Positions 1 through 64,000 of a stretch of DNA of 64,000 bases are shown here, one piece after another. A model generated the notes under the pieces. The model was given only the letters and a program-made list of their open reading frames with translations. It did no database searches and was not told the DNA's origin. A program made the position numbers and the translations under genes. The stretch spans positions 8,178 through 72,177 of the forward strand of contig CBDUBJ010000002.1 of assembly GCA_965365355.1 (NCBI GenBank). Direction: 5' to 3'. The first letter of the stretch is position 1; the number at the start of each line of letters is the position of its first letter. This DNA is from an uncultured bacterium. GTDB taxonomy: Bacteria; Bacteroidota; Bacteroidia; Flavobacteriales; Flavobacteriaceae.

Positions 1-4
1 CAGC

Positions 5-520
5 ATGAGTAAACGCGATTTAAAGAAATATCTTCAGCAGCTTGATAAAAATCAGATCGAAGAGCAACTGCTTGAACTATATGACAAGTTTCCGGAGGTT
101 AAAACCTACTACAATTTTGTTTTTAATCCTCGTGAAGATAAACTTGTCCAGGAAGCAAAGGCAAAAATGTCAAATGAATACTTTCCGATCAAATCAAAAA
201 GGCCGCGACTGCGCAGGTCTGTAGCCCATAAATACATCAAGCACTTTTTAACATTAGGGCTGGAGCCGCATCATTTGGCCGACGTGATGTTGTTTAACAT
301 TGAAACTGCATTAAAATATTCAGCAAAGCGTGATATTCGATATGAATCCTTTTATAAAAGCATGCTGACTTCCTTTCGTCAAGCTGTCGATTTCATCATG
401 GTCAGCGGCATTATATCTGAATATAAAAGCCGGCTCGAATCCATTGCTGCAGAAACGAAGAGGCAAAAATGGATAAATTGCGAAGCCTTTGAAAATGAGC
501 TGGAAAAATTACATTTATAG
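5..520 (+). CDS. Conserved Bacteroidota hypothetical protein (DUF6155-like)
   Basis: 171-aa helical ORF; the N-terminus MSKRDLKKYL..EQLLELYDKFPEVKTYY resembles DUF6155 proteins as I recall them. Confidence 0.6.
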   Translation: MSKRDLKKYLQQLDKNQIEEQLLELYDKFPEVKTYYNFVFNPREDKLVQEAKAKMSNEYFPIKSKRPRLRRSVAHKYIKHFLTLGLEPHHLADVMLFNIETALKYSAKRDIRYESFYKSMLTSFRQAVDFIMVSGIISEYKSRLESIAAETKRQKWINCEAFENELEKLHL

Positions 521-608
521 AATGTTATTATGTACGCATAGCAACTAATTATGTAACGCAGTTTAACACTTAATCCTGCAACTTTGCCTAAACAAATCAA
601 GCGAGTTT

Positions 609-1085
609 ATGGCCGGAATTTTACAAAGCGTTACGTCTACTTTAATGGTTAAATTACCCGAGGATGTAATTTTGCCAACATATCAGGAAAAGATCCGCGT
701 TAAGAAAACCATTTTGCGCAGCGTCATCAGAACTTTACAGACACGCCGTCTTGAGCTTCTTTATGTCGGGTATAAACCTGAATATGTCGTGAGCAATATG
801 GATGCGGAAAAACTTACTTCAGACCGCACAATTGTAAGCATTAATGTTCTCGAGGATAATGGTTATATGTGTGATTTCAATACGTCGCAGGAAATGCTTT
901 TGAAGCGTTTTAAAAAGGAACTCCAAAGCAATAATGAACACATCGTAATCGACCGCGCGACGCAAAAAGATGGTTTTACCGAGCGCACGATCGAAATCTA
1001 TATCAAGTGTCGTTATTCCCAGAAATCCACTCATGTCCCGCACTATACGTTGGCAATGAGCTCTGGTTTTTACGCCGTTTCATAA
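609..1085 (+). CDS. Hypothetical cytoplasmic protein (158 aa)
   Basis: Clean ATG ORF after an AT-rich leader; no signal peptide and no recognised motif; overlaps the 3' end of the convergent nfi-like gene by 16 bp. Confidence 0.6.
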   Translation: MAGILQSVTSTLMVKLPEDVILPTYQEKIRVKKTILRSVIRTLQTRRLELLYVGYKPEYVVSNMDAEKLTSDRTIVSINVLEDNGYMCDFNTSQEMLLKRFKKELQSNNEHIVIDRATQKDGFTERTIEIYIKCRYSQKSTHVPHYTLAMSSGFYAVS

Positions 1086-1765
1086 TAAATTCCTGCGGTT
1101 AATTCGCCTGCCCGGAACATGTTTAATTTCTGATGTGCAATCCTTACAGGCTCCGGAATGCGATAAGGTCCGCAGCAATTCCTGATGATATCCAAAGCGG
1201 AATCGGGATCGGTCAAATGTCCCGCCGAAACAAAGATCGGCTTTACTGCATTCTTTGTCCGCAGTGCATAACCCAGCAATTCATCTTCTTCCGATTTAAT
1301 TTCACTAAAGCTAAACCTGTTCAATTCAGGGTTCTCAAAATTTCCGAACAAAGCAGTTTGCGCACAGCCAATGGTCGGCTGGTCATTGACAATTCCAAAA
1401 TGCGTCGCAATTCCCATTTTTCTAACATGTGTAATTCCGTGGCCATCCAAAACGACCAGATCAGGTTTTACTTCCAATTGTCGCCAGCCCATTTGCAACG
1501 CGGGCATTTCGCGGAAAGCGAGAAATCCTGAAATATGCGGGAATCGCGTTTCCATTATCACTAAAGATGTAGTCAATATTTTCATTTCCGGGTAAGTCAT
1601 TACGACAATCACCGAATGAACAACAGGCGAATACCGGTTGAACGATACAGTTGCGCCTGCAATCGTATTGATCTCTTTTGTGAAAGGCTTGATCTGAGTA
1701 AGTTCCCGCATTTGCTTTTGCAAAATCGTCGCCTGGGGAACTGTGATTTCGTTGTAATCGATCAT
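1070..1765 (-). CDS. nfi: Endonuclease V homologue, probably catalytically degenerate
   Basis: GFLAFRE, LDGHG, IATHFG, SAGH and RIPEP motifs of EndoV are present, but the GAD/GVD Asp reads GAT (T39) and PYIP reads PHIS. Confidence 0.85.
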   Translation of the reverse strand: MIDYNEITVPQATILQKQMRELTQIKPFTKEINTIAGATVSFNRYSPVVHSVIVVMTYPEMKILTTSLVIMETRFPHISGFLAFREMPALQMGWRQLEVKPDLVVLDGHGITHVRKMGIATHFGIVNDQPTIGCAQTALFGNFENPELNRFSFSEIKSEEDELLGYALRTKNAVKPIFVSAGHLTDPDSALDIIRNCCGPYRIPEPVRIAHQKLNMFRAGELTAGIYYETA

Positions 1766-2971
1766 TTAAAATAATTTTAGCTGGCTGCCGTCGGAAGGTG
1801 GTTTTGCATCGCCAAAAATTGTACGGCCGCCATGTTTGTAGGATTCGCGCCGCTCCTTTTCGATCAACGCTTCAAAATTGTTATTTGGGGTGAAATCTTT
1901 TTCTGCTTGCTGCGCGATTTCGGTAAGCTTACGAATTGCCTGAAGCTTGTCGCTGTTTCCAATTTTCGCTTTATCGATCGCCAGCTTTAAAGTGGAAATC
2001 GTTTCATCATAAACTTTTAACGGAACCGGAAACGGATGACCATCTTTTCCACCATGGGCAAAAGAAAATCTGGCAGGGTCGTCGAATCGGGTAGGAGTTC
2101 CGTAGATTACTTCGCTGACAAGCGCAAGAGACTGCAATGTTCGCGGCCCCATTCCCTGCAGCTGCAACAATGATTCAAAATCTTCGGGTTGCGTTTCATG
2201 CGTCAGCCAAAGCATCGCACCAAGCCTTTTCATGTTGACGTCTTCAATCCTTACATCATGATGATCGGGCATTTTCAATTTATTGATCTCGCGGATGATG
2301 TTATTAGGATTTTCACGCGAGATTTCCAAGGTTCTGTTTCTGAGCTGATCCGCTGCCGACGCCGTCATATTGAGTATCGAACCCCGGTTTTCGCCGTAGA
2401 TGAAACTGTGAGGTTCGTTTACAAAAGATTGCAAGTTCTTCGAATGCCAATGATATCGTCGGGCAGTCCTGACTTCGGGATTCATGCCTTGTTGAATAAC
2501 CGCCCAATCGCCATTTGCACTTACGATGAAATTGTGCTGGTAAAGCTGGAAGCCATCCTGAATTGCGGTGTTGTCGACTTTTGCCGTGAGCTTACTGCAT
2601 TTAGATAAGGCAAGTCCGTCGAGTCCGGTTTTATCACCAACTTTTAAAAGCTCATTTGGGGTTTCGCGTGAATGTTTTCCTTTTCCGCCGCAGATGTAAA
2701 TGCCGATGTCTTTTGATCTTGGGTTTACGGTTTTTTTCAAAGCGCCCAAAACGGAGGTGGTAATTCCAGATGAATGCCAGTCCATTCCCATGACAGCGCC
2801 CATGCTTTGAAACCAAAACGGATTACTTAATCGTGTAACGACTTCGGAGGGAGAGAACTCGGATGCAATTGTTTCGACGATCGCCAGGCCAAGTTTGCCC
2901 ATGCGGTCTGCAAGCCACGACGGAACATGTCCGTAATGCAAAGGAAGATCGGCAGAACCGGATCGTTTCAT
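1766..2971 (-). CDS. DUF763 family protein
   Basis: GSADLPLHYG, WFQSMGAVMGMDWHSSGITT and FSFAHGGKDGHPFPV motifs; HhH-like GMGPRT; the stop codon abuts the EndoV ATG. Confidence 0.85.
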   Translation of the reverse strand: MKRSGSADLPLHYGHVPSWLADRMGKLGLAIVETIASEFSPSEVVTRLSNPFWFQSMGAVMGMDWHSSGITTSVLGALKKTVNPRSKDIGIYICGGKGKHSRETPNELLKVGDKTGLDGLALSKCSKLTAKVDNTAIQDGFQLYQHNFIVSANGDWAVIQQGMNPEVRTARRYHWHSKNLQSFVNEPHSFIYGENRGSILNMTASAADQLRNRTLEISRENPNNIIREINKLKMPDHHDVRIEDVNMKRLGAMLWLTHETQPEDFESLLQLQGMGPRTLQSLALVSEVIYGTPTRFDDPARFSFAHGGKDGHPFPVPLKVYDETISTLKLAIDKAKIGNSDKLQAIRKLTEIAQQAEKDFTPNNNFEALIEKERRESYKHGGRTIFGDAKPPSDGSQLKLF

Positions 2972-3001
2972 TAGATGTATTTATGCGCAAATTTGGGTCT
3001 T

Positions 3002-3009
3002 CAAAAGTA
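3002..3009 (-). promoter_or_regulatory. Bacteroidota -7 promoter box for the DUF763-nfi operon
   Basis: TACTTTTG on the minus strand, 30 bp upstream of the ATG at 2971; matches TAnnTTTG. Confidence 0.55.
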
Positions 3010-3112
3010 CAAAACATCATGCAGATTCTGACCAATTCGCGATTTTTAATTTGTTTAACGGCCACTAATCTTAAAATTTAATCGACCTTATCAGATAACC
3101 TTTTTTTAGCAG

Positions 3113-3120
3113 TACTTTTG
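3113..3120 (+). promoter_or_regulatory. Bacteroidota -7 promoter box for the helicase gene
   Basis: TACTTTTG about 20 bp upstream of the ATG at 3140. Confidence 0.55.
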
Positions 3121-3139
3121 CAAATTGGAAAATTTGCAA

Positions 3140-4666
3140 ATGCGTAACCGGGATCACGACTTCGAAGAAGAGGAAAGAAAGGAGCTTTATGCGTACCAGA
3201 AAGGTGCTATTGACGCTATTTTCGAGAGACTCGACAATTCGCCGCCAAATTATCATTTGCTGTATCAATTGCCCACGGGTGGAGGGAAAACAGTTATTTT
3301 TTCTGAAATCGTGCGCCGATATCTTGCCAAACACAATAAAAAAGTTGTGGTTCTGACGCATCGAATTGAACTGTGCGGACAAACTTCGTTAATGCTTAAG
3401 GGTTTTGGTGTCAAGAATAAGATTATCAACAGCAAGGTCAAGGAATTGCCGGACCAGAATGATTATTCATGTTTTGTGGCGATGGTTGAAACACTTAAGA
3501 ACCGTATCAACGACGAAAAGCTGCATCTTGATAACATCGGGCTTGTGATCATCGATGAAGCGCATTACAATTCGTTCCGGAAATTGATGGCATCGTTCAA
3601 AAATTCCTTTATCCTTGGCGTGACCGCAACTCCTTTAAGCTCGAATATCAGACTGCCGATGAATCAGAATTACAGCGAGCTGATCGTCGGTGATACCATT
3701 TCTTCTTTAATCGAAAAAGGCTTTTTGGCGAAGGCGACAACCTATACTTATGATGTTGGGCTTACTTCGCTTAAAGTCGGCATCAATGGCGATTATACTG
3801 TAAAATCATCCGAGGAATTGTACTCGAACATGGTCATGCAGGAAAAGCTTCTTCATGCGTATACCGAAAAATCGCTGGGAAAGAAAACGCTGATCTTTAA
3901 CAACGGCATCAATACTTCGCTTTACGTTTACGATACTTTCCGCGAGGCCGGATTTCCTATCAGGCATCTCGACAATACGAGCAGCAACGAAGACAGGCGT
4001 GACATTTTGAATTGGTTTAAAAAAACGCCCGATGCGATTCTGACATCGGTTGGGATTTTAACGACAGGTTTTGATGAACCGACCGTCGAAAGCATCATTT
4101 TAAACAGGGCTACAAAATCGCTGACACTGTATTTCCAAATGATCGGCCGCGGCTCGAGAAAATTGCCGAATAAAGATTCATTTATCATCATCGACCTGGG
4201 TAATAATGCGGCACGTTTTGGCTTGTGGCATGAACCTGTCGATTGGCAGCATATTTTTAAATATCCTGAGCTATATCTGGAAAGCATTCGTGATGACAAC
4301 GAGATCGAAATGTTTTTTAAATATCTAATGCCGCCTGAAGTGAGGGCGAAATTTGCAAAAACCGCTGTGGTTGAAATTGATATCGATGCGGAATACAAAG
4401 CTGCGATGGCTAAGAACATGAGACTCAAGACGGTATTTGAGAAATCGCTCGAGCAACATGCCGATATGTGTGTTGATAATTCACAGGATCTTTACGGTGC
4501 GAAACAACTTGCGAAGTTGCTTGAGGGCGACATAGATTACAGGATGAAATGTTATGCCTCTTGCCTTAGCCATTGCAGCAAGAATTATCGTGAATGGCTT
4601 ATCGATGATTATAAAAGTAAACTTACACTTCTGATCGGAAAAAAATATCGTGAACAAAACTTATAA
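3140..4666 (+). CDS. Superfamily 2 DEAD/DEAH-box helicase (ResIII/RadD-like)
   Basis: Walker A PTGGGKT, DEAH, TATP and QMIGRGSR motifs. The ATG at 3140 is preferred over the TTG at 3125. Confidence 0.9.
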   Translation: MRNRDHDFEEEERKELYAYQKGAIDAIFERLDNSPPNYHLLYQLPTGGGKTVIFSEIVRRYLAKHNKKVVVLTHRIELCGQTSLMLKGFGVKNKIINSKVKELPDQNDYSCFVAMVETLKNRINDEKLHLDNIGLVIIDEAHYNSFRKLMASFKNSFILGVTATPLSSNIRLPMNQNYSELIVGDTISSLIEKGFLAKATTYTYDVGLTSLKVGINGDYTVKSSEELYSNMVMQEKLLHAYTEKSLGKKTLIFNNGINTSLYVYDTFREAGFPIRHLDNTSSNEDRRDILNWFKKTPDAILTSVGILTTGFDEPTVESIILNRATKSLTLYFQMIGRGSRKLPNKDSFIIIDLGNNAARFGLWHEPVDWQHIFKYPELYLESIRDDNEIEMFFKYLMPPEVRAKFAKTAVVEIDIDAEYKAAMAKNMRLKTVFEKSLEQHADMCVDNSQDLYGAKQLAKLLEGDIDYRMKCYASCLSHCSKNYREWLIDDYKSKLTLLIGKKYREQNL

Positions 4667-4748
4667 ACCTGTTTGCGAATCCCTTAACGTCCGTTTAGGA
4701 ATTTTCGGCATATTAAATCGTTAAACGGTTGCCAAACAATCGCAATTA

Positions 4749-4818
4749 TGCATTTCATCGAGTTTCTGGTGCATTGGACTGAACTTTTTTCACATAAATA
4801 AGCAATGACATAAATTTG
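4749..4818 (+). promoter_or_regulatory. pel-like operon promoter: -7 box plus two direct repeats 21 bp apart
   Basis: TGCATTTCATCGAG (4749-4762), TGCATTGGACTGAA (4770-4783) and TAAATTTG (4811-4818). Confidence 0.55.
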
Positions 4819-4861
4819 CTTTCGTATAGGTGTAGAAACACTTGTCAGGCAAACCGGACTT

Positions 4862-6400
4862 ATGAAAAAAAATTACGACGTGTTATTGATTTTGGAAGGA
4901 ACATACCCGTTTAACGGCGGTGGTGTTTCAACTTGGGCGCACATGCTCTGCTCTAAAGTCAAAAATGTTGATTTTTCCCTGTATTCAATCAATGCCGATT
5001 TTGAAGTTACGCCGAAATACGATGTGAGCAACATCAAAAATTTGGTGCAGCTTCCAATGTGGTCTCCACTTGAGCCACAGGAAATGATCGACTACGGAAA
5101 AAAGTACCACAAGTTTGTAGCACGGAAAGAAAAGCAGGATGAGCATGTTGTTCGTGAAGTTTTTCTTCCTGTTTTCGAACGCCTGATCGCCAATATTTAT
5201 TCTGATATTACAGATGTTGAAGAATTGGACGATACCATCTACGCGATGTGGAGATTCTTCCAGAAGCATGATTACAAAAAGACGATGAAAAGCGAACTGG
5301 TGTGGAAATCTTTTTGCTACCATGTTACAGATATTCTTGCCGGAGATAATGAAAAAGCGACTATTTACGATCTGACTGTCGGAATGCGCTGGATCTACCG
5401 TTTCCTGATGCCGCTTTCGATCGAAGTTCCGAAAGCTGATATTTCGCATTTAACGCTTGCCGGATTCCCTGTGATTCCTGCCCTTGTTTTGAAATACAAA
5501 TACGGAACACCGATGATTGTTACCGAGCACGGCGTTTACATCCGTGAGAGGCTGATTGCGATCAACACTTCGGAATACTCATTTTTCCTGAAGAAAATGC
5601 TGATCAAGTTCTCTGAATGCATCACCGAACTAGTTTATTATAAGGCCGATAAAATACTTTCCGTCAATAAATTTAACATTGCGTGGGAAAAACTTTACGG
5701 AGCGAATCCTAACAAGATTGAGATCATTTATAACGGAATCGATCACAATCTTTTTGTACCGGCTCCGAAACCTGAGCATTTGGCAGGAATTCCGACTGTT
5801 GTAGCTGCGGCCCGAATTTTTGAACTTAAAGATGTTCTTACGATGATCCGCTCATGCGATGTCGCAAGAAGGACGATCCCAAATGTACGTTACCTTGTGT
5901 ATGGCGACAATAACGCCGTTCCCGAATATACGGCAGAGTGCGAAAAGCTTATTGATGAACTGGATCTAAGGCAGAATTTCTTCCTTGCCGGCTATCATTC
6001 AAAACCACATGCATTGTTTGCTGAAGGTGACATTTCGATACTGACATCCATTTCCGAAGGTTTTCCATATACCGTTTTAGAATCAATGAGCTGCGGAATC
6101 CCCGTCGTGGCCACTGATGTTGGCGGTGTTACCGAAGCTTTGGATGATACTTGCGGATTTATCTGCAAACCAAAAGATTACGTAGAAATCGGAGCCCGAG
6201 TTGTTGAGCTGCTTCAAAATGAAGAATTGCGCAAACAGATGGGAGCGAATGCCAGAAGGAAAGTCGTTGAAAACTTTACCATCGGTAAATTTATCAGCGA
6301 ATATGAAGAAGTTTATGCACGTGTTGCCAGAAAAGAAAACAAAGAAGTTGTCGAACCAATATTTATACAGCTTGATGACCAACGTCAGGCAGCCTCATAA
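4862..6400 (+). CDS. pelF: PelF-like GT4 glycosyltransferase (DUF3492 + GT4)
   Basis: N-terminal LILEGTYPFNGGGVSTW matches the PelF signature (EGTxPxxxGGVSxW); TEHGVYIRER; GT4 E-x7-E motif SEGFPYTVLESM. Confidence 0.9.
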   Translation: MKKNYDVLLILEGTYPFNGGGVSTWAHMLCSKVKNVDFSLYSINADFEVTPKYDVSNIKNLVQLPMWSPLEPQEMIDYGKKYHKFVARKEKQDEHVVREVFLPVFERLIANIYSDITDVEELDDTIYAMWRFFQKHDYKKTMKSELVWKSFCYHVTDILAGDNEKATIYDLTVGMRWIYRFLMPLSIEVPKADISHLTLAGFPVIPALVLKYKYGTPMIVTEHGVYIRERLIAINTSEYSFFLKKMLIKFSECITELVYYKADKILSVNKFNIAWEKLYGANPNKIEIIYNGIDHNLFVPAPKPEHLAGIPTVVAAARIFELKDVLTMIRSCDVARRTIPNVRYLVYGDNNAVPEYTAECEKLIDELDLRQNFFLAGYHSKPHALFAEGDISILTSISEGFPYTVLESMSCGIPVVATDVGGVTEALDDTCGFICKPKDYVEIGARVVELLQNEELRKQMGANARRKVVENFTIGKFISEYEEVYARVARKENKEVVEPIFIQLDDQRQAAS

Positions 6401-6440
6401 TCACCACGCCCCAAAACCCCATTTTCCAAAACCCTACTAA

Positions 6441-8054
6441 ATGGAAAATCAGAATGAAAATATTAAATCCCTGATCAAAAACATCAGGGATAAGATTGGC
6501 AGACCTGTAAGTAACAGGGTTGTTGTAGCTACTATCGAATCCCTGGGCATCCGGAATAAGGATACCGAAAGCGACTACGGCATTCCTTCCGTTTATGAGC
6601 TGGCCGATCTTGTGTATTACGAACTCACAACATCCGACGAGCATGTAGGTGCAAAAAACCTCAAAGAGGTGGAGGCCGAACTCAACGGTCCCAAAAAAAT
6701 AACTTTTGCCGATTATCCCTGGATCAAAGCCAAAATCTTCCTGATCTACTATCCGAAAGGAATTCTTCATCTTTTACCGGTATTGCTCCAGATTGCAGCG
6801 ATCATCGTGTTTGGATATTCACTTTGGACATACGTCGGTTTTAACCACGTGCAATCGACTGCAGTTGTGCTGGGCGTGATTATCGGCTTGGTTACAACCG
6901 GCGGATTTGTTCAGGTCATCGGGCGGCAAGCTTCATTTTATTGGAATCATGAAGATTACGTAATGGTTCGAAGTACCGTCAATTATCTTTTAAAGGCCGG
7001 AACCATTGCAATATCCGTTGTGCTTTCCCTGATTTTCGTAACCAATTTCTTTTTCCACCTTTATCCGGTGGAAGTTTTGATGATCGTATTCGCATATGCC
7101 TTTCTAATCGGTTTGCTGCTATTGCTTCTTGCGCCACTGCATACCGTGCAGCAAGGCTGGATCATTTCGCTTGCAGTATTCGCGGGAACATTTGTTGCAA
7201 TTTCATTAAAAACCCAAACAATTCTTGATATATACTATACGCATTGGATCGGAATCATTGTTGCGATTGTGATCGCACGGCTTTTCCAGATATTCTTCTT
7301 CCGATGGATCATAAAGAAGAAGAAGTCAAAATCCAACCTGAGCGTTAATCCTGCGGTTTTATTCTATCACAATTATAAATTTTTCCTGTACGGATTCTTC
7401 CTTTACGTGTTCATATTTATGGACAGGATCCTGGCATGGTCGTCAACCATAAACGGTCCGCTGCCGTATGTAATATATTTTGAAAAGGATTATGAGCTTG
7501 GAATGGACATGGCAATCTTGATTTTCCTGCTTTTAACCGGTGCATTGGAGTACAGCATCGCATCCTTTACGAGATTTTTGGACATTGGGCAAAAACTCTA
7601 TGCAGCCGATTCGCCAAAAGCTTTTAACCAAAGCCTTCTTCGAATGTATTTTCAGCATGTAATATTGCTTCTGGGAACTGCTGCTGCCGTATCGGTTTTG
7701 ATCTATTATCTGATGAATGCATCGTGGGGTTATCGCGGACAATTTCATGAAGATCTACTTCAGCTCAGTGTAAACGTCTGTATAATTGGAGGCGCGGGAT
7801 ATTTAATGCTTGCATGGGGAATGCTGAACACGTTATACCTTTTTACCTTAGGGAAACCATCTCGGCCACTAAAAGCAATAATCGCCGCATGCGTCGTAAA
7901 CTTTGTTGTCGGCTTTTTCTGCAGCAGGTTCATTGCATATGAATACAGTGTTGTCGGGATGTTTGCCGGTTCGTTTGTATTCCTCGTGCTGACAATGAGT
8001 GCGAATGTTCGATTTTTTAAAAACTTAGATTATTATTACTATGCGGCTTATTAG
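6441..8054 (+). CDS. pelG: PelG-like polysaccharide export membrane protein
   Basis: About 12 hydrophobic segments directly after pelF; GGFVQVIGRQ and FIFMDRILAW segments resemble PelG; about 100-aa soluble N-terminal extension. Confidence 0.7.
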   Translation: MENQNENIKSLIKNIRDKIGRPVSNRVVVATIESLGIRNKDTESDYGIPSVYELADLVYYELTTSDEHVGAKNLKEVEAELNGPKKITFADYPWIKAKIFLIYYPKGILHLLPVLLQIAAIIVFGYSLWTYVGFNHVQSTAVVLGVIIGLVTTGGFVQVIGRQASFYWNHEDYVMVRSTVNYLLKAGTIAISVVLSLIFVTNFFFHLYPVEVLMIVFAYAFLIGLLLLLLAPLHTVQQGWIISLAVFAGTFVAISLKTQTILDIYYTHWIGIIVAIVIARLFQIFFFRWIIKKKKSKSNLSVNPAVLFYHNYKFFLYGFFLYVFIFMDRILAWSSTINGPLPYVIYFEKDYELGMDMAILIFLLLTGALEYSIASFTRFLDIGQKLYAADSPKAFNQSLLRMYFQHVILLLGTAAAVSVLIYYLMNASWGYRGQFHEDLLQLSVNVCIIGGAGYLMLAWGMLNTLYLFTLGKPSRPLKAIIAACVVNFVVGFFCSRFIAYEYSVVGMFAGSFVFLVLTMSANVRFFKNLDYYYYAAY

Positions 8055-8847
8055 GATGATACTTTTTATCCTGCCGTCGATGCTGACCGGAGGAATAGCA
8101 GCCGCACAAACGTCGCGGAGCACGATCCTTGTTTGCTATGGCCGACTCAATCCGGTCGATATAAGCGGTTATTCGTACGTCATACTGGAATCACAGTATT
8201 ATAACGCCGCCGAGATCAAAACAATAAAGGCTCAGAATGATAAAGTCGTTGCATATATCAGCGTCGGCGAGGTAAACGCTAACGCCAAGCATTTTCATAC
8301 TTTGAAAAACGAAACGCTCGGAAAGAACAGTATCTGGAACAGTTATTATCTGAATATGAATTCAGATAAAACACGCAAAGTCTTGATGGATCTCATCGGC
8401 GAAGGACTTGCGCTCGGATATGACGGCTTTTTTCTGGACAATATCGATAATTTTACGAGTTTCGGGCCGCAGGCATTACAAAAACCACAATTGATTTCAT
8501 TCCTTCAGGAACTATTTGCCAAATATCCAAACGAAACATTTGTGCAGAATGCAGGTTTGGAAATTATCGACCAGACTGCGGCATACATTGATGCGTTGCT
8601 CATTGAATCCATTGCGACCGATTACAGTTTCGACAGCAAAACTTACAAACTTCGCGCAGACGGCGATTTCAGGAACTACGCCGGAAAACTTCGTAACATC
8701 CGCGAAAAATATAAGTTGCCGGTGATATTGGTAGAATATGCCGATACTGCAAAGCTTCACGATGCCGTAACCGAACGGATCAAACCGCTGGGATTTGAAT
8801 ATTTCATCGGAAATATCGATCTGCAGACAATACCAAAATTCAGATAA
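8041..8847 (+). CDS. Secreted endo-alpha-1,4-polygalactosaminidase-like hydrolase (GH114/PelA-hydrolase-like)
   Basis: Signal peptide ending AAA-Q (start may be the ATG at 8056); VAYISVGE, GYDGFFLDNID and LLIES motifs typical of GH114-type TIM barrels. Confidence 0.8.
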   Translation: MRLIRMILFILPSMLTGGIAAAQTSRSTILVCYGRLNPVDISGYSYVILESQYYNAAEIKTIKAQNDKVVAYISVGEVNANAKHFHTLKNETLGKNSIWNSYYLNMNSDKTRKVLMDLIGEGLALGYDGFFLDNIDNFTSFGPQALQKPQLISFLQELFAKYPNETFVQNAGLEIIDQTAAYIDALLIESIATDYSFDSKTYKLRADGDFRNYAGKLRNIREKYKLPVILVEYADTAKLHDAVTERIKPLGFEYFIGNIDLQTIPKFR

Positions 8848-8848
8848 G

Positions 8849-10816
8849 ATGTTACTAACCAGTTCAATTGTTTTGGGTTTTATCCGGCTGGCGTTCATCC
8901 TGCTGTTTTTCTTCTATCTGAATAAGAAATTTGTCAATAAATCGGATTCGAATAACCTGCTTGAATTTATCGTTCATCACTGGTTTCGATATGGAAGTTT
9001 TATCGGGATCATGCTTTTCGTAACTGTACAATTGAGCCTGTATAATCTGTTCAACTGTATGATCATTTTGATATTGATCATGACTATCGATATGATAGGA
9101 CTTAAAAATCTTCAAAATTTTAGAGCATATTTCAAGAATGCCGCCGCCAAAAACCTTCATGCGATCTTAAAGACGATAGAATTGCGGCGACCAAAATTTG
9201 CCTGGCTGCGTTTACGGAAAAAATCGCAGTCGAGGAGCCGCGGATATTTTATTTTTTTCCTGGTTGTCGTTCTTGCAATATTGATCTTTGGCAGCAGGTT
9301 TTACTTTATTCGGTACGATATGTATTCGCTGTCGGGGATCTGGCTTGGCGATCTTGCCAAGGTAAAAGATTTCGATTTCCAGATTTGGTTTTTAAACAAT
9401 ATCGCTGTTTCTGGAGATTTCGCTTTCGTAAACTTTTACTCCAAACTTACCGATGTCAGCCCTGAGATCGCCCTACAATCAATGGCACTTCTGGAATCGA
9501 CGCTAATTGGAATTCTGATTTTTTGGGTTGTTCGCAAATGTACGCCTTCACGTGCCATTGCACCGGTTATCGGAGCCATGTCGTTTGCACTGGCTTATAC
9601 ACTGATGCCGGTTAACGTGTATTTCCTGCTTCAGAGCAAGCCGATCCTTTTGGCATTGTCATTCGGACTTCCCGCAATGGTTTATTTACTAAAACCTGCG
9701 TTGTTGAAATTCAGGAAGATCAATTATTTCTTCGCAATGCTTTTTGTCTTTATAACCATCGGACTGATCGATTTATTTACCTTATATATATTGCTGCCGC
9801 CATTCGTAATTCTTGCGGGAATATTTTCCAAGCGGAAATCGAAAAAGCATTTCTGGGTTGGCGCGTTGGCATACATTGCGGGAGCGCTTTCCGTCTTTAT
9901 TATATATGGCATTGTTTGCTTTTTCCTTGAAACAGATTTGGAAACTTTCATACATACCAGCCTTATTTCGATAAGTTCGTATACTTACATTCCGCAGTTG
10001 ATCATTCCTTTTGATGTGCTTATCGATTATTATCAATTGGGATCTGTGGCCGCAATGCTCGTACTATTGGTTTACATTTTTTATCTGAAGGAAAATTGGT
10101 ACGCGGCATTTGCTTTCCTGATTTACTTTAACTTGCTTGTCCTATTGGGTAAGATGAATGATCTGACCTGGATCGACAAAGATTTGTTAAGCCAGGCACT
10201 GTCGGTTTTCATGCACATTGTCGCCGGTGTTGTCATTGCCATTGTTATTCGACTTGCCAAACCGATCTCGATCCGAACAGCGCAGTTAAACGTTCCTGTA
10301 GTTGTGGCCATTATGGCCGCACTGGTTTACGCCGCGGTGTATTATCAGAAAGACATGATCAACAGCCTTGACGAGATCGACACGACCCCAAAGCAGGTTT
10401 TGGATGCATACGATAAGATATCGACAACATATTTTCCTTTTTCATACGCTGTTGTAAACGACAACACGTCGCAGGCCATCAGTACGAACAAGCACTTTTT
10501 CATGAATTATCAAGATTTCATATACGATTACCCCAAACAGGATTCAATTTACTTTGCCAACATCAAAGACCCGAAATTTTTGAAAAAAAATCCCGAGTAT
10601 GCATTACCGAAAAGTGTGTTGATCTTTGTGTTCAAAGGTCGAAAACAGAGTATGTATGGTGAAAACGGGGATATTTCGGAAATACTGATGGATCAGCTCG
10701 ACACACTGAAAAAACGTGGCAGGACAGTTCAGCTTTTCTACACAAATGACGATATCAACGTTTATGAAGTCATAAATGAGCCGGGCGAAAGCAGGGTAGT
10801 GGACCTTATTTTCTAA
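8849..10816 (+). CDS. Polytopic membrane protein with a C-terminal soluble domain (GT-C-like architecture, family unknown)
   Basis: ATG 1 nt after the GH114 stop (the ORF track starts at 8795); more than 12 hydrophobic segments, then a soluble domain of about 150 aa. Confidence 0.7.
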   Translation: MLLTSSIVLGFIRLAFILLFFFYLNKKFVNKSDSNNLLEFIVHHWFRYGSFIGIMLFVTVQLSLYNLFNCMIILILIMTIDMIGLKNLQNFRAYFKNAAAKNLHAILKTIELRRPKFAWLRLRKKSQSRSRGYFIFFLVVVLAILIFGSRFYFIRYDMYSLSGIWLGDLAKVKDFDFQIWFLNNIAVSGDFAFVNFYSKLTDVSPEIALQSMALLESTLIGILIFWVVRKCTPSRAIAPVIGAMSFALAYTLMPVNVYFLLQSKPILLALSFGLPAMVYLLKPALLKFRKINYFFAMLFVFITIGLIDLFTLYILLPPFVILAGIFSKRKSKKHFWVGALAYIAGALSVFIIYGIVCFFLETDLETFIHTSLISISSYTYIPQLIIPFDVLIDYYQLGSVAAMLVLLVYIFYLKENWYAAFAFLIYFNLLVLLGKMNDLTWIDKDLLSQALSVFMHIVAGVVIAIVIRLAKPISIRTAQLNVPVVVAIMAALVYAAVYYQKDMINSLDEIDTTPKQVLDAYDKISTTYFPFSYAVVNDNTSQAISTNKHFFMNYQDFIYDYPKQDSIYFANIKDPKFLKKNPEYALPKSVLIFVFKGRKQSMYGENGDISEILMDQLDTLKKRGRTVQLFYTNDDINVYEVINEPGESRVVDLIF

Positions 10817-10818
10817 AA

Positions 10819-13800
10819 ATGGTAAAAACAAACAGATTATTCTTCTTTCGGATATTTGCAGCCCTTGCGGTGTTCGCCCTATTGTTTTCAGGGTGCGGGC
10901 GGCTTGACAATTTGGACGCCGACGATTTTGATTTTTTTGACAATGACGACGATAGGTCAGGTGCCGAGCTTCGCAGGTATTCCGATCCAGCCGAGTCTTC
11001 TTCGCCACTTGTTGAATATATTTTTGACAACGCCAATCCGACCAGTACAAGTTATGAAAAGCACATCAGGAAAATCTGCGATTATACCAAGCTTCCATAC
11101 CGTTCCACAAATCTGAAGGAATGGAGTGATTCACCGGAGATATCTTCGACAACACGGGTTATTTCGATACTTGAAACAAAAAAGCTGTCACAAAAAGCTA
11201 TCGAGCGACTGATTAAATTTGTGGCCGAAGGCGGAACTTTATTCCTGCCATTTGCCAGCGAAGACCACCGGATGGCATTTCTGATAGGCTTTAAACCCGA
11301 CGCCGAGTACGCCACCGATATCAAATCGAAAGGTTTCTTTTTCAAAGCGCCATTGCTTCCAAACATGAAAGGCAAAACAACAGGCGATGAAAATGTACAC
11401 TACGGATTTGCAAAAGATAATTTTACGAAAGACATCCGCGTCCTGGCCACAGCCGTCAACAATTCGGAATATCCGCTTGTCATCGAAAACCTGATTGGCA
11501 AAGGCCGGGTTGTTTTGTACAACACTTCGGGCAGCATGGAGAAAGTCGATCGCGGACTGCTTTTTTCGGGCATTTTAAAAGGCATTGAAGGAATTCCATA
11601 CCCAATCGCGAATACCAGTACAATTTTTCTCGACGATTTTCCATCGCCTTTATATGATGTGAAAAGCGAACCGATAGCTTCGGAAATGAACCTCTCGATT
11701 TCGGATTACGTGAAGAAAGTCTGGTGGCCCGACATGGTGGCGCTGGCAGAAAAGCACAATATGAGCTATTCGGCAATGATCGCATTTGATTATAAGAATA
11801 AAGTTTTACCGCCGTACATTTTCGATCAATGGGATGCTGTAAAAATTAAATCGGGCCGAAGAACCGAATCAATGAGCGACTGGCTTGTACGCGATGTTGC
11901 ACGCAAAGGTCATGAACTCGCATTTCATGGATACAATCACGTATCGTTGGTAAAAGAACTTTGGCCAAATCCCGAACATATCGGCCCGGCATTAAAAGCC
12001 GTGCAGAAGAAATGGGAAGTCAACAATTTCGGACCTATGCCTGTCACTTACGTGCCGCCTTCAAATATCATCGATAAATATGGCGTGAACGAACTCAAGA
12101 AAGGGATGCCTTCGCTAAAGTATATGTGCAGCCTTTACCTTGGCGAGATTGGCGACGGTGGCGGCCGCGAATTCGATTTTGATCCGTACAACAAGGACTT
12201 TTTCGATTATCCACGGATTTCCAGTGGATTTTACCTGAACGATAAAAAGAAGTACACCCACGAATCTATGTTTTTGTTCACTGGGATATGGACGCATTTC
12301 GTGCATCCGGATGATGTATATCAGATAGATAACCCGTTCAACATCAGTAAAGGTGATTATGAGCTACGAAACGGCCGTAACCTTGGCTGGCACAAAACGA
12401 AAGGCAAAGATTACGGACTCCTTTCCGAATTTACGGATTACATCGACCAAATGACCACCGCGTTTCCGCAGATGAGATTTTTGAATGCGGGTGATGGCGG
12501 CGCAATTGTAAACGACTGGCGTGCATCGCGTTTCCGTCATATGGGCGAAGACGGCAATTATATTGTAGAAGAAATCAATTCAAAAGATTCATTTACAAAT
12601 AAGCAGTATTGGTTTTTGTACGGAAGCCATGAAAACAGCTTAAAAATTGAAAACCAGCTTAAGAACGAGTCGGCAATTTTTTCGAAAACGCCATATATGG
12701 ATGGATATCTTTATATGGTATATACCTCGAAACCAAAACTTCGCCTGAAAGATCTTCAATATAAGAATAAGCTGCAGCCGGAACTTCTGACAAAAATATC
12801 GCGTAAAGTTGAAAATGATTACCGTCGTTTTCAGGGTAATGTCCAAAGATATCTTTCGGGCGGCGACATTAAAGTTGTCGATGAGGAAAAATTGTTCCAG
12901 CAGGAATTGGTTTCGCTGCGGAAAAAGATGCTGACGGATTCCAAAATCGATACGCTGACATGGAATAAATATGCGCGTTACATGAGCTGGGACGACCGCG
13001 GGAACGAAGTCTGGAAAATGCTTGAAGAACATTGCGTCAAGCATCCGCATAAGGAAAACATCATGTATTCCAAGATCCTGGCGCAGATTGTCGATTATCC
13101 AAATGAGCTGAGCCGTGAAAAGTGGATGAGTGCGCAAATGCTTGTGACGCCGAACGACAAAGATTTACTAAACAGCTATGTTGCATCGTTTTACACGCCT
13201 GAAAACCAGGAAAAGATCCGAAGGGCGCTCGTAAACCTGTTAAAGGTCGATACAAGTTTCAACACTTATCTTCAATATTTGCAGCATCTCCTCATGTATG
13301 ATCCGCCATCAGTGCTCAAAGAACTGGAAGGAAAGAAGCCCACGGCCGAATTTGCACCTGTTGCCACGGATGTCGCATGGTTATATGCAAATGAAGGTCA
13401 GTACGAAAAAGCATTCGAGTGGTCACAGTTCAGCGATGAGATCGATTTTGCATCCAAAATGAATTGGCTGATTGAAATGCGTGCTTACAAGATCCTCGAT
13501 CAGGAATATAAAAAGCATATTGCCGCCAATCCGGATGATTACCGCGTAAAGGCTGCAATGGTAAATGTTTATATGGATACCGGACGTTTTCGCGACGCGT
13601 GGATCCTGGCGAATTCGCTCCCTGAAATTCCGGAAAAAGATGAATTGCGTGATCTTTTAAATAAAGATGTGCTTTACGTTGAAAGCGATTTGCAGCAGGA
13701 ATTGCTTGCGGATCATTCTGAATTGTTCCTGCCGGAAGTTCGTGAAATGCTTGAGAAAACATACCGAAAGGAACGTGCAGACTTTGTATCATTCGACAGT

Positions 13801-14715
13801 CAGGCCGAATCAAATAAAAACGATCCGCAATCCTGGAGAAATATCCTGTCATACAATCATTATGATAAGAATCTGAATCTGCACTCATTCTCCGGGACGT
13901 ACAGCACGATGTATAAAGTGAATCTCCCGGTGAAAGACCTGGATAATGTTACGCACGCCATTGGTGGAATACAATATCAGTTTACGAGCAAAAAAACAGA
14001 TGAAAAACTGGAATATTGGTCGAAAGCACGCATTGAATACAGCGATTACCAGAAATTTTACTATCAGTTTGGCGCGGGCGCATTTCTATCTAAAAAGAGA
14101 AGCTTTCAATCGGCGCAGTTCAGGCTATATCCTGCCGAAACCGGGCCTGCCCACAGCAAGCGCATCTACCGGATGCAATTGAACTTGTACCAAGATTATT
14201 ATTTCATGAAGTATCTCAATGCAAGTGTTTCACTTGAGGGTAATTTCTACACTAAGAGTAAGGAAACAACAAACGTACGGATCGATCAATCGTATGAAGG
14301 TTCATTTACGGGCCGATTGGCAATGGATAAGCCTGAAGAGAAAAAGATGAAATTCATCCCTTTTGTAGAAGGCACGCTGACTCAGGCATCTGTTGGCCGG
14401 TCGATTATCAGTCCAAATCTCGGGTATCCATATTGGATGATCGATAAGCGATTATTCGGCGGCGGCGGGCTGGAGTGGAAGTACGGACTTAGCGAAGACA
14501 ACCTGATCGCAAGGGTAGAGGCAGCGTACTTTTTCGACGATTACACGGATCAGTTCCAGCGATATGCAGGAGAAATATCATATCAGCTGTTCGATTATAC
14601 GGCGGTAAGCGCATCGTTTGAAATCTATGCGCAGTCCAAATTTTATTCGAATGCAGTTCAGTTAGGCGTGAAGTACAATCTTAAGCCGCGCAAAAAAAAC
14701 AGGAACCGCGAATAA
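10819..14715 (+). CDS. Lipoprotein fusion: DUF2194/PelA-type deacetylase + TPR-like helices + C-terminal beta-barrel (PelA-PelB-like)
   Basis: Lipobox FSG-C26 followed by an acidic run; CE4-like IFLDDFP (D272/D273), HGYNH (H370/H374), YVPPSN and HFVHPDD motifs; Ala/Tyr/Trp-rich helical repeats at about aa 710-990; alternating beta-strand pattern at about aa 990-1290 ending GVKYNL plus a basic tail. Confidence 0.75.
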   Translation: MVKTNRLFFFRIFAALAVFALLFSGCGRLDNLDADDFDFFDNDDDRSGAELRRYSDPAESSSPLVEYIFDNANPTSTSYEKHIRKICDYTKLPYRSTNLKEWSDSPEISSTTRVISILETKKLSQKAIERLIKFVAEGGTLFLPFASEDHRMAFLIGFKPDAEYATDIKSKGFFFKAPLLPNMKGKTTGDENVHYGFAKDNFTKDIRVLATAVNNSEYPLVIENLIGKGRVVLYNTSGSMEKVDRGLLFSGILKGIEGIPYPIANTSTIFLDDFPSPLYDVKSEPIASEMNLSISDYVKKVWWPDMVALAEKHNMSYSAMIAFDYKNKVLPPYIFDQWDAVKIKSGRRTESMSDWLVRDVARKGHELAFHGYNHVSLVKELWPNPEHIGPALKAVQKKWEVNNFGPMPVTYVPPSNIIDKYGVNELKKGMPSLKYMCSLYLGEIGDGGGREFDFDPYNKDFFDYPRISSGFYLNDKKKYTHESMFLFTGIWTHFVHPDDVYQIDNPFNISKGDYELRNGRNLGWHKTKGKDYGLLSEFTDYIDQMTTAFPQMRFLNAGDGGAIVNDWRASRFRHMGEDGNYIVEEINSKDSFTNKQYWFLYGSHENSLKIENQLKNESAIFSKTPYMDGYLYMVYTSKPKLRLKDLQYKNKLQPELLTKISRKVENDYRRFQGNVQRYLSGGDIKVVDEEKLFQQELVSLRKKMLTDSKIDTLTWNKYARYMSWDDRGNEVWKMLEEHCVKHPHKENIMYSKILAQIVDYPNELSREKWMSAQMLVTPNDKDLLNSYVASFYTPENQEKIRRALVNLLKVDTSFNTYLQYLQHLLMYDPPSVLKELEGKKPTAEFAPVATDVAWLYANEGQYEKAFEWSQFSDEIDFASKMNWLIEMRAYKILDQEYKKHIAANPDDYRVKAAMVNVYMDTGRFRDAWILANSLPEIPEKDELRDLLNKDVLYVESDLQQELLADHSELFLPEVREMLEKTYRKERADFVSFDSQAESNKNDPQSWRNILSYNHYDKNLNLHSFSGTYSTMYKVNLPVKDLDNVTHAIGGIQYQFTSKKTDEKLEYWSKARIEYSDYQKFYYQFGAGAFLSKKRSFQSAQFRLYPAETGPAHSKRIYRMQLNLYQDYYFMKYLNASVSLEGNFYTKSKETTNVRIDQSYEGSFTGRLAMDKPEEKKMKFIPFVEGTLTQASVGRSIISPNLGYPYWMIDKRLFGGGGLEWKYGLSEDNLIARVEAAYFFDDYTDQFQRYAGEISYQLFDYTAVSASFEIYAQSKFYSNAVQLGVKYNLKPRKKNRNRE

Positions 14716-14727
14716 ACACGGTTCCTG
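14700..14727. terminator. Hairpin between convergent genes
   Basis: CAGGAACCG (14700-14708) and CGGTTCCTG (14719-14727) form a perfect 9-bp stem across the stop codon. Confidence 0.45.
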
Positions 14728-14775
14728 TAAATAAACAAACTAAACTTTCTACTAACTAAATAATAACCAAAGATA

Positions 14776-16404
14776 TTAGTGGCTGACGATAATTCTTTTC
14801 GTCTCCTTAGTGTTTCCGCCTTCAATAGATACGAAATATACTCCGTTGCTCAGGCTTTGCGTGTTTACAGTTACCTTGTCAGCAGAATCATTTCTTGTAT
14901 CAAGCGTGATTTTCTGGCCAAGTGAATTGTATACGAAAACTTTATAATCCGTGATCGATGGATATTCGATCGCGATCTGATCGTTCGCAGGAACCGGATA
15001 GATTACCAATTGTGGTTTTGAACCATCGTGGTCGCCGATTCCAAGTGCAGTTCCAACAGTAACGGTGTGGTTAAGGTTGTTGTAGCCTGTCGTAGCTTCC
15101 CATGTTCCGTTGTTCGCAGTCCGGATTGAATACTCAGGACGTGTTGACAATCCTGCATCTGAATCAGGAAGGCTCAGGAACATTTTATAATTACCCGATG
15201 CAATTGTTGCAGGCAATGTGATATTTTCAGTGATTGTAGTAAGAACTCCAGAATTCCAGAATCTTGGGTCGCTTGCCAAGGCAATTTTATGCTCCGCATT
15301 TGTAACCGTATTTCGAAGAACGATGTAAGCGGTGCGCGGTGTATAAGGTGTTGCAAAACCTACATTCTGGATCTTCAGCGTGATAGGCATTGCTGCACCT
15401 ACTGTTGCGTTTGTTGGGTAAGTTCCGTTACGTAATTCGAAGCGGTATCCAAGCCTGTTTTCGATTTCAGAAAAACAAGAATCATCTTGCCAGCTTTGCA
15501 ATACACCTGGATGGTATCCGATGTTGATGTATGACCAGTGGAATTTTTCCAATTCATCCAATGCAGTCGGACACTCGGAACGCGGTGCATTTACCGCGCA
15601 CGATTCGCCGCCCATCGGAAGGTATTTTGTTTCCTGCTCCATATATGCATAATCCGTAGCCAGGTTTCCATAAGTTCCTTCATCATCGTCGCTTGCAAGG
15701 AAGCAATCGTTGTGATGACCGGTTCTGGATAGCAAAGTATTTTGAAATGCCTGAGATTGATTCAGTGCAGTAGTAACATTGAATAAGCTTCTTTTGATCT
15801 TAGGTGTACGAACCTGAACCGTACGGTTTGCAGGAAGTGCGTTCAATAGCGCGTCAAGAACTTGTTTTCTGTTTGCGAAATCCGCAGCACTTGGCGTCAT
15901 GCTGAAGCTCGTGGTGTAATACCATTCGCCCCATGTTCCGATAAAACCGGCTTGCACAGTCGCAATAACGTCAGAATTGGCAGTAAGAATTGGCTTCAAC
16001 TGTGCAATATGCGCCAGGATCTGTGCTTTTGATGCATCTTGCGGCGTGCTGCTGTCATAATCGTCAGAATAAGCGAAACGGATGATGCATTTGATTCCGG
16101 CAGCTCTCATTTTTGCAAAGTCAGCTTGCATATTTGAGAGGTAAGTGCTTGAAATCGGGGCGCTGATGAAATCATCAAGATACCAAAGACGCAGTATCAG
16201 TGTAATCTTTTGGTTTGTCCGGTAACCGGTCAGTGATGACGTATTCAAGGGATCATAATCATTCGAGTGCGTTCCTTCGTGCTTGTAAAATCCTCTTTCT
16301 GGATTCGCGATCGCATCCGAAGTTGCCGAATAAGTCACATTTGTGTTTTGCGCGGCTCCTATGTAGGTTAAGAACAACGCGATCAGGGCAAAAAGTTTTC
16401 TCAT
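14776..16404 (-). CDS. T9SS-secreted DUF4874/DUF4832 putative glycoside hydrolase
   Basis: Signal peptide AAQ; IANPERGFY, AGFIGTWGEWY, HHNDCFLA and PMGGE motifs of DUF4874/DUF4832; Por-secretion CTD (IYPVPAND..VYNSLGQ..LSNGVYFV..KRIIV). Confidence 0.8.
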   Translation of the reverse strand: MRKLFALIALFLTYIGAAQNTNVTYSATSDAIANPERGFYKHEGTHSNDYDPLNTSSLTGYRTNQKITLILRLWYLDDFISAPISSTYLSNMQADFAKMRAAGIKCIIRFAYSDDYDSSTPQDASKAQILAHIAQLKPILTANSDVIATVQAGFIGTWGEWYYTTSFSMTPSAADFANRKQVLDALLNALPANRTVQVRTPKIKRSLFNVTTALNQSQAFQNTLLSRTGHHNDCFLASDDDEGTYGNLATDYAYMEQETKYLPMGGESCAVNAPRSECPTALDELEKFHWSYINIGYHPGVLQSWQDDSCFSEIENRLGYRFELRNGTYPTNATVGAAMPITLKIQNVGFATPYTPRTAYIVLRNTVTNAEHKIALASDPRFWNSGVLTTITENITLPATIASGNYKMFLSLPDSDAGLSTRPEYSIRTANNGTWEATTGYNNLNHTVTVGTALGIGDHDGSKPQLVIYPVPANDQIAIEYPSITDYKVFVYNSLGQKITLDTRNDSADKVTVNTQSLSNGVYFVSIEGGNTKETKRIIVSH

Positions 16405-16516
16405 AGTAGGTTAATTTTCAATTTCGCCGTAGGGCATTTATATTTAATTTGTTCTGACTCTAAATTGGGCATTTAGGTATCGTAAAGCAGACATTTTCAA
16501 ATCATTCTTACTGTCG

Positions 16517-16588
16517 CAAATCTATTTTAGCGCACCGATACACAAAATAAAAAAGTGTTAAAATTCATCTTTTAATCGACGAACTGCA
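16517..16588 (-). promoter_or_regulatory. DUF4832 gene promoter: -7 box and upstream operator-like motif
   Basis: Minus strand TAGATTTG (16517-16524) and TGCAGTTCGTCGAT (16575-16588). Confidence 0.5.
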
Positions 16589-16701
16589 ATTTTAACGCTC
16601 AAAAATAAAATAATTCTTACAGTCTAATGATGATTTGTAAGTAAAAATTGAATAAAAACGTGCTGTTTTTCTTAACAAATAACTTTTCGATTGTTGATAA
16701 G

Positions 16702-16823
16702 TACGATAAATCGAATAAAATCATCGACGAATTGCATTGCTGTTCGACAAAGTGCAACACGTGCATCGACGAAATGACTGTTTGAATCGTTAAAGTGAAA
16801 GTGCCAAATATCGATGAAACCCA
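16702..16823. repeat. Array of imperfect 14-bp direct repeats with ~21-bp period
   Basis: ATCGACGAATTGCA (16723), TTCGACAAAGTGCA (16743), ATCGACGAAATGAC (16765), ATCGTTAAAGTGAA (16786), ATCGATGAAACCCA (16810), and a weak copy at 16702. Confidence 0.7.
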
Positions 16824-17001
16824 TATTTGGGCATTTTTAAGATTTCGTTTTTCCTGGTTCCAAACGTCAGCATTTAGCCGCAGACTTTAACGCTTATATT
16901 TGAATTATAATTTATATTATGTAAAATAGAAAATATGATTGTTGCCCTTGTTTCCTTTATCTATATAAAGTACTTTTACGAACAGCTATTTTTTGTACAT
17001 C

Positions 17002-18915
17002 ATGAACGTCATTGCGACCCGCGTGGCCGACTTCCTAAAAGAATTCCAGCCTTTTTATAATCTATCCCACGAGAATCTGTTGCAGATCGCAACGGCAATA
17101 CGCGTTATCCAGCTTGAGAAAAATAAAATGCTGTTTCGTATTGATGATCCGTTGCACGACAGCTTTTATGTCGTTGCCAATGGCGTTATCAATTTATTCG
17201 TAGTTTCGGACGCCGAAGAACAACTATTGAATAAATGTTTTCCCGGTGATATTTTCGGGCTTCGTCCTTTCTTCGCTAAGAATAATTATATGATGACTGC
17301 AAAAGCCCGCGAAGACAGCGTCGTTTATGCAATTCCAATCGCAATCTTCCGTCCGTTCGTCGCCGGAAATCCCGAAGTTCTCAATTTCCTTCTGGAAAGT
17401 TTTGCTACCAATACCAGAAACCCTGACGATAAAAAACGCGGGAAACTCATTTCTGACCAGGTTCATTATGGTGATTCGCAGCCCGAGATCCAATATTTCC
17501 AATCGCTTTCTTATAATAAATCTCCTCTAAAGTCGTCTTCTGTCGCTTTAATAAAGGATATTGCTCAGATGATGACCGACAATCTGATGGATTGCGTGCT
17601 GATTTCCCAAAGTAATAAGCCTGTTGGAATCATAACCGACATGGATCTTCGCGCAAAGGTCGCTACAGGCCGATATCCCATCACTGCTACTGCAGACAAG
17701 ATCATGGCCTCGCCAGTAGTCACGGTAGCAGAAAATGTGTCGCTTGCCGAAGCCCAACTCTTGTTGCTTAAAAATAACATTACGCACCTTTGCGTAACCC
17801 ACGACGGCTCTGAAAACTCGGAAATAAAAGGCATTATCGCACAGCGCGATCTTATTGTCGCTCAGGCTAGTAATCCTGGCGTGTTAATGAAGGAAATAAA
17901 GCGGTCGCAAAATGCGGCAGACTTGAAAATCGTGCGCAGCAAGTTAACAGATCTTGTGTCGACGTCCATTTCCAAAAACATTCCTCTTACACATATTAAT
18001 AATATCGCCGGAGAAATTAATCTCGCGATGATACGCCGCTCAATCGAACTCGCAATTCTAGGGTTGGGCTCTCCTCCTGCACGTTTCGCATGGCTCAGTA
18101 TCGGAAGCCAGGGCCGAAAGGAACAACTGCTTCATACCGATCAGGATTCGATTCTCGTCTTCGAAGATGTTTCGCAGGAAAAATACCGCGACGTCAAGGA
18201 TTATTTCCTCAAACTAGCCAAGCGGACGACCGCCATTCTTGAACATATCGGATATCCACTTTGTCCAAATGGGCATATGGCAAGCAACATGTTATGGTGC
18301 AAATCGATTTCCGACTGGATCAAACAGTATACAAACTGGATGACCAAACCCGGAGAGAAAAACAACGATATCAGCAGCATTTTCTTTGACTATGAAATTG
18401 CCTTTGGCGAACTGAAGCTTGAAGAGGCGATTACTGAAGCGATCTTTTCGAATGTTGCCGTGAAAAATTCTTCTTTCTTTGATTATTTGGGCAATGACAC
18501 TTTACGGAAGCCGCCTGCGCTAAGCTTCTTTAAGAAATTCAATGTCGAAGAAGAAGGCGAAAACGAAGATAAATTCGATATTAAAAATCGGGCTCTTATG
18601 CCGCTCGTTGATGGTGCCCGCCTTTTGGTACTTAGCCAGAATATCCGCGGCATCAATAATACTTTTCAAAGATTCAAGCAATTGGCAATGGTCGAGCCAC
18701 GTCATGCCGATGTTTATCTAAATTGTGCCGAAGCATTTCTCGTACTTTCAAAGTTTCGCACACAGGAAGGTTTAAAGTATGACTCTAACGGTCAGTTTAT
18801 TAATATCAAGGAGCTGTCAAGGAATGACCGCGATCGATTGAAGAACGCACTTGCGCCGATGCGCGATCTTGAAGATATCATCAAAGACAAATTCAGGTTA
18901 ACCCAATTTTCGTAA
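17002..18915 (+). CDS. cNMP-binding + CBS-pair + DUF294 nucleotidyltransferase signal-transduction protein
   Basis: cNMP domain (GDIFGLRP), two CBS motifs (VGIITDMDL, MASPVVTV), Pol-beta-like GSQGRKEQ..TDQD, and DUF294_C (FDIKNRALMPLVDGAR). Confidence 0.9.
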   Translation: MNVIATRVADFLKEFQPFYNLSHENLLQIATAIRVIQLEKNKMLFRIDDPLHDSFYVVANGVINLFVVSDAEEQLLNKCFPGDIFGLRPFFAKNNYMMTAKAREDSVVYAIPIAIFRPFVAGNPEVLNFLLESFATNTRNPDDKKRGKLISDQVHYGDSQPEIQYFQSLSYNKSPLKSSSVALIKDIAQMMTDNLMDCVLISQSNKPVGIITDMDLRAKVATGRYPITATADKIMASPVVTVAENVSLAEAQLLLLKNNITHLCVTHDGSENSEIKGIIAQRDLIVAQASNPGVLMKEIKRSQNAADLKIVRSKLTDLVSTSISKNIPLTHINNIAGEINLAMIRRSIELAILGLGSPPARFAWLSIGSQGRKEQLLHTDQDSILVFEDVSQEKYRDVKDYFLKLAKRTTAILEHIGYPLCPNGHMASNMLWCKSISDWIKQYTNWMTKPGEKNNDISSIFFDYEIAFGELKLEEAITEAIFSNVAVKNSSFFDYLGNDTLRKPPALSFFKKFNVEEEGENEDKFDIKNRALMPLVDGARLLVLSQNIRGINNTFQRFKQLAMVEPRHADVYLNCAEAFLVLSKFRTQEGLKYDSNGQFINIKELSRNDRDRLKNALAPMRDLEDIIKDKFRLTQFS

Positions 18916-19509
18916 ATGCTCGAATGGCTTAAAAATATCAATAAGGAATATCCGGAATTCTGGAAGCGATATCTTGTCAAATTTGAGAAGAAGCCAGAGC
19001 GATATGTCGTTTTGCGAACGCATTCATCCGGACACAATCCATTAAAAGATGTAATTTTTTCATTTGGCGCAGTTTCGATCATCCATGACCAGATCATTAT
19101 CGGCGACAGTTTCGAAGTCATGTTGTATCAGTACAAATATCTGCATGACAATGACTTGCCAAATACATTTATCATAGAAAGTCCGCTAAAGAAAATGCAC
19201 GAACCACAGGCGATCGAAGAGCTCGTAGGTTTTATTGGCAACGCGATCCTGGTTGGTCATCAGGTTCATCATGATGTCGATCTGATCAATGAAGCTCTCG
19301 ATAAATTAAATGCCGGGCGATTAAAAAATGAAGCGCTTGATCTTGAGATCATGCATCGAAAATGGAAAGATACCGATAAACATTTTAATATCGATGAGCT
19401 GCTTTCGGCTTATAAATTTGCGCGAGGTGAAAATTTTACAGCATCCGAAGAGGCGTATTATCTTGCTTTGGTTTTTCTGCAACTGAAATCAAAGTTGGGA
19501 ATCAAGTAA
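18916..19509 (+). CDS. DnaQ/DEDDh exonuclease-like protein, catalytically degenerate
   Basis: Fold motifs VVLRTHSSG, LVGHQVHHD and FTASEEA; ExoI D/E are replaced by R34/H36 and the ExoIII His is lost; abuts the DUF294 gene. Confidence 0.75.
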   Translation: MLEWLKNINKEYPEFWKRYLVKFEKKPERYVVLRTHSSGHNPLKDVIFSFGAVSIIHDQIIIGDSFEVMLYQYKYLHDNDLPNTFIIESPLKKMHEPQAIEELVGFIGNAILVGHQVHHDVDLINEALDKLNAGRLKNEALDLEIMHRKWKDTDKHFNIDELLSAYKFARGENFTASEEAYYLALVFLQLKSKLGIK

Positions 19510-19983
19510 ATATATCACTTCACGAAATCGTCCGTGATGGCTGACAGATGCGATGTAATTCTTATCTTTTATTTCTACAAAAGGAATATAATTTACTGTT
19601 TTGATTTTCATGCAGTTACCATCTTTTATCTTTCTTAATGATTCAAAATCTTCCGCGCATCTGGAAGCAATCAGATCATTTGAAAAACTTGACTTGCCAT
19701 GATATCGAAATTCTTCAAATCGGACAATTGATGTTTGATTGTTGGGATTATAGCTGCATTCAAATGACTTCGGATTATATTTCCGTATTCCGGTTTTTCT
19801 GTTGGCAATCTTATACGCGGATTCTTTAATGCTCCAGATTGTCCAAAAAATCAATTCAGGTTGTTCAGCCGATAAAACTGTAGCGATTTCGCTGTCGGTA
19901 AGGACTTTCTGAAAATAACCTTTTCGCCAGATATTGCTTTCACGCCTTGCGGCTTCAAAATCCACTACATCATTACCGATCAT
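19489..19983 (-). CDS. 4'-phosphopantetheinyl transferase (AcpS-like)
   Basis: MIGNDVVD and WSIKESAYK motifs. Confidence 0.9.
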   Translation of the reverse strand: MIGNDVVDFEAARRESNIWRKGYFQKVLTDSEIATVLSAEQPELIFWTIWSIKESAYKIANRKTGIRKYNPKSFECSYNPNNQTSIVRFEEFRYHGKSSFSNDLIASRCAEDFESLRKIKDGNCMKIKTVNYIPFVEIKDKNYIASVSHHGRFREVIYLLDSQL

Positions 19984-20234
19984 TTTTGTTCTATTTTCTG
20001 CTGAATAATATCAATCGATGCTTTAACCGTCAGCATTTTTTCCATCGATTCATTGTCGATCGTAATGTCGAATTTTTCCTCAACATCCAGTACGACATCA
20101 ACGAGGTTTGCCGAATTGATCTTCAGGTCTTTGATGAAATCGGTATCCTCGCCGATTGTGTCGAGCGCAGGCAGATTTTTGGAATATGGCTTTACAATTT
20201 CCTTGAGCTGTACAATAACGTCGTGGCGATCCAT
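19980..20234 (-). CDS. Acyl carrier protein
   Basis: Acidic 84-aa protein with DLKINSANLVD (Ser attachment site) and EEKFDITI. Confidence 0.9.
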   Translation of the reverse strand: MDRHDVIVQLKEIVKPYSKNLPALDTIGEDTDFIKDLKINSANLVDVVLDVEEKFDITIDNESMEKMLTVKASIDIIQQKIEQK

Positions 20235-21499
20235 CAGATTTTAAATTTCCTAAAGATAACACAAGCATTTACATCACCAAAACCAAAACTTGCCTTCGCG
20301 ACGATATTAAGATCCATATTTTGAGTTGCAAACGGAATTCTGTTACGATCCACCATTTTCTCAATTTCCGGATGAAGATCTTCGCAATTAAGATTTGCCG
20401 CGACAAAGCCTTCCTTTAGCTGAAGAATCGCCGCGATAGCTTCGATGCTTCCCGATGCTGATAAGCAATGTCCTATCAATGATTTCGTCGCATTGAGGTA
20501 CGGAAAGTCAGCTCCTTCCCTTTTCAATGCCTGTGACCAATTTGCGATTTCTAATGGATCTTTTGACGTGGCTGTGAGATGTCCGTTTATAAGATCGATT
20601 TCTTCAGCATTAATTCCTGAGTGCTCGATTGCCTTTCTGATGCAACGCTGCACCGCGATGCTGTTTGGAGCTGTCATTGTTCCTCCATTTCGCTGGCCGC
20701 CCGAATTGATTTCCCCACCCAAAATTTCACAATAGATATTTGCGCCGCGTTTAATTGCTTCATCCAAATCTTCGATGACCAAAGCTCCTGCGCCGCTTGC
20801 AGGCACAAAGCCTGATGCCGATGCGCTCATTGGACGTGAACCTTCCACAGGATTATCATTGTGCTTGAATGTGCATACACGCATCGCATCAAATCCTGCC
20901 CATATATACGGGCCGGAATCACTTGTGCTGCCAGCCAAAATGCGTTTCGCTTTGCCCGACTTGATACGATCGAAAGCCATCAAGATGCTTTCCGTTCCTG
21001 TTGTGCACGCCGAAGAATTTGTAGTGACCTGATTTCCGAGTCCGAACTTCCCTCCGATCCACGCGCTGATTCCGCTGTTCATAGTTTGGGAAACCGCAGT
21101 GCTACCAAGCCGCCGCGTTTGATGGGCATCGATTTTATAGATGCTTTCCCTGAATTTTTCGATTCCGGATGTTCCTGTTCCGAAGATGGTTCCGCTGTCC
21201 CAATCAGGATGATCGTTTAATGTAAGTCCTGCATCTTCCCAAGCCTCGGATGCTGCCAGAATGCCGTACAATATGCCCGTCGCTGCGAAATTGCGTAATT
21301 CCAATTCACTGAAATGCTTATCGATTAAATCTTGCGTGAGTTTCGGTCTCCCTGAAATCCGGCATGAAAACTCAAGCTCTGCCAGTTGAGGATCGAATTC
21401 TATTCCCGAAATGCCATTGCGCAATGCTTGGATGAATTCCTCTTTCGAGTTTCCGTTTGGAGCTACAACTCCGATTCCGGTAACCACTACCCTATTCAT
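20234..21499 (-). CDS. Beta-ketoacyl-ACP synthase (FabF-like)
   Basis: VVVTGIGVV; Cys in SSACTTG; His in NGHLTAT and IGHCL; SFGFG. Confidence 0.9.
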   Translation of the reverse strand: MNRVVVTGIGVVAPNGNSKEEFIQALRNGISGIEFDPQLAELEFSCRISGRPKLTQDLIDKHFSELELRNFAATGILYGILAASEAWEDAGLTLNDHPDWDSGTIFGTGTSGIEKFRESIYKIDAHQTRRLGSTAVSQTMNSGISAWIGGKFGLGNQVTTNSSACTTGTESILMAFDRIKSGKAKRILAGSTSDSGPYIWAGFDAMRVCTFKHNDNPVEGSRPMSASASGFVPASGAGALVIEDLDEAIKRGANIYCEILGGEINSGGQRNGGTMTAPNSIAVQRCIRKAIEHSGINAEEIDLINGHLTATSKDPLEIANWSQALKREGADFPYLNATKSLIGHCLSASGSIEAIAAILQLKEGFVAANLNCEDLHPEIEKMVDRNRIPFATQNMDLNIVAKASFGFGDVNACVIFRKFKI

Positions 21500-21929
21500 T
21501 TCCTGAAATTATCATCCCGGCGATCGTCGCGCTGCAAATCGGTAATCCGTTTGAATTATACATTGATACATAGCATTTTAGCTTACCAAATCTAAAGTAC
21601 TTTTTGATTGATTTTACGATGACTTTGTCGCCGGGATAAACACTGTTTTCGAATTCCGCTTCCACCGATGTCAATGCGATGCTACGATTTTCTTTAGTGT
21701 CGCCGAGCAAATAGATCCCGAATGCAGTCAATCCAATCTGTGCCATCGTTTCTATCAGGATAACACCCGGAGTGACAGGCCTGTCTTTAAAATGGCCCGC
21801 GTAAAAAACAAGATCATTTCTAAATGTAAAATTTCCTTCAATCGATTCTATATCGACCTGTGTGATTTCGTCAACAAACAAAAAAGGCTCACTATACGGC
21901 AGACGGGAAATTATTTCGGAATGTTCCAT
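21492..21929 (-). CDS. 3-hydroxyacyl-ACP dehydratase (FabZ/FabA-like)
   Basis: LPYSEPFLFVD and GHFKDRPVTPGVILIETMAQ hot-dog fold motifs. Confidence 0.9.
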   Translation of the reverse strand: MEHSEIISRLPYSEPFLFVDEITQVDIESIEGNFTFRNDLVFYAGHFKDRPVTPGVILIETMAQIGLTAFGIYLLGDTKENRSIALTSVEAEFENSVYPGDKVIVKSIKKYFRFGKLKCYVSMYNSNGLPICSATIAGMIISGNE

Positions 21930-22705
21930 CAGCCGAGACTTTCGCCGCCATCGGCAATTATTGTTGTGCCGGTAATCCAGCGCGCTTCATCTTTGCATAG
22001 CAGATATGCGACATTTGCGATGTCTTCAGGTGTCGTAAGCCTGTTGTTTGGATTGCGCTTAACTCCTATTGCCAGTATCTTATCGCTGTTGGGAATACGA
22101 CGCATTGATTTTGTGTCGGTAACCCCTGCACAAATACAATTGCTTTTAACTCCGAATGGCGCCATTTCCAGTGCAATGCTTCTTGATATTGCTTCGAGAG
22201 ATGCCTTTGCTGCTGAGACGGCTGCATAATTTATCATCGATTTTCGACTTCCTTCCGAAGTGAAAGCTATAATTCGGGTATCAGTAGATAATATATTAGC
22301 TTTTAGTAATTTATCAGTCCAATCGTAAAGGGAAATTGCCATTGAATCGACGGTAATTCTGAAGTCCTCTGACGAAAGATTCTGGTTTCCTGTCATTGGC
22401 TTCAAGCTGCCTTTCGCAATGCTGTGAATCATGCAGGAGATGTTACCATTGCCAATTTCGGATTGAATTTTTCGAATGATTTCGTCCACATCTCGTACCG
22501 CATCTTTATTAAATGTAAGCAGCCTGATTCCCGCTTGGCTGATCGAATGAAAACTCTTTTCGACTTCCTTCATATTTTCCCGTGTATCGCGGTGCACGAT
22601 GATCAGGTTCATTCGATGTGCTGCGAGCTTAACTGCCGTCGCCAAACCCAGGCCGCTGCTGCCGCCTAAAATCAAACCCCATTTATTTTCAAATTCCTTT
22701 ACCAT
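21929..22705 (-). CDS. Enoyl-ACP reductase (FabI/FabL-type SDR)
   Basis: GGSSGLG; the Y-x6-K motif YAAVSAAK typical of enoyl reductases. Confidence 0.8.
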   Translation of the reverse strand: MVKEFENKWGLILGGSSGLGLATAVKLAAHRMNLIIVHRDTRENMKEVEKSFHSISQAGIRLLTFNKDAVRDVDEIIRKIQSEIGNGNISCMIHSIAKGSLKPMTGNQNLSSEDFRITVDSMAISLYDWTDKLLKANILSTDTRIIAFTSEGSRKSMINYAAVSAAKASLEAISRSIALEMAPFGVKSNCICAGVTDTKSMRRIPNSDKILAIGVKRNPNNRLTTPEDIANVAYLLCKDEARWITGTTIIADGGESLG

Positions 22706-23751
22706 TTTAGCAGAACACGTTGTGCGGAAAATCCAGGTCCAAAACTCAACATCAATCCTGTTTCAGATTTTCTAGGTTTGGTTTTTAAAATTTCTTCAAG
22801 GACATAAAAAACAGTTGCACTTGACATATTTCCGAATAGACGCAAGATCTCTTTGGTGGCTTTGATATTTCTGCCGTATTCGTGAAAAATCCCTTCGACA
22901 GTCTGGATGATTTTTTTTCCGCCTGGATGAAAGATCAGATGATCTATTTGATCCATCGAAAGGCCGTTCTTAGAAAGAAATGGCGAGATGATATTATCGA
23001 AGTGCGAAGCGATCGTATCGGGAACTTCAATGTCTAAAACCATCTTTAAGCCGTTATTCGTAAGTTTAAATCCCATCATGTGTTCGGCGTCGAAAAAATG
23101 ATACATTCCGCTATCTATGATTTCCGGACCTTCCGCAGTTTCATCGGACGTCAATAAAACACACGCCGCACCATCGCCAAAGATAGCAGCACTGACCACG
23201 TTTGCCATCGAATGATCCTCAAGTTGAAATGTTGCCGTAGGCGATTCAAATGCAATTACAGCCGCACGTTTTCCGGGATTTGCTTTGAGAAATTCGTTTG
23301 CATAAATGATTCCTGAAATTCCAGCTGCGCATCCCATTTCGGTAACCGGAAGCCGGACAATATCCTGCCTGAGTTTTACGAGATTTATCAGATATGCATC
23401 AAGCGACGGAATCATGATTCCTGTGCAGCTGACAGTTATTATAAAATCAAGTGTTGAAGGTTCCCAGTTTGCGGTTTGCAGCGATTTTCGCAGCACCTTC
23501 TCGCCCATTTCAATGGCTTCGCGAGTATAAATATCATTTTTTTCCTCAAATGAAGTCGCCGTGAAAACTTCCGATGGTTCCATGATGGAATAGCGTGTAT
23601 CGACAGCAGCATTTTCGAAGATCTTTTTGACCTTTCTTACAAACCTCTGATCTTCGCCATCAAGCCACGAATCGACATAATCGAGGACTTCGGATGTATG
23701 TCGGGAATATTTCGGAACCTCGCTGCAGGCTGTGACAATTCGTACACTCAT
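22699..23751 (-). CDS. Type III polyketide synthase (chalcone-synthase-like)
   Basis: Cys-His-Asn triad: MGCAAG, FHPGG, FGNMSS; also FGDGAA and SFGPG. Confidence 0.95.
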   Translation of the reverse strand: MSVRIVTACSEVPKYSRHTSEVLDYVDSWLDGEDQRFVRKVKKIFENAAVDTRYSIMEPSEVFTATSFEEKNDIYTREAIEMGEKVLRKSLQTANWEPSTLDFIITVSCTGIMIPSLDAYLINLVKLRQDIVRLPVTEMGCAAGISGIIYANEFLKANPGKRAAVIAFESPTATFQLEDHSMANVVSAAIFGDGAACVLLTSDETAEGPEIIDSGMYHFFDAEHMMGFKLTNNGLKMVLDIEVPDTIASHFDNIISPFLSKNGLSMDQIDHLIFHPGGKKIIQTVEGIFHEYGRNIKATKEILRLFGNMSSATVFYVLEEILKTKPRKSETGLMLSFGPGFSAQRVLLKW

Positions 23752-24455
23752 TTGTTAAAGATAATCCATTGATATCGGAACGCCCAACGCCATTTTATCA
23801 AATATTTCGAGATTCCCGCTTTTTGGCAATATTCTAACAAGTCCTGTTTTTTAAAGCCACGCAGAATTGAAACAAGTCCGTCCTCGCGCGACATTTGGTT
23901 CAATGAAAAAATTGCGCAGATGAGTTTGAATAATTTATAGGCAACTTTGCTTCGCTGCAAGTCGTTGATCACAATTCCGACCAATGCCATTTTTTTAAAT
24001 TGCTGCAGCAGCGCCAATATCTGCTCGTCTGAAAAATGGTGAAGTGTAAGCGTGCATAAGATAATGTCGCATTTCTGCGATTCAAATTCCGAAGAAAATA
24101 TGTCCAGAGTTCGAAATGAAATCCTGCTTTGGTCTGATAATTCCTTGGCGTTCTGTATTGTCGCCGGATTGGCATCGATGCCGGTCAATTTAAAATTCAA
24201 ATTATTCCGGAGCGCAAAGTCATCGAGTTCCCGAAGCATATCGCCATTCCCGCATCCGATGTCGATAATCGAAAATTCACGATCAGGTTCATTTGCAATC
24301 AATTTTTTGACTCCGTCGATCGTGATCCGGTTTCCACCCAGAATTCGATTAATTATAGCTATTTTCTGCAGTGCATCAACGAGCATTTCACCGCTTAGGG
24401 TAAAATCATCCATCATTTCGGCTTCGGTCGACCTGAATGTCGTATCGATTTTCAT
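23748..24455 (-). CDS. SAM-dependent methyltransferase
   Basis: IIDIGCGNGD motif I; LTLHHF; INDLQR. Confidence 0.9.
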   Translation of the reverse strand: MKIDTTFRSTEAEMMDDFTLSGEMLVDALQKIAIINRILGGNRITIDGVKKLIANEPDREFSIIDIGCGNGDMLRELDDFALRNNLNFKLTGIDANPATIQNAKELSDQSRISFRTLDIFSSEFESQKCDIILCTLTLHHFSDEQILALLQQFKKMALVGIVINDLQRSKVAYKLFKLICAIFSLNQMSREDGLVSILRGFKKQDLLEYCQKAGISKYLIKWRWAFRYQWIIFNK

Positions 24456-25570
24456 ATCATAATGGGTTTGCCGTGAGTCGACCTGATAATTGAAGGCAAA
24501 ACGAATGGAAAATGAGACAGTCCGCGCATCAGGTAACGGCTTATATCGGGTTTTAACATCATCGCCGAAAGTACTTTTCCGGCCTGGATCCTGTTTTTAA
24601 AATTGGTATTCCACGCATATTGATAGTTAACTTCCATTTCATCGCGGGAAATCTTTCCTGATAAATACGCAGATATGATCTCACTCGCAAATTTGGCACT
24701 GTGGATCGCCATCGCCATTCCGTTTCCACACAGCGGATGGATGAGGCCGGCACTGTCGCCTGTCATGACGATGTGATCATCGATTGCCGGTTTATGATCA
24801 AAACTAATCTGACTGATGGTCAGCGGTTTTTCAAACAGTCCAACGGCATGCGAAAACAACTTATCGAGATGCGGATTTAAATGCAGAACGTTTTTCTGAA
24901 AGTCGTCGACATTACCATATGCCCGAAAGGACGTATAACTTGTCAGATAACAGACATTTGTAATTTCGTTTTCAACTTGTGATACACCGCAATAGCCGCC
25001 CCGAAAATTATGAAGCGCCACCGAATCATTTGGAAAATCTGTCTGATAATGTGCTTTTACTGCCAGCCAGGGTGATTTCTGGGAAATGAATTTTCGCTTT
25101 AATTTCTGGTCAAGCAACGATCTTTTCCCGAATGCTCCGATTGTGATATTGGAATTATATTTCCTGCCGTCGGCGGTACTGACTATAAAGGCATCTTCTG
25201 AAAATTGTATGTCAGTAACAGTTTCGAAAATAAATTCTGCGCCGCATGAAAATGCTTTTTGATAAAGAAGATTGTCGAGCGCGAACCTGCTGATGCCGAT
25301 GCCGCCCAGTGGAAGTTTGGCCTTTAGAAGTCTTCCTGATGCTGTAGAAATCTGGAATTTCGAAATCTTTGGCAGGCTTAGCTCGCTAAAATCAATTCCG
25401 AGGTATTTTAAGTATGGAATGATCTCGTTGGAAATGTATTCGCCACAAACTTTGTGTCGTGGATATTGATGCTTTTCGATGACGGCCACGCGATGCCCGA
25501 TTTTGCACAGATGAATCGCTGCTGTCAGTCCCGCAACCCCGCCGCCAATGATGATAACTTCTTTATCCAT
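24452..25570 (-). CDS. FAD-dependent oxidoreductase (GGR/aromatic hydroxylase-like)
   Basis: IIGGGVAG dinucleotide fold; HKVCGEYIS; GDSAGLIHPLCGNGM. Confidence 0.85.
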   Translation of the reverse strand: MDKEVIIIGGGVAGLTAAIHLCKIGHRVAVIEKHQYPRHKVCGEYISNEIIPYLKYLGIDFSELSLPKISKFQISTASGRLLKAKLPLGGIGISRFALDNLLYQKAFSCGAEFIFETVTDIQFSEDAFIVSTADGRKYNSNITIGAFGKRSLLDQKLKRKFISQKSPWLAVKAHYQTDFPNDSVALHNFRGGYCGVSQVENEITNVCYLTSYTSFRAYGNVDDFQKNVLHLNPHLDKLFSHAVGLFEKPLTISQISFDHKPAIDDHIVMTGDSAGLIHPLCGNGMAMAIHSAKFASEIISAYLSGKISRDEMEVNYQYAWNTNFKNRIQAGKVLSAMMLKPDISRYLMRGLSHFPFVLPSIIRSTHGKPIMI

Positions 25571-25626
25571 AGCCTAGCTAAGATAATCAAAGGCCATCGG
25601 AAAATCAAATGGTTAAAAACGGTATT

Positions 25627-27534
25627 TTACACTTTGCCGTCGCGGATTTCGTCGACGATTTCAGGATTAAGCAATGTAGTTGTATCACCAAAATTTGAGA
25701 AATCTCCTTCAGCGATCTTGCGCAGGATCCGGCGCATTATTTTTCCCGATCTTGTTTTTGGCAATGCAGATACGAATTGCATTTTATCAAGTTTTGCGAT
25801 AGGTCCGATTTGTTCGCTGATATGCGAATTGATTTTCGCTCTTATCTGATCCAGATCATGCTCTTGCGCGGCATCCTTTAATATAACAAATCCGTATAGC
25901 GCATTTCCCTTGATATCGTGCGGATAACCGACAACTGCAGCCTCGGCGACATCTTCATGCTCGTCGATCGCATCCTCAATTGGCGCAGTGCCGAGATTGT
26001 GACCCGATACGATCACGACATCATCAACGCGGCCTGTAATTCTGTAAAAACCGTTTTTGTCGCGCAGTGCGCCATCGCCCGTAAAATACTTTCCGGGATA
26101 CGCTGTAAAGTAGGTTTCGATAAAACGCTTGTGATCACCCCAAATGGTGCGCGCGATCGACGGCCATGGATAATTGATGCACAGATTTCCCGCAGATGCT
26201 ACATCGCTGATCTCATTTTTGTTTTCATCTATCAAAGATGGCTGAATTCCGGGTAATGGAAGCGTAGCGTATGTTGGTTTTGTATCAGTGACAAAAGGTA
26301 TTGCAGAAATCATGACTCCGCCGGTTTCGGTCTGCCACCATGTATCGACGATCGGGCATTTTTTCTTTCCGACATTTTCATCATACCAGTGCCATGCTTC
26401 ATCGTTTATGGGTTCGCCGACTGAACCGATTATCTTCAATGAAGACAGATCGTGTTTTAAAACCCATGAAACATCTTCTTTTGCAAGCGAACGAATCGCA
26501 GTCGGCGCCGTATAAAATTGTGTCACCTGATGTTTCTGTATGACTTCCCAAAATCTACCTGAATCGGGAAAAGTTGGAATGCCTTCAAAAATGACGGTCG
26601 TTGCGCCATTTAAAAGCGGGCCATAAACAATATACGAATGTCCAGTGATCCAGCCGATATCGGCCGTACACCAAAACACATCATCTTTTTGATAATTGAA
26701 AATATTCTGAAACGTGTAAGCGGTATAAACCATGTAACCCGCGATTGTATGCATCATGCCTTTCGGCTTTCCCGTCGATCCTGAAGTGTAAAGTATAAAT
26801 AGCGGATCTTCGGCGTTCATTGTCGCAGCATCATTTTTCTCAGAAGCCTTTTCCAGCAGCGGTTCAAGAAAATAATCCCGCCCGTCGACCATCGTAACTG
26901 AATCGTTTGTACGTTGTGCAACCAACACATTTTCGACGGAAGGACAATCATTTAATGCGACGTCGATTATCGGTTTAAGCAATACTTTTTTGGCTCCCCG
27001 ATAAACGCCATCGGCAGTAATTACCATTTTTGATTGGCAATCGTTGATGCGGGTAGCGACGGCATTGGACGAAAAACCTGCGAAAACAACCGAATGCACG
27101 GCGCCGATGCGCGCGCAGGCAAGAACGGAAATTGCGAGTTCCGGGATCATCGGAAGGTATATGCAAACGCGATCTCCTTTTTGAATGCCTTTTTGTAAAA
27201 GGACATTTGCCATTTTACAGACATCACGATGGAGTTCCCGATAAGAAATGTGCCGAGATGATTCGGCAGGATCATTTGGCTCAAAAATTATTGCAGTTGC
27301 GTCCCCTGAGCCTTCAAGATGCCGGTCGAGGCAATTTTCGGTAATGTTTAGCTGCGCGCCATCAAACCATTTAAAAGTCGCGGCATGCATGTCAAACTCA
27401 GAAACACGATCCCATCTTCTTTTCCAAACAAAATTTTCAGATGCGATCCCAGCCCAGAATTCATCGGGACTATCAACAGAAAACCTGTATTGTTCTTCGT
27501 AAGTTTTAAGATCTTTGATATGATAAACTGCCAT
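25627..27534 (-). CDS. acs: Acetyl-CoA synthetase
   Basis: YTSGSTGKPKG, DTWWQTETGG and PKTRSGKIMRR (acetylation Lys). The ATG at 27534 is preferred over 27561. Confidence 0.95.
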   Translation of the reverse strand: MAVYHIKDLKTYEEQYRFSVDSPDEFWAGIASENFVWKRRWDRVSEFDMHAATFKWFDGAQLNITENCLDRHLEGSGDATAIIFEPNDPAESSRHISYRELHRDVCKMANVLLQKGIQKGDRVCIYLPMIPELAISVLACARIGAVHSVVFAGFSSNAVATRINDCQSKMVITADGVYRGAKKVLLKPIIDVALNDCPSVENVLVAQRTNDSVTMVDGRDYFLEPLLEKASEKNDAATMNAEDPLFILYTSGSTGKPKGMMHTIAGYMVYTAYTFQNIFNYQKDDVFWCTADIGWITGHSYIVYGPLLNGATTVIFEGIPTFPDSGRFWEVIQKHQVTQFYTAPTAIRSLAKEDVSWVLKHDLSSLKIIGSVGEPINDEAWHWYDENVGKKKCPIVDTWWQTETGGVMISAIPFVTDTKPTYATLPLPGIQPSLIDENKNEISDVASAGNLCINYPWPSIARTIWGDHKRFIETYFTAYPGKYFTGDGALRDKNGFYRITGRVDDVVIVSGHNLGTAPIEDAIDEHEDVAEAAVVGYPHDIKGNALYGFVILKDAAQEHDLDQIRAKINSHISEQIGPIAKLDKMQFVSALPKTRSGKIMRRILRKIAEGDFSNFGDTTTLLNPEIVDEIRDGKV

Positions 27535-27535
27535 G

Positions 27536-27763
27536 CTATAGTTTATTTTTGTCGTATTCACCTTTTAATGCGTAGAATCCGAACGCGAAAAGTCCGGCAA
27601 CGATGAGCGGCGTCAGCACGAAGAGAATAATGATGCCGAATACAAGATCTTCCTGGTTGCCGGTTTGAAGTTTTGGCAATCCGAAGATGAAGATGCAAAA
27701 GTATGCGGCTGCGGCTGCAAGTGAAATCCACAGGAAACCTAAAAGTCTTTTGATTGTATCCAT
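27536..27763 (-). CDS. Small two-TM membrane protein (DUF6814-like)
   Basis: 75 aa with two hydrophobic helices ending GFYALKGEYD; tightly packed between the MFS gene and acs. Confidence 0.7.
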   Translation of the reverse strand: MDTIKRLLGFLWISLAAAAAYFCIFIFGLPKLQTGNQEDLVFGIIILFVLTPLIVAGLFAFGFYALKGEYDKNKL

Positions 27764-29217
27764 TAGTCGTGGGTTGTATTATTTTTTGTTCCGATATAGA
27801 TCATCCCTATCACAAAGCTTACAGACGCAATGATGATCGGATACCAAAGCCCGTCAAGATAGTAATCCGGTTGATTATTGGTCTTGGCGTTTGTTACGAG
27901 ATATGTCGAAATTGCGGGAAGCAGCCCGCCGAAGATACCATTCCCGACGTGATACGGAAGTGACATCGATGTATATCGAATTTTTAATGGAAACATTTCG
28001 ACCAAAAATGCGGCAATCGGTCCGTAAACCATCGTAACGAAAATTACCTGTACCCAGACAAGGAAAATCAGTATCCATTTGTCGTGGCTGTTAATGAAAA
28101 TTGTTGTTTTTCCAATTGTCGAATCTGATGTAATTTCGGTTTTGGAATAAGTTCCATCATCGTACGATTTTAGTTGATGAGAATCGGAAATGGCTGCATT
28201 CGCGACGATTTCTGTCTTATTTTGAACGTTGACCGTTTGATACATCTTTTCGTAAATGGGACGATAAAGTAAAATGGCCAGCAGCATTCCCGTCATCATG
28301 ATCGTTTTGCGTCCGATCTTATCGCTGAGCCATCCGAACAGGACAAAAAACGGCGTTCCTAACAAAAGTGCGATTCCAAGCAGTTCATCGACTTGTGTTG
28401 AATCGATGTTCATTACGGTTTTCATGAAACTCATTGCATAGAATTGGCCGGTGTACCAAACGACGCCCTGCCCCATTGTTGCGCCGAATAATGCAAGAAG
28501 CACGAATTTCAGATTGTATCTGTTTCCGAAACTTTCCTTCAATGGATTGATGCTGGTTTTGCCTTCCGATTTTGCTTTTGCGAATGCAGGCGATTCGTCC
28601 ATTTTTTTGCGGATCATGTAAGATACAAAAACCATCAGGATAGAAACCCAGAAAGGAACGCGCCAGCCCCATGAGTCGAATTCTTCTGCAGATAAAAAAG
28701 ACTTTGTGGCAAGAATGACCATCAATGAAACAAATAATCCTGCGGTTGCCGTGGTCTGGATCCAGGATGTCCAATAACCTCGCTGTCCTGCCGGTGCGTG
28801 TTCAGCCACATAAGTTGCCGCTCCGCCATATTCCCCGCCTAATGCAAGTCCTTGCAAAAGCCGTAAGATCAGAACCAGAATTGGCGCGAGATACCCTATA
28901 GTTTCAAAATCAGGAACGCAGCCGATCAGGAAAGTGGCGCCGCCCATCAGCAGAAGCGTGACCATAAAGGTATATTTCCGTCCGATCATATCGCCAAGTC
29001 TGCCGAAAAACAAAGCACCAAACGGACGTACAACGAATCCTGCAGCGAATGTAGCAAGCGTAGATAAAAAGGCAGCGGTAGGATTATCAGACGGAAAAAA
29101 TTTCGTCGATATCACAACTGCGAGACTGCCGAAAATGTAAAAGTCGTACCATTCGATCAGCGTGCCCATTGACGAGGCGGAAATGACTTTCCAGATTCCT
29201 TTTGTAGATTTCTGCAT
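27763..29217 (-). CDS. MFS metabolite:H+ symporter (MHS family)
   Basis: GTLIEWYDFYIF, FGRLGDMIGRK, LQGLALGGEYGGA. Confidence 0.9.
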   Translation of the reverse strand: MQKSTKGIWKVISASSMGTLIEWYDFYIFGSLAVVISTKFFPSDNPTAAFLSTLATFAAGFVVRPFGALFFGRLGDMIGRKYTFMVTLLLMGGATFLIGCVPDFETIGYLAPILVLILRLLQGLALGGEYGGAATYVAEHAPAGQRGYWTSWIQTTATAGLFVSLMVILATKSFLSAEEFDSWGWRVPFWVSILMVFVSYMIRKKMDESPAFAKAKSEGKTSINPLKESFGNRYNLKFVLLALFGATMGQGVVWYTGQFYAMSFMKTVMNIDSTQVDELLGIALLLGTPFFVLFGWLSDKIGRKTIMMTGMLLAILLYRPIYEKMYQTVNVQNKTEIVANAAISDSHQLKSYDDGTYSKTEITSDSTIGKTTIFINSHDKWILIFLVWVQVIFVTMVYGPIAAFLVEMFPLKIRYTSMSLPYHVGNGIFGGLLPAISTYLVTNAKTNNQPDYYLDGLWYPIIIASVSFVIGMIYIGTKNNTTHD

Positions 29218-29382
29218 GTGTAGGGATTTGGATAAAAATAGAAAAATATCTTAAAGCTCCAAATATCCTAAGATACAATGCACCAAAGCTCGCCAAACGA
29301 CAAAAAAATGAATCTGACTAATGATTGTTGGGGACTTTGGTGCTTCTCAAAAAATCACTTAATTTGTGAAAACCATCCAACC

Positions 29383-29985
29383 ATGAATTTTAACCCCGAT
29401 GATATCGGGCATTCCGAATCTTACAAATTGCTTACCGGCTCGGTAATTCCACGACCGATCGGATGGATTTCCTCGATAGATTCTAAGGGTAATCTGAATC
29501 TTGCACCATTTTCATATTTTAATATTGTCGGTGATGATCCGCCACATGTCATGTTTTCAACTGTACGGACCGGCGGCGGAAACAAGGATACACTGAACAA
29601 TGTGATGGAAACGAAAGAATTTGTCGTGAATATGGTGACCGAAGATGTAGTCGAAAAGATGAATACTACTTCGCAACAGGTTCCACCCGAAATCAATGAA
29701 TTCGAATTGGCAGGATTGACTACAGCTCCGTCCCTATTGGTGAAGCCGCCAAGAGTCCTGGAAAGTAAAATAAATTTTGAATGCAGGCTTGTACATCATT
29801 ACGAACTGGAAGATCATACGAAAGGCGGCGCGGTTATGATGGTGGGACGAATTGTCATGTTTCATATTGACGACGAGATCATATCTGATAATTTCCGCAT
29901 CAATATGAACAAATACCGACCGGTTGCAAGGCTTGCAGGTTCCAATTACACCACGTTAGGCGAAATTTTTTCAATCAAAAGATAA
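29383..29985 (+). CDS. Flavin reductase-like FMN-binding protein
   Basis: VIPRPIGWISS, NLAPFSYFN, KDTLNN and RLAG motifs; ATG at 29383 (the ORF track starts at 29278). Confidence 0.85.
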   Translation: MNFNPDDIGHSESYKLLTGSVIPRPIGWISSIDSKGNLNLAPFSYFNIVGDDPPHVMFSTVRTGGGNKDTLNNVMETKEFVVNMVTEDVVEKMNTTSQQVPPEINEFELAGLTTAPSLLVKPPRVLESKINFECRLVHHYELEDHTKGGAVMMVGRIVMFHIDDEIISDNFRINMNKYRPVARLAGSNYTTLGEIFSIKR

Positions 29986-30042
29986 CATTTAAGCTCGTTC
30001 TCGATACACGCTCCGCGCACTCGAACGCACAAACCAAACATC

Positions 30043-32310
30043 ATGAAAATTACCGTAATTGGCGGCGGCCCCGGAGGCTTATACTTTGCAATTTTACTTA
30101 AAAAAGCCGTTCCGTCATGTTCGATCGACTTATATGAACGCAACAAATCCGACGATGCATTCGGTTTTGGTGTCGTCTTTTCGGATGAAACACTATCGGA
30201 ATTTTTAACGCGCGATCCGCAGTCGTACGAACTGATACGCAGGAGTTTTGCCTACTGGGACGATCTTGATGTCGTTCGAAATGGTGAGCGTGTGCGAATT
30301 ACAGGAAATGGATTTTGCGGCTGTTCACGAAAAACGTTGCTTCAGTTGCTGCAGCAGCGCTGTCGTGAGGAAGGCGTCAACCTTCATTATGAAACTAATG
30401 TGGATGACCTTTCGCAATTCGCGTCCAGTGATGTAATCGTTGCATGCGACGGCATCAACAGTTTTATCAGGGAACAGAAGGCCGCTGATTTTGAAACCAA
30501 TGTTATTTTGCAGCGCAATAAATTCGTGTGGCTCGGATCGACAAAACCATTGGATGCTTTTGCGTACTTCTTTCGTGAAACCGAGTTTGGGACAATTGTC
30601 GCGCACACTTATCAATACGAAGACGGCCGAAGCACTTGGATTTTCGAATGTACTCCCGAAACGTGGGAAAAGGCAGGTTTCGATACTTATAACGAAGAGG
30701 ATACCATTGCAAAGTTGTCGAATTATTTTAAGGATGAATTAGATGGCCATCCACTGATATCAAACAAATCCCACTGGCGTCAGTTTCCTACGATCACAAA
30801 TAGAAATTGGTCTGCGGGAAACGTAGTCCTGCTTGGAGATGCAAAAGCAACAGCCCACTACTCCATCGGTTCAGGGACAAAACTAGCGATGGAATGCGCC
30901 ATTTCACTGGCCGATTCGATTGCGGCAAACCAGCAAAGTATTCCTGAAGCGTTTAAAATGTATGAAAAGTTGCGAAGAAACCGCGTGGAAATGATCCAGC
31001 ATGCTGCGAAAGTTTCATTGGATTGGTTTGAACATATGGACAGGCATATCAAGCATCCATTCATGCAATTTGCTTTCGGAGTTATGACACGTGCCAAAAA
31101 GGTTACTTATGAAAACCTTGCACTTCGCGACCGATCGTTTACCGAAAAAGTTGTCGCTGAGTTTACTGCCATAAATAATTTTGAGAGGGCCATTTCTCCG
31201 GCATTTACGCCGTTTAAGTTTGGTGACCTCGAATTGATAAACCGTATTGCGATGGCGCCGATGATCCACAATATGGCGTGCGAAGGTGTCGTTGGCGATT
31301 GGCATCTGATGCATTACGGAAGCCGCGCCGTCGATGGTTTGGGATTGATTATTACAGAGCCGGTTTCGGTACATGAAAATGGCAAAATCAATGCAGGATG
31401 CGCCCTGATTTCTAATGACGAACAAGTATTGGCGTGGCGACGCATCACGGATTTTGTCAATCGGAACTCAAAATGTAAGATGGCAATCCAGCTCAATCAC
31501 GCAGGCCGAAAGACTCATAATCAATCAGGAAAAATTTCTGCGTCGTCGATAGCATTTGATAAAGATTTGGGTGTTCCGAAGGAAATGACAATTCAGGATA
31601 TGGATGAAATTGTCGGATCATTCATTGCTTCTGCCAAAAATGCTGAAAAAGCCGGTTTCGACATGATCAGCATCGAAATGAGCAGCGGATATTTGTTAGC
31701 CTCATTTTTATCACCGTTATCAAACCAACGCAGCGATGAATTCGGCGGAAGCGTTGAGCATAGAATTAAATTCCCGATGCGGGTTTTTAGTGAAGTCCGC
31801 AAAGCATTTGACGCAAATAAACCCATTTCAATTTCCATTTCCGCATCCGACTGGCATGAAGACGGAATTTCTCGATCAGATGTAATTTTTATCGCTAACG
31901 CATTTAAGAATGCAGGAGTCGATCTTATAAATGTTGTATCGGGTGGAACCATTTCAGATGAAAAAGCCGAATCCGGCCGCATGTATCAGACGCCATTTGC
32001 CGACCTTATCAGAAATACTGTCGATATTCCCGTAATAACCTCAGGGCAGATTCAGGATATCGATCAAATAAACACGATATTACTCAACGGTCGTGCGGAC
32101 ATAGTTGCATTAGGCCGTCCACTGATGCTCGATCCAGGATTTGTACGGAATGCGCAAGCTTATGAAACTTATCAGCCTGATGATATTCCGCGTGCATATC
32201 AAAGCGGAATTTCGCATCTTTATCCTTTAAGATCAGCTGAGAAACGTGAAAAGGATGCGATGAAAAAAGCATTGAAACCTGAAAGCCATTCAAGCCATAA
32301 AAACAAATGA
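30043..32310 (+). CDS. Anthraniloyl-/salicylyl-CoA 5-hydroxylase fused to an OYE-type oxidoreductase domain (AbmA/SdgC family)
   Basis: FAD monooxygenase motifs GGGPGG, ACDG and LLGDA..AHYSIGSGTKLAME; C-terminal OYE barrel (NRIAMAPM, QLNHAGRK, FLSPLSNQRSDEFGGS). Confidence 0.9.
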   Translation: MKITVIGGGPGGLYFAILLKKAVPSCSIDLYERNKSDDAFGFGVVFSDETLSEFLTRDPQSYELIRRSFAYWDDLDVVRNGERVRITGNGFCGCSRKTLLQLLQQRCREEGVNLHYETNVDDLSQFASSDVIVACDGINSFIREQKAADFETNVILQRNKFVWLGSTKPLDAFAYFFRETEFGTIVAHTYQYEDGRSTWIFECTPETWEKAGFDTYNEEDTIAKLSNYFKDELDGHPLISNKSHWRQFPTITNRNWSAGNVVLLGDAKATAHYSIGSGTKLAMECAISLADSIAANQQSIPEAFKMYEKLRRNRVEMIQHAAKVSLDWFEHMDRHIKHPFMQFAFGVMTRAKKVTYENLALRDRSFTEKVVAEFTAINNFERAISPAFTPFKFGDLELINRIAMAPMIHNMACEGVVGDWHLMHYGSRAVDGLGLIITEPVSVHENGKINAGCALISNDEQVLAWRRITDFVNRNSKCKMAIQLNHAGRKTHNQSGKISASSIAFDKDLGVPKEMTIQDMDEIVGSFIASAKNAEKAGFDMISIEMSSGYLLASFLSPLSNQRSDEFGGSVEHRIKFPMRVFSEVRKAFDANKPISISISASDWHEDGISRSDVIFIANAFKNAGVDLINVVSGGTISDEKAESGRMYQTPFADLIRNTVDIPVITSGQIQDIDQINTILLNGRADIVALGRPLMLDPGFVRNAQAYETYQPDDIPRAYQSGISHLYPLRSAEKREKDAMKKALKPESHSSHKNK

Positions 32311-33911
32311 AAATTTACGAAGACAATTTTGCGCATGAAAATCTGCCGTCGAAAGAACTGCAGCCCTATTATCTATTTCTGGAGCAATCGCAGTTTAACT
32401 TTGGAACTGACCTGAATTGCGCTTATCGCCTGCTCGATTATCATATTGAAAACGGTAATGGTGATGCCGTCGCAATACGAACATTTGAAATCACGTGGAC
32501 ATATCGCGAACTGTATGAAAAAAGCAATCAGATCGCGCATGTTCTTGCCGATGATCTGTCGCTAAAACCCGGGAATCGCGTTTTGATACGATCTGCCAAC
32601 AATCCGATGATGGTGGCGTGCTGGTTCGCTGTCATCAAAGCGGGCGGAATAGTCGTGGCGACGATGCCGTTGCTGCGCGAGAAGGAATTATCGACGATGA
32701 TCGAATGTGCCGAAATCTCGATGGCGCTTTGCGATTACAGGCTTGAAGAGGAATTGGCTGCGGTTCATTCGCCGTTTTTAAAACAATATATCACGTTTGA
32801 CGGCATCGGTTCAGGCATTTCAAAGCTTGAGGTTCTGATGCATAACAAATCGACTGAATTTAAAAATTATGATTCTGACGCCGAACAGGTTTGTCTGATC
32901 GGGTTTACATCAGGAACAACAGGTAAACCTAAAATGACCGCGCATTTCCATCGCGATGTTGTTGCGATCTGCGAAGCGTTTCCGCAATATGCGTTGCAGC
33001 CGACGCCGTTGGATATTTTTACGGGAAGTCCACCGCTTGGTTTTACTTTCGGGCTTGGCGGACTTGTCTTGTTTCCGTTGTATTATGGCGCATCGACATT
33101 TCTGATAGAAAAACCATCTCCTGAACTGTTGTTAAAAGCGATAGAACAGTTTAAAATTACCATTTGCTTTACGGCCCCAACTGCCTGGCGAGTCATCACG
33201 GCAAAGGTTGAGAATTTCGATATTTCGTCGCTTCGCAAGTGCGTATCGGCTGGCGAAACGCTTCCCGCTAAAGTGTGGCAGGATTGGTACGATGCAACCG
33301 GTTTAAAGATTATTGATGGAATAGGGTCGACGGAAATGCTTCACATCTTCATTTCGAATAATGAGGATTTTATGAAAAAGGGCTCTACCGGAAAGGCCGT
33401 AACTGGTTATGAAGCCAAGGTCGTCGGAAATGACGGCATCGAAGTTCCCATAAATACGCCCGGCAGGCTTGCAGTTCGCGGGATTACGGGATGTAAATAT
33501 CTTGCTCGTGAAGAAAAGCAGCGCGAATATGTTGAAAATGGCTGGAACATTACCGGAGACATTTATAAGGTGGATGAAGATGGTTACTTCTGTTTTGTGG
33601 CACGTGGCGACGACATGATCATATCATCAGGATATAATATCGGCGCTATCGAGGTTGAAAGTGTGCTCCTGCTCCATCCGGAAGTTTTAGAGTGCGCGGT
33701 TGTCGGATTGCCCGATCATGAACGAGGAATGCTGGTATGCGCAAATATTGTTTTAAAAGATCACTCGAAGGCTTGTGATGAACTTGCGAAAGAAATGCAG
33801 GATTGGTTTAAAGAGAATGCTGCGCCTTATAAATATCCAAGGATGATCAAGTTTTTGGAGAGTTTGCCTAAGACGGAAACGGGGAAAATACAGCGGTTTA
33901 GATTAAAATAA
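32307..33911 (+). CDS. Aromatic acid-CoA ligase (2-aminobenzoate/benzoate-CoA ligase family)
   Basis: FTSGTTGKPK, GIGSTE, NITGD, LPKTETGKIQR; 4-bp overlap with the upstream gene. Confidence 0.9.
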   Translation: MKIYEDNFAHENLPSKELQPYYLFLEQSQFNFGTDLNCAYRLLDYHIENGNGDAVAIRTFEITWTYRELYEKSNQIAHVLADDLSLKPGNRVLIRSANNPMMVACWFAVIKAGGIVVATMPLLREKELSTMIECAEISMALCDYRLEEELAAVHSPFLKQYITFDGIGSGISKLEVLMHNKSTEFKNYDSDAEQVCLIGFTSGTTGKPKMTAHFHRDVVAICEAFPQYALQPTPLDIFTGSPPLGFTFGLGGLVLFPLYYGASTFLIEKPSPELLLKAIEQFKITICFTAPTAWRVITAKVENFDISSLRKCVSAGETLPAKVWQDWYDATGLKIIDGIGSTEMLHIFISNNEDFMKKGSTGKAVTGYEAKVVGNDGIEVPINTPGRLAVRGITGCKYLAREEKQREYVENGWNITGDIYKVDEDGYFCFVARGDDMIISSGYNIGAIEVESVLLLHPEVLECAVVGLPDHERGMLVCANIVLKDHSKACDELAKEMQDWFKENAAPYKYPRMIKFLESLPKTETGKIQRFRLK

Positions 33912-34054
33912 TGAAATATCACATTTACTTTTATTGGCACGAGCAATTGGATTATGCAAAGCCCCGAAAATCGAATAGCAAAAAGCGGTCTGCGGATTTG
34001 GAGATGATCGCTCCAACGTAATCAGATAAACCGAGACGGGAATTTCGTCGCAGC

Positions 34055-34095
34055 CGGAATGACAAACTAAGGCAGGCGGCTTTTATATCATTCCG
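34055..34095. repeat. Degenerate REP-like inverted repeat
   Basis: CGGAATGA (34055-34062) and TCATTCCG (34088-34095) form an 8-bp inverted pair in the 240-bp gap inside the operon. Confidence 0.4.
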
Positions 34096-34152
34096 ATGAA
34101 ATCGAAAGTCGGATTTTCATAAAGAAATTTATTAAGCAAAAGAACTCTATCA

Positions 34153-34584
34153 ATGTTTTCAAAACAAGAAAAAATACGTTTTAAACACGTCGATTACGCG
34201 GGAATTGTCTTTTATCCAAGATTCCTCGAAATGCTCAACGATCTTGTAGAAGATTGGTTTGAAGAAGCGCTCGACAGGCCATTTTCTAAGATTCACGAAA
34301 CGAACGGCATTCCAACAGTTGACTTAAAAGTCAAGTTCAAAAAAGCCGCACGGATCGGCGATATGATCACTAAAACACTTTGGGTTTCCAATCTTGGCGG
34401 CGCATCTGTAACATGTGGATTCAGATTTTCTTCCGGAAATGAAGTCGTACTTGAAGGTGAAGTCACGCTTGTAAATGTTGCGTTGAATAAGGGAAATGGC
34501 AAATTATCCGCGGAACCCTTTGATAACATAACCCGATCTAAAATATTGAAATACAGCGTTGATGATAAAAATCTTCAATCATAA
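34153..34584 (+). CDS. Acyl-CoA thioesterase (4-hydroxybenzoyl-CoA thioesterase type)
   Basis: IRFKHVDYAGIVFYPRF motif with the catalytic-type Asp; hot-dog fold size. Confidence 0.9.
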   Translation: MFSKQEKIRFKHVDYAGIVFYPRFLEMLNDLVEDWFEEALDRPFSKIHETNGIPTVDLKVKFKKAARIGDMITKTLWVSNLGGASVTCGFRFSSGNEVVLEGEVTLVNVALNKGNGKLSAEPFDNITRSKILKYSVDDKNLQS

Positions 34585-34587
34585 TAA

Positions 34588-35283
34588 ATGGCAAATTATT
34601 TAATCGTCGGCGGGTCGTCAGGAATAGGAAAAGCCCTTACCAAGAAGCTTGCGGATGCAGGCAACAAGGTTTTCGCGTCATATTACAGTAATGATCAAAA
34701 TCAGGATGCGGATAACATTACCTATTTCAGGATGAATGTGCTTGATGAGGTTCCGCTTGATTTTTTGCCCGAAACAATTGACGGACTTGCCTATTGCCCG
34801 GGTTCAATAAATTTGCGCCCGTTCGAACGCATAAAACCGACGGATTTTATTGACGATTTCAATTTGCAGGTCGTCGGCGCGATAAAAATGATCCAGGTAG
34901 CATCAGCACGAATGAAACGAAGCGAAGCGGCATCAATCGTCCTTTTTTCGACGGTCGCCGTACAAACCGGATTGCCGTTTCACACGCAGGTATCAACTTC
35001 GAAAGGCGCACTTGAAGGATTGACGAAAGCGCTCGCTGCGGAATATGCACCAAAGATCCGTGTGAATTGCATCGCTCCTTCATTGACCGACACGCCTTTG
35101 GCTTCAAATCTTCTTAACAGCGATCAGAAAAAAGAAGCCAACGCCCTGCGACATCCGATGAAAAGGATTGGCAGCGTTGACGACATTGCTTCGGCCGCAG
35201 AATTTTTATTATCATCGAAATCAAGCTGGATAACGGGACAGATTTTACACGTCGATGGCGGTATATCGTCGCTTCGGGTTTGA
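34588..35283 (+). CDS. Atypical SDR oxidoreductase
   Basis: GGSSGIG, NCIAPSLTDT and ITGQILHVDGG; the YxxxK position reads VSTSK. Confidence 0.85.
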   Translation: MANYLIVGGSSGIGKALTKKLADAGNKVFASYYSNDQNQDADNITYFRMNVLDEVPLDFLPETIDGLAYCPGSINLRPFERIKPTDFIDDFNLQVVGAIKMIQVASARMKRSEAASIVLFSTVAVQTGLPFHTQVSTSKGALEGLTKALAAEYAPKIRVNCIAPSLTDTPLASNLLNSDQKKEANALRHPMKRIGSVDDIASAAEFLLSSKSSWITGQILHVDGGISSLRV

Positions 35284-35332
35284 AATCTTTGTCCGTACAA
35301 ATTAAAACGAATCGATTTCATTAAATTTACGC

Positions 35333-36322
35333 ATGGAATTTTCCCATTTTAAAGCTGCAGCCGTACAAACTTCACCGATTTTTCTAAATGTCGAAAAGAC
35401 GATCGATAAAGCAATTTCGATCATAAAAGAAGCGGCGGGTAATGGCGCACAGCTCATTGCATTTCCGGAAGTGTTTATTTCCGGATATCCGTATTGGAAC
35501 TGGATCATGACGCCGGTTCAGGGCAGCAAATGGTACGAGCAATTGTACCGCAATTCGGTTTCGGCGGACAGTCCTGAAATTGAAAGGATTTGCGAGGCCG
35601 CGAAAAAAAATGACATCCATGTGGTCATCGGAATGAACGAACGCGGTTCGAGTTATGGCGAAATTTACAACACGAACCTGATCATCGATAACATAGGAAA
35701 GATCGTCGGAAAGCACAGGAAATTGGTTCCGACATGGGCAGAGAAACTAACATGGACATCAGGCGACGGATCGTCTTTAAAAGTATATAACACGGAAGTT
35801 GGTCCGATCGGAACGCTGGCATGCGGCGAAAACACCAACACTTTGGCGCGCTTTACATTGTTGTCGCAGGGTGAGCTGATCCACATCGCAAATTACATTT
35901 CGCTTCCGGTCGCGCCTCCTGACTATAATATGGCCGAAGCAATAAAGATCCGCGCTGCAGCACATTCATTCGAAGGAAAACTGTTCACAATCGTTTCGTG
36001 TTCGACCATATCGAAAGAGATCATGGACATCATGAAAGAAGATGTTCCAAATGCAGAAGAATTGCTCACGCGGACGAATTCCGCTTTTTCAGGCTTTATC
36101 GGTCCGAATGGCGCTGTAATCGGCGATCCCTTAATCGACGATGAAGGAATAGTGTATGCCGATATAGATCTTTCCAAGTGCATCCAGCCAAAACAAATGC
36201 ACGATATATTGGGGCATTATAACCGGTTTGACATTTTTGATCTTAGAGTCAATACAGCTCCAACAAAGAAGATCACATTCGTTAATAGCAATGAGGAATT
36301 TTTCAAAAGGGAAATCCGTTAA
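35333..36322 (+). CDS. Nitrilase-superfamily carbon-nitrogen hydrolase
   Basis: Glu-Lys-Cys triad: FPE, HRKLVPT, LACGENTN; DILGHYNRFDIF tail. Confidence 0.9.
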   Translation: MEFSHFKAAAVQTSPIFLNVEKTIDKAISIIKEAAGNGAQLIAFPEVFISGYPYWNWIMTPVQGSKWYEQLYRNSVSADSPEIERICEAAKKNDIHVVIGMNERGSSYGEIYNTNLIIDNIGKIVGKHRKLVPTWAEKLTWTSGDGSSLKVYNTEVGPIGTLACGENTNTLARFTLLSQGELIHIANYISLPVAPPDYNMAEAIKIRAAAHSFEGKLFTIVSCSTISKEIMDIMKEDVPNAEELLTRTNSAFSGFIGPNGAVIGDPLIDDEGIVYADIDLSKCIQPKQMHDILGHYNRFDIFDLRVNTAPTKKITFVNSNEEFFKREIR

Positions 36323-36351
36323 ATTTTTATTCTAAACTCATAATCAATATC

Positions 36352-37452
36352 ATGGACGGAAAATACAGCGATGACGTCATTGGCCGGGCCCGAGTTCAGG
36401 ATACGCCCGAACTGGAGGCTTATTACAACGAGCTTTCAGAACTTGGCGCAGGTGCGCTCTGGACTGTTGCAAATGACATTGAGCCGTGGGAACCGCGTGC
36501 TTCATCAGTTCCGATGCTTTGGCGGTATGACGATTTGCGGGATTTGGTTTTGAGATCTTCGGAACTCGTAACACCGGAAAAAGCAGGACGACGTGTGGTT
36601 TATCTGGTAAATGATAAGCGTCGCGACGTAAGTGCTGCAGTTGGCTGGCTTTACACCGGAATTCAGGTCACGCGGCCCGGCGAAAGCACTTCTGCTCACA
36701 GGCATAAGGCATCGGCATTGCGATTTATCATGGAAGGCGAAGGAGGCTATACGGTTGTCGATGGGAATAAGATCACGTTTGAAGTCAACGATTTTGTTAT
36801 TACCCCTAATTCAACATGGCATGAGCACGGCGTTGTCGAAGGCGGTAAAACATGCATTTGGCAGGACGGTCTCGACATTCCGCTGGTTAATGCGCTTGAA
36901 GCCAATGATTATGCGGTTTTTGATGGAAAACAGCCTTTGGAAAAGCCGGTAAACTATTCACCTATGACATTTTCCGGTGCAGGCTTGCGTCCGACATATG
37001 AAAATTGGGACAAGCCATATTCACCGCTGTTTAAATATGAATGGAAGAATGTATATCCTGCACTTCAGGCTGCGGCGGCCGCGGGCGAAGGCTCGCCGTA
37101 CGATGGAATCATCATGCATTATACAAATCCGAAAGATGGCGGTCATGTGATGCAAACACTCGGCGCATCGATGCAGATGCTTTTGCCCGGACAACATACA
37201 AAAGCGCATAGACATACCGGATCATTTGTTTTTCAATGTGCCAAAGGCCGTGGTTATACGGTGGTCAACGGAAAGCGTTTCGATTGGAAAGAACGCGATA
37301 TTTTCTGCATTCCGTCATGGATGTGGCATGAACATGTGAATTTGAGCGATAGTGAAGATGCATGTTTGTTTTCGTTCCACGATTTGCCGGTGATTGAAAA
37401 ACTGGGTCTGTATCAGGAAAAGGCATATGACCAAAACAATGGCTATCAATAG
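36352..37452 (+). CDS. Gentisate 1,2-dioxygenase-like bicupin
   Basis: AHRHKASALRF and WHEH in the N-terminal cupin; AHRHTGS and WHEH in the C-terminal cupin; WQDGLDIPL. Confidence 0.9.
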   Translation: MDGKYSDDVIGRARVQDTPELEAYYNELSELGAGALWTVANDIEPWEPRASSVPMLWRYDDLRDLVLRSSELVTPEKAGRRVVYLVNDKRRDVSAAVGWLYTGIQVTRPGESTSAHRHKASALRFIMEGEGGYTVVDGNKITFEVNDFVITPNSTWHEHGVVEGGKTCIWQDGLDIPLVNALEANDYAVFDGKQPLEKPVNYSPMTFSGAGLRPTYENWDKPYSPLFKYEWKNVYPALQAAAAAGEGSPYDGIIMHYTNPKDGGHVMQTLGASMQMLLPGQHTKAHRHTGSFVFQCAKGRGYTVVNGKRFDWKERDIFCIPSWMWHEHVNLSDSEDACLFSFHDLPVIEKLGLYQEKAYDQNNGYQ

Positions 37453-37474
37453 ACAAAAGCTGATCCAACCATAC

Positions 37475-37557
37475 AGCCTGGTCCTGATCCCGATAGCTAT
37501 CGGGAGCGGCAGTTCACAGGAACGCAACGCGGGCCGAGGACTACAGCGGATAGCAGG
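37475..37557 (+). ncRNA. Flavo-1-like structured RNA/repeat, copy A (carries an 18-bp palindrome insert)
   Basis: CCTG..GGGAGCGGCA..TACAGCGGATAG-CAGG, with the perfect palindrome TCCCGATAGCTATCGGGA at 37488-37505; shares core motifs with the copies at 56.2 and 59.9 kb. Confidence 0.5.
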
Positions 37558-37602
37558 TTCCCGGTATCTGGAAAATAATATATCAAAAATATAAAATAGC
37601 AA

Positions 37603-38520
37603 ATGAAACTCGTTACATACAGTTACAACGATTCGATCCAGAGGATTGGCGTCATGCAAAACGACTCGATCATAGATATAAGCCAACTTGGAGCAATTGT
37701 CGGGAAAGATTTTCCGGTTACGATGCTCGACCTGATTGATTTCGGATTTCCGATGGTAGAGAAAATTTCGAAGGCAATTTCGGACCATGCATCAGACCTT
37801 GCCGGAATTTCGCATCCGGTTGAAAAGGTTAAGCTGCTCGCCCCTATTCCGCGGCCGCGAAAAAATATCATTGGAATCGGCCTTAATTATACGGAACATG
37901 TTGCCGAGAGCGCCAGAACGCTGGATACATCTAACGAGCTCCCGCAGCAACCCGTTATTTTCTCGAAACCTCCTACGGCTGTAATCGGTACGAATGAAGA
38001 TATCCTGCACAACCGCAAACTGACAAAGCAGCTTGATTGGGAAGTTGAACTGGCGGTGATCATTGGCAAAAAAGGAAAGTATGTCAAAAAAGAAGATGCG
38101 CTTGATTATGTGTTTGGATATACGGTCATCAATGACATCAGTGCACGCGACTGCCGCCGTGCAGGGCAATGGATCGTTTCAAAAGGCCAGGATACTTTTG
38201 CGCCTATGGGCCCGTGCATTGTAACAAAAGATGAAATTCCCGATCCGCATAATCTCAATCTGTGGCTTACACTGAACGGAATCGAAAAACAGCGCTCAAA
38301 CACGAAGTTCATGTTGTTCAACATCAATGACCTGATTGAAGATCTAAGCACTGTTTTTACAATTGAAGCCGGCGATATCATTGCAACGGGAACGCCTTCG
38401 GGAGTTGGCGCAGGCCGAAATCCGCAGGAATGGATGTGGGACGGCGACCTCGTGGAGGCTACGGTTGAAGGAATTGGGACGATTGTGAATACGGTGAAGG
38501 AATTGAGAGTTGAGAGTTGA
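37603..38520 (+). CDS. Fumarylacetoacetate hydrolase family protein (maleyl-/fumarylpyruvate hydrolase-like)
   Basis: GIGLNYTEH, IFSKPP, LDWEVEL, NDISARD, KGQDTF, GDIIATGTPSGVG. Confidence 0.9.
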   Translation: MKLVTYSYNDSIQRIGVMQNDSIIDISQLGAIVGKDFPVTMLDLIDFGFPMVEKISKAISDHASDLAGISHPVEKVKLLAPIPRPRKNIIGIGLNYTEHVAESARTLDTSNELPQQPVIFSKPPTAVIGTNEDILHNRKLTKQLDWEVELAVIIGKKGKYVKKEDALDYVFGYTVINDISARDCRRAGQWIVSKGQDTFAPMGPCIVTKDEIPDPHNLNLWLTLNGIEKQRSNTKFMLFNINDLIEDLSTVFTIEAGDIIATGTPSGVGAGRNPQEWMWDGDLVEATVEGIGTIVNTVKELRVES

Positions 38521-38555
38521 CAGTTTACAGTTTATAGTTGACAGTTTACAGTTTG
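38500..38555 (+). repeat. Tandem heptamer repeat (8 units, consensus nAGTTkA)
   Basis: gaattga gagttga gagttga cagttta cagttta tagttga cagttta cagtttg, spanning the FAH stop codon. Confidence 0.8.
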
Positions 38556-38573
38556 TAAATAAAAAGAAACATT

Positions 38574-39326
38574 TTGAAAAATACATACAGAATTGGCCAG
38601 ATTGTACCATCATCCAACGTGACGATGGAAACCGAGATCCCTGCGATATTCCGCGCGCGCGAATCGATTTTGCCCGAAAGATTTACTTTCCATTCGAGCC
38701 GGATGCGCATGAAGAAAGTCACAAAAGAAGAGCTCGAAGCAATGGATGCTATGAGTTTAAAATGTGCCCAGGAACTTTCAGACGCTCATGTCGACGTCAT
38801 GGGATACGCCTGTCTTGTCGCGATCATGAGCATGGGCCGCGGATACCATTGTGTTTCCGAAACAAACCTGCACCGCGAAACTACCGATAATGGATTTCCA
38901 ACCCTAATTGTTACCAGTGCCGGAGCTTTGGTTACAGGTTTAAAAGCCCTTGGAGCCAAAAAGGTCGCGTTGATCACGCCGTATATGAGGCCTTTGACAG
39001 ATCTGGTCGTTGATTATATCGAACATCAGGGATTTGAAGTCAAAGGTTCGATTGCGCTCGAGATTGCCGACAACCTGGAGGTTGCCGCCCAAGATCCGAT
39101 GAATTTATTGGAGATCTATAAGCGGCTTGATCTTACAGATGTCGATGTGCTGGTTGCCTCGTGCTGCGTCCAGATGCCATCTTTGCCTGCTATAGATCTG
39201 ATTGAGAAAGAGCTTGGCATTCCGGTAACCTCGGCAGCGGTTTGCACTACTTACGAAATGATGAAGAAATTGGGAATCGTAACAAAAGCTCCGATTGGAG
39301 GCAGTTTGCTCAATGGAAAATACTGA
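38574..39326 (+). CDS. maiA: Maleate cis-trans isomerase (Asp/Glu racemase superfamily)
   Basis: IGQIVPSSNVTMETE, catalytic Cys in YACLVAIM and SCCVQMPS; TTG start. Confidence 0.85.
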   Translation: MKNTYRIGQIVPSSNVTMETEIPAIFRARESILPERFTFHSSRMRMKKVTKEELEAMDAMSLKCAQELSDAHVDVMGYACLVAIMSMGRGYHCVSETNLHRETTDNGFPTLIVTSAGALVTGLKALGAKKVALITPYMRPLTDLVVDYIEHQGFEVKGSIALEIADNLEVAAQDPMNLLEIYKRLDLTDVDVLVASCCVQMPSLPAIDLIEKELGIPVTSAAVCTTYEMMKKLGIVTKAPIGGSLLNGKY

Positions 39327-39430
39327 GCGCAAACGTTTGCGTAGAATTATATAACAAACTATAAAAGTTATGTAAGATTTCGGCTAGTGATTTCGTGAAA
39401 TTTGTAATCGAACCTAAAAACCTTTTATTT

Positions 39431-39592
39431 ATGAAGACTTACAAATTTCTACGACCATTAAATCACCACGATGATGCAGATCTGAACAACATCATCAGCA
39501 TCAACAACAGCGATGCGGAAGTTGAAGAGTTCGACTTCGATTTCGATTACGATCCGAACGAAATGTATTACGCATTGGCGAACGAGAAATAA
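39431..39592 (+). CDS. Small acidic hypothetical protein (53 aa)
   Basis: ATG after an AT-rich leader; D/E- and aromatic-rich C-terminus (EVEEFDFDFDYDPNEMYY). Confidence 0.5.
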   Translation: MKTYKFLRPLNHHDDADLNNIISINNSDAEVEEFDFDFDYDPNEMYYALANEK

Positions 39593-39686
39593 GGATGCTG
39601 GCGGCTCGCAACGCACATTGGATTTTTTTTTAATTTTACGTTGATTGCAGGATTACTCTACCTGCCCGATGCATAAAATAATTTCA

Positions 39687-40562
39687 ATGTCATTGCAACT
39701 TACCCAGATCGAACGCGTTAAAACAATCACTAAGGAAGAGTTTTACAATAATTACGTGAAAAAGCAAAAGCCTGTCGTTATCGAAAGACTGACGCAGGAT
39801 TGGCCCGCTTTCCATAAATGGAATTTGGATTATATCAGTCAGATTGCCGGAAGTAAGACTGTGCCGCTTTACGATGACCGACCGGTTTCTCACAAAGACG
39901 GTTTTAACGAGGCTCATGCTAAGATGAAAATGTCTGATTACATCGAGCTTCTTAAACGCGAACCAACCAATTACAGGATATTTCTATATAACCTGATGAA
40001 GGAAGTGCCGTCGTTAAAGAGTGATTTTATATGGCCGGATATCGGACTCAGCTTGGTTAAGCAATTGCCAATGTTATTTTTCGGCGGTTCGAATTCCAAA
40101 GTATTCATGCATTTCGATATTGATTATTCTAATATTTTGCATTTCCATTTTCACGGCGAAAAGCAGTGCATTCTATTCCCGCCCGATCAAACAAAATATT
40201 TATATAAGGTTCCTCATGCATTGATCTCTAGAGAGGATATCGATTTTGATAATCCTGATTTTGAGAAATGGCCGGCACTTAAACATGCAAGCGGATGGAA
40301 AACAAATCTCAAGCATGGCGAAATGCTTTATATGCCGGAAGGATATTGGCACTATATGAAATATCTTACGCCGGGATTTTCGATGAGTCTCCGTGCTTTG
40401 CCGAAAACGATGTCAAACATTTCAAAAGCGGTGTACAATGTTTTCGTTATGAGGCATTTCGACAACTGGATGCGGAAAAGAAAAGGCCAGAAATGGATCG
40501 ATTATAAAAACAGGCGTGCGATCGAAAATACGCATAAGGCATTAGGACTTCCAACCAACTAA
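39687..40562 (+). CDS. JmjC/cupin-8 2OG-Fe(II) oxygenase
   Basis: KPVVIE, LFFGG, H-x-D in MHFDID, G(E)MLYMPEGYWH. Confidence 0.85.
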   Translation: MSLQLTQIERVKTITKEEFYNNYVKKQKPVVIERLTQDWPAFHKWNLDYISQIAGSKTVPLYDDRPVSHKDGFNEAHAKMKMSDYIELLKREPTNYRIFLYNLMKEVPSLKSDFIWPDIGLSLVKQLPMLFFGGSNSKVFMHFDIDYSNILHFHFHGEKQCILFPPDQTKYLYKVPHALISREDIDFDNPDFEKWPALKHASGWKTNLKHGEMLYMPEGYWHYMKYLTPGFSMSLRALPKTMSNISKAVYNVFVMRHFDNWMRKRKGQKWIDYKNRRAIENTHKALGLPTN

Positions 40563-40574
40563 ACAACCAACAAC

Positions 40575-40691
40575 ATGAACAGCTTTTTTAAAACACTCAT
40601 CGCAGGTTACGGTGCGAAAAAACTTGGAGGCGGATGCCTGGGAATGATAATCGTATTTATTATCATCTATTGGCTGCTTGGCAGATTTTAA
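40575..40691 (+). CDS. Small single-TM protein (38 aa, below the ORF-track cutoff)
   Basis: Manual translation MNSFFKTLIAGYGAKKLGGGCLGMIIVFIIIYWLLGRF; A-rich leader and a clean TM helix. Confidence 0.65.
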   Translation: MNSFFKTLIAGYGAKKLGGGCLGMIIVFIIIYWLLGRF

Positions 40692-40772
40692 TGTGTCAAT
40701 TGTATAATTTGAGACAAGTAAGTCTGTAACGTTTTTATTTTGAAAGACAGTAACTTTATAAAAAACAAAGTT

Positions 40773-41006
40773 ATGGGATCAAAAGGAAACATACAGCCAG
40801 GCGGCAATCGTAATGATGGCCAGAAAAATTTACAGCATGAACATCGTCCGACGAACATCAGGAGCAATCCGCGCGAAGAACAATATTCGGAATATCATGA
40901 CAAATTGACCAACGACGAAAATTTTCATGCAGGCAAGCCTGACAACCCGGAGGAAATGGATTTTCGAAATAAATTCGATAATCTTGAAAATGGAAATAAT
41001 GAATAA
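40773..41006 (+). CDS. Small hydrophilic, probably disordered protein (77 aa)
   Basis: ATG at 40773; N/E/D/Q/G-rich; followed by a terminator. Confidence 0.55.
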   Translation: MGSKGNIQPGGNRNDGQKNLQHEHRPTNIRSNPREEQYSEYHDKLTNDENFHAGKPDNPEEMDFRNKFDNLENGNNE

Positions 41007-41010
41007 ATTT

Positions 41011-41030
41011 GAGGCGAAAGCCTCTTTTTT
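41011..41030 (+). terminator. Rho-independent terminator
   Basis: GAGGC-GAAA-GCCTC followed by a T6 run. Confidence 0.8.
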
Positions 41031-41039
41031 AATGTAATG

Positions 41040-42500
41040 TCAGCCATGAATCAGTTTTTCAAGCAATCTTTCCAAATTGACCGTTGCAAAAGTTGAACTG
41101 TGATCTGATAAGCCGTACGGGATGATCAGTTCACCGTTATGAATAATGGAACCGCATGAATACACAACATTTGGCACGTAACCTTCGCGCTCCTCAGAGT
41201 TTGGCGCGATTAAAGGCTCTTTCAACCTGCCGATTTCTTTTTCCGGGTTGTCGATATCAAGCAGTGAAGCCCCGATTGTATACCTGCGCATCGATCCTAC
41301 TGCATGCGTGATCACAAGCCAGCCTTTTTCTGTTTCTATCGGCGATCCGCAATTGCCGATTTGAACCAGTTCCCAATGATATTCAGGCGACTGTATCTTT
41401 ATCGGATCTTCCCAATTATTGATGTTCTCTGAGTACATAATATAATTGTTCCATCCATCGATGCGTGAAAGCATGGCATATTTACCATTGATCTTTCGTG
41501 GAAACAGCGCAAGGTTTTTATTTTTTGCACCTGAGCCATGAAGCGGGCTCGTTTTAAATTCATAAAAATCTTTTGTATGAAGCAATTTAGGCATGATATA
41601 CTGACCATCAAAAGCGGTATATGTTGCAAAATATTTTATCGAGCCGTCATCTTCGGTAAACTTTACGAACCTCGCATCCTCAATGCCTTTTTTCTCCAGT
41701 TCTGAGATTGGAAAGATTACGCGGTCGCTGATATCAGTATCCCGCGAAAACGTAATTTTTCTATAACTGTCAGATAAAGAAAGCATTAAATTGAACTGCC
41801 TAACTTCGTACGCATCCGATGTCTGTGATTTAAAATCTTCGACAACCATTTTTAAAGTTTCATATTCAAACTCATCCGCAAGCTTTGGTTCTATCTGCTG
41901 CAGCAATGATTTATCGACGCCTTCATCTTCTGCTTTAAGAATAAAAAGATGTTTCTGATATTTTTGGTTTCTGACTTTTTCAGCTTCATCAACATAATTT
42001 CCGGCGGGAATCACGGTAATGTCGTTGTTGCTGTTGATCATCGCCCGCCGAAAAACTACCGATGACATATGTCCTTCGCCTACCGCGCGAAAACTGATAA
42101 TGACACGCAACTGGCCTTCTTCCAAATTTGATTTATCAGGATCTTCAATTATTGACGGATTAAAAAAAGCTGCAGATTCAATCGAATACTCATGGGTAAA
42201 GTATGATCCGATTAGTAATTTCTGAAATTCGCTTAAATCGTCGAAATCAGAGCCGGCTGCGGAGATCTGCGCTTTCACTTTGCTGCAGTTCTTCATGAGT
42301 TTTTTGGTGATGCTTCGATGCCGTTTCGAAAAATCCTGTAGAATCGGAAGGATGAGATTGGCGGTTTGGACCTGGTCAAATTCCAAAACTTTTTTTATCA
42401 ATGCGACTGCACGTTCGTCGCCGCTGTAAAAAAATCTTGCAATGACGCGACGCGGATCAGGCCTGACAATTACGGGTTTCCTTTGAATGCTCAATCTCAT
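41040..42500 (-). CDS. GH130-like glycosidase/phosphorylase with a long N-terminal region
   Basis: SAAFFNPS, GIEDARFV, YTAFDG, KNKNLALFP, GYVPNVVYSCG, YGLSD; ATG at 42500. Confidence 0.85.
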   Translation of the reverse strand: MRLSIQRKPVIVRPDPRRVIARFFYSGDERAVALIKKVLEFDQVQTANLILPILQDFSKRHRSITKKLMKNCSKVKAQISAAGSDFDDLSEFQKLLIGSYFTHEYSIESAAFFNPSIIEDPDKSNLEEGQLRVIISFRAVGEGHMSSVVFRRAMINSNNDITVIPAGNYVDEAEKVRNQKYQKHLFILKAEDEGVDKSLLQQIEPKLADEFEYETLKMVVEDFKSQTSDAYEVRQFNLMLSLSDSYRKITFSRDTDISDRVIFPISELEKKGIEDARFVKFTEDDGSIKYFATYTAFDGQYIMPKLLHTKDFYEFKTSPLHGSGAKNKNLALFPRKINGKYAMLSRIDGWNNYIMYSENINNWEDPIKIQSPEYHWELVQIGNCGSPIETEKGWLVITHAVGSMRRYTIGASLLDIDNPEKEIGRLKEPLIAPNSEEREGYVPNVVYSCGSIIHNGELIIPYGLSDHSSTFATVNLERLLEKLIHG

Positions 42501-42626
42501 AACGACTTTTGTTCTAAGATACAAAATATGCCGCATTGACCGCAATGGAAATTTTATAATCCGGATGTCGTAAAGCTGTAAAGGTTGTGAATGATGAACG
42601 CTGTATCTTTAGAAGAAAGCATCACC

Positions 42627-42842
42627 ATGAAAAAATCAATTCAAAATCTGAATAATCCTGAAGAAAATATCGACAGTCCTATCAATACTGCAGGAACCAG
42701 GAACAGCAGCAGCACGAAATCCCTCACGCCCGATGAAAGCGCCGATACGGATCCTAATAAAGTTCCCGACAAAGCATCGTTTTCGGATGACGAGCGCGAT
42801 GTGAACGACCGCGGCCGTTTCGATGGGGAAGTTGGAATTTAA
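42627..42842 (+). CDS. Small acidic, disordered hypothetical protein (71 aa)
   Basis: ATG at 42627; D/S/N-rich sequence ending GRFDGEVGI. Confidence 0.5.
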   Translation: MKKSIQNLNNPEENIDSPINTAGTRNSSSTKSLTPDESADTDPNKVPDKASFSDDERDVNDRGRFDGEVGI

Positions 42843-42883
42843 AAGATTTACAGCGGAACTAATTGAAACATCCCTGCGGATTC

Positions 42884-44860
42884 CTAGTATGCGAACAATT
42901 CCTGTAACGCCGTTTCAAACCGGCCTTTTGCAAGGTATTGGTCTTCCAGGGCTTTCGTAAATGGAATTGGCGTATCAAGGCTTGCAACGCGTTTTACCGG
43001 ACCGTCGAGCCATTCAAAGCAATCTTCCATGATCATTGCTGAGATGTCGCTCGCGATTCCGCCAAACATCGAATCTTCCTGCAGGATGATGCATTTGCTT
43101 GTCTTTTTTACGGATGCATAAACGGTATCTTTATCAAGAGGCTGCAGTGTACGAAGGTCGATCAGGTCGGCAGAAATCTGCGGATTCAGATCCAAAGTTT
43201 CCAATGCCCAATGTACGGCCGCTCCAAAAGCTACAATGGTAATGTCACTGCCTTCTCGAAGTAATGTTGCCTTTCCAAATGGAATGGTATAATAATCCTT
43301 CGGAACATCCTGATAAACGCTTCGGTAAAGCATCTTATGCTCGAAATACATTACGGGATTCGGATCGTTGATAGCGGTGTTCAATAATCCTTTTGCATCG
43401 TAAGGAAATGCAGGGTAAACGACTTTCAGTCCGGGAGTTTTGGTAAACCACGCTTCATTCGTTTGTGAGTGGAATGGCCCTGCCTGTGTTCCGCCACCGC
43501 AAGGCATTCGGACAACCACATCCGCGTGTTCGTTCCATCGGTAATGCACTTTTGCAAGGTAATTAACTATCGGATTAAATCCTGTCGAGACAAAATCTGC
43601 AAATTGCATTTCTACAATTGCCTTATAGCCGTTTATCGAAAGTCCCATTCCCGCAGATACCACGGCAGATTCGCAGATAGGTGTATTGAGGATGCGTTCT
43701 TTTCCAAATTCGGTTACAAAACCATCGGTAATTTTAAAAGCGCCGCCATACTCTGCGATATCCTGGCCCATGATGACGAGATTGTCATGACGGCGCAGCG
43801 ACTGCCTTAATCCTTGAGAGATCGCATCGACGAAACGAATATTCTCAGTTTCATCTGATGGCTTTATTTCTTCGAATTCATAAGGCTTGTAAACGTCGTC
43901 AATTTCAGTTTTTAAATCGGCTTTAATCTCCGATTCAGTATTTGCAATCAATAAATTCTCATCGATCTCATGCTTGATCTCTTCACGCCATTTTTCATCT
44001 TTATCTGCACGGAGAATATTTTGCTTCAATAAATATGTCCTAAAATTATCGACGGGATCTTTTTCGGCCCATAGATCCATCAATTCCTGAGGAACATATT
44101 TAGTTCCGCTTGCTTCTTCATGGCCACGCATCCTGAAGGTTTTAAATTCAATCAGCACCGGTCGCGGGTTTTGTCTCATCGATTCGACGATGTCAGAAAG
44201 TTCATTATAAACTTCAAGGATATTATTTCCGTCCAGGATATGTGCATCGATACCGTAACCGATGCCACGATCTGCAAGGTTTTCGCAACGATATTGCTCG
44301 CGAGTCGGCGTAGATAATCCGTATCCGTTATTTTCGATGATGAATAAAACCGGAAGATCCCAAACCGCAGCAATGTTTAATGCTTCGTGAAAATCCCCTT
44401 CGCTGGTTGCGCCTTCTCCGGTAAAAACCGCGGTCACTTTTCCGTTTTGTTTAAGTTTATTTGCAAGGGCGATCCCGTCGGCAACGCCTAACTGCGGGCC
44501 GAGGTGCGAGATCATTCCGATGATCTTGTAGTCCTGTGTACCAAAATGGAAAGAGCGGTCGCGGCCTTTGGTAAACCCGTTTGCCTTGCCCTGCCATTGA
44601 GAGAACAATCTGTAAAGTGGAATGTCGCGACCCGTAAAGACGCCGAGGTTTCGGTGCATCGGCAAAATATATTCATCTTCTTCGAGAACCGCCGTAACGC
44701 CAACTGAAATTGCTTCCTGCCCGATTCCTGAAAACCATTTGGAAACTTTTCCCTGACGGATGAGGATCAGCATTTTTTCTTCTATCAGCCGAGGCTTAAG
44801 AAGCCTTTTATATAAATCCAGTAACTTTTCGTCTGTCAGGTTCCTTCTTTCGAAATTCAT
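42884..44860 (-). CDS. 2-oxoacid (branched-chain type) dehydrogenase E1, fused alpha + beta subunits
   Basis: ThDP motif GEGATSEGDFHE..ENN, RGHEE, NTPICE, GPFHSQ; ATG at 44860. Confidence 0.9.
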   Translation of the reverse strand: MNFERRNLTDEKLLDLYKRLLKPRLIEEKMLILIRQGKVSKWFSGIGQEAISVGVTAVLEEDEYILPMHRNLGVFTGRDIPLYRLFSQWQGKANGFTKGRDRSFHFGTQDYKIIGMISHLGPQLGVADGIALANKLKQNGKVTAVFTGEGATSEGDFHEALNIAAVWDLPVLFIIENNGYGLSTPTREQYRCENLADRGIGYGIDAHILDGNNILEVYNELSDIVESMRQNPRPVLIEFKTFRMRGHEEASGTKYVPQELMDLWAEKDPVDNFRTYLLKQNILRADKDEKWREEIKHEIDENLLIANTESEIKADLKTEIDDVYKPYEFEEIKPSDETENIRFVDAISQGLRQSLRRHDNLVIMGQDIAEYGGAFKITDGFVTEFGKERILNTPICESAVVSAGMGLSINGYKAIVEMQFADFVSTGFNPIVNYLAKVHYRWNEHADVVVRMPCGGGTQAGPFHSQTNEAWFTKTPGLKVVYPAFPYDAKGLLNTAINDPNPVMYFEHKMLYRSVYQDVPKDYYTIPFGKATLLREGSDITIVAFGAAVHWALETLDLNPQISADLIDLRTLQPLDKDTVYASVKKTSKCIILQEDSMFGGIASDISAMIMEDCFEWLDGPVKRVASLDTPIPFTKALEDQYLAKGRFETALQELFAY

Positions 44861-44958
44861 TGGGCAGCGGATTGTTTTACGCATGTCAAAAGTATAAAAA
44901 AATTATAGGGTTGACCCATTTTCATTAACATTTTTGAACTGTTGAAAACTTTTAAAAT

Positions 44959-44986
44959 TTGAATTTATATTTATTATTTACATTTG
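44959..44986 (+). promoter_or_regulatory. Bacteroidota -33/-7 promoter
   Basis: TTG (44959-44961), 17-nt spacer, TACATTTG (44979-44986). Confidence 0.6.
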
Positions 44987-45035
44987 TGTTTACAGGCCTT
45001 TACGGGTTTTGAGTTATTAACGAAAACTAAATAGT

Positions 45036-45989
45036 ATGCAGAACATTCCCAGCGTGGATTTGCGTGATTTCCTTTCGGGCGACCCGGAACGCAAGCAAAA
45101 ATTTGTAAATGAAATCGGTAAAGCATATGAAGACATTGGCTTCGTGGCATTGAAAGGTCATTTTCTCGACGATAAGCTTGTTGATACCCTGTATTCTGAA
45201 GTTCGAAATTTCTTTAATCTTCCTTTGGAAACGAAAGCGAAATATGAAATTCCGGGAATCGGAGGCCAGCGTGGTTACGTTTCATTTGGAAAAGAACATG
45301 CAAAAGGACGTTCTGCCGGCGATTTGAAAGAATTTTGGCATTTCGGGCAGTATGTGGAGAATGACCCTAAACTTGAGGCTGAATATCCTGCGAACGTAAC
45401 TGTCGAAGAATTGCCGGAATTTAATAAAGTTGGTCGCGAAGCGTATAAAATGCTTGAAAAGACAGGCGTTTATGTCTTGCGAGCACTTGCTGTCTATCTT
45501 GGTTTGGATGAGTATTATTTTGATGATAAGGTCAAAAACGGCAACAGCATTCTTCGACCGATTCATTATCCGCCAATCACCGATGAACCTGCGGATGGAG
45601 CGGTTCGCGCGGCAGCACACGGCGATATCAATCTGATCACGCTTTTGATGGGCGCGCAGGGAAAAGGACTTCAGGTTCAAAACCATAATGGCGAATGGAT
45701 CGATGCGATTGCCGAGCCCGATGAATTGGTGATCAACGTTGGCGATATGCTTTCAAGGCATACGAACAATAAGTTGAAATCGACAATCCATCAGGTGGTG
45801 AATCCGCCGCGCGAATTGTGGGGAACTTCGAGATTTTCGATTCCTTTCTTTATGCATCCGATAAGCGAGATGTCGCTCAACTGTTTGGAAGATTGCATTG
45901 ACGAAGAACATCCAAAATTATATGACGACATCACGGCAGGTGATTTTCTACATGAGCGCCTTGTTGATTTGGGATTGATCAAAAAGTAA
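45036..45989 (+). CDS. Isopenicillin-N-synthase-family 2OG-Fe(II) oxygenase
   Basis: IPSVDL, GFVAL, H-x-D in AHGDIN, TIHQV and R-x-S in RFS. Confidence 0.9.
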   Translation: MQNIPSVDLRDFLSGDPERKQKFVNEIGKAYEDIGFVALKGHFLDDKLVDTLYSEVRNFFNLPLETKAKYEIPGIGGQRGYVSFGKEHAKGRSAGDLKEFWHFGQYVENDPKLEAEYPANVTVEELPEFNKVGREAYKMLEKTGVYVLRALAVYLGLDEYYFDDKVKNGNSILRPIHYPPITDEPADGAVRAAAHGDINLITLLMGAQGKGLQVQNHNGEWIDAIAEPDELVINVGDMLSRHTNNKLKSTIHQVVNPPRELWGTSRFSIPFFMHPISEMSLNCLEDCIDEEHPKLYDDITAGDFLHERLVDLGLIKK

Positions 45990-46096
45990 TTACTTATGCA
46001 TCTATAAAAAGACATTGAGTTCGCTTGATGTCTTTTGTTTTTGCTGCCACTGTAAATTTGGCGGACTTTTGAATTTTAAATTAAATCGATCAACCA

Positions 46097-46447
46097 ATGG
46101 CTAAGAAGCTAACAAATCTTTCAGATCTCGGTGGTTTCGTCTTTTCCACAAATAAAGATTTCGAATATAATTCTGATGCCGAAGATCATGAAACGCTCGA
46201 CGCATCAAAGCAAAAGCTTGAAGCCCATCTTGATAAAAAGAACCGCGGCGGAAAGGTGGCAACGGTTATCAAAGGATTCCAAGGCTCGGAAGCCGACCTG
46301 AAATCGCTTGGCAAAATGCTGAAAACAAAATGCGGCGTCGGTGGCGCGGTAAAGGATAACGAGATCATCATCCAGGGCAATTTCCGCGATAAAGTCATGC
46401 AGATACTTCAAGATGAAGGCTATCACGTGAAACGCGTCGGTGGATGA
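46097..46447 (+). CDS. yciH: SUI1/YciH translation-initiation-factor-like protein
   Basis: RGGKVATVIKG, LKTKCGVGG, IIIQG. Confidence 0.9.
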   Translation: MAKKLTNLSDLGGFVFSTNKDFEYNSDAEDHETLDASKQKLEAHLDKKNRGGKVATVIKGFQGSEADLKSLGKMLKTKCGVGGAVKDNEIIIQGNFRDKVMQILQDEGYHVKRVGG

Positions 46448-46460
46448 TTCAATTAGCGAT

Positions 46461-46495
46461 AAGACATTAGAAATTCGACATTCGACATTTGACAT
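46461..46495 (+). repeat. Tandem heptamer repeat (5 units)
   Basis: aagacat tagaaat tcgacat tcgacat ttgacat. Confidence 0.65.
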
Positions 46496-46506
46496 AAAAA
46501 CACATC

Positions 46507-47376
46507 ATGATCCAATCCTCCGAACTTATTTTAAATCCAGACGGCAGCGTTTACCATCTAAACCTTCGTCCCGAGCATATTGCCAATGACATTATTTTCG
46601 TTGGCGACCAGAATCGCGTCGAGAAAATCACGCAGTTTTTCGACCATGTGGAATTTTCAACCCAAAAACGTGAATTCAAAACACAAACTGGAATTTATAA
46701 AGGAAAGCGGCTTACGGTCATGTCGACAGGCATCGGCCCCGACAATATTGACATTGTTGTTAATGAGCTGGATGCCCTTGTAAATATTGATTTCGAAACG
46801 CGCAGGCCAAAAGAAGCACTGACATCTTTAAACATTATCCGAATCGGAACTTCCGGTTCGCTCCAGGCTGATATTCCGGTCGACAGTTTCGTAATGTCAA
46901 AATATGCGCTCGGCCTGGACAATATGCTTCGCTCCTATCTTATTGATGGGATTACAGATAAAAATCTTGAAGATGCATTTGTAGATCACACAAATTGGGA
47001 TCTTACTAAAGGACGGCCTTACGCAGTTGCATGCTCTGACAAGCTGGAATCCATCATCGACAGCCAGCAGATGCATAAGGGAATTACAGCAACGGCCGGC
47101 GGGTTTTACGGTCCGCAAGGCCGAATATTGCGATTGGAAATCCAGGATAGCGACCTAAATTCAAAGATGGACAGTTTCATGTATAATCAGCAACCAATTA
47201 CAAATCTCGAAATGGAAACTGCAGCGATTTATGGATTGTCTGCACTGCTCGGACATCAGGCATTGTCCCTTAACGCAATCATTGCAAACCGTTCGACCGG
47301 CTCTTTCAGTTCGGATCCTTATTTCGCTGTTGATCAACTCATCACATATACTTTAAACAAACTTGCAAATGGATAA
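46507..47376 (+). CDS. Nucleoside (uridine/purine) phosphorylase
   Basis: VYHLNL, VGDQNRV, STGIG, RIGTSG, FYGPQGR, NLEMET. Confidence 0.9.
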   Translation: MIQSSELILNPDGSVYHLNLRPEHIANDIIFVGDQNRVEKITQFFDHVEFSTQKREFKTQTGIYKGKRLTVMSTGIGPDNIDIVVNELDALVNIDFETRRPKEALTSLNIIRIGTSGSLQADIPVDSFVMSKYALGLDNMLRSYLIDGITDKNLEDAFVDHTNWDLTKGRPYAVACSDKLESIIDSQQMHKGITATAGGFYGPQGRILRLEIQDSDLNSKMDSFMYNQQPITNLEMETAAIYGLSALLGHQALSLNAIIANRSTGSFSSDPYFAVDQLITYTLNKLANG

Positions 47377-48220
47377 GGTAAGGATCGTCGGCGTACCCGA
47401 ACATTTTAATTTCCCATGGCACCTGGCGATCGAATCAGGCGATTTTGCCAAGGTCGGAATCGATCTTGAATGGACAGAAATTCCCGAAGGAACCGGAAAA
47501 ATGTGTTCCATGCTCCGCGACGGATCGACCGACATTGCCGTTATTCTGACAGAAGGAATCGTCAAAGACATTATTGATGGAAATCCTTCTAAAATCGTTC
47601 AGGTGTATGTTCAGTCGCCTTTAGTATGGGGAATCCATGTGGCCGCGGGTTCGAAGTTTCAGACTTTGGAAGAGCTTCGCGGGGCAAAAGCTGCGATCAG
47701 CCGTTTCGGATCAGGTTCGCATTTAATGGCTGTTGTCAATGCAAAACAAATGAACTGGGATCATCAAAATTTAAAATTTGAAATCGTAAATACGATCGAT
47801 GGCGCGGTCGAGGCGCTTACGTCCGGCAAAGCGGATTATTTTATGTGGGAACGTTTTATGACCAAACCACTTGTTGATAAAGGAATTTTCAGACGACTTG
47901 GCGATTGCCCGACTCCTTGGCCCTGCTTTGTTATTGCGGTCCGAAATGAGTTTTTGGAAAAGCATCCGAACGTGGTCAAGAACCTGTTGCGAGTCAGTAA
48001 TATGCATTCGACCGGTTTTAAAAAAATAAAAAACATCGATTTGATGCTTTCTGTTGGCTTTCATCAGAAAGTTAATGACATCAACCAGTGGCTCTCATCC
48101 ACCGAATGGTCCCAAATGCCACTTTCCGAAGACGTGTTAAACAAAGTTCAAAATCAATTGCTTGAACTTTCCCTTATCGATAAAAAGGGTACTTTTGCTG
48201 AAATGGTAAAAGCATTGTAG
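47369..48220 (+). CDS. Type 2 periplasmic-binding-fold protein (NMT1/THI5/Ca3427-like) without a signal peptide
   Basis: VGVPEHFN, GTGKM, ILTEG, ISRFGSGSH, WERFMTKP, TPWPCF. Confidence 0.75.
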   Translation: MDKVRIVGVPEHFNFPWHLAIESGDFAKVGIDLEWTEIPEGTGKMCSMLRDGSTDIAVILTEGIVKDIIDGNPSKIVQVYVQSPLVWGIHVAAGSKFQTLEELRGAKAAISRFGSGSHLMAVVNAKQMNWDHQNLKFEIVNTIDGAVEALTSGKADYFMWERFMTKPLVDKGIFRRLGDCPTPWPCFVIAVRNEFLEKHPNVVKNLLRVSNMHSTGFKKIKNIDLMLSVGFHQKVNDINQWLSSTEWSQMPLSEDVLNKVQNQLLELSLIDKKGTFAEMVKAL

Positions 48221-48239
48221 CTTTCCCCGTACGTCTCGG

Positions 48240-49172
48240 ATGGTAAAACTGAGGGAAATCCCGTTTAAAAAAATCTTCGAGCGGCTGCGGATAAAGAAGC
48301 CTTGGGACATGGTTATCATTTTCGGCTTAAATGTCCTGATTGCCATCCCGGTTTTTCTTATCGTGCACCAAAATCTTATCGATCCGAATTGGGTAATCGG
48401 GATCGACAGGATTCTATTGTTTATTCTGATCGTTGTCCTGATCCAGTTTATCCTGAGACTGTTGCGGCGTATTATTATTTTGGCGATGGCACTGTATCTT
48501 TTGGCTCTCGTCTACGGAAGTGTCTTTGGCGGCTATGGTTTCATGAACGTTTACGAAGACTACCGCGCACTGATCTACGCAATGGCAGAAAATCCATATC
48601 CACAGGACATCATCATTTCGAAACTACTTCCGTTCCCAAATAAAACACGGATAATTGCCGCGGTAGATTACGACAATCCGAAAGTGCGCAATTTTGCGGT
48701 AATGGCAACAACCAAGCATTTCAGGAATTTTAAGCGTTATGGCGATTATCGTGCATTGATACAGTGTTTTGCGGCATTTCAGGAAATAAACAGCCGATGG
48801 AATTATGTCAATGATCCGAAAGGCCGTGATTACATAGCAAATGCCAGTGAATCGGTTGTACTCTTATCGGGCGATTGCGATGATCACGCGATCCTCATGG
48901 CAGCTTGTGTGCGGTCGATAGGCGGAACTCCGCGGCTGATCCATACAACAGGACACATTTATCCTGAGATCCATGTAGGTTCCAAACGCGATCTTGAAAA
49001 TATCCACTATCTGATCAAAGAAGTACTATTTGCCAAGGAAAGCAAGGATCGGGACATTCATTACCATATTGACGAACGTGATCAGGTTTGGCTCAATCTC
49101 GATTACACCGCAAAATATCCGGGCGGCCCGTTTATGTCGGAAGAAATTCTCGGCGCGCTCACGCTCAATTGA
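48240..49172 (+). CDS. Membrane-anchored transglutaminase-like protein
   Basis: Three N-terminal TM segments; Cys-His-Asp-type triad GDCDD, GHIYPE, LNLDY. Confidence 0.8.
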   Translation: MVKLREIPFKKIFERLRIKKPWDMVIIFGLNVLIAIPVFLIVHQNLIDPNWVIGIDRILLFILIVVLIQFILRLLRRIIILAMALYLLALVYGSVFGGYGFMNVYEDYRALIYAMAENPYPQDIIISKLLPFPNKTRIIAAVDYDNPKVRNFAVMATTKHFRNFKRYGDYRALIQCFAAFQEINSRWNYVNDPKGRDYIANASESVVLLSGDCDDHAILMAACVRSIGGTPRLIHTTGHIYPEIHVGSKRDLENIHYLIKEVLFAKESKDRDIHYHIDERDQVWLNLDYTAKYPGGPFMSEEILGALTLN

Positions 49173-49241
49173 TTTTCTTCGGATCCGATAAAAATTTACA
49201 CAGCCTTTTTTATATCTTAGCTTGATAAACCACGGGCTTTT

Positions 49242-49814
49242 ATGAAAAAGATTTTACTTGCGGCACTATTCTCCTGCGGATTTCTGCAAGCTCAGGAAAC
49301 TGACTCACTCAGCATGCTGGCGCGCAGAAACGAATTGCGCACGGACGTTGTATCGGTGATCACCGATTCGCGATTCAATATGAGCTACGAAAGATTTTTG
49401 AATAAGGATTGGTCGCTCGGACTAAGCGTCGGTTATGCAGACAGTGACGAGATCAATGAAGATTTTGACCGCGGTTATCGGAATTACCGTCCGAAATACG
49501 ATGTCACGCCATTTGTCCGCTACAATCTATCCAAAAGCCTGAAGAGTTTTTATTTTGCGGAGGTATTCATTTCTGCCAATGGCGGCGATTTTAAAGAAAC
49601 GGTTCGTCGTGAAAATGGCGGTGAAGCGTTTTATGAAAATGAGAAAAGCACGTATACCGATGTCGGCGCAGGCGGTGGTTTCGGATATAAATTGTATATC
49701 AAGGAGCAGTTCGGCATCGAGCTTCTCGTTGCTTTTGGAGCGAACCTTTTAAATACCGACAAAAGCCCTGATGTTCTTTCACGTGTTGGCTTAAGCGTTG
49801 GATACAGATTTTAA
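49242..49814 (+). CDS. Outer-membrane beta-barrel protein (DUF3575-like)
   Basis: Signal peptide LQA-Q; amphipathic strands; ends in VGYRF. Confidence 0.75.
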   Translation: MKKILLAALFSCGFLQAQETDSLSMLARRNELRTDVVSVITDSRFNMSYERFLNKDWSLGLSVGYADSDEINEDFDRGYRNYRPKYDVTPFVRYNLSKSLKSFYFAEVFISANGGDFKETVRRENGGEAFYENEKSTYTDVGAGGGFGYKLYIKEQFGIELLVAFGANLLNTDKSPDVLSRVGLSVGYRF

Positions 49815-49824
49815 TATGATGATC

Positions 49825-50403
49825 ATGAAAAACCTTAGATATTTAGTCCTTATACTTTCATTTTCGATCATGGGTTGCGACACCGATGACGATGGTTTCT
49901 ATAACCGGGTTTATATCGATGCGGCTGAGTTGGTTACCATTGAAACAGCACCGGCATACAATGTTGGTGATATTTTTTGGGTCAACGCCCAGATTCCTCG
50001 GCTGATTGAAGAACCTGGCGAAGATACGCCGTTAGACCTAAGGCTAACAACGGGAAATGCGCCATCCTTTACGTTTTCGTTTGTACTTGAGAAATTGAAT
50101 GGCTCTACTTGGGAAGTTGTCGACCTTACAGGGAATTTTGTCGAAGATGCCGGAAATGCCGTAGTTGGCTCATTTGCGCTTGCAGATGCGGAATTCGATA
50201 TAGATCAGGATGCTTACGATTTTCGCGGTGGAATCGAGTTGAATTCGGCCGGGCAGTATCGCCTGAGCTTTGGTTACAACAGTACTTCGGCCGAGATCGT
50301 CGAATTGATTTCCAACAGTCAGGGAAATAATATTAGGGTCAATATCAACTCGACAGTGAGTCAGATCGACAACCTTGGATATTATTCATTTACCGTCAAT
50401 TAA
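49825..50403 (+). CDS. Hypothetical lipoprotein
   Basis: Lipobox IMG-C followed by the acidic DTDDD export signal; alternative ATGs at 49816 and 49819. Confidence 0.7.
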   Translation: MKNLRYLVLILSFSIMGCDTDDDGFYNRVYIDAAELVTIETAPAYNVGDIFWVNAQIPRLIEEPGEDTPLDLRLTTGNAPSFTFSFVLEKLNGSTWEVVDLTGNFVEDAGNAVVGSFALADAEFDIDQDAYDFRGGIELNSAGQYRLSFGYNSTSAEIVELISNSQGNNIRVNINSTVSQIDNLGYYSFTVN

Positions 50404-51060
50404 TTACCAATCTATTTCAGATTTTCCGTGTAAATTCAGATATGCGTTTGCCTTGCTGAATTGCGCACTTCCAAACCAGTCGCCCCGATTCGCACTTAAT
50501 GGCGACGGATGACATGATTCAAGTACCAGATGTTTGGTGCGATCGACCTTACTGCATTTTTTTTGTGCGTATGCGCCCCAAAGCATAAAAACCAGATTTT
50601 CCGTTGAATCCGATAGCTTTTCGATGACCGAATCAGTAAATATCTCCCAGCCTTTTCCATGGTGGCTTCCCGGTTCGCCTTGACGGACTGTCAATGTGGC
50701 GTTTAATAGAAGAACCCCTTGCCTTGCCCATCTTGTAAGATCTCCGGATTGCGGAATCGGTTTGTCCAAATCTTGTGCGATTTCCTTGAAAATGTTGCGA
50801 AGTGAAGGTGGAAAACGAATGCCGTCGCGTACCGAAAAGCTCAATCCATGCGCCTGACCGGGTCCGTGATAAGGATCCTGGCCAATGATTATAACTTTGA
50901 CGTCTTTGAACGAACAACTTTCGAATGCGGCAAAAATTTCATTGTGCGGCGGATAGCAAATGTTTTTTTGGTATTCTGCATCTACAAATTCACGAAGCGA
51001 ATTATAATAGGCCTTATCAAATTCAGATTGCAGAATATGTTTCCAGGATTGATCCGTCAT
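50404..51060 (-). CDS. ung: Uracil-DNA glycosylase (family 1)
   Basis: GQDPYH, GVLLLN, HPSPLS; ATG at 51060. Confidence 0.95.
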   Translation of the reverse strand: MTDQSWKHILQSEFDKAYYNSLREFVDAEYQKNICYPPHNEIFAAFESCSFKDVKVIIIGQDPYHGPGQAHGLSFSVRDGIRFPPSLRNIFKEIAQDLDKPIPQSGDLTRWARQGVLLLNATLTVRQGEPGSHHGKGWEIFTDSVIEKLSDSTENLVFMLWGAYAQKKCSKVDRTKHLVLESCHPSPLSANRGDWFGSAQFSKANAYLNLHGKSEIDW

Positions 51061-51072
51061 AGTGCTTTTTTG

Positions 51073-51129
51073 CAAAGATAATCCAAAGGCCATAAGCCGT
51101 AATAACAGATGTAAAATTGGCTAATTTTG
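51073..51129. promoter_or_regulatory. Divergent -7 boxes for ung and mutS2
   Basis: TATCTTTG on the minus strand (51073-51080) and TAATTTTG on the plus strand (51122-51129). Confidence 0.55.
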
Positions 51130-51153
51130 CAGATATAAAATTGCAAATTGAAA

Positions 51154-53328
51154 ATGACGGTAATTACCGAAAAAACGCTGCAGGACCTGCAATTTCCCAC
51201 CATCCTTGAAACAGTTTCGAATTTCTGCGTAACGGATATCGGTCAGATCAAAGCCCGCAACATCGTTCCGTTCAGGGATCAAAGGGAGCTTGAGAGTTCA
51301 CTATTGGCAACTTCGGAGTATGTGTCGTCGTTCCAGAATAACAATGCGCTTCCAAATCACGGTTTTGAAAACATCGAAAATGAAATCAAATTTCTAAGCA
51401 TCGAAGGAAGTTTTTTGGATGCGCCTGCCTTCAGGAAAATAGCTGCAATTTCAGATACCGTCAATACTTTATTGCTTTTTCTGAAAAAATTTGATGAATA
51501 TTATCCTGTGCTGAATTCGATTTCGGCGACCGTTCCATATACCAAAGAGATTGTTTCCGGCATCGATCAGATCATCGACAAATATGGGGAAATAAAAGAT
51601 GACGCTTCTTACAGACTTCAGGAAATCCGGCGAGAAATCGCAAGCGTACGTATTAAAGTGAACCAAAGTTTTGGGCAAGCGCTTACACATTATCATTCGC
51701 AAGGTTATCTGGATGACATCCGTGAGAGTTTTGTGCAGAATCGCCGTGTGCTTGCCGTATTGGCGATGTACCGCCGAAAAATCAAAGGAACGATTCTAGG
51801 CAGTTCAAAAACCGGAAGCATCGCTTATATCGAACCGGAATCTACGCTAAAATATTCAAGGGAATTAAGTAATCTGGAGTACGAGGAAAAGGAAGAGATC
51901 ATAAAAATTTTAAAGACATTATCCGATGTGATCCGCCCGCACGTTTCATTATTTGAAATGTATCAGGAATTCCTCAGCGATATCGATGTGATATCAGCCA
52001 AAGCAAGATACGCTCTGCAGATAAATGGAATCCTGCCTAAAATTTCTGAAGAACGACGGTTGTATTTTAAGGATGCATATCATCCGATCCTTTATCTGAC
52101 AAATAAACAAAAGAAAGAACCTGTTTATCCGCAGACTATTGAACTCGATCAGTCGAAGCGCATCATCGTGATTTCAGGTCCGAATGCCGGCGGAAAAACA
52201 ATCTCGCTTAAAACTGTCGGATTGCTGCAATTGATGCTACAAAGCGGAATCCTAATTCCCGTACATGAACGCAGTGAAACTTGCTTGTTTGACAGGATCC
52301 TGACGGATATTGGTGATAATCAATCGATTGAAAATCATTTGAGTACGTATAGTTACCGCCTGAAAAACATGAATCACTTTCTCCGCAAATGCAACAGTCG
52401 GACATTATTCCTGATCGATGAATTTGGAACCGGTTCCGATCCCGAACTGGGCGGTGCACTGGCAGAAACATTTTTGGAAGAATTTTACCATCGCGAAGCT
52501 TTTGGAATCATCACGACGCATTATTCAAATTTGAAGATGCTTGCAAACGAATTGCCTTTTGCAACGAACGCGAATATGTTGTTTGACGAGAAATCGCTGG
52601 AGCCGATGTATAAATTAGTCCTTGGCCAGGCCGGAAGTTCTTTTACATTTGAAGTCGCTCAGAAGAATGGCATTCCGTACGGATTGATCAATCGGGCAAA
52701 GAAGAAGATCGAAGGTGGCAAAGTCCGGTTCGACAAAACCATCGCGACGCTTCAGAAAGAGCGGTCAAAACTAGAAAAAACTTCACAAACGCTGCAGGAA
52801 GAAGAACAACGTGCACGCGAGGAAGGCAAAAAACTGGAGACGATCAACGGGAAGATCCGACAGAAACTTGAAAGTTATCAGGAATTGTATGATGAAAACA
52901 GGCGGTCAATTCAAATCGGCAAAAAAATCGATGAGATTTCTGAAAAATATTTCAATACCAAAAATAAAAAGGAGTTGATCGGTGAGTTTCTGAAGATGGT
53001 GGAAATCGAAAATTCGAAACGTAAGAAAGCTACTGCCGAAGAGATGAAAGTGCAGAAAGAAAAAGAAGCGATCAAGCAGTTTGCCGAAAAAGAGATTAAA
53101 GTTGAAGTGGAAGAAATACGCAAGGAAAAGAAGGAAAAAAAATTAAAAGCAATCCCCGCGGAAAAGTTAAAGCCAATATTAAAAGTTGGGGATCGCGTGA
53201 GAATCCACGACGGAAAAGCGGTCGGCAGCATCGACAGCATCGAAAAAAATAAAGCTGTTGTGAACTATGGCATGTTTACTTCAAAGATCAGCCTTGACGA
53301 GCTCGAATTTGTGGAAAGAAAGAAGTGA
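51154..53328 (+). CDS. mutS2: MutS2-family ATPase ending in a KOW domain (no Smr domain)
   Basis: GPNAGGKT, DIGDNQS, LIDEFGTG, TTHY; coiled coil; C-terminal KOW-like LKVGDRVRI. Confidence 0.9.
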   Translation: MTVITEKTLQDLQFPTILETVSNFCVTDIGQIKARNIVPFRDQRELESSLLATSEYVSSFQNNNALPNHGFENIENEIKFLSIEGSFLDAPAFRKIAAISDTVNTLLLFLKKFDEYYPVLNSISATVPYTKEIVSGIDQIIDKYGEIKDDASYRLQEIRREIASVRIKVNQSFGQALTHYHSQGYLDDIRESFVQNRRVLAVLAMYRRKIKGTILGSSKTGSIAYIEPESTLKYSRELSNLEYEEKEEIIKILKTLSDVIRPHVSLFEMYQEFLSDIDVISAKARYALQINGILPKISEERRLYFKDAYHPILYLTNKQKKEPVYPQTIELDQSKRIIVISGPNAGGKTISLKTVGLLQLMLQSGILIPVHERSETCLFDRILTDIGDNQSIENHLSTYSYRLKNMNHFLRKCNSRTLFLIDEFGTGSDPELGGALAETFLEEFYHREAFGIITTHYSNLKMLANELPFATNANMLFDEKSLEPMYKLVLGQAGSSFTFEVAQKNGIPYGLINRAKKKIEGGKVRFDKTIATLQKERSKLEKTSQTLQEEEQRAREEGKKLETINGKIRQKLESYQELYDENRRSIQIGKKIDEISEKYFNTKNKKELIGEFLKMVEIENSKRKKATAEEMKVQKEKEAIKQFAEKEIKVEVEEIRKEKKEKKLKAIPAEKLKPILKVGDRVRIHDGKAVGSIDSIEKNKAVVNYGMFTSKISLDELEFVERKK

Positions 53329-53750
53329 TGGATATATCAGGATTACCCACAGGAAAGAAAATCATATTGTTCGATGGCGTTTGCAATCTTTGTGATTCCT
53401 TCGTTCAGTATGTTATCAAACGCGATAAGAAGGATGTTTTCAGGTTTGCGTCGCAGCAATCTGACATTGGGCAAAAAATTTTAAAATACATCGGCGTCGA
53501 TCCACAAAATCCGAATTCGATGATTTTGTACGATCCCGGAGTCGCATACTATACAAAGTCGGCCGCGGCCGTGGAAATTGCAAAAAATCTGTCGGGAATC
53601 GGACGGCTCGATATATTGATGCGTATCTTTCCTAATGCCTTCCGCGACAAGATTTACGATTTTGTGGCCAAAAGAAGGTACGATTGGTACGGAAAGAAAG
53701 AACAATGCATGATTCCGACAGACGAAATGCGCGGAAAATTCATTGAATAA
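53325..53750 (+). CDS. DCC-family (DUF393) thiol-disulfide oxidoreductase
   Basis: LFDGVCNLC (DxxCxxC); RRYDWYGK..C. Confidence 0.9.
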   Translation: MMDISGLPTGKKIILFDGVCNLCDSFVQYVIKRDKKDVFRFASQQSDIGQKILKYIGVDPQNPNSMILYDPGVAYYTKSAAAVEIAKNLSGIGRLDILMRIFPNAFRDKIYDFVAKRRYDWYGKKEQCMIPTDEMRGKFIE

Positions 53751-53780
53751 AAAAAGCCGGACTAAAATCCGGCCTTTAAG
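53751..53780. terminator. Bidirectional terminator
   Basis: A-run, GCCGGA-CTAAAA-TCCGGC stem, T-run, between convergent genes. Confidence 0.7.
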
Positions 53781-53795
53781 TTTATAAGCAAAATC

Positions 53796-54836
53796 TTATT
53801 GCTTTACGATTTTCTTTGTCATCGATCCGTTATCGGATGACACGGTCATCATATATATTCCGCGTGCAAGGTCTGAAATGTTCATCTGAACTTCAGTCCT
53901 GTTTTCAAACGAGGCAGATTTCACTGTCCTTCCGTTCATATCGGCAATAACAACTGAATTTACATTCTGTGTATTCGCAATATTGATGAAGTTCACTGCA
54001 GGATTAGGATAGATCGAAAATTCACTTGGTGAAATAACTTCACCAGTTCCAAGAAGCGCTTCTTCCGGCGTTGCTTCTACCATCACGTTGTCGAAAGTTA
54101 CAGCAACTGCTTCAGCATTCGTATTTGGAACCGCAAAAACATAATCAATTTCTTCAACCGGGAATGGGCCGGCCCAGTTTGCTTCGGGAAGCCCGGTGTA
54201 AACCGTTGATGCTTTCCAGATTGTTTCGCCTGTAGTCGTATCGTACGAAAAACCGATTCTGTACCAAGTGTCGGCGTCCAAAACCAATCCCGGTGCTGCC
54301 GCAAGGTTGATAAGGAATGTATTGAAAGTTCCCGCGTTGTTCAGGTATGCCACGCCTTGCAATACTTTTGTTCCGACATTAAAAACGAATCCGTTCAACA
54401 CCCGTGTAACGATGTCGTCTGTTCCGTACAGTCGTATGCCGACCTGCCCGGTACTTGCGCTCGCCGGACCGGTGTATAGATCGTATTCCACTTCAATGAT
54501 TTCATTTCCTTCAGTACGTGTTGCCCAAAGATCTACCAAGCCATCCTGCCACATAAAGCGGTTTCCTTTATTTCCGTCCGGACCGGTAATCATCAGTCCG
54601 CTCCCTTCAAATCCGTCAGCGACGATCTGGAAATTTGAGTTGCCTGCATTTGTACTCGTTGTTGGATCCGCGCCATTTGTAGCAGCTGTGTAAAATCCCG
54701 CCTGCCCCGGAGTTTCACCTAAAATGTCGGTGCCGACATCGCCCAGCGTAAGCGAGTTGAAATCCTGATAGTCCAGCACCTGAGCTCCCGCGAACGAAGC
54801 GCTTAACAATACTGCCGATAGTAAAAGTTTTTTCAT
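53796..54836 (-). CDS. T9SS type A sorting-domain protein of unknown function
   Basis: Signal peptide AGA-Q; CTD SIYPNPA..IADMNGR..LARGIYM..KKIVKQ; ATG at 54836. Confidence 0.85.
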   Translation of the reverse strand: MKKLLLSAVLLSASFAGAQVLDYQDFNSLTLGDVGTDILGETPGQAGFYTAATNGADPTTSTNAGNSNFQIVADGFEGSGLMITGPDGNKGNRFMWQDGLVDLWATRTEGNEIIEVEYDLYTGPASASTGQVGIRLYGTDDIVTRVLNGFVFNVGTKVLQGVAYLNNAGTFNTFLINLAAAPGLVLDADTWYRIGFSYDTTTGETIWKASTVYTGLPEANWAGPFPVEEIDYVFAVPNTNAEAVAVTFDNVMVEATPEEALLGTGEVISPSEFSIYPNPAVNFINIANTQNVNSVVIADMNGRTVKSASFENRTEVQMNISDLARGIYMMTVSSDNGSMTKKIVKQ

Positions 54837-54908
54837 AATTGTTGGTTTTAGATTAATTGCAAAGGATCGCAATAAATCTATAAAAAATGTTTTACAAACC
54901 AACGTAAT

Positions 54909-56180
54909 TTATCCTTCAGAAAAATGTTCATCTTCTTTTCCTTCCCATTTGCCGACAACCGACGTGGCCAATGCATTCCCAAGGACATTTGTCGCACTTC
55001 GGAACATGTCGCAGAAGTGGTCGATCGGAAGGATGAGTGCGATACCTTCAATTGGAATGTCGAACATCCCGCATGTTGCCGCAACAACCACAAGGCTCGC
55101 GCGTGGCACGCCTGCAATTCCTTTACTGGTAAGCATCAAAACCAAAAGCATGGTCATTTGCGTGCCGATCGAAAGGTCGATTCCATAAGCCTGCGCAATG
55201 AAGATACTTGCGAAAGTCATATACATCATGCTGCCATCGAGGTTGAAGGAATATCCGAGCGGCAGCATAAATGAAACGATTCGGTCTTTGATGCCGAAAC
55301 GCTCAAGCTCTTCGGTTAGTTTTGGAAAAACCGCTTCGCTGCTTGTTGTTCCGAATGCAATGATCAGCGGACTGACGATTCGTTTGAGCAATGTGGTAAG
55401 GCGCCCGCGCAGGAACATAAATCCAATAAGCAGGAGGATTACCCATAGCGAGCTGATCCCGATCAGGAAAGAACCGAAATATTTTATGTAAGTCAGAAGC
55501 AGTTCGTCCAGGTCGCGGATCGCAAATACGCCGGCGATTGCGCCAAACACGCCGACGGGTGCAAAGTTCATCACGTAACTTACCATTTTCAGGATGATGT
55601 GCGATGTTTTGTCGAGCGCTTTTACAACCGGGTCGGCATAAGTTCCGATGGAAGCTGCAGCCAATCCAAAAAAGATCGAAAAGACCACAATTTGCAGGAT
55701 CTCATTGGTTGCCATGGCTTCGACAACGCTTTTTGGAATGATATGTTCGATGAAATTCTGTGCGGAGAATGCTTTTGTCTTTTCGGTAACTTCGGATGCG
55801 GTAGAAAGATCGACATCGGAAAGGTTCAAGCCAACGCCTGGTTGCAGGATGTTGACCCAGAACATACCGATCAGCAGTGAGATCAATGAAGCGGAGAAAA
55901 ACCACAGTAATGCCTTACCTCCTATCCGGCCGACAGATTTGATATCGCCAAGTTTTGCGATTCCGACAACCAATGTTGTAAAAACCAGTGGCGCGATGAT
56001 CATCTGGACCAGCCTGATAAATATTGTGGCCAGCATTTTAATATAGCCGCTGAATTCGGCTGCGGATTCCTTTGCGAAATTATTGTGGACGTATATTCCG
56101 AGAATGGCGCCCAGGATCATTGCGATGATAATTTGGACGGTCAGATTTGAAAGGAAGGATTTTTTTGTTTCGGTTGTCAT
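54909..56180 (-). CDS. Dicarboxylate/amino acid:cation symporter (GltP/DctA family)
   Basis: FIRLVQMIIAPLVF, FGTTSSEA, GYSFNLDGS, FRSATNVLGN. Confidence 0.9.
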   Translation of the reverse strand: MTTETKKSFLSNLTVQIIIAMILGAILGIYVHNNFAKESAAEFSGYIKMLATIFIRLVQMIIAPLVFTTLVVGIAKLGDIKSVGRIGGKALLWFFSASLISLLIGMFWVNILQPGVGLNLSDVDLSTASEVTEKTKAFSAQNFIEHIIPKSVVEAMATNEILQIVVFSIFFGLAAASIGTYADPVVKALDKTSHIILKMVSYVMNFAPVGVFGAIAGVFAIRDLDELLLTYIKYFGSFLIGISSLWVILLLIGFMFLRGRLTTLLKRIVSPLIIAFGTTSSEAVFPKLTEELERFGIKDRIVSFMLPLGYSFNLDGSMMYMTFASIFIAQAYGIDLSIGTQMTMLLVLMLTSKGIAGVPRASLVVVAATCGMFDIPIEGIALILPIDHFCDMFRSATNVLGNALATSVVGKWEGKEDEHFSEG

Positions 56181-56197
56181 ATGATTCTAGTTTCGAA

Positions 56198-56270
56198 GCC
56201 TAGCCCCGGGGGAAGCGGCATCCTTTTGTGGAGCTTGCGCAACAAAAGATACAGCGGACCACGGGAAACA
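56198..56270 (+). ncRNA. Flavo-1-like structured RNA/repeat, copy B
   Basis: CCCG-GGGGAAGCGGCATCCTTTTG..CAAAAGATACAGCGGACCA-CGGG. Confidence 0.6.
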
Positions 56271-56274
56271 GCTC

Positions 56275-57342
56275 CTAAGCATTTGTATAAATTTTATTGA
56301 TCAGGTAAAAATCGGCAATAACGATGGCTGCCATTGCCTCGACAATCGGTACGGCACGCGGAACAACGCAGGGATCATGTCGGCCTTTACCTTGTAAATC
56401 CGTGTAATTACCCTGATCATCGATGGTTTGCTGTGGCTTCATAATGGTTGAAACGGGTTTGAACGCAACACGGAAATAAATGTCCATTCCGTTTGAGATT
56501 CCGCCCTGGACTCCGCCGGCGTGGTTGGTTTTCGTAGAACCATCCGCATTATATTGATCGTTATGATCGCTGCCATGCATTTTGGTTCCGTCGAATCCGC
56601 TGCCGATCTCGAATCCTTTTACAGCGTTAATTGACAGCATTGCTTTTCCGAGCTCGGCGTGAAGCTTGTCGAAAACAGGCTCGCCCAATCCGACCGGCAC
56701 ATTTTGAATAACGCAAGTGACGATTCCGCCAACACTATCGCCATTTTTGCGGACATCGCGAATGAGCGCTTCCATTTTCAGAGCCGTTTCGGGATCGGGG
56801 CAACGAACGGGATTCTCTTCTGTTTTGGAAAGATCCAGTTCAAAATAGGGCTTGTCCAGCGACACATTGCCGACAGACGAAACGTAAGCATTGAATTTAA
56901 TTTCCGGCAAAAGCTGCTTTGCAATCGATCCTGCCACGACACGAACCGCGGTTTCTCGTGCAGAACTGCGGCCGCCGCCAAGATGGTCACGATGCCCGTA
57001 CTTTTGCTGATAAACGAAATCTGCGTGACCGGGACGGAATGTGCTTTTTAGATGATCGTAATCTGCAGGTTTCTGATCTGCATTTTCTATGATGAATCCA
57101 ATCGGTGTTCCCGTGGTGCGTCCGTCGAAAATGCCCGATAGGAACTTTACCGTGTCGGCTTCCTTTCGTTGGGTCACGATTGCTGACTGGCCTGGTTTCC
57201 GACGAGACATTTCCAATGAAATTTGATCGAAATCGACGGTAAGGCCTGATGGACAGCCATCTATGATGCCGCCTATCGCCGTGCCGTGAGATTCACCGAA
57301 AGATGTAAGTTTGAATATCGTGCCGAAGGTATTTCCTGCCAT
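56275..57342 (-). CDS. aroC: Chorismate synthase
   Basis: [32 protein letters not shown]. Confidence 0.97.
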
Positions 57343-57463
57343 TGAAACAAATGTAATCAGAAAGCTTTAAAGCGCCAAAGGACGATTCTGTGAGGATCTG
57401 AGACATGGTAAATCAAGCTTGAAATTATCAGTTTATATTTGTTAATATTAAAACAAGAGCAAT

Positions 57464-57492
57464 TTGGTTTTGAAGTCAAAGACTTAATTTTG
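57464..57492 (+). promoter_or_regulatory. Bacteroidota -33/-7 promoter
   Basis: TTG (57464-57466), 18-nt spacer, TAATTTTG (57485-57492). Confidence 0.6.
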
Positions 57493-57514
57493 CGTACTAA
57501 CTAATTACAATCAC

Positions 57515-58012
57515 ATGAAAAAGATTCTTTTGGCGCTAATGCTCGCGGGGTTCGCCACGAGTTTACAGGCGCAGGAAATCCCGAAAAACGCTTTGGGACT
57601 TCGACTTGGGGATAACGATGGTTTCGGCGGCGAGATTTCATATCAGCGCGGTTTGTCCGGGAACAACAGGCTTGAGCTTGATTTGGGATGGCGCGACAGT
57701 AAGTATTACGATGCTTTGAAACTTGTAGGTTTGTACCAATGGGTTTGGAACATTGACGGTGGCTTTAACTGGTATGCCGGAGTCGGCGGCGGTGTTGGAA
57801 GTTATGACATCGATGATGATGACGATCTGATCAATGACGATGATGAAAGCGGAACATTTTTGCTGCTTGCCGGGGATTTGGGAATTGAATACGTATTTGA
57901 TATTCCGCTTCAGATCTCACTTGACTTCCGTCCGGAGATCTATTTTGGCGATGAGTTCCGCGATGACAATTTCGGTCCGGATATCGCGCTGGGGATCAGG
58001 TTTACGTTTTAG
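57515..58012 (+). CDS. Small outer-membrane beta-barrel protein
   Basis: Signal peptide LQA-Q; eight or so amphipathic strands; C-terminal IRFTF. Confidence 0.75.
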   Translation: MKKILLALMLAGFATSLQAQEIPKNALGLRLGDNDGFGGEISYQRGLSGNNRLELDLGWRDSKYYDALKLVGLYQWVWNIDGGFNWYAGVGGGVGSYDIDDDDDLINDDDESGTFLLLAGDLGIEYVFDIPLQISLDFRPEIYFGDEFRDDNFGPDIALGIRFTF

Positions 58013-58070
58013 GACGGAGTTGAATAGGTTGCGGACTTCGCAAACCAAACAAGTTTAAAATTTTTACTGC

Positions 58071-58103
58071 AAACCTTCAAGGTTTTTAAAACCTTGAAGG
58101 TTT
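58071..58103. repeat. Nested palindrome (REP-like doublet)
   Basis: AAACCTTCAAGGTTTT-T-AAAACCTTGAAGGTTT: perfect 16-bp arms, each arm itself palindromic. Confidence 0.75.
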
Positions 58104-58164
58104 TATATTTTATTCCAAAATAAACTGCAATCTAAAACCTTCGCTCCAACTTCAATTACGGTTT

Positions 58165-58590
58165 TCACTCAAAAACAATCGGCTTCTTCGAATTGATCTT
58201 CACAATTGCATACGGATATGTAAACGCCTGCGTCACCATCGCGCCGGGCTCGGGTGAAAATTCTTTAACCTTTACATAGATCTTATCCGAAGTCTCACGG
58301 ACGTTTTCAACAGTTATTGAATATCCGCCGGTTCGCTTCTCGCCCATATTCAGAATGACGAAATTCGATGTCGAAACATCCGCGGCTTTAATTTTATCTT
58401 TCAAAAATTCGTCATTCAAAAGCATATTTATCTCTTTCTGCTCCGATACGATCTCGTAAAACTGGATATTCGAACCGCCGTCCGACTGCTGGGTCAAAAC
58501 TTCGTACAAACCAGAATTATCAGTCGTTGTTTTAGTGGTGCTGCACGATGCTGCGATGACCATGCTTGCAAGGATTATGAAATATCTCAT
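58165..58590 (-). CDS. Lipoprotein with a PrcB C-terminal domain
   Basis: Lipobox AAS-C; ILNMGEKRTGGYSITV; VTQAFTYPY. Confidence 0.8.
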   Translation of the reverse strand: MRYFIILASMVIAASCSTTKTTTDNSGLYEVLTQQSDGGSNIQFYEIVSEQKEINMLLNDEFLKDKIKAADVSTSNFVILNMGEKRTGGYSITVENVRETSDKIYVKVKEFSPEPGAMVTQAFTYPYAIVKINSKKPIVFE

Positions 58591-58591
58591 A

Positions 58592-59719
58592 TCAATTATT
58601 TAAAGCCTTCCGGTATAATTCTTCATACAGCGGAAGTATATTTTTGATGTCAAACTGTTTTGCAACTTCCAGCGCGTTCGCCTTAAATTCTGCCAGCACC
58701 TTATCGTCGCTCAAAATGCTTATTGCATTTGCTGCCATTTCATCGATATCGCCAACTTCACTCAGATATCCTGAAATCCCGTTAAAATTTACTTCCGGCA
58801 AACCGCCTGAATTACTCGAAATCACCGGAACGCCCCAAGCCATTGCCTCAAGCGCTGCAAGTCCGAAACTCTCCGTTTGCGACGGCAGCAAGAACAAATC
58901 GGAATAACTCAAAATGCTGTCGATCTCATTGCTGTTTCCAAAAAAGATTACTTTGTTCTCAATGCCATATTCGCGGCACAATCGCTCTGCCTTGGCTTTC
59001 TCCGGCCCATCGCCAACCATCATCAGCCTCGCCGGGATCTTTTTCTGTATCTTATAAAAGATCTTAATGATATCCGGAATCCGCTTTACTTTCCTGAAAT
59101 TGCTGATATGCGTGATGATCCGCTCGTCCTCACCTGCGATCACCGAACGCCTGCAGGCAATCCGTGGATCTTTGATATTCTTGTCCAGCTCCACGAAGTT
59201 TGGTATAACGTGGATTTCGTTCGTAATATTGAACAGTTTATAAGTTTCTTCACGAAGATTTTTTGAAACGGAAGTAACCACATCGGATTTATTGATGCTG
59301 AAACTCACTGCCGGCTTGTAAAACGGATGATTCCCCACAAGCGTAATATCCGTCCCGTGAAGCGTCGTCACCATTGGGATCTCAATGCCTTCATCTTTAA
59401 GCATCTGCTTGGCCATATAACCTGCATATGCGTGCGGAATCGCATAATGAACATGAAGCAGCTCGATCTGATACAATTTAACCATATCGACAAGCTTGCT
59501 CGAAAGCGCCAGTTCATAAGGCTGATAATGAAATAGCGGATACTCGGGAACGTTTACTTCATGATAATGGACATTTGGATTCAGGAGTGCAAGCCGCACG
59601 GGCTGGCTGTAAGTAATAAAGTGGACTTCGTGTCCGCGGTGCGCCAGTTCAAGGCCCAATTCCGTTGCAACAACACCGCTTCCGCCGAACGTGGGATAGC
59701 ATACGATTGCTATTTTCAT
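58592..59719 (-). CDS. bshA: N-acetyl-alpha-D-glucosaminyl L-malate synthase (bacillithiol biosynthesis GT4)
   Basis: CYPTFGGSGVVATELG, HVHYAIPHA, TTLHGTDIT, HISNFRKVKR, ESFGLAALE. Confidence 0.92.
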   Translation of the reverse strand: MKIAIVCYPTFGGSGVVATELGLELAHRGHEVHFITYSQPVRLALLNPNVHYHEVNVPEYPLFHYQPYELALSSKLVDMVKLYQIELLHVHYAIPHAYAGYMAKQMLKDEGIEIPMVTTLHGTDITLVGNHPFYKPAVSFSINKSDVVTSVSKNLREETYKLFNITNEIHVIPNFVELDKNIKDPRIACRRSVIAGEDERIITHISNFRKVKRIPDIIKIFYKIQKKIPARLMMVGDGPEKAKAERLCREYGIENKVIFFGNSNEIDSILSYSDLFLLPSQTESFGLAALEAMAWGVPVISSNSGGLPEVNFNGISGYLSEVGDIDEMAANAISILSDDKVLAEFKANALEVAKQFDIKNILPLYEELYRKALNN

Positions 59720-59882
59720 CTGATAAAATTAGACATCGAAAATAGCGAAAATTAAGAGGTAATTCAAGGGAAAAGCACTCCTTTGATATGAATGTTTTGG
59801 GCGTGACCCTCAATTCTGCCCGCTACAAAAATTCTATTGTAAATCAACTGTTCCAAAACATCCACAGCATCCCACGATCCCG

Positions 59883-59940
59883 GGTCGGGCTGTCCGCTTT
59901 ATCTTTTGCGCGCAAAAGGATGCCGCTTCCATCCCTCACG
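59883..59940 (-). ncRNA. Flavo-1-like structured RNA/repeat, copy C
   Basis: Minus strand GGG-ATGGAAGCGGCATCCTTTTG-CGCG-CAAAAGATAAAGCGGACAG-CCC. Confidence 0.6.
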
Positions 59941-60041
59941 CGGTTTTACACCGCTGCGCTTCCAGATCGTTAGATCGCTGCGCTTTTACATTATTAGAAA
60001 ACTGCGTATTGAAAATTGCAATTCCATAATCCAAGCCTGAA

Positions 60042-60106
60042 AATCTAACAATCTAATAATCTCTTTTCGAATAATCGAACATCGAACAATCGAACTATCG
60101 AATAAC
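60042..60106. repeat. Short tandem repeats (7-8-mers) overlapping the GH3 stop codon
   Basis: aatctaac aatctaat aatct..., then atcgaac atcgaac aatcgaac tatcgaat. Confidence 0.65.
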
Positions 60107-63007
60107 AGCCTGCTGAATGATCTTCTGAATATCTTCCCGAATATTTTCCTTGGACAAAGTATTGACCGGAGAGCCGGGATAAGTTCGGTTCGAGAGGAAA
60201 ACGTACACTATTTCAGTTTCGGGATCGGCCCAGGCAATTGTTCCCGTAAAACCGGTATGGCCAAAACTTTCGGATGAAACGCATCCGCATGTCGGCCCGG
60301 AATCACCCGGTAACTGCGGCTTGTCGAAACCTAATCCGCGACGATTGCCATCCTTGCAAAAATGGCAGGTGTTAAACGTATCAAAGGTTCTTTCACTAAA
60401 ATACCGCTGCCCGCCATAAGCTCCTTTTTGTAAAAACATCTGCATCATCTTCGCAATGTCCATCGCATTTGAAAAAATTCCGGCATGACCGCCAACGCCG
60501 CCTTCCATGGCTGCAGCCATATCGTGAACATAACCCTGAACGATCTGATGCCTGAAGTAATTATCGATTTCTGTCGGCGGAATATGGCTCATATCGTACT
60601 TCAGTAAAGGATTGTAAAGCGTATTGTTCATGCCAATCGACTTGTAAAAATTTGAATAGCTCAGGCTGTCAAGTGTTTTGCCGGTCGTTTTTTCGAGATA
60701 TTCCTTTAAAATGATGAACGTAAAATCGCTGTATTTATATTCCTTTGTCGGCAGTAATTTGCTGTTTGCGATCGCCTTCATGATGGTATCGCGGTAATCA
60801 TTTCTTATATATAGATTTTCCGCAACCTGAATCGAAAATTTCGGATCGTAAGACTTGCTGTAATATTCCTCGCTTGGCAAGCCCGCAGTGTCAAGTGTCG
60901 CTTTGTAAAATGGGATCCACGCCTGAAGCCTTGCATGGTGAGACAGCAGCTCCTTGAATTCAATGTTTTTCTTATCGGTATCACGAAATACAGGCAGCAT
61001 TTCACCAAGTTTTGTATCCATGGTAACGCGTCCTGCATCATAGAGTTTCATCACATTGGGCAACGTCGATACCATTTTGGTGATCGAAGCAACATCATAC
61101 AAATCGGTATTGCTGACCTTGATCGCATTTGCGTCATAAGTATGCGTTCCGTAAGACTTTTGATAGATGACCTTGCCTTTGCGTGCAACCAAAACCTGGA
61201 TACCGGGCGTCATCTTGGCATCAATGGCTTTTTTGGCAATCTGATCGATTCGCTTGAGGACGCTTGAGCTCATGCCTACATTTTCAGCAACCGTAAATCC
61301 AAGTCTGTTCATTTTATTGGTTCGAAGTCCGTAATTGATCGCAAATATATTACTGATCGAAACCGGTAGTTTTCCTTTGGTCTCAACGGCGCCAAATATC
61401 ATTTCCGCAGACACGATCTGTGCGACCTCTGAATTTTGATATGACAAGATCAATCCTTCGATATTATTGTAGTTCCGGATCGGCAGCAAGGAATACGGCT
61501 TTGCGAAAATATCAAGAATTACCTTGTGATGCTTGGCAATAGAATCCAGTTTAACAAGCTCTGTAGCTTTAAATTCGTGGTTTTTCCATGCGCCGTCAGC
61601 CTTGTGAAATCCTATTATGACTTTTGTAAAAGGTTTTAGGCGCACCAGCAGGCTGTCGATATTATCTTCTTCTATCTCGGTAACTTCAGTGTATTTCTGA
61701 AGTGTCGATAGAAACGGCTTGTGGTTGTCATCACCCATTTTGACGTACGCGATCCTTTCCTCCTCGAGTTTTTTCACGGGAACCACTTCTTCCGAATTTC
61801 GAAGTGTCGTAATTGCGTTTTCATACAATTCATATTGTAATGCTTCGGCTGACGTCGGATTCAGGTCATTGTAAAGATTTCGTAAATCTATCGGCCTGTA
61901 CATATCCAAACCGGCTTTGTATTTAAACCTTAAGATCTTTTTAACCGAATGTGCCAGGCGATTTTCCGTCAGGATCGAATCCTGATAAGCAACGCAAATT
62001 TTTTCGAGCGCCCGCGGAACGTTCTCAGCAAAAAGCAACACATCATTGCCGGCCATAAAGGCTTCGAGGTCTATTTCGCCCGGCTGCATAAAATCTGCCG
62101 CGCCTTTCATATTAAGCGCATCAGTAAAGATCAATCCTTCAAAACCAAGTTCCTTCTGAAGGATGTTCGTGACAACATTATACGATATCGACGATGGATA
62201 ATTTTCGCGGGATTCAAGGCTTGGCACGTTTAGATGCGCAACCATTACAGATGCAAGACCTTCCTTGAAAAGCCGTTTGTATGGATAAAATTCGATATCC
62301 TCAATGCGTGCCCGCGTAAAATTGATCGAAGGCAATGTATGATGCGAATCCGTTTCAGTATCGCCGTGACCGGGAAAATGCTTTCCTGTTGCAAAAACGC
62401 CCTGACTTTGGACGCCTTTCATCAATGCGAGTGCGCGATTGGTTACGTTGGTTTTGTCTTCGCCGAAAGATCGGTTGCCGATAATGGGATTGCGAGGATT
62501 TGTATTAATGTCAAGTACCGGCGCAAAGTTAAAGTTGACGCCTAACCGCCTGCTTTGTTTTCCGTATTCGACGCCAACTTTCTCAATAAGTTTTACATCC
62601 TGGATCGCACCGAGAGTCATATTCCACGGAAAGCGCATCACAGAATCCAATCTCATCGCCAAACCCCATTCAGCATCGATTCCGATAAACAATGGAACCT
62701 TTGCCATGGATTGATAGTAATTCGTCAGCTTTGCCTGCCGCACCGGGCCGCCCTGAAAAAATATCAGTCCGCCAATTTTATACTCACGCACAAGCTTCGC
62801 AACAGAATTCGTATGAACAGAATCTTTATTGGAATAAGCCGCAACCATAAACAACTGCCCGACGCGCTCTTCGAACGTCATGCTGTTGTAGAGGCTGTCA
62901 ACCCACGCAGTTTCCTTTGCCCGCTGTAACGGCGGATCCATTTTCCTGAACTGCGCAGTTGTAAATTGACTTATTAAAAAGAAAAGTACAATACAATATC
63001 TCATCAT
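60095..63007 (-). CDS. GH3 beta-N-acetylglucosaminidase fused to a serine hydrolase/beta-lactamase-like domain
   Basis: GH3 NagZ-type KHFPGHGDTETDSH and FTDALNM; C-terminal SITK (SxxK), YSD and GHTGFTG. Confidence 0.9.
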   Translation of the reverse strand: MMRYCIVLFFLISQFTTAQFRKMDPPLQRAKETAWVDSLYNSMTFEERVGQLFMVAAYSNKDSVHTNSVAKLVREYKIGGLIFFQGGPVRQAKLTNYYQSMAKVPLFIGIDAEWGLAMRLDSVMRFPWNMTLGAIQDVKLIEKVGVEYGKQSRRLGVNFNFAPVLDINTNPRNPIIGNRSFGEDKTNVTNRALALMKGVQSQGVFATGKHFPGHGDTETDSHHTLPSINFTRARIEDIEFYPYKRLFKEGLASVMVAHLNVPSLESRENYPSSISYNVVTNILQKELGFEGLIFTDALNMKGAADFMQPGEIDLEAFMAGNDVLLFAENVPRALEKICVAYQDSILTENRLAHSVKKILRFKYKAGLDMYRPIDLRNLYNDLNPTSAEALQYELYENAITTLRNSEEVVPVKKLEEERIAYVKMGDDNHKPFLSTLQKYTEVTEIEEDNIDSLLVRLKPFTKVIIGFHKADGAWKNHEFKATELVKLDSIAKHHKVILDIFAKPYSLLPIRNYNNIEGLILSYQNSEVAQIVSAEMIFGAVETKGKLPVSISNIFAINYGLRTNKMNRLGFTVAENVGMSSSVLKRIDQIAKKAIDAKMTPGIQVLVARKGKVIYQKSYGTHTYDANAIKVSNTDLYDVASITKMVSTLPNVMKLYDAGRVTMDTKLGEMLPVFRDTDKKNIEFKELLSHHARLQAWIPFYKATLDTAGLPSEEYYSKSYDPKFSIQVAENLYIRNDYRDTIMKAIANSKLLPTKEYKYSDFTFIILKEYLEKTTGKTLDSLSYSNFYKSIGMNNTLYNPLLKYDMSHIPPTEIDNYFRHQIVQGYVHDMAAAMEGGVGGHAGIFSNAMDIAKMMQMFLQKGAYGGQRYFSERTFDTFNTCHFCKDGNRRGLGFDKPQLPGDSGPTCGCVSSESFGHTGFTGTIAWADPETEIVYVFLSNRTYPGSPVNTLSKENIREDIQKIIQQAVIR

Positions 63008-63013
63008 AGTGAT

Positions 63014-63496
63014 TTAAAAAAAGCGGCTGTGCCAGCTTTCGTGCGCAGGAACTTCCCAGTAGTCGTTCCACTCGCCAACAGTATTAACGAGGTTATTGAA
63101 AACAATCGTATTTGGAGAGACAGCTTTATCTTTTGCCATTCTCTTAAAATCAGTCAATGGTTTATGCGCAATGTGCTCACCCAAGCGATATGTGACATTC
63201 ATCTTATCCAAAAGGCTGACACCATATTTTTTCTCGATGTTTTGGATAAATCGAACCGAATCATCGATGGAACATCCACTCGCGGCATGTGCTTCCTGAT
63301 TGACTGCCAATATGATAAACCTGTTGTATTTAACTATGTAAGCAGCTTCCAGTGAATTGCCGTGTGCTGCCCAGTTTTCGGTATATTCTTTTAATGCCGC
63401 GTCGATTTCAGAAACTTCGTCATCCGATAATTTCCTGTCGGATTGATAGATCCAGATCCGCGATTCCGGCGGCATATTTTCAAAAGGTACATTCAT
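63014..63496 (-). CDS. Conserved Bacteroidota protein with an SGCSID motif
   Basis: SRIWIYQSDR, WAAHG, ASGCSID, VFNNLV, ESWH; no Walker A/B motif. Confidence 0.7.
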   Translation of the reverse strand: MNVPFENMPPESRIWIYQSDRKLSDDEVSEIDAALKEYTENWAAHGNSLEAAYIVKYNRFIILAVNQEAHAASGCSIDDSVRFIQNIEKKYGVSLLDKMNVTYRLGEHIAHKPLTDFKRMAKDKAVSPNTIVFNNLVNTVGEWNDYWEVPAHESWHSRFF

Positions 63497-63498
63497 TT

Positions 63499-64000
63499 TT
63501 ACTTCTTTTCCAGTGCGGAAATCACTTTGAAATAGCGAAATTCCTTCATTTTCGGGTCGTACATTTCAATTTCGGAGTAGGTTGCCGAAATTCTGTCTTT
63601 CTTTTTGATCTTATTATCTGTATACAAACCTGCCGATTCAAAATAATCCATCAGCATCAGGTTATGCGTGCGTGAAGATGCGTCTTTTAAAACTATCGTC
63701 ACGAATTGATCGGATTTGATATCCGAAATCTCGCCTTCAATTGTGGTATACGCAACTTCCGATTCGATAGATTGGTCTTCAGCTTCGAAGGCAGTTCCAA
63801 GGGCGATCAGGTAATTCGGGCAGTGTGTCAGCATTTTCATCGCAACCTGCTCGCCAAATTGTTCCATCGAAACTTTATCCTGCAGGTTCACATTCTCCAT
63901 TTTGTTGATCTCCTCGACATGTGCCGAATAACTTTGAAGAAAGCATGTCAGATAATCTGCTTTCAGGTCTTCAACCGCGGTAATTTCAAGGTTTGGCCTT
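63499..64000 (-). CDS. Hypothetical protein, 5' end outside the window
   Basis: The frame of the 133-aa ORF stays open (33 more codons, no stop) up to the window edge, so the ATG at 63900 may be internal. Confidence 0.6.
   Translation of the reverse strand, partial: RPNLEITAVEDLKADYLTCFLQSYSAHVEEINKMENVNLQDKVSMEQFGEQVAMKMLTHCPNYLIALGTAFEAEDQSIESEVAYTTIEGEISDIKSDQFVTIVLKDASSRTHNLMLMDYFESAGLYTDNKIKKKDRISATYSEIEMYDPKMKEFRYFKVISALEKK

Follow-up and report, generated by a model that had tools for sequence, protein, structure and literature searches.

Within the window, the 64,000-nucleotide stretch of DNA analysed here, the gene of a nitrilase homologue, which we refer to as NIT, is followed on the same strand by the gene of an aromatic ring-cleavage dioxygenase, with a stop-to-start gap of 29 nt, in agreement with a preliminary description in which the two genes were said to be packed against each other. 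This arrangement raises the question of what a nitrilase-fold enzyme contributes to the breakdown of an aromatic compound, and in particular (i) whether NIT is a nitrilase or an amidase of the same fold; (ii) whether it takes part in the pathway encoded by its neighbours; and (iii) at which step, and on what kind of carbon–nitrogen bond, it would act. The genes considered are the following:

29278..29985, + strand: flavin-reductase-like protein related to the 2-nitrobenzoate nitroreductase NbaA (PF01613)
30043..32310, + strand: AbmA/SdgC-type aryl-CoA 5-hydroxylase fused to an OYE-like half (NF006101, 864.6 bits)
32307..33911, + strand: aryl-CoA ligase of the benzoate-CoA ligase family (TIGR02262, 323.6 bits)
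34153..34584, + strand: 4HBT-type acyl-CoA thioesterase (PF13279/PF03061)
34588..35283, + strand: SDR between thioesterase and NIT, a strain-specific insertion
35333..36322, + strand: NIT, branch-1 nitrilase homologue (329 aa; Glu46, Lys130, Glu137, Cys164)
36352..37452, + strand: gentisate-family bicupin dioxygenase of the GDOsp (3BU7) clade (549.7 bits to 3BU7)
37603..38520, + strand: FAH-family acylpyruvate hydrolase (PF01557, 240 bits)
38574..39326, + strand: maleate cis-trans isomerase (321.8 bits to 4FQ7, Iso of P. putida S16)

NIT is a branch-1 nitrilase by sequence

The NIT open reading frame, which starts at ATG, comprises 329 codons, and the sole Pfam match of its product is CN_hydrolase (PF00795, 141.8 bits, residues 7–285). 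NIT aligns end to end with NitA, the arylacetonitrilase of P. fluorescens EBC191 (6ZBY; E 4.5e-67, residues 5–318 against 7–319), and over its full length with the Rhodococcus-type nitrilase 8UXU (E 1.6e-64), both of which are likewise branch-1 enzymes. Nitrilases and cyanide (di)hydratases make up the best 13 PDB matches (E 4.5e-67 to 4.8e-43), while matches to amidases and formamidases are much weaker (E 1e-5 to 1e-8). The best NCBI curated model is that of the Nit6803 family (TIGR04048); with 236.5 bits against a cut-off of 502.6, NIT is not a member of it. Models for amidases, formamidases and carbamoylases gave 30–57 bits, and NF009802 and NF009803 gave 30–40 bits against cut-offs above 400.

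The E-K-C triad, which the preliminary description had reported as intact, was recovered as Glu46, Lys130 and Cys164; together with a second glutamate, Glu137, these residues are invariant in a 15-sequence alignment reaching down to 36% identity, and they align with the catalytic Glu/Lys/Glu/Cys set of NitA. Residues 162–168 indeed read ACGENTN, so that the Cys-Trp/Ala-Glu pattern that serves as the nitrilase active-site signature is absent and Cys-Gly-Glu is found instead. In NitA the catalytic Cys is followed by Ala (CAE), which is also small. The same description had taken the CGE sequence as the mark of a candidate amidase, a view that did not hold up: among the 150 nearest representatives, drawn from a library clustered at 50% identity, Gly is the majority state after the Cys (79, as against 41 with Trp and 4 with Ala), and the CGE sequences include fungal and deltaproteobacterial proteins annotated plainly as nitrilases. 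Furthermore, in mandelonitrile conversion the A165G variant of NitA falls into one group with variants in which Ala165 is unchanged (PMC6930498). Given this majority state and the behavior of NitA A165G, Cys-Gly-Glu in NIT is no argument against nitrilase membership, and as a sequence feature it speaks neither for nor against amidase function. NIT departs from most of its relatives in having Tyr188-Ile189 where they have Trp-Pro, and in about 30 clade-specific positions.

By every sequence criterion, then, NIT is a true branch-1 nitrilase. The maleamate amidohydrolases NicF and Ami have an isochorismatase-like fold; NIT, unlike them, matches PF00795 only, a Pfam search having returned no match to PF00857 (isochorismatase), and we found no PF00857 protein anywhere in the 98%-complete genome. 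The statement in the preliminary description that NIT is not homologous to NicF was thus borne out.

NIT belongs to a gene module conserved in several phyla

Eighty genome records hold close NIT orthologues (68–87% identity); almost all are from Flavobacterium, with additional holders in Paenimyroides, Sphingobacterium, Soonwooa and a Cytophagaceae MAG. The gene order is near-invariant: flavin reductase-like protein, hydroxylase, aryl-CoA ligase, thioesterase, NIT, dioxygenase, FAH hydrolase, maleate isomerase. Among orthologous loci with enough downstream sequence, the dioxygenase lies downstream of NIT in 70 of 70, and FAH hydrolase and maleate isomerase in 55 of 55; upstream, the hydroxylase is present in 69, the thioesterase in 68, and the ligase and the flavin reductase-like gene in 67 each of 70 loci. 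A sample of 400 Bacteroidota genomes contains 15 other members of the genus, 3 of which hold a NIT orthologue, and a gentisate-family dioxygenase occurs only in the four NIT-holding genomes; as these four are closely related, we treat the co-occurrence as a single observation. The Sphingobacterium and Soonwooa loci additionally contain genes for a StyA-like oxygenase, a flavin reductase and an SDR, a set of the type that serves indole oxidation.

The recruitment of NIT is not specific to Flavobacterium. The module spans Bacteroidota, Proteobacteria and Actinomycetota: a tblastn search of plasmid records revealed NIT orthologues of 59–67% identity beside dioxygenases of 58–67% identity. In R. 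pomeroyi, Sagittula and Shinella, the genes for NIT, dioxygenase, FAH hydrolase and isomerase run divergently from those for IorA, IorB, thioesterase and MarR. In Burkholderia SFA1, Caballeronia and Ralstonia the genes stand in a row (IorA, IorB, thioesterase, hydroxylase, dioxygenase, FAH hydrolase, NIT, isomerase), and in the actinomycete Embleya, genes for Trp 2,3-dioxygenase, an amidohydrolase, kynureninase and an AraC protein precede those for NIT, dioxygenase, FAH hydrolase and isomerase. The thioesterase is thus also present in proteobacterial versions of the module, in which genes for an IorAB-type 2-oxoacid oxidoreductase take the place of the aryl-CoA ligase gene. Four proteobacterial loci also contain 'cyclase' genes of the isatin hydrolase/kynurenine formamidase family (PMC6117287). 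The NbaA-like reductase gene recurs in the Burkholderia, Ralstonia, Aminobacter, Tistrella, Novosphingobium and Sulfitobacter loci. What is conserved as a lower module would accordingly consist of a nitrilase, a GDOsp-type dioxygenase with two His sites, an FAH hydrolase and a maleate isomerase, usually joined by the NbaA-like reductase.

The dioxygenase of the R. pomeroyi module is identical, letter for letter, to crystallised GDOsp (3BU7), and its gene starts 18 nt past the NIT orthologue. We determined that NIT orthologues (type 1) adjoin a GDOsp-clade dioxygenase in all 70 Bacteroidota loci and in all 11 type-1 plasmid records, and that 15 of 17 GDOsp-clade plasmid records hold a nitrilase, either of type 1 or of a second type described below (7 of these 15 being judged by match coordinates alone). 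The other two records are a Cupriavidus locus disrupted by an IS element and a locus of Sulfitobacter alexandrii that encodes dioxygenase, FAH hydrolase, reductase and a RidA protein and lacks a nitrilase. As controls, two classical gentisate loci, of Streptomyces and Alicyclobacillus, encode a hydroxybenzoate-type monooxygenase, a GDO and an FAH hydrolase, with neither nitrilase nor maleate isomerase. A literature search returned no paper in which a nitrilase is connected with anthranilate catabolism or with a gentisate-type dioxygenase, and the genomic partnership of GDOsp with a nitrilase goes unmentioned in the searchable literature; Podar et al. listed the nitrilase contexts of Burkholderia and Ralstonia as 'unrelated clusters' (PMC1199592). 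The placement of NIT in an aromatic ring-cleavage operon differs from the aldoxime/nitrile context of known nitrilases (PMC1199592).

In records of further Alphaproteobacteria (Aminobacter, Tistrella and two of Novosphingobium), a different CN-hydrolase (type 2) accompanies the same dioxygenase clade and FAH hydrolase. It is 32–34% identical to NIT and has the canonical motif CWENYMP; in the annotated Aminobacter and Tistrella loci its gene abuts or overlaps the flavin reductase gene, and no maleate isomerase gene lies near the type-2 loci. In a FastTree phylogeny of 121 sequences, the dioxygenase-linked NITs are monophyletic (SH-like support 97–98) within the half that contains CGE sequences, while the type-2 nitrilases fall in the other half, among Nit6803-like sequences. 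Since the two types lie in different halves of the tree, we conclude that two nitrilase subfamilies were recruited separately, which suggests that nitrilase-type chemistry is what selection favours in this module. A comparison of residues identified Gly64 as the only position convergent between the types, and no shared specificity signature emerged from it.

Neighbouring gene products in the window

The window dioxygenase is about 62% identical to GDOsp and carries His motifs in both cupin halves, with the Fe ligands His119, His121 and His160 kept. All residues contacting gentisate, as taken from a study of SDO/GDO (PMC11264262), are retained as well (Arg83, Gln108, Arg127, His162, Trp172 and Asp174). 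Its scores lie under the cut-offs of both TIGR02272 (295 vs 442) and the MabB model (276 vs 650). In the isomerase both catalytic Cys residues are conserved, one in YACLVA and the other in SCCVQMP; the predicted enzyme is a genuine maleate isomerase, and maleate would therefore be the C4 product of the pathway. The OYE-like half of the hydroxylase lacks the His pair (IEMSSGYL, vs IHAAHGYL in the YqjM type), and relatives read LQAGHG or LQAHHG at this motif; the loss of the pair fits an aromatic product. The NbaA-like reductase matches 3BPK (1.2e-42) and 4Z85 (7.6e-33) in the PDB.

The SDR gene adjoining NIT was considered as a pathway member and rejected: no counterpart occupies the position between thioesterase and NIT in any of the 3 + 80 orthologous loci, and we therefore regard it as a strain-specific insertion. 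Promoter and terminator scans gave counts equal to those of shuffled sequences, and GC content is flat across the cluster; neither result was of help regarding operon limits or recent transfer. Kynureninase and Trp dioxygenase are encoded elsewhere in the genome.

A proposed route from anthranilate to fumarate

Gene content, catalytic residues, homologies and cross-phylum synteny were observed; from them we infer the identity of each substrate, which of the FAH and NIT enzymes acts first, and whether the compound reaching NIT would be maleamate (an amide) or (Z)-3-cyanoacrylate (a nitrile). Because genes for kynureninase and Trp dioxygenase, and for isatin-hydrolase-like, StyA-like and AbmA-type proteins, flank the module in different phyla, its input is very probably anthranilate, which would be made from tryptophan, indole or isatin. 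In the proposed route, (i) the aryl-CoA ligase would activate anthranilate; (ii) the AbmA/SdgC-type enzyme would hydroxylate it para to the amino group; (iii) the thioesterase, whose presumed substrate is the hydroxylated aryl-CoA, would free 5-hydroxyanthranilate; (iv) the dioxygenase would cleave between C1 and C2, the nitrogen staying on C2, which would become a carboxamide or cyano carbon; (v) the FAH enzyme would split off pyruvate; (vi) Cys164 of NIT would attack the nitrogen-bearing carbon, passing through a thioimidate or a tetrahedral adduct to a thioester, with ammonia departing from the intermediate and water freeing maleate; and (vii) the isomerase would convert maleate to fumarate. 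Where the ligase is absent, isatinate is presumably converted to the aryl-CoA by the IorAB enzymes. The NbaA-like reductase may keep the autoxidisable p-aminophenol reduced.

NIT is the only C–N hydrolase conserved in the module, and the nitrogen of anthranilate must leave somewhere; for these reasons we assign NIT to the nitrogen-release step. That NIT releases ammonia after ring cleavage of 5-hydroxyanthranilate, yielding maleate, is the reading we prefer, and we give it about an even chance of being correct. Counted against it are the Sulfitobacter locus that has RidA and no nitrilase, and the type-2 loci with no maleate isomerase nearby. Furthermore, we know of no precedent for ring cleavage at an amino-bearing carbon by an enzyme of the gentisate-dioxygenase class, nor, to our knowledge, has any branch-1 nitrilase been assigned an amide as its physiological substrate.

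The upper part of the route has known parallels. The Abm system of Azoarcus evansii, the anthranilate-CoA system of Arthrobacter sp. Rue61a and the Sdg system of Streptomyces sp. WA46 share with the NIT module an aryl-CoA ligase and a hydroxylase in which an FAD monooxygenase is fused to an OYE half, the fused enzymes acting on 2-aminobenzoyl-CoA or salicylyl-CoA (PMC3534580). However, the Abm pathway continues via a reduced, non-aromatic CoA ester, whereas the NIT module continues with thioesterase, dioxygenase, nitrilase and maleate isomerase; the Sdg route, unlike the one proposed here, has no nitrogen to remove; and in the NIT module the OYE half is devoid of the His pair. The possibility that NIT acts on a reduced enaminone CoA ester of the Abm type was considered and set aside, as the OYE His pair is lost and the adjacent gene encodes a dioxygenase of aromatic rings.

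Amide or nitrile as the substrate of NIT

Release of ammonia at this point could proceed from an amide or from a nitrile. In favor of the amide, hydrolysis is the final step of the canonical dioxygenase mechanism, and a maleamate step followed by maleate isomerase is a known pairing in the catabolism of nicotinate and nicotine. NicF (P. putida KT2440, Bordetella) and Ami (P. putida S16) share with the proposed NIT reaction the conversion of maleamate to maleate and ammonia ahead of an isomerase. The preliminary description had gone further and proposed that a nitrilase fold was recruited for maleamate or the ring-cleavage amide. Our preferred reading agrees with this proposal in its essentials. 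What supports the proposal is the position of NIT, as a fixed gene of the lower module in a chain that ends in a genuine maleate isomerase; an amide is no more than one of two candidate substrates, since NIT is a true nitrilase by its sequence and the type-2 CWENYMP enzyme fits a nitrile equally well. The presence of a CWENYMP nitrilase in the same module would argue for a nitrile substrate as much as for an amide.

The alternative, in which the dioxygenase opens 5-hydroxyanthranilate to a nitrile and NIT acts as a true nitrilase on the product or on (Z)-3-cyanoacrylate, we consider unlikely. On this view, insertion of oxygen would lead to a cyclic imidate, whose fragmentation would leave a cyano group and produce the cyano counterpart of maleylpyruvate. 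A chemical parallel is the oxidative cleavage of o-phenylenediamine, which yields mucononitrile. A nitrile is favored by the fact that both recruited enzymes are true branch-1 nitrilases, the amidases of the nitrilase superfamily belonging to other branches (PMC7815647), and a nitrile substrate would account for the module having taken up true nitrilases from two unrelated subfamilies but no amidase. The enzymes Nit6803 and Nit11764 of the Nit1C cluster resemble NIT in belonging to branch 1 and the type-2 nitrilases in having the CWENYMP motif; they prefer small unsaturated nitriles, the best-known substrates including fumaronitrile, which is converted to 3-cyanoacrylate (PMC7815647). Such substrates are close in shape to the candidate nitrile of NIT. 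However, the Nit1C gene cluster differs from the NIT cluster, and Nit11764 leaves 3-cyanoacrylate unhydrolysed. If this alternative is correct, no earlier aromatic ring cleavage is known to yield a nitrile, and NIT would join the few bacterial nitrilases with an established physiological substrate.

Loss of nitrogen before ring cleavage and other roles of NIT

Since the gentisate-contacting residues are kept and GDOsp has reportedly been described as a gentisate dioxygenase, gentisate is possibly the real substrate of the dioxygenase, in which case the nitrogen would be lost before cleavage. NIT would then turn 5-hydroxyanthranilate, its CoA ester, its quinone-imine or a dearomatised form into gentisate or gentisyl-CoA and ammonia, and the dioxygenase, at about 62% identity to GDOsp, would be an ordinary gentisate 1,2-dioxygenase. 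Cain's route from anthranilate via 5-hydroxyanthranilate and gentisate to maleylpyruvate is on record (PMC4539516), and NIT would be the missing enzyme of this anthranilate-to-gentisate route of Nocardia opaca. The NbaA-like flavin reductase, which travels with the module, might reduce a quinone, and RidA, of the imine/enamine deaminase family, replaces NIT in one locus. Nevertheless, we hold such a deamination to be rather improbable and rank it below ammonia release after ring cleavage, because substitution of an aryl amine is foreign to the nitrilase superfamily, because a quinone imine would tend to arylate the Cys nucleophile, and because the recruitment of two unrelated nitrilase subfamilies is hard to explain for a reaction that is not that of a nitrilase. 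We know of no member of the superfamily that carries out an aryl-amine substitution. Moreover, NH2 leaves an electron-rich ring only with difficulty, and the GDOsp clade is distinct from classical GDOs, lies under the TIGR02272 cut-off and almost never occurs without a nitrilase.

As a true nitrilase whose nearest solved relative is an arylacetonitrilase, NIT might also supply the pathway with an acid by hydrolyzing an environmental nitrile, for instance a hydroxybenzonitrile, an aminobenzonitrile or an arylacetonitrile, or might scavenge nitriles in a role unrelated to the pathway; a sister gene in Polaromonas CJ2 (52% identical to NIT) has only an IclR regulator and an ABC transporter nearby. 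However, the association of NIT with dioxygenase, FAH hydrolase and isomerase persists with every type of upstream module (ligase, IorAB, kynureninase or no such module), which places it in the lower pathway rather than at the entry. The IorAB versions, moreover, lack a ligase that could take up the product of the nitrilase, and we found no aldoxime dehydratase or other nitrile-forming gene in the window. A role in entry or detoxification is therefore very unlikely.

Least probable of all is cleavage of a ring with its amino group at C5, as in 5-aminosalicylate, to 4-amino-6-carboxy-2-oxohexa-3,5-dienoate, whose enaminone (a vinylogous amide) NIT would hydrolyze to maleylpyruvate: the similar scores of the dioxygenase on the models for MabB, a 5-aminosalicylate dioxygenase, and for gentisate dioxygenases (276 vs 295 bits), and the enamine-deaminating family of the RidA protein found in place of NIT at one locus, would agree with it, but the kynureninase, isatin-hydrolase-like and indole-oxygenase-like flanking genes indicate 2-aminobenzoate rather than 3-aminobenzoate, AbmA-type hydroxylation para to the amine would give 5-hydroxyanthranilate, and the chemistry is without precedent in the nitrilase superfamily.

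Implications for nitrilase function

The natural roles of bacterial nitrilases are mostly obscure, and NIT is fixed in a catabolic module across at least three phyla; the enzyme type is familiar, but its physiological setting is new and conserved. If NIT releases ammonia after ring cleavage, as we propose, the module would encode an undescribed aerobic route in which tryptophan, indole or isatin is degraded through anthranilate and then 5-hydroxyanthranilate, the end products being fumarate, pyruvate and ammonia; NIT would supply the missing nitrogen-release step of this anthranilate route, and the physiological substrate of crystallised GDOsp (3BU7) would have to be reassigned. The route would then contain either a maleamate amidase of the nitrilase fold or a ring cleavage that forms a nitrile.

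Composition of the module in the window

The dioxygenase encoded next to the nitrilase homologue carries the motif pair AHRH...WHEH twice, once in each cupin half. In having a His-x-His...His metal motif in both halves it resembles GDOsp, the Ruegeria pomeroyi dioxygenase (PDB 3BU7), whereas the C-terminal half of the E. coli gentisate dioxygenase (2D40) lacks this motif.

Window features
36352-37452, dioxygenase
31672-31695, motif IEMSSGYL of the OYE-like half, inside the aryl-CoA hydroxylase gene (30043-32310, + strand)
34588-35283, + strand, SDR gene inserted between the thioesterase gene and the nitrilase gene
39645-40562, + strand, Cupin_8/JmjC-like gene, following the maleate isomerase gene after a gap of 318 nt

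In the OYE-like half of the hydroxylase, IEMSSGYL stands where YqjM-type reductases have IHAAHGYL, so that both substrate-binding histidines are lost; in other Flavobacterium and proteobacterial copies, by contrast, the sequence is LQAHHG or LQAGHG, and the first histidine alone is replaced. The SDR insertion was seen, among 83 orthologous loci, in the genome of the window alone; the inserted protein retains the nucleotide motif GGSSGIG, and valine replaces the expected catalytic tyrosine of its YxxxK motif (QVSTSK). Because the Cupin_8/JmjC-like gene recurs in just two of 80 orthologous loci, it is probably not a member of the module.

Variation among other loci

Loci in other genomes
L034, 7944-9527, 527-aa protein with a glutamate-synthase FMN domain (PF01645), also at 24 other Flavobacterium loci
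L112 and L113 (Sphingobacterium and Soonwooa), about 4900-9800, - strand, SDR, StyA-like monooxygenase and flavin reductase
L124, 5734-15000, Embleya sp. NBC_00888, tryptophan/kynurenine genes and module
L125, 11989-15479, Sulfitobacter alexandrii plasmid, dioxygenase, FAH hydrolase and flavin reductase
L120, 12039-13603; L123, 19047-20651; L121; L122, CWENYMP nitrilase loci of Aminobacter, Tistrella and Novosphingobium
L118, 11093-17835, Polaromonas naphthalenivorans CJ2 plasmid pPNAP04, sister of the dioxygenase-linked nitrilase clade

The PF01645 protein is an optional gene between the ligase and thioesterase genes (25 of 80 loci), and in 11 loci the hydroxylase gene is separated from the ligase gene by one for an alpha/beta hydrolase; the window has neither. 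At the Sphingobacterium and Soonwooa loci, where no ligase gene was found, the SDR, StyA-like monooxygenase (Smoa_sbd) and flavin reductase genes, on the opposite strand between hydroxylase and nitrilase, look like indole-oxidation genes. In Embleya, the genes immediately 5' of those for nitrilase, dioxygenase, FAH hydrolase and isomerase encode tryptophan 2,3-dioxygenase, an Amidohydro_1 protein, kynureninase and a regulator of the AraC type; as no gene for an AbmA-type hydroxylase or a ligase was found within 12 kb, the hydroxylation step is unaccounted for there.

Loci with another nitrilase, no nitrilase or no dioxygenase

In Aminobacter, Tistrella and Novosphingobium, the dioxygenase and FAH pair of the module is linked to a second, canonical nitrilase (CWENYMP), with no maleate isomerase gene nearby; in the first two genera the nitrilase gene abuts or overlaps that of the flavin reductase. 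The Sulfitobacter locus lacks a nitrilase, although dioxygenase, FAH hydrolase and flavin reductase are present, and carries a RidA-family gene and a thioesterase gene on the opposite strand; it may represent an alternative route of nitrogen removal or a plain gentisate locus. The Polaromonas sister nitrilase (52% identity, likewise CGENTNT) has no dioxygenase at its locus; a regulator of the IclR type and an ABC transporter of the Liv/Urt type are encoded beside it, and its substrate may be an imported small amide or nitrile.
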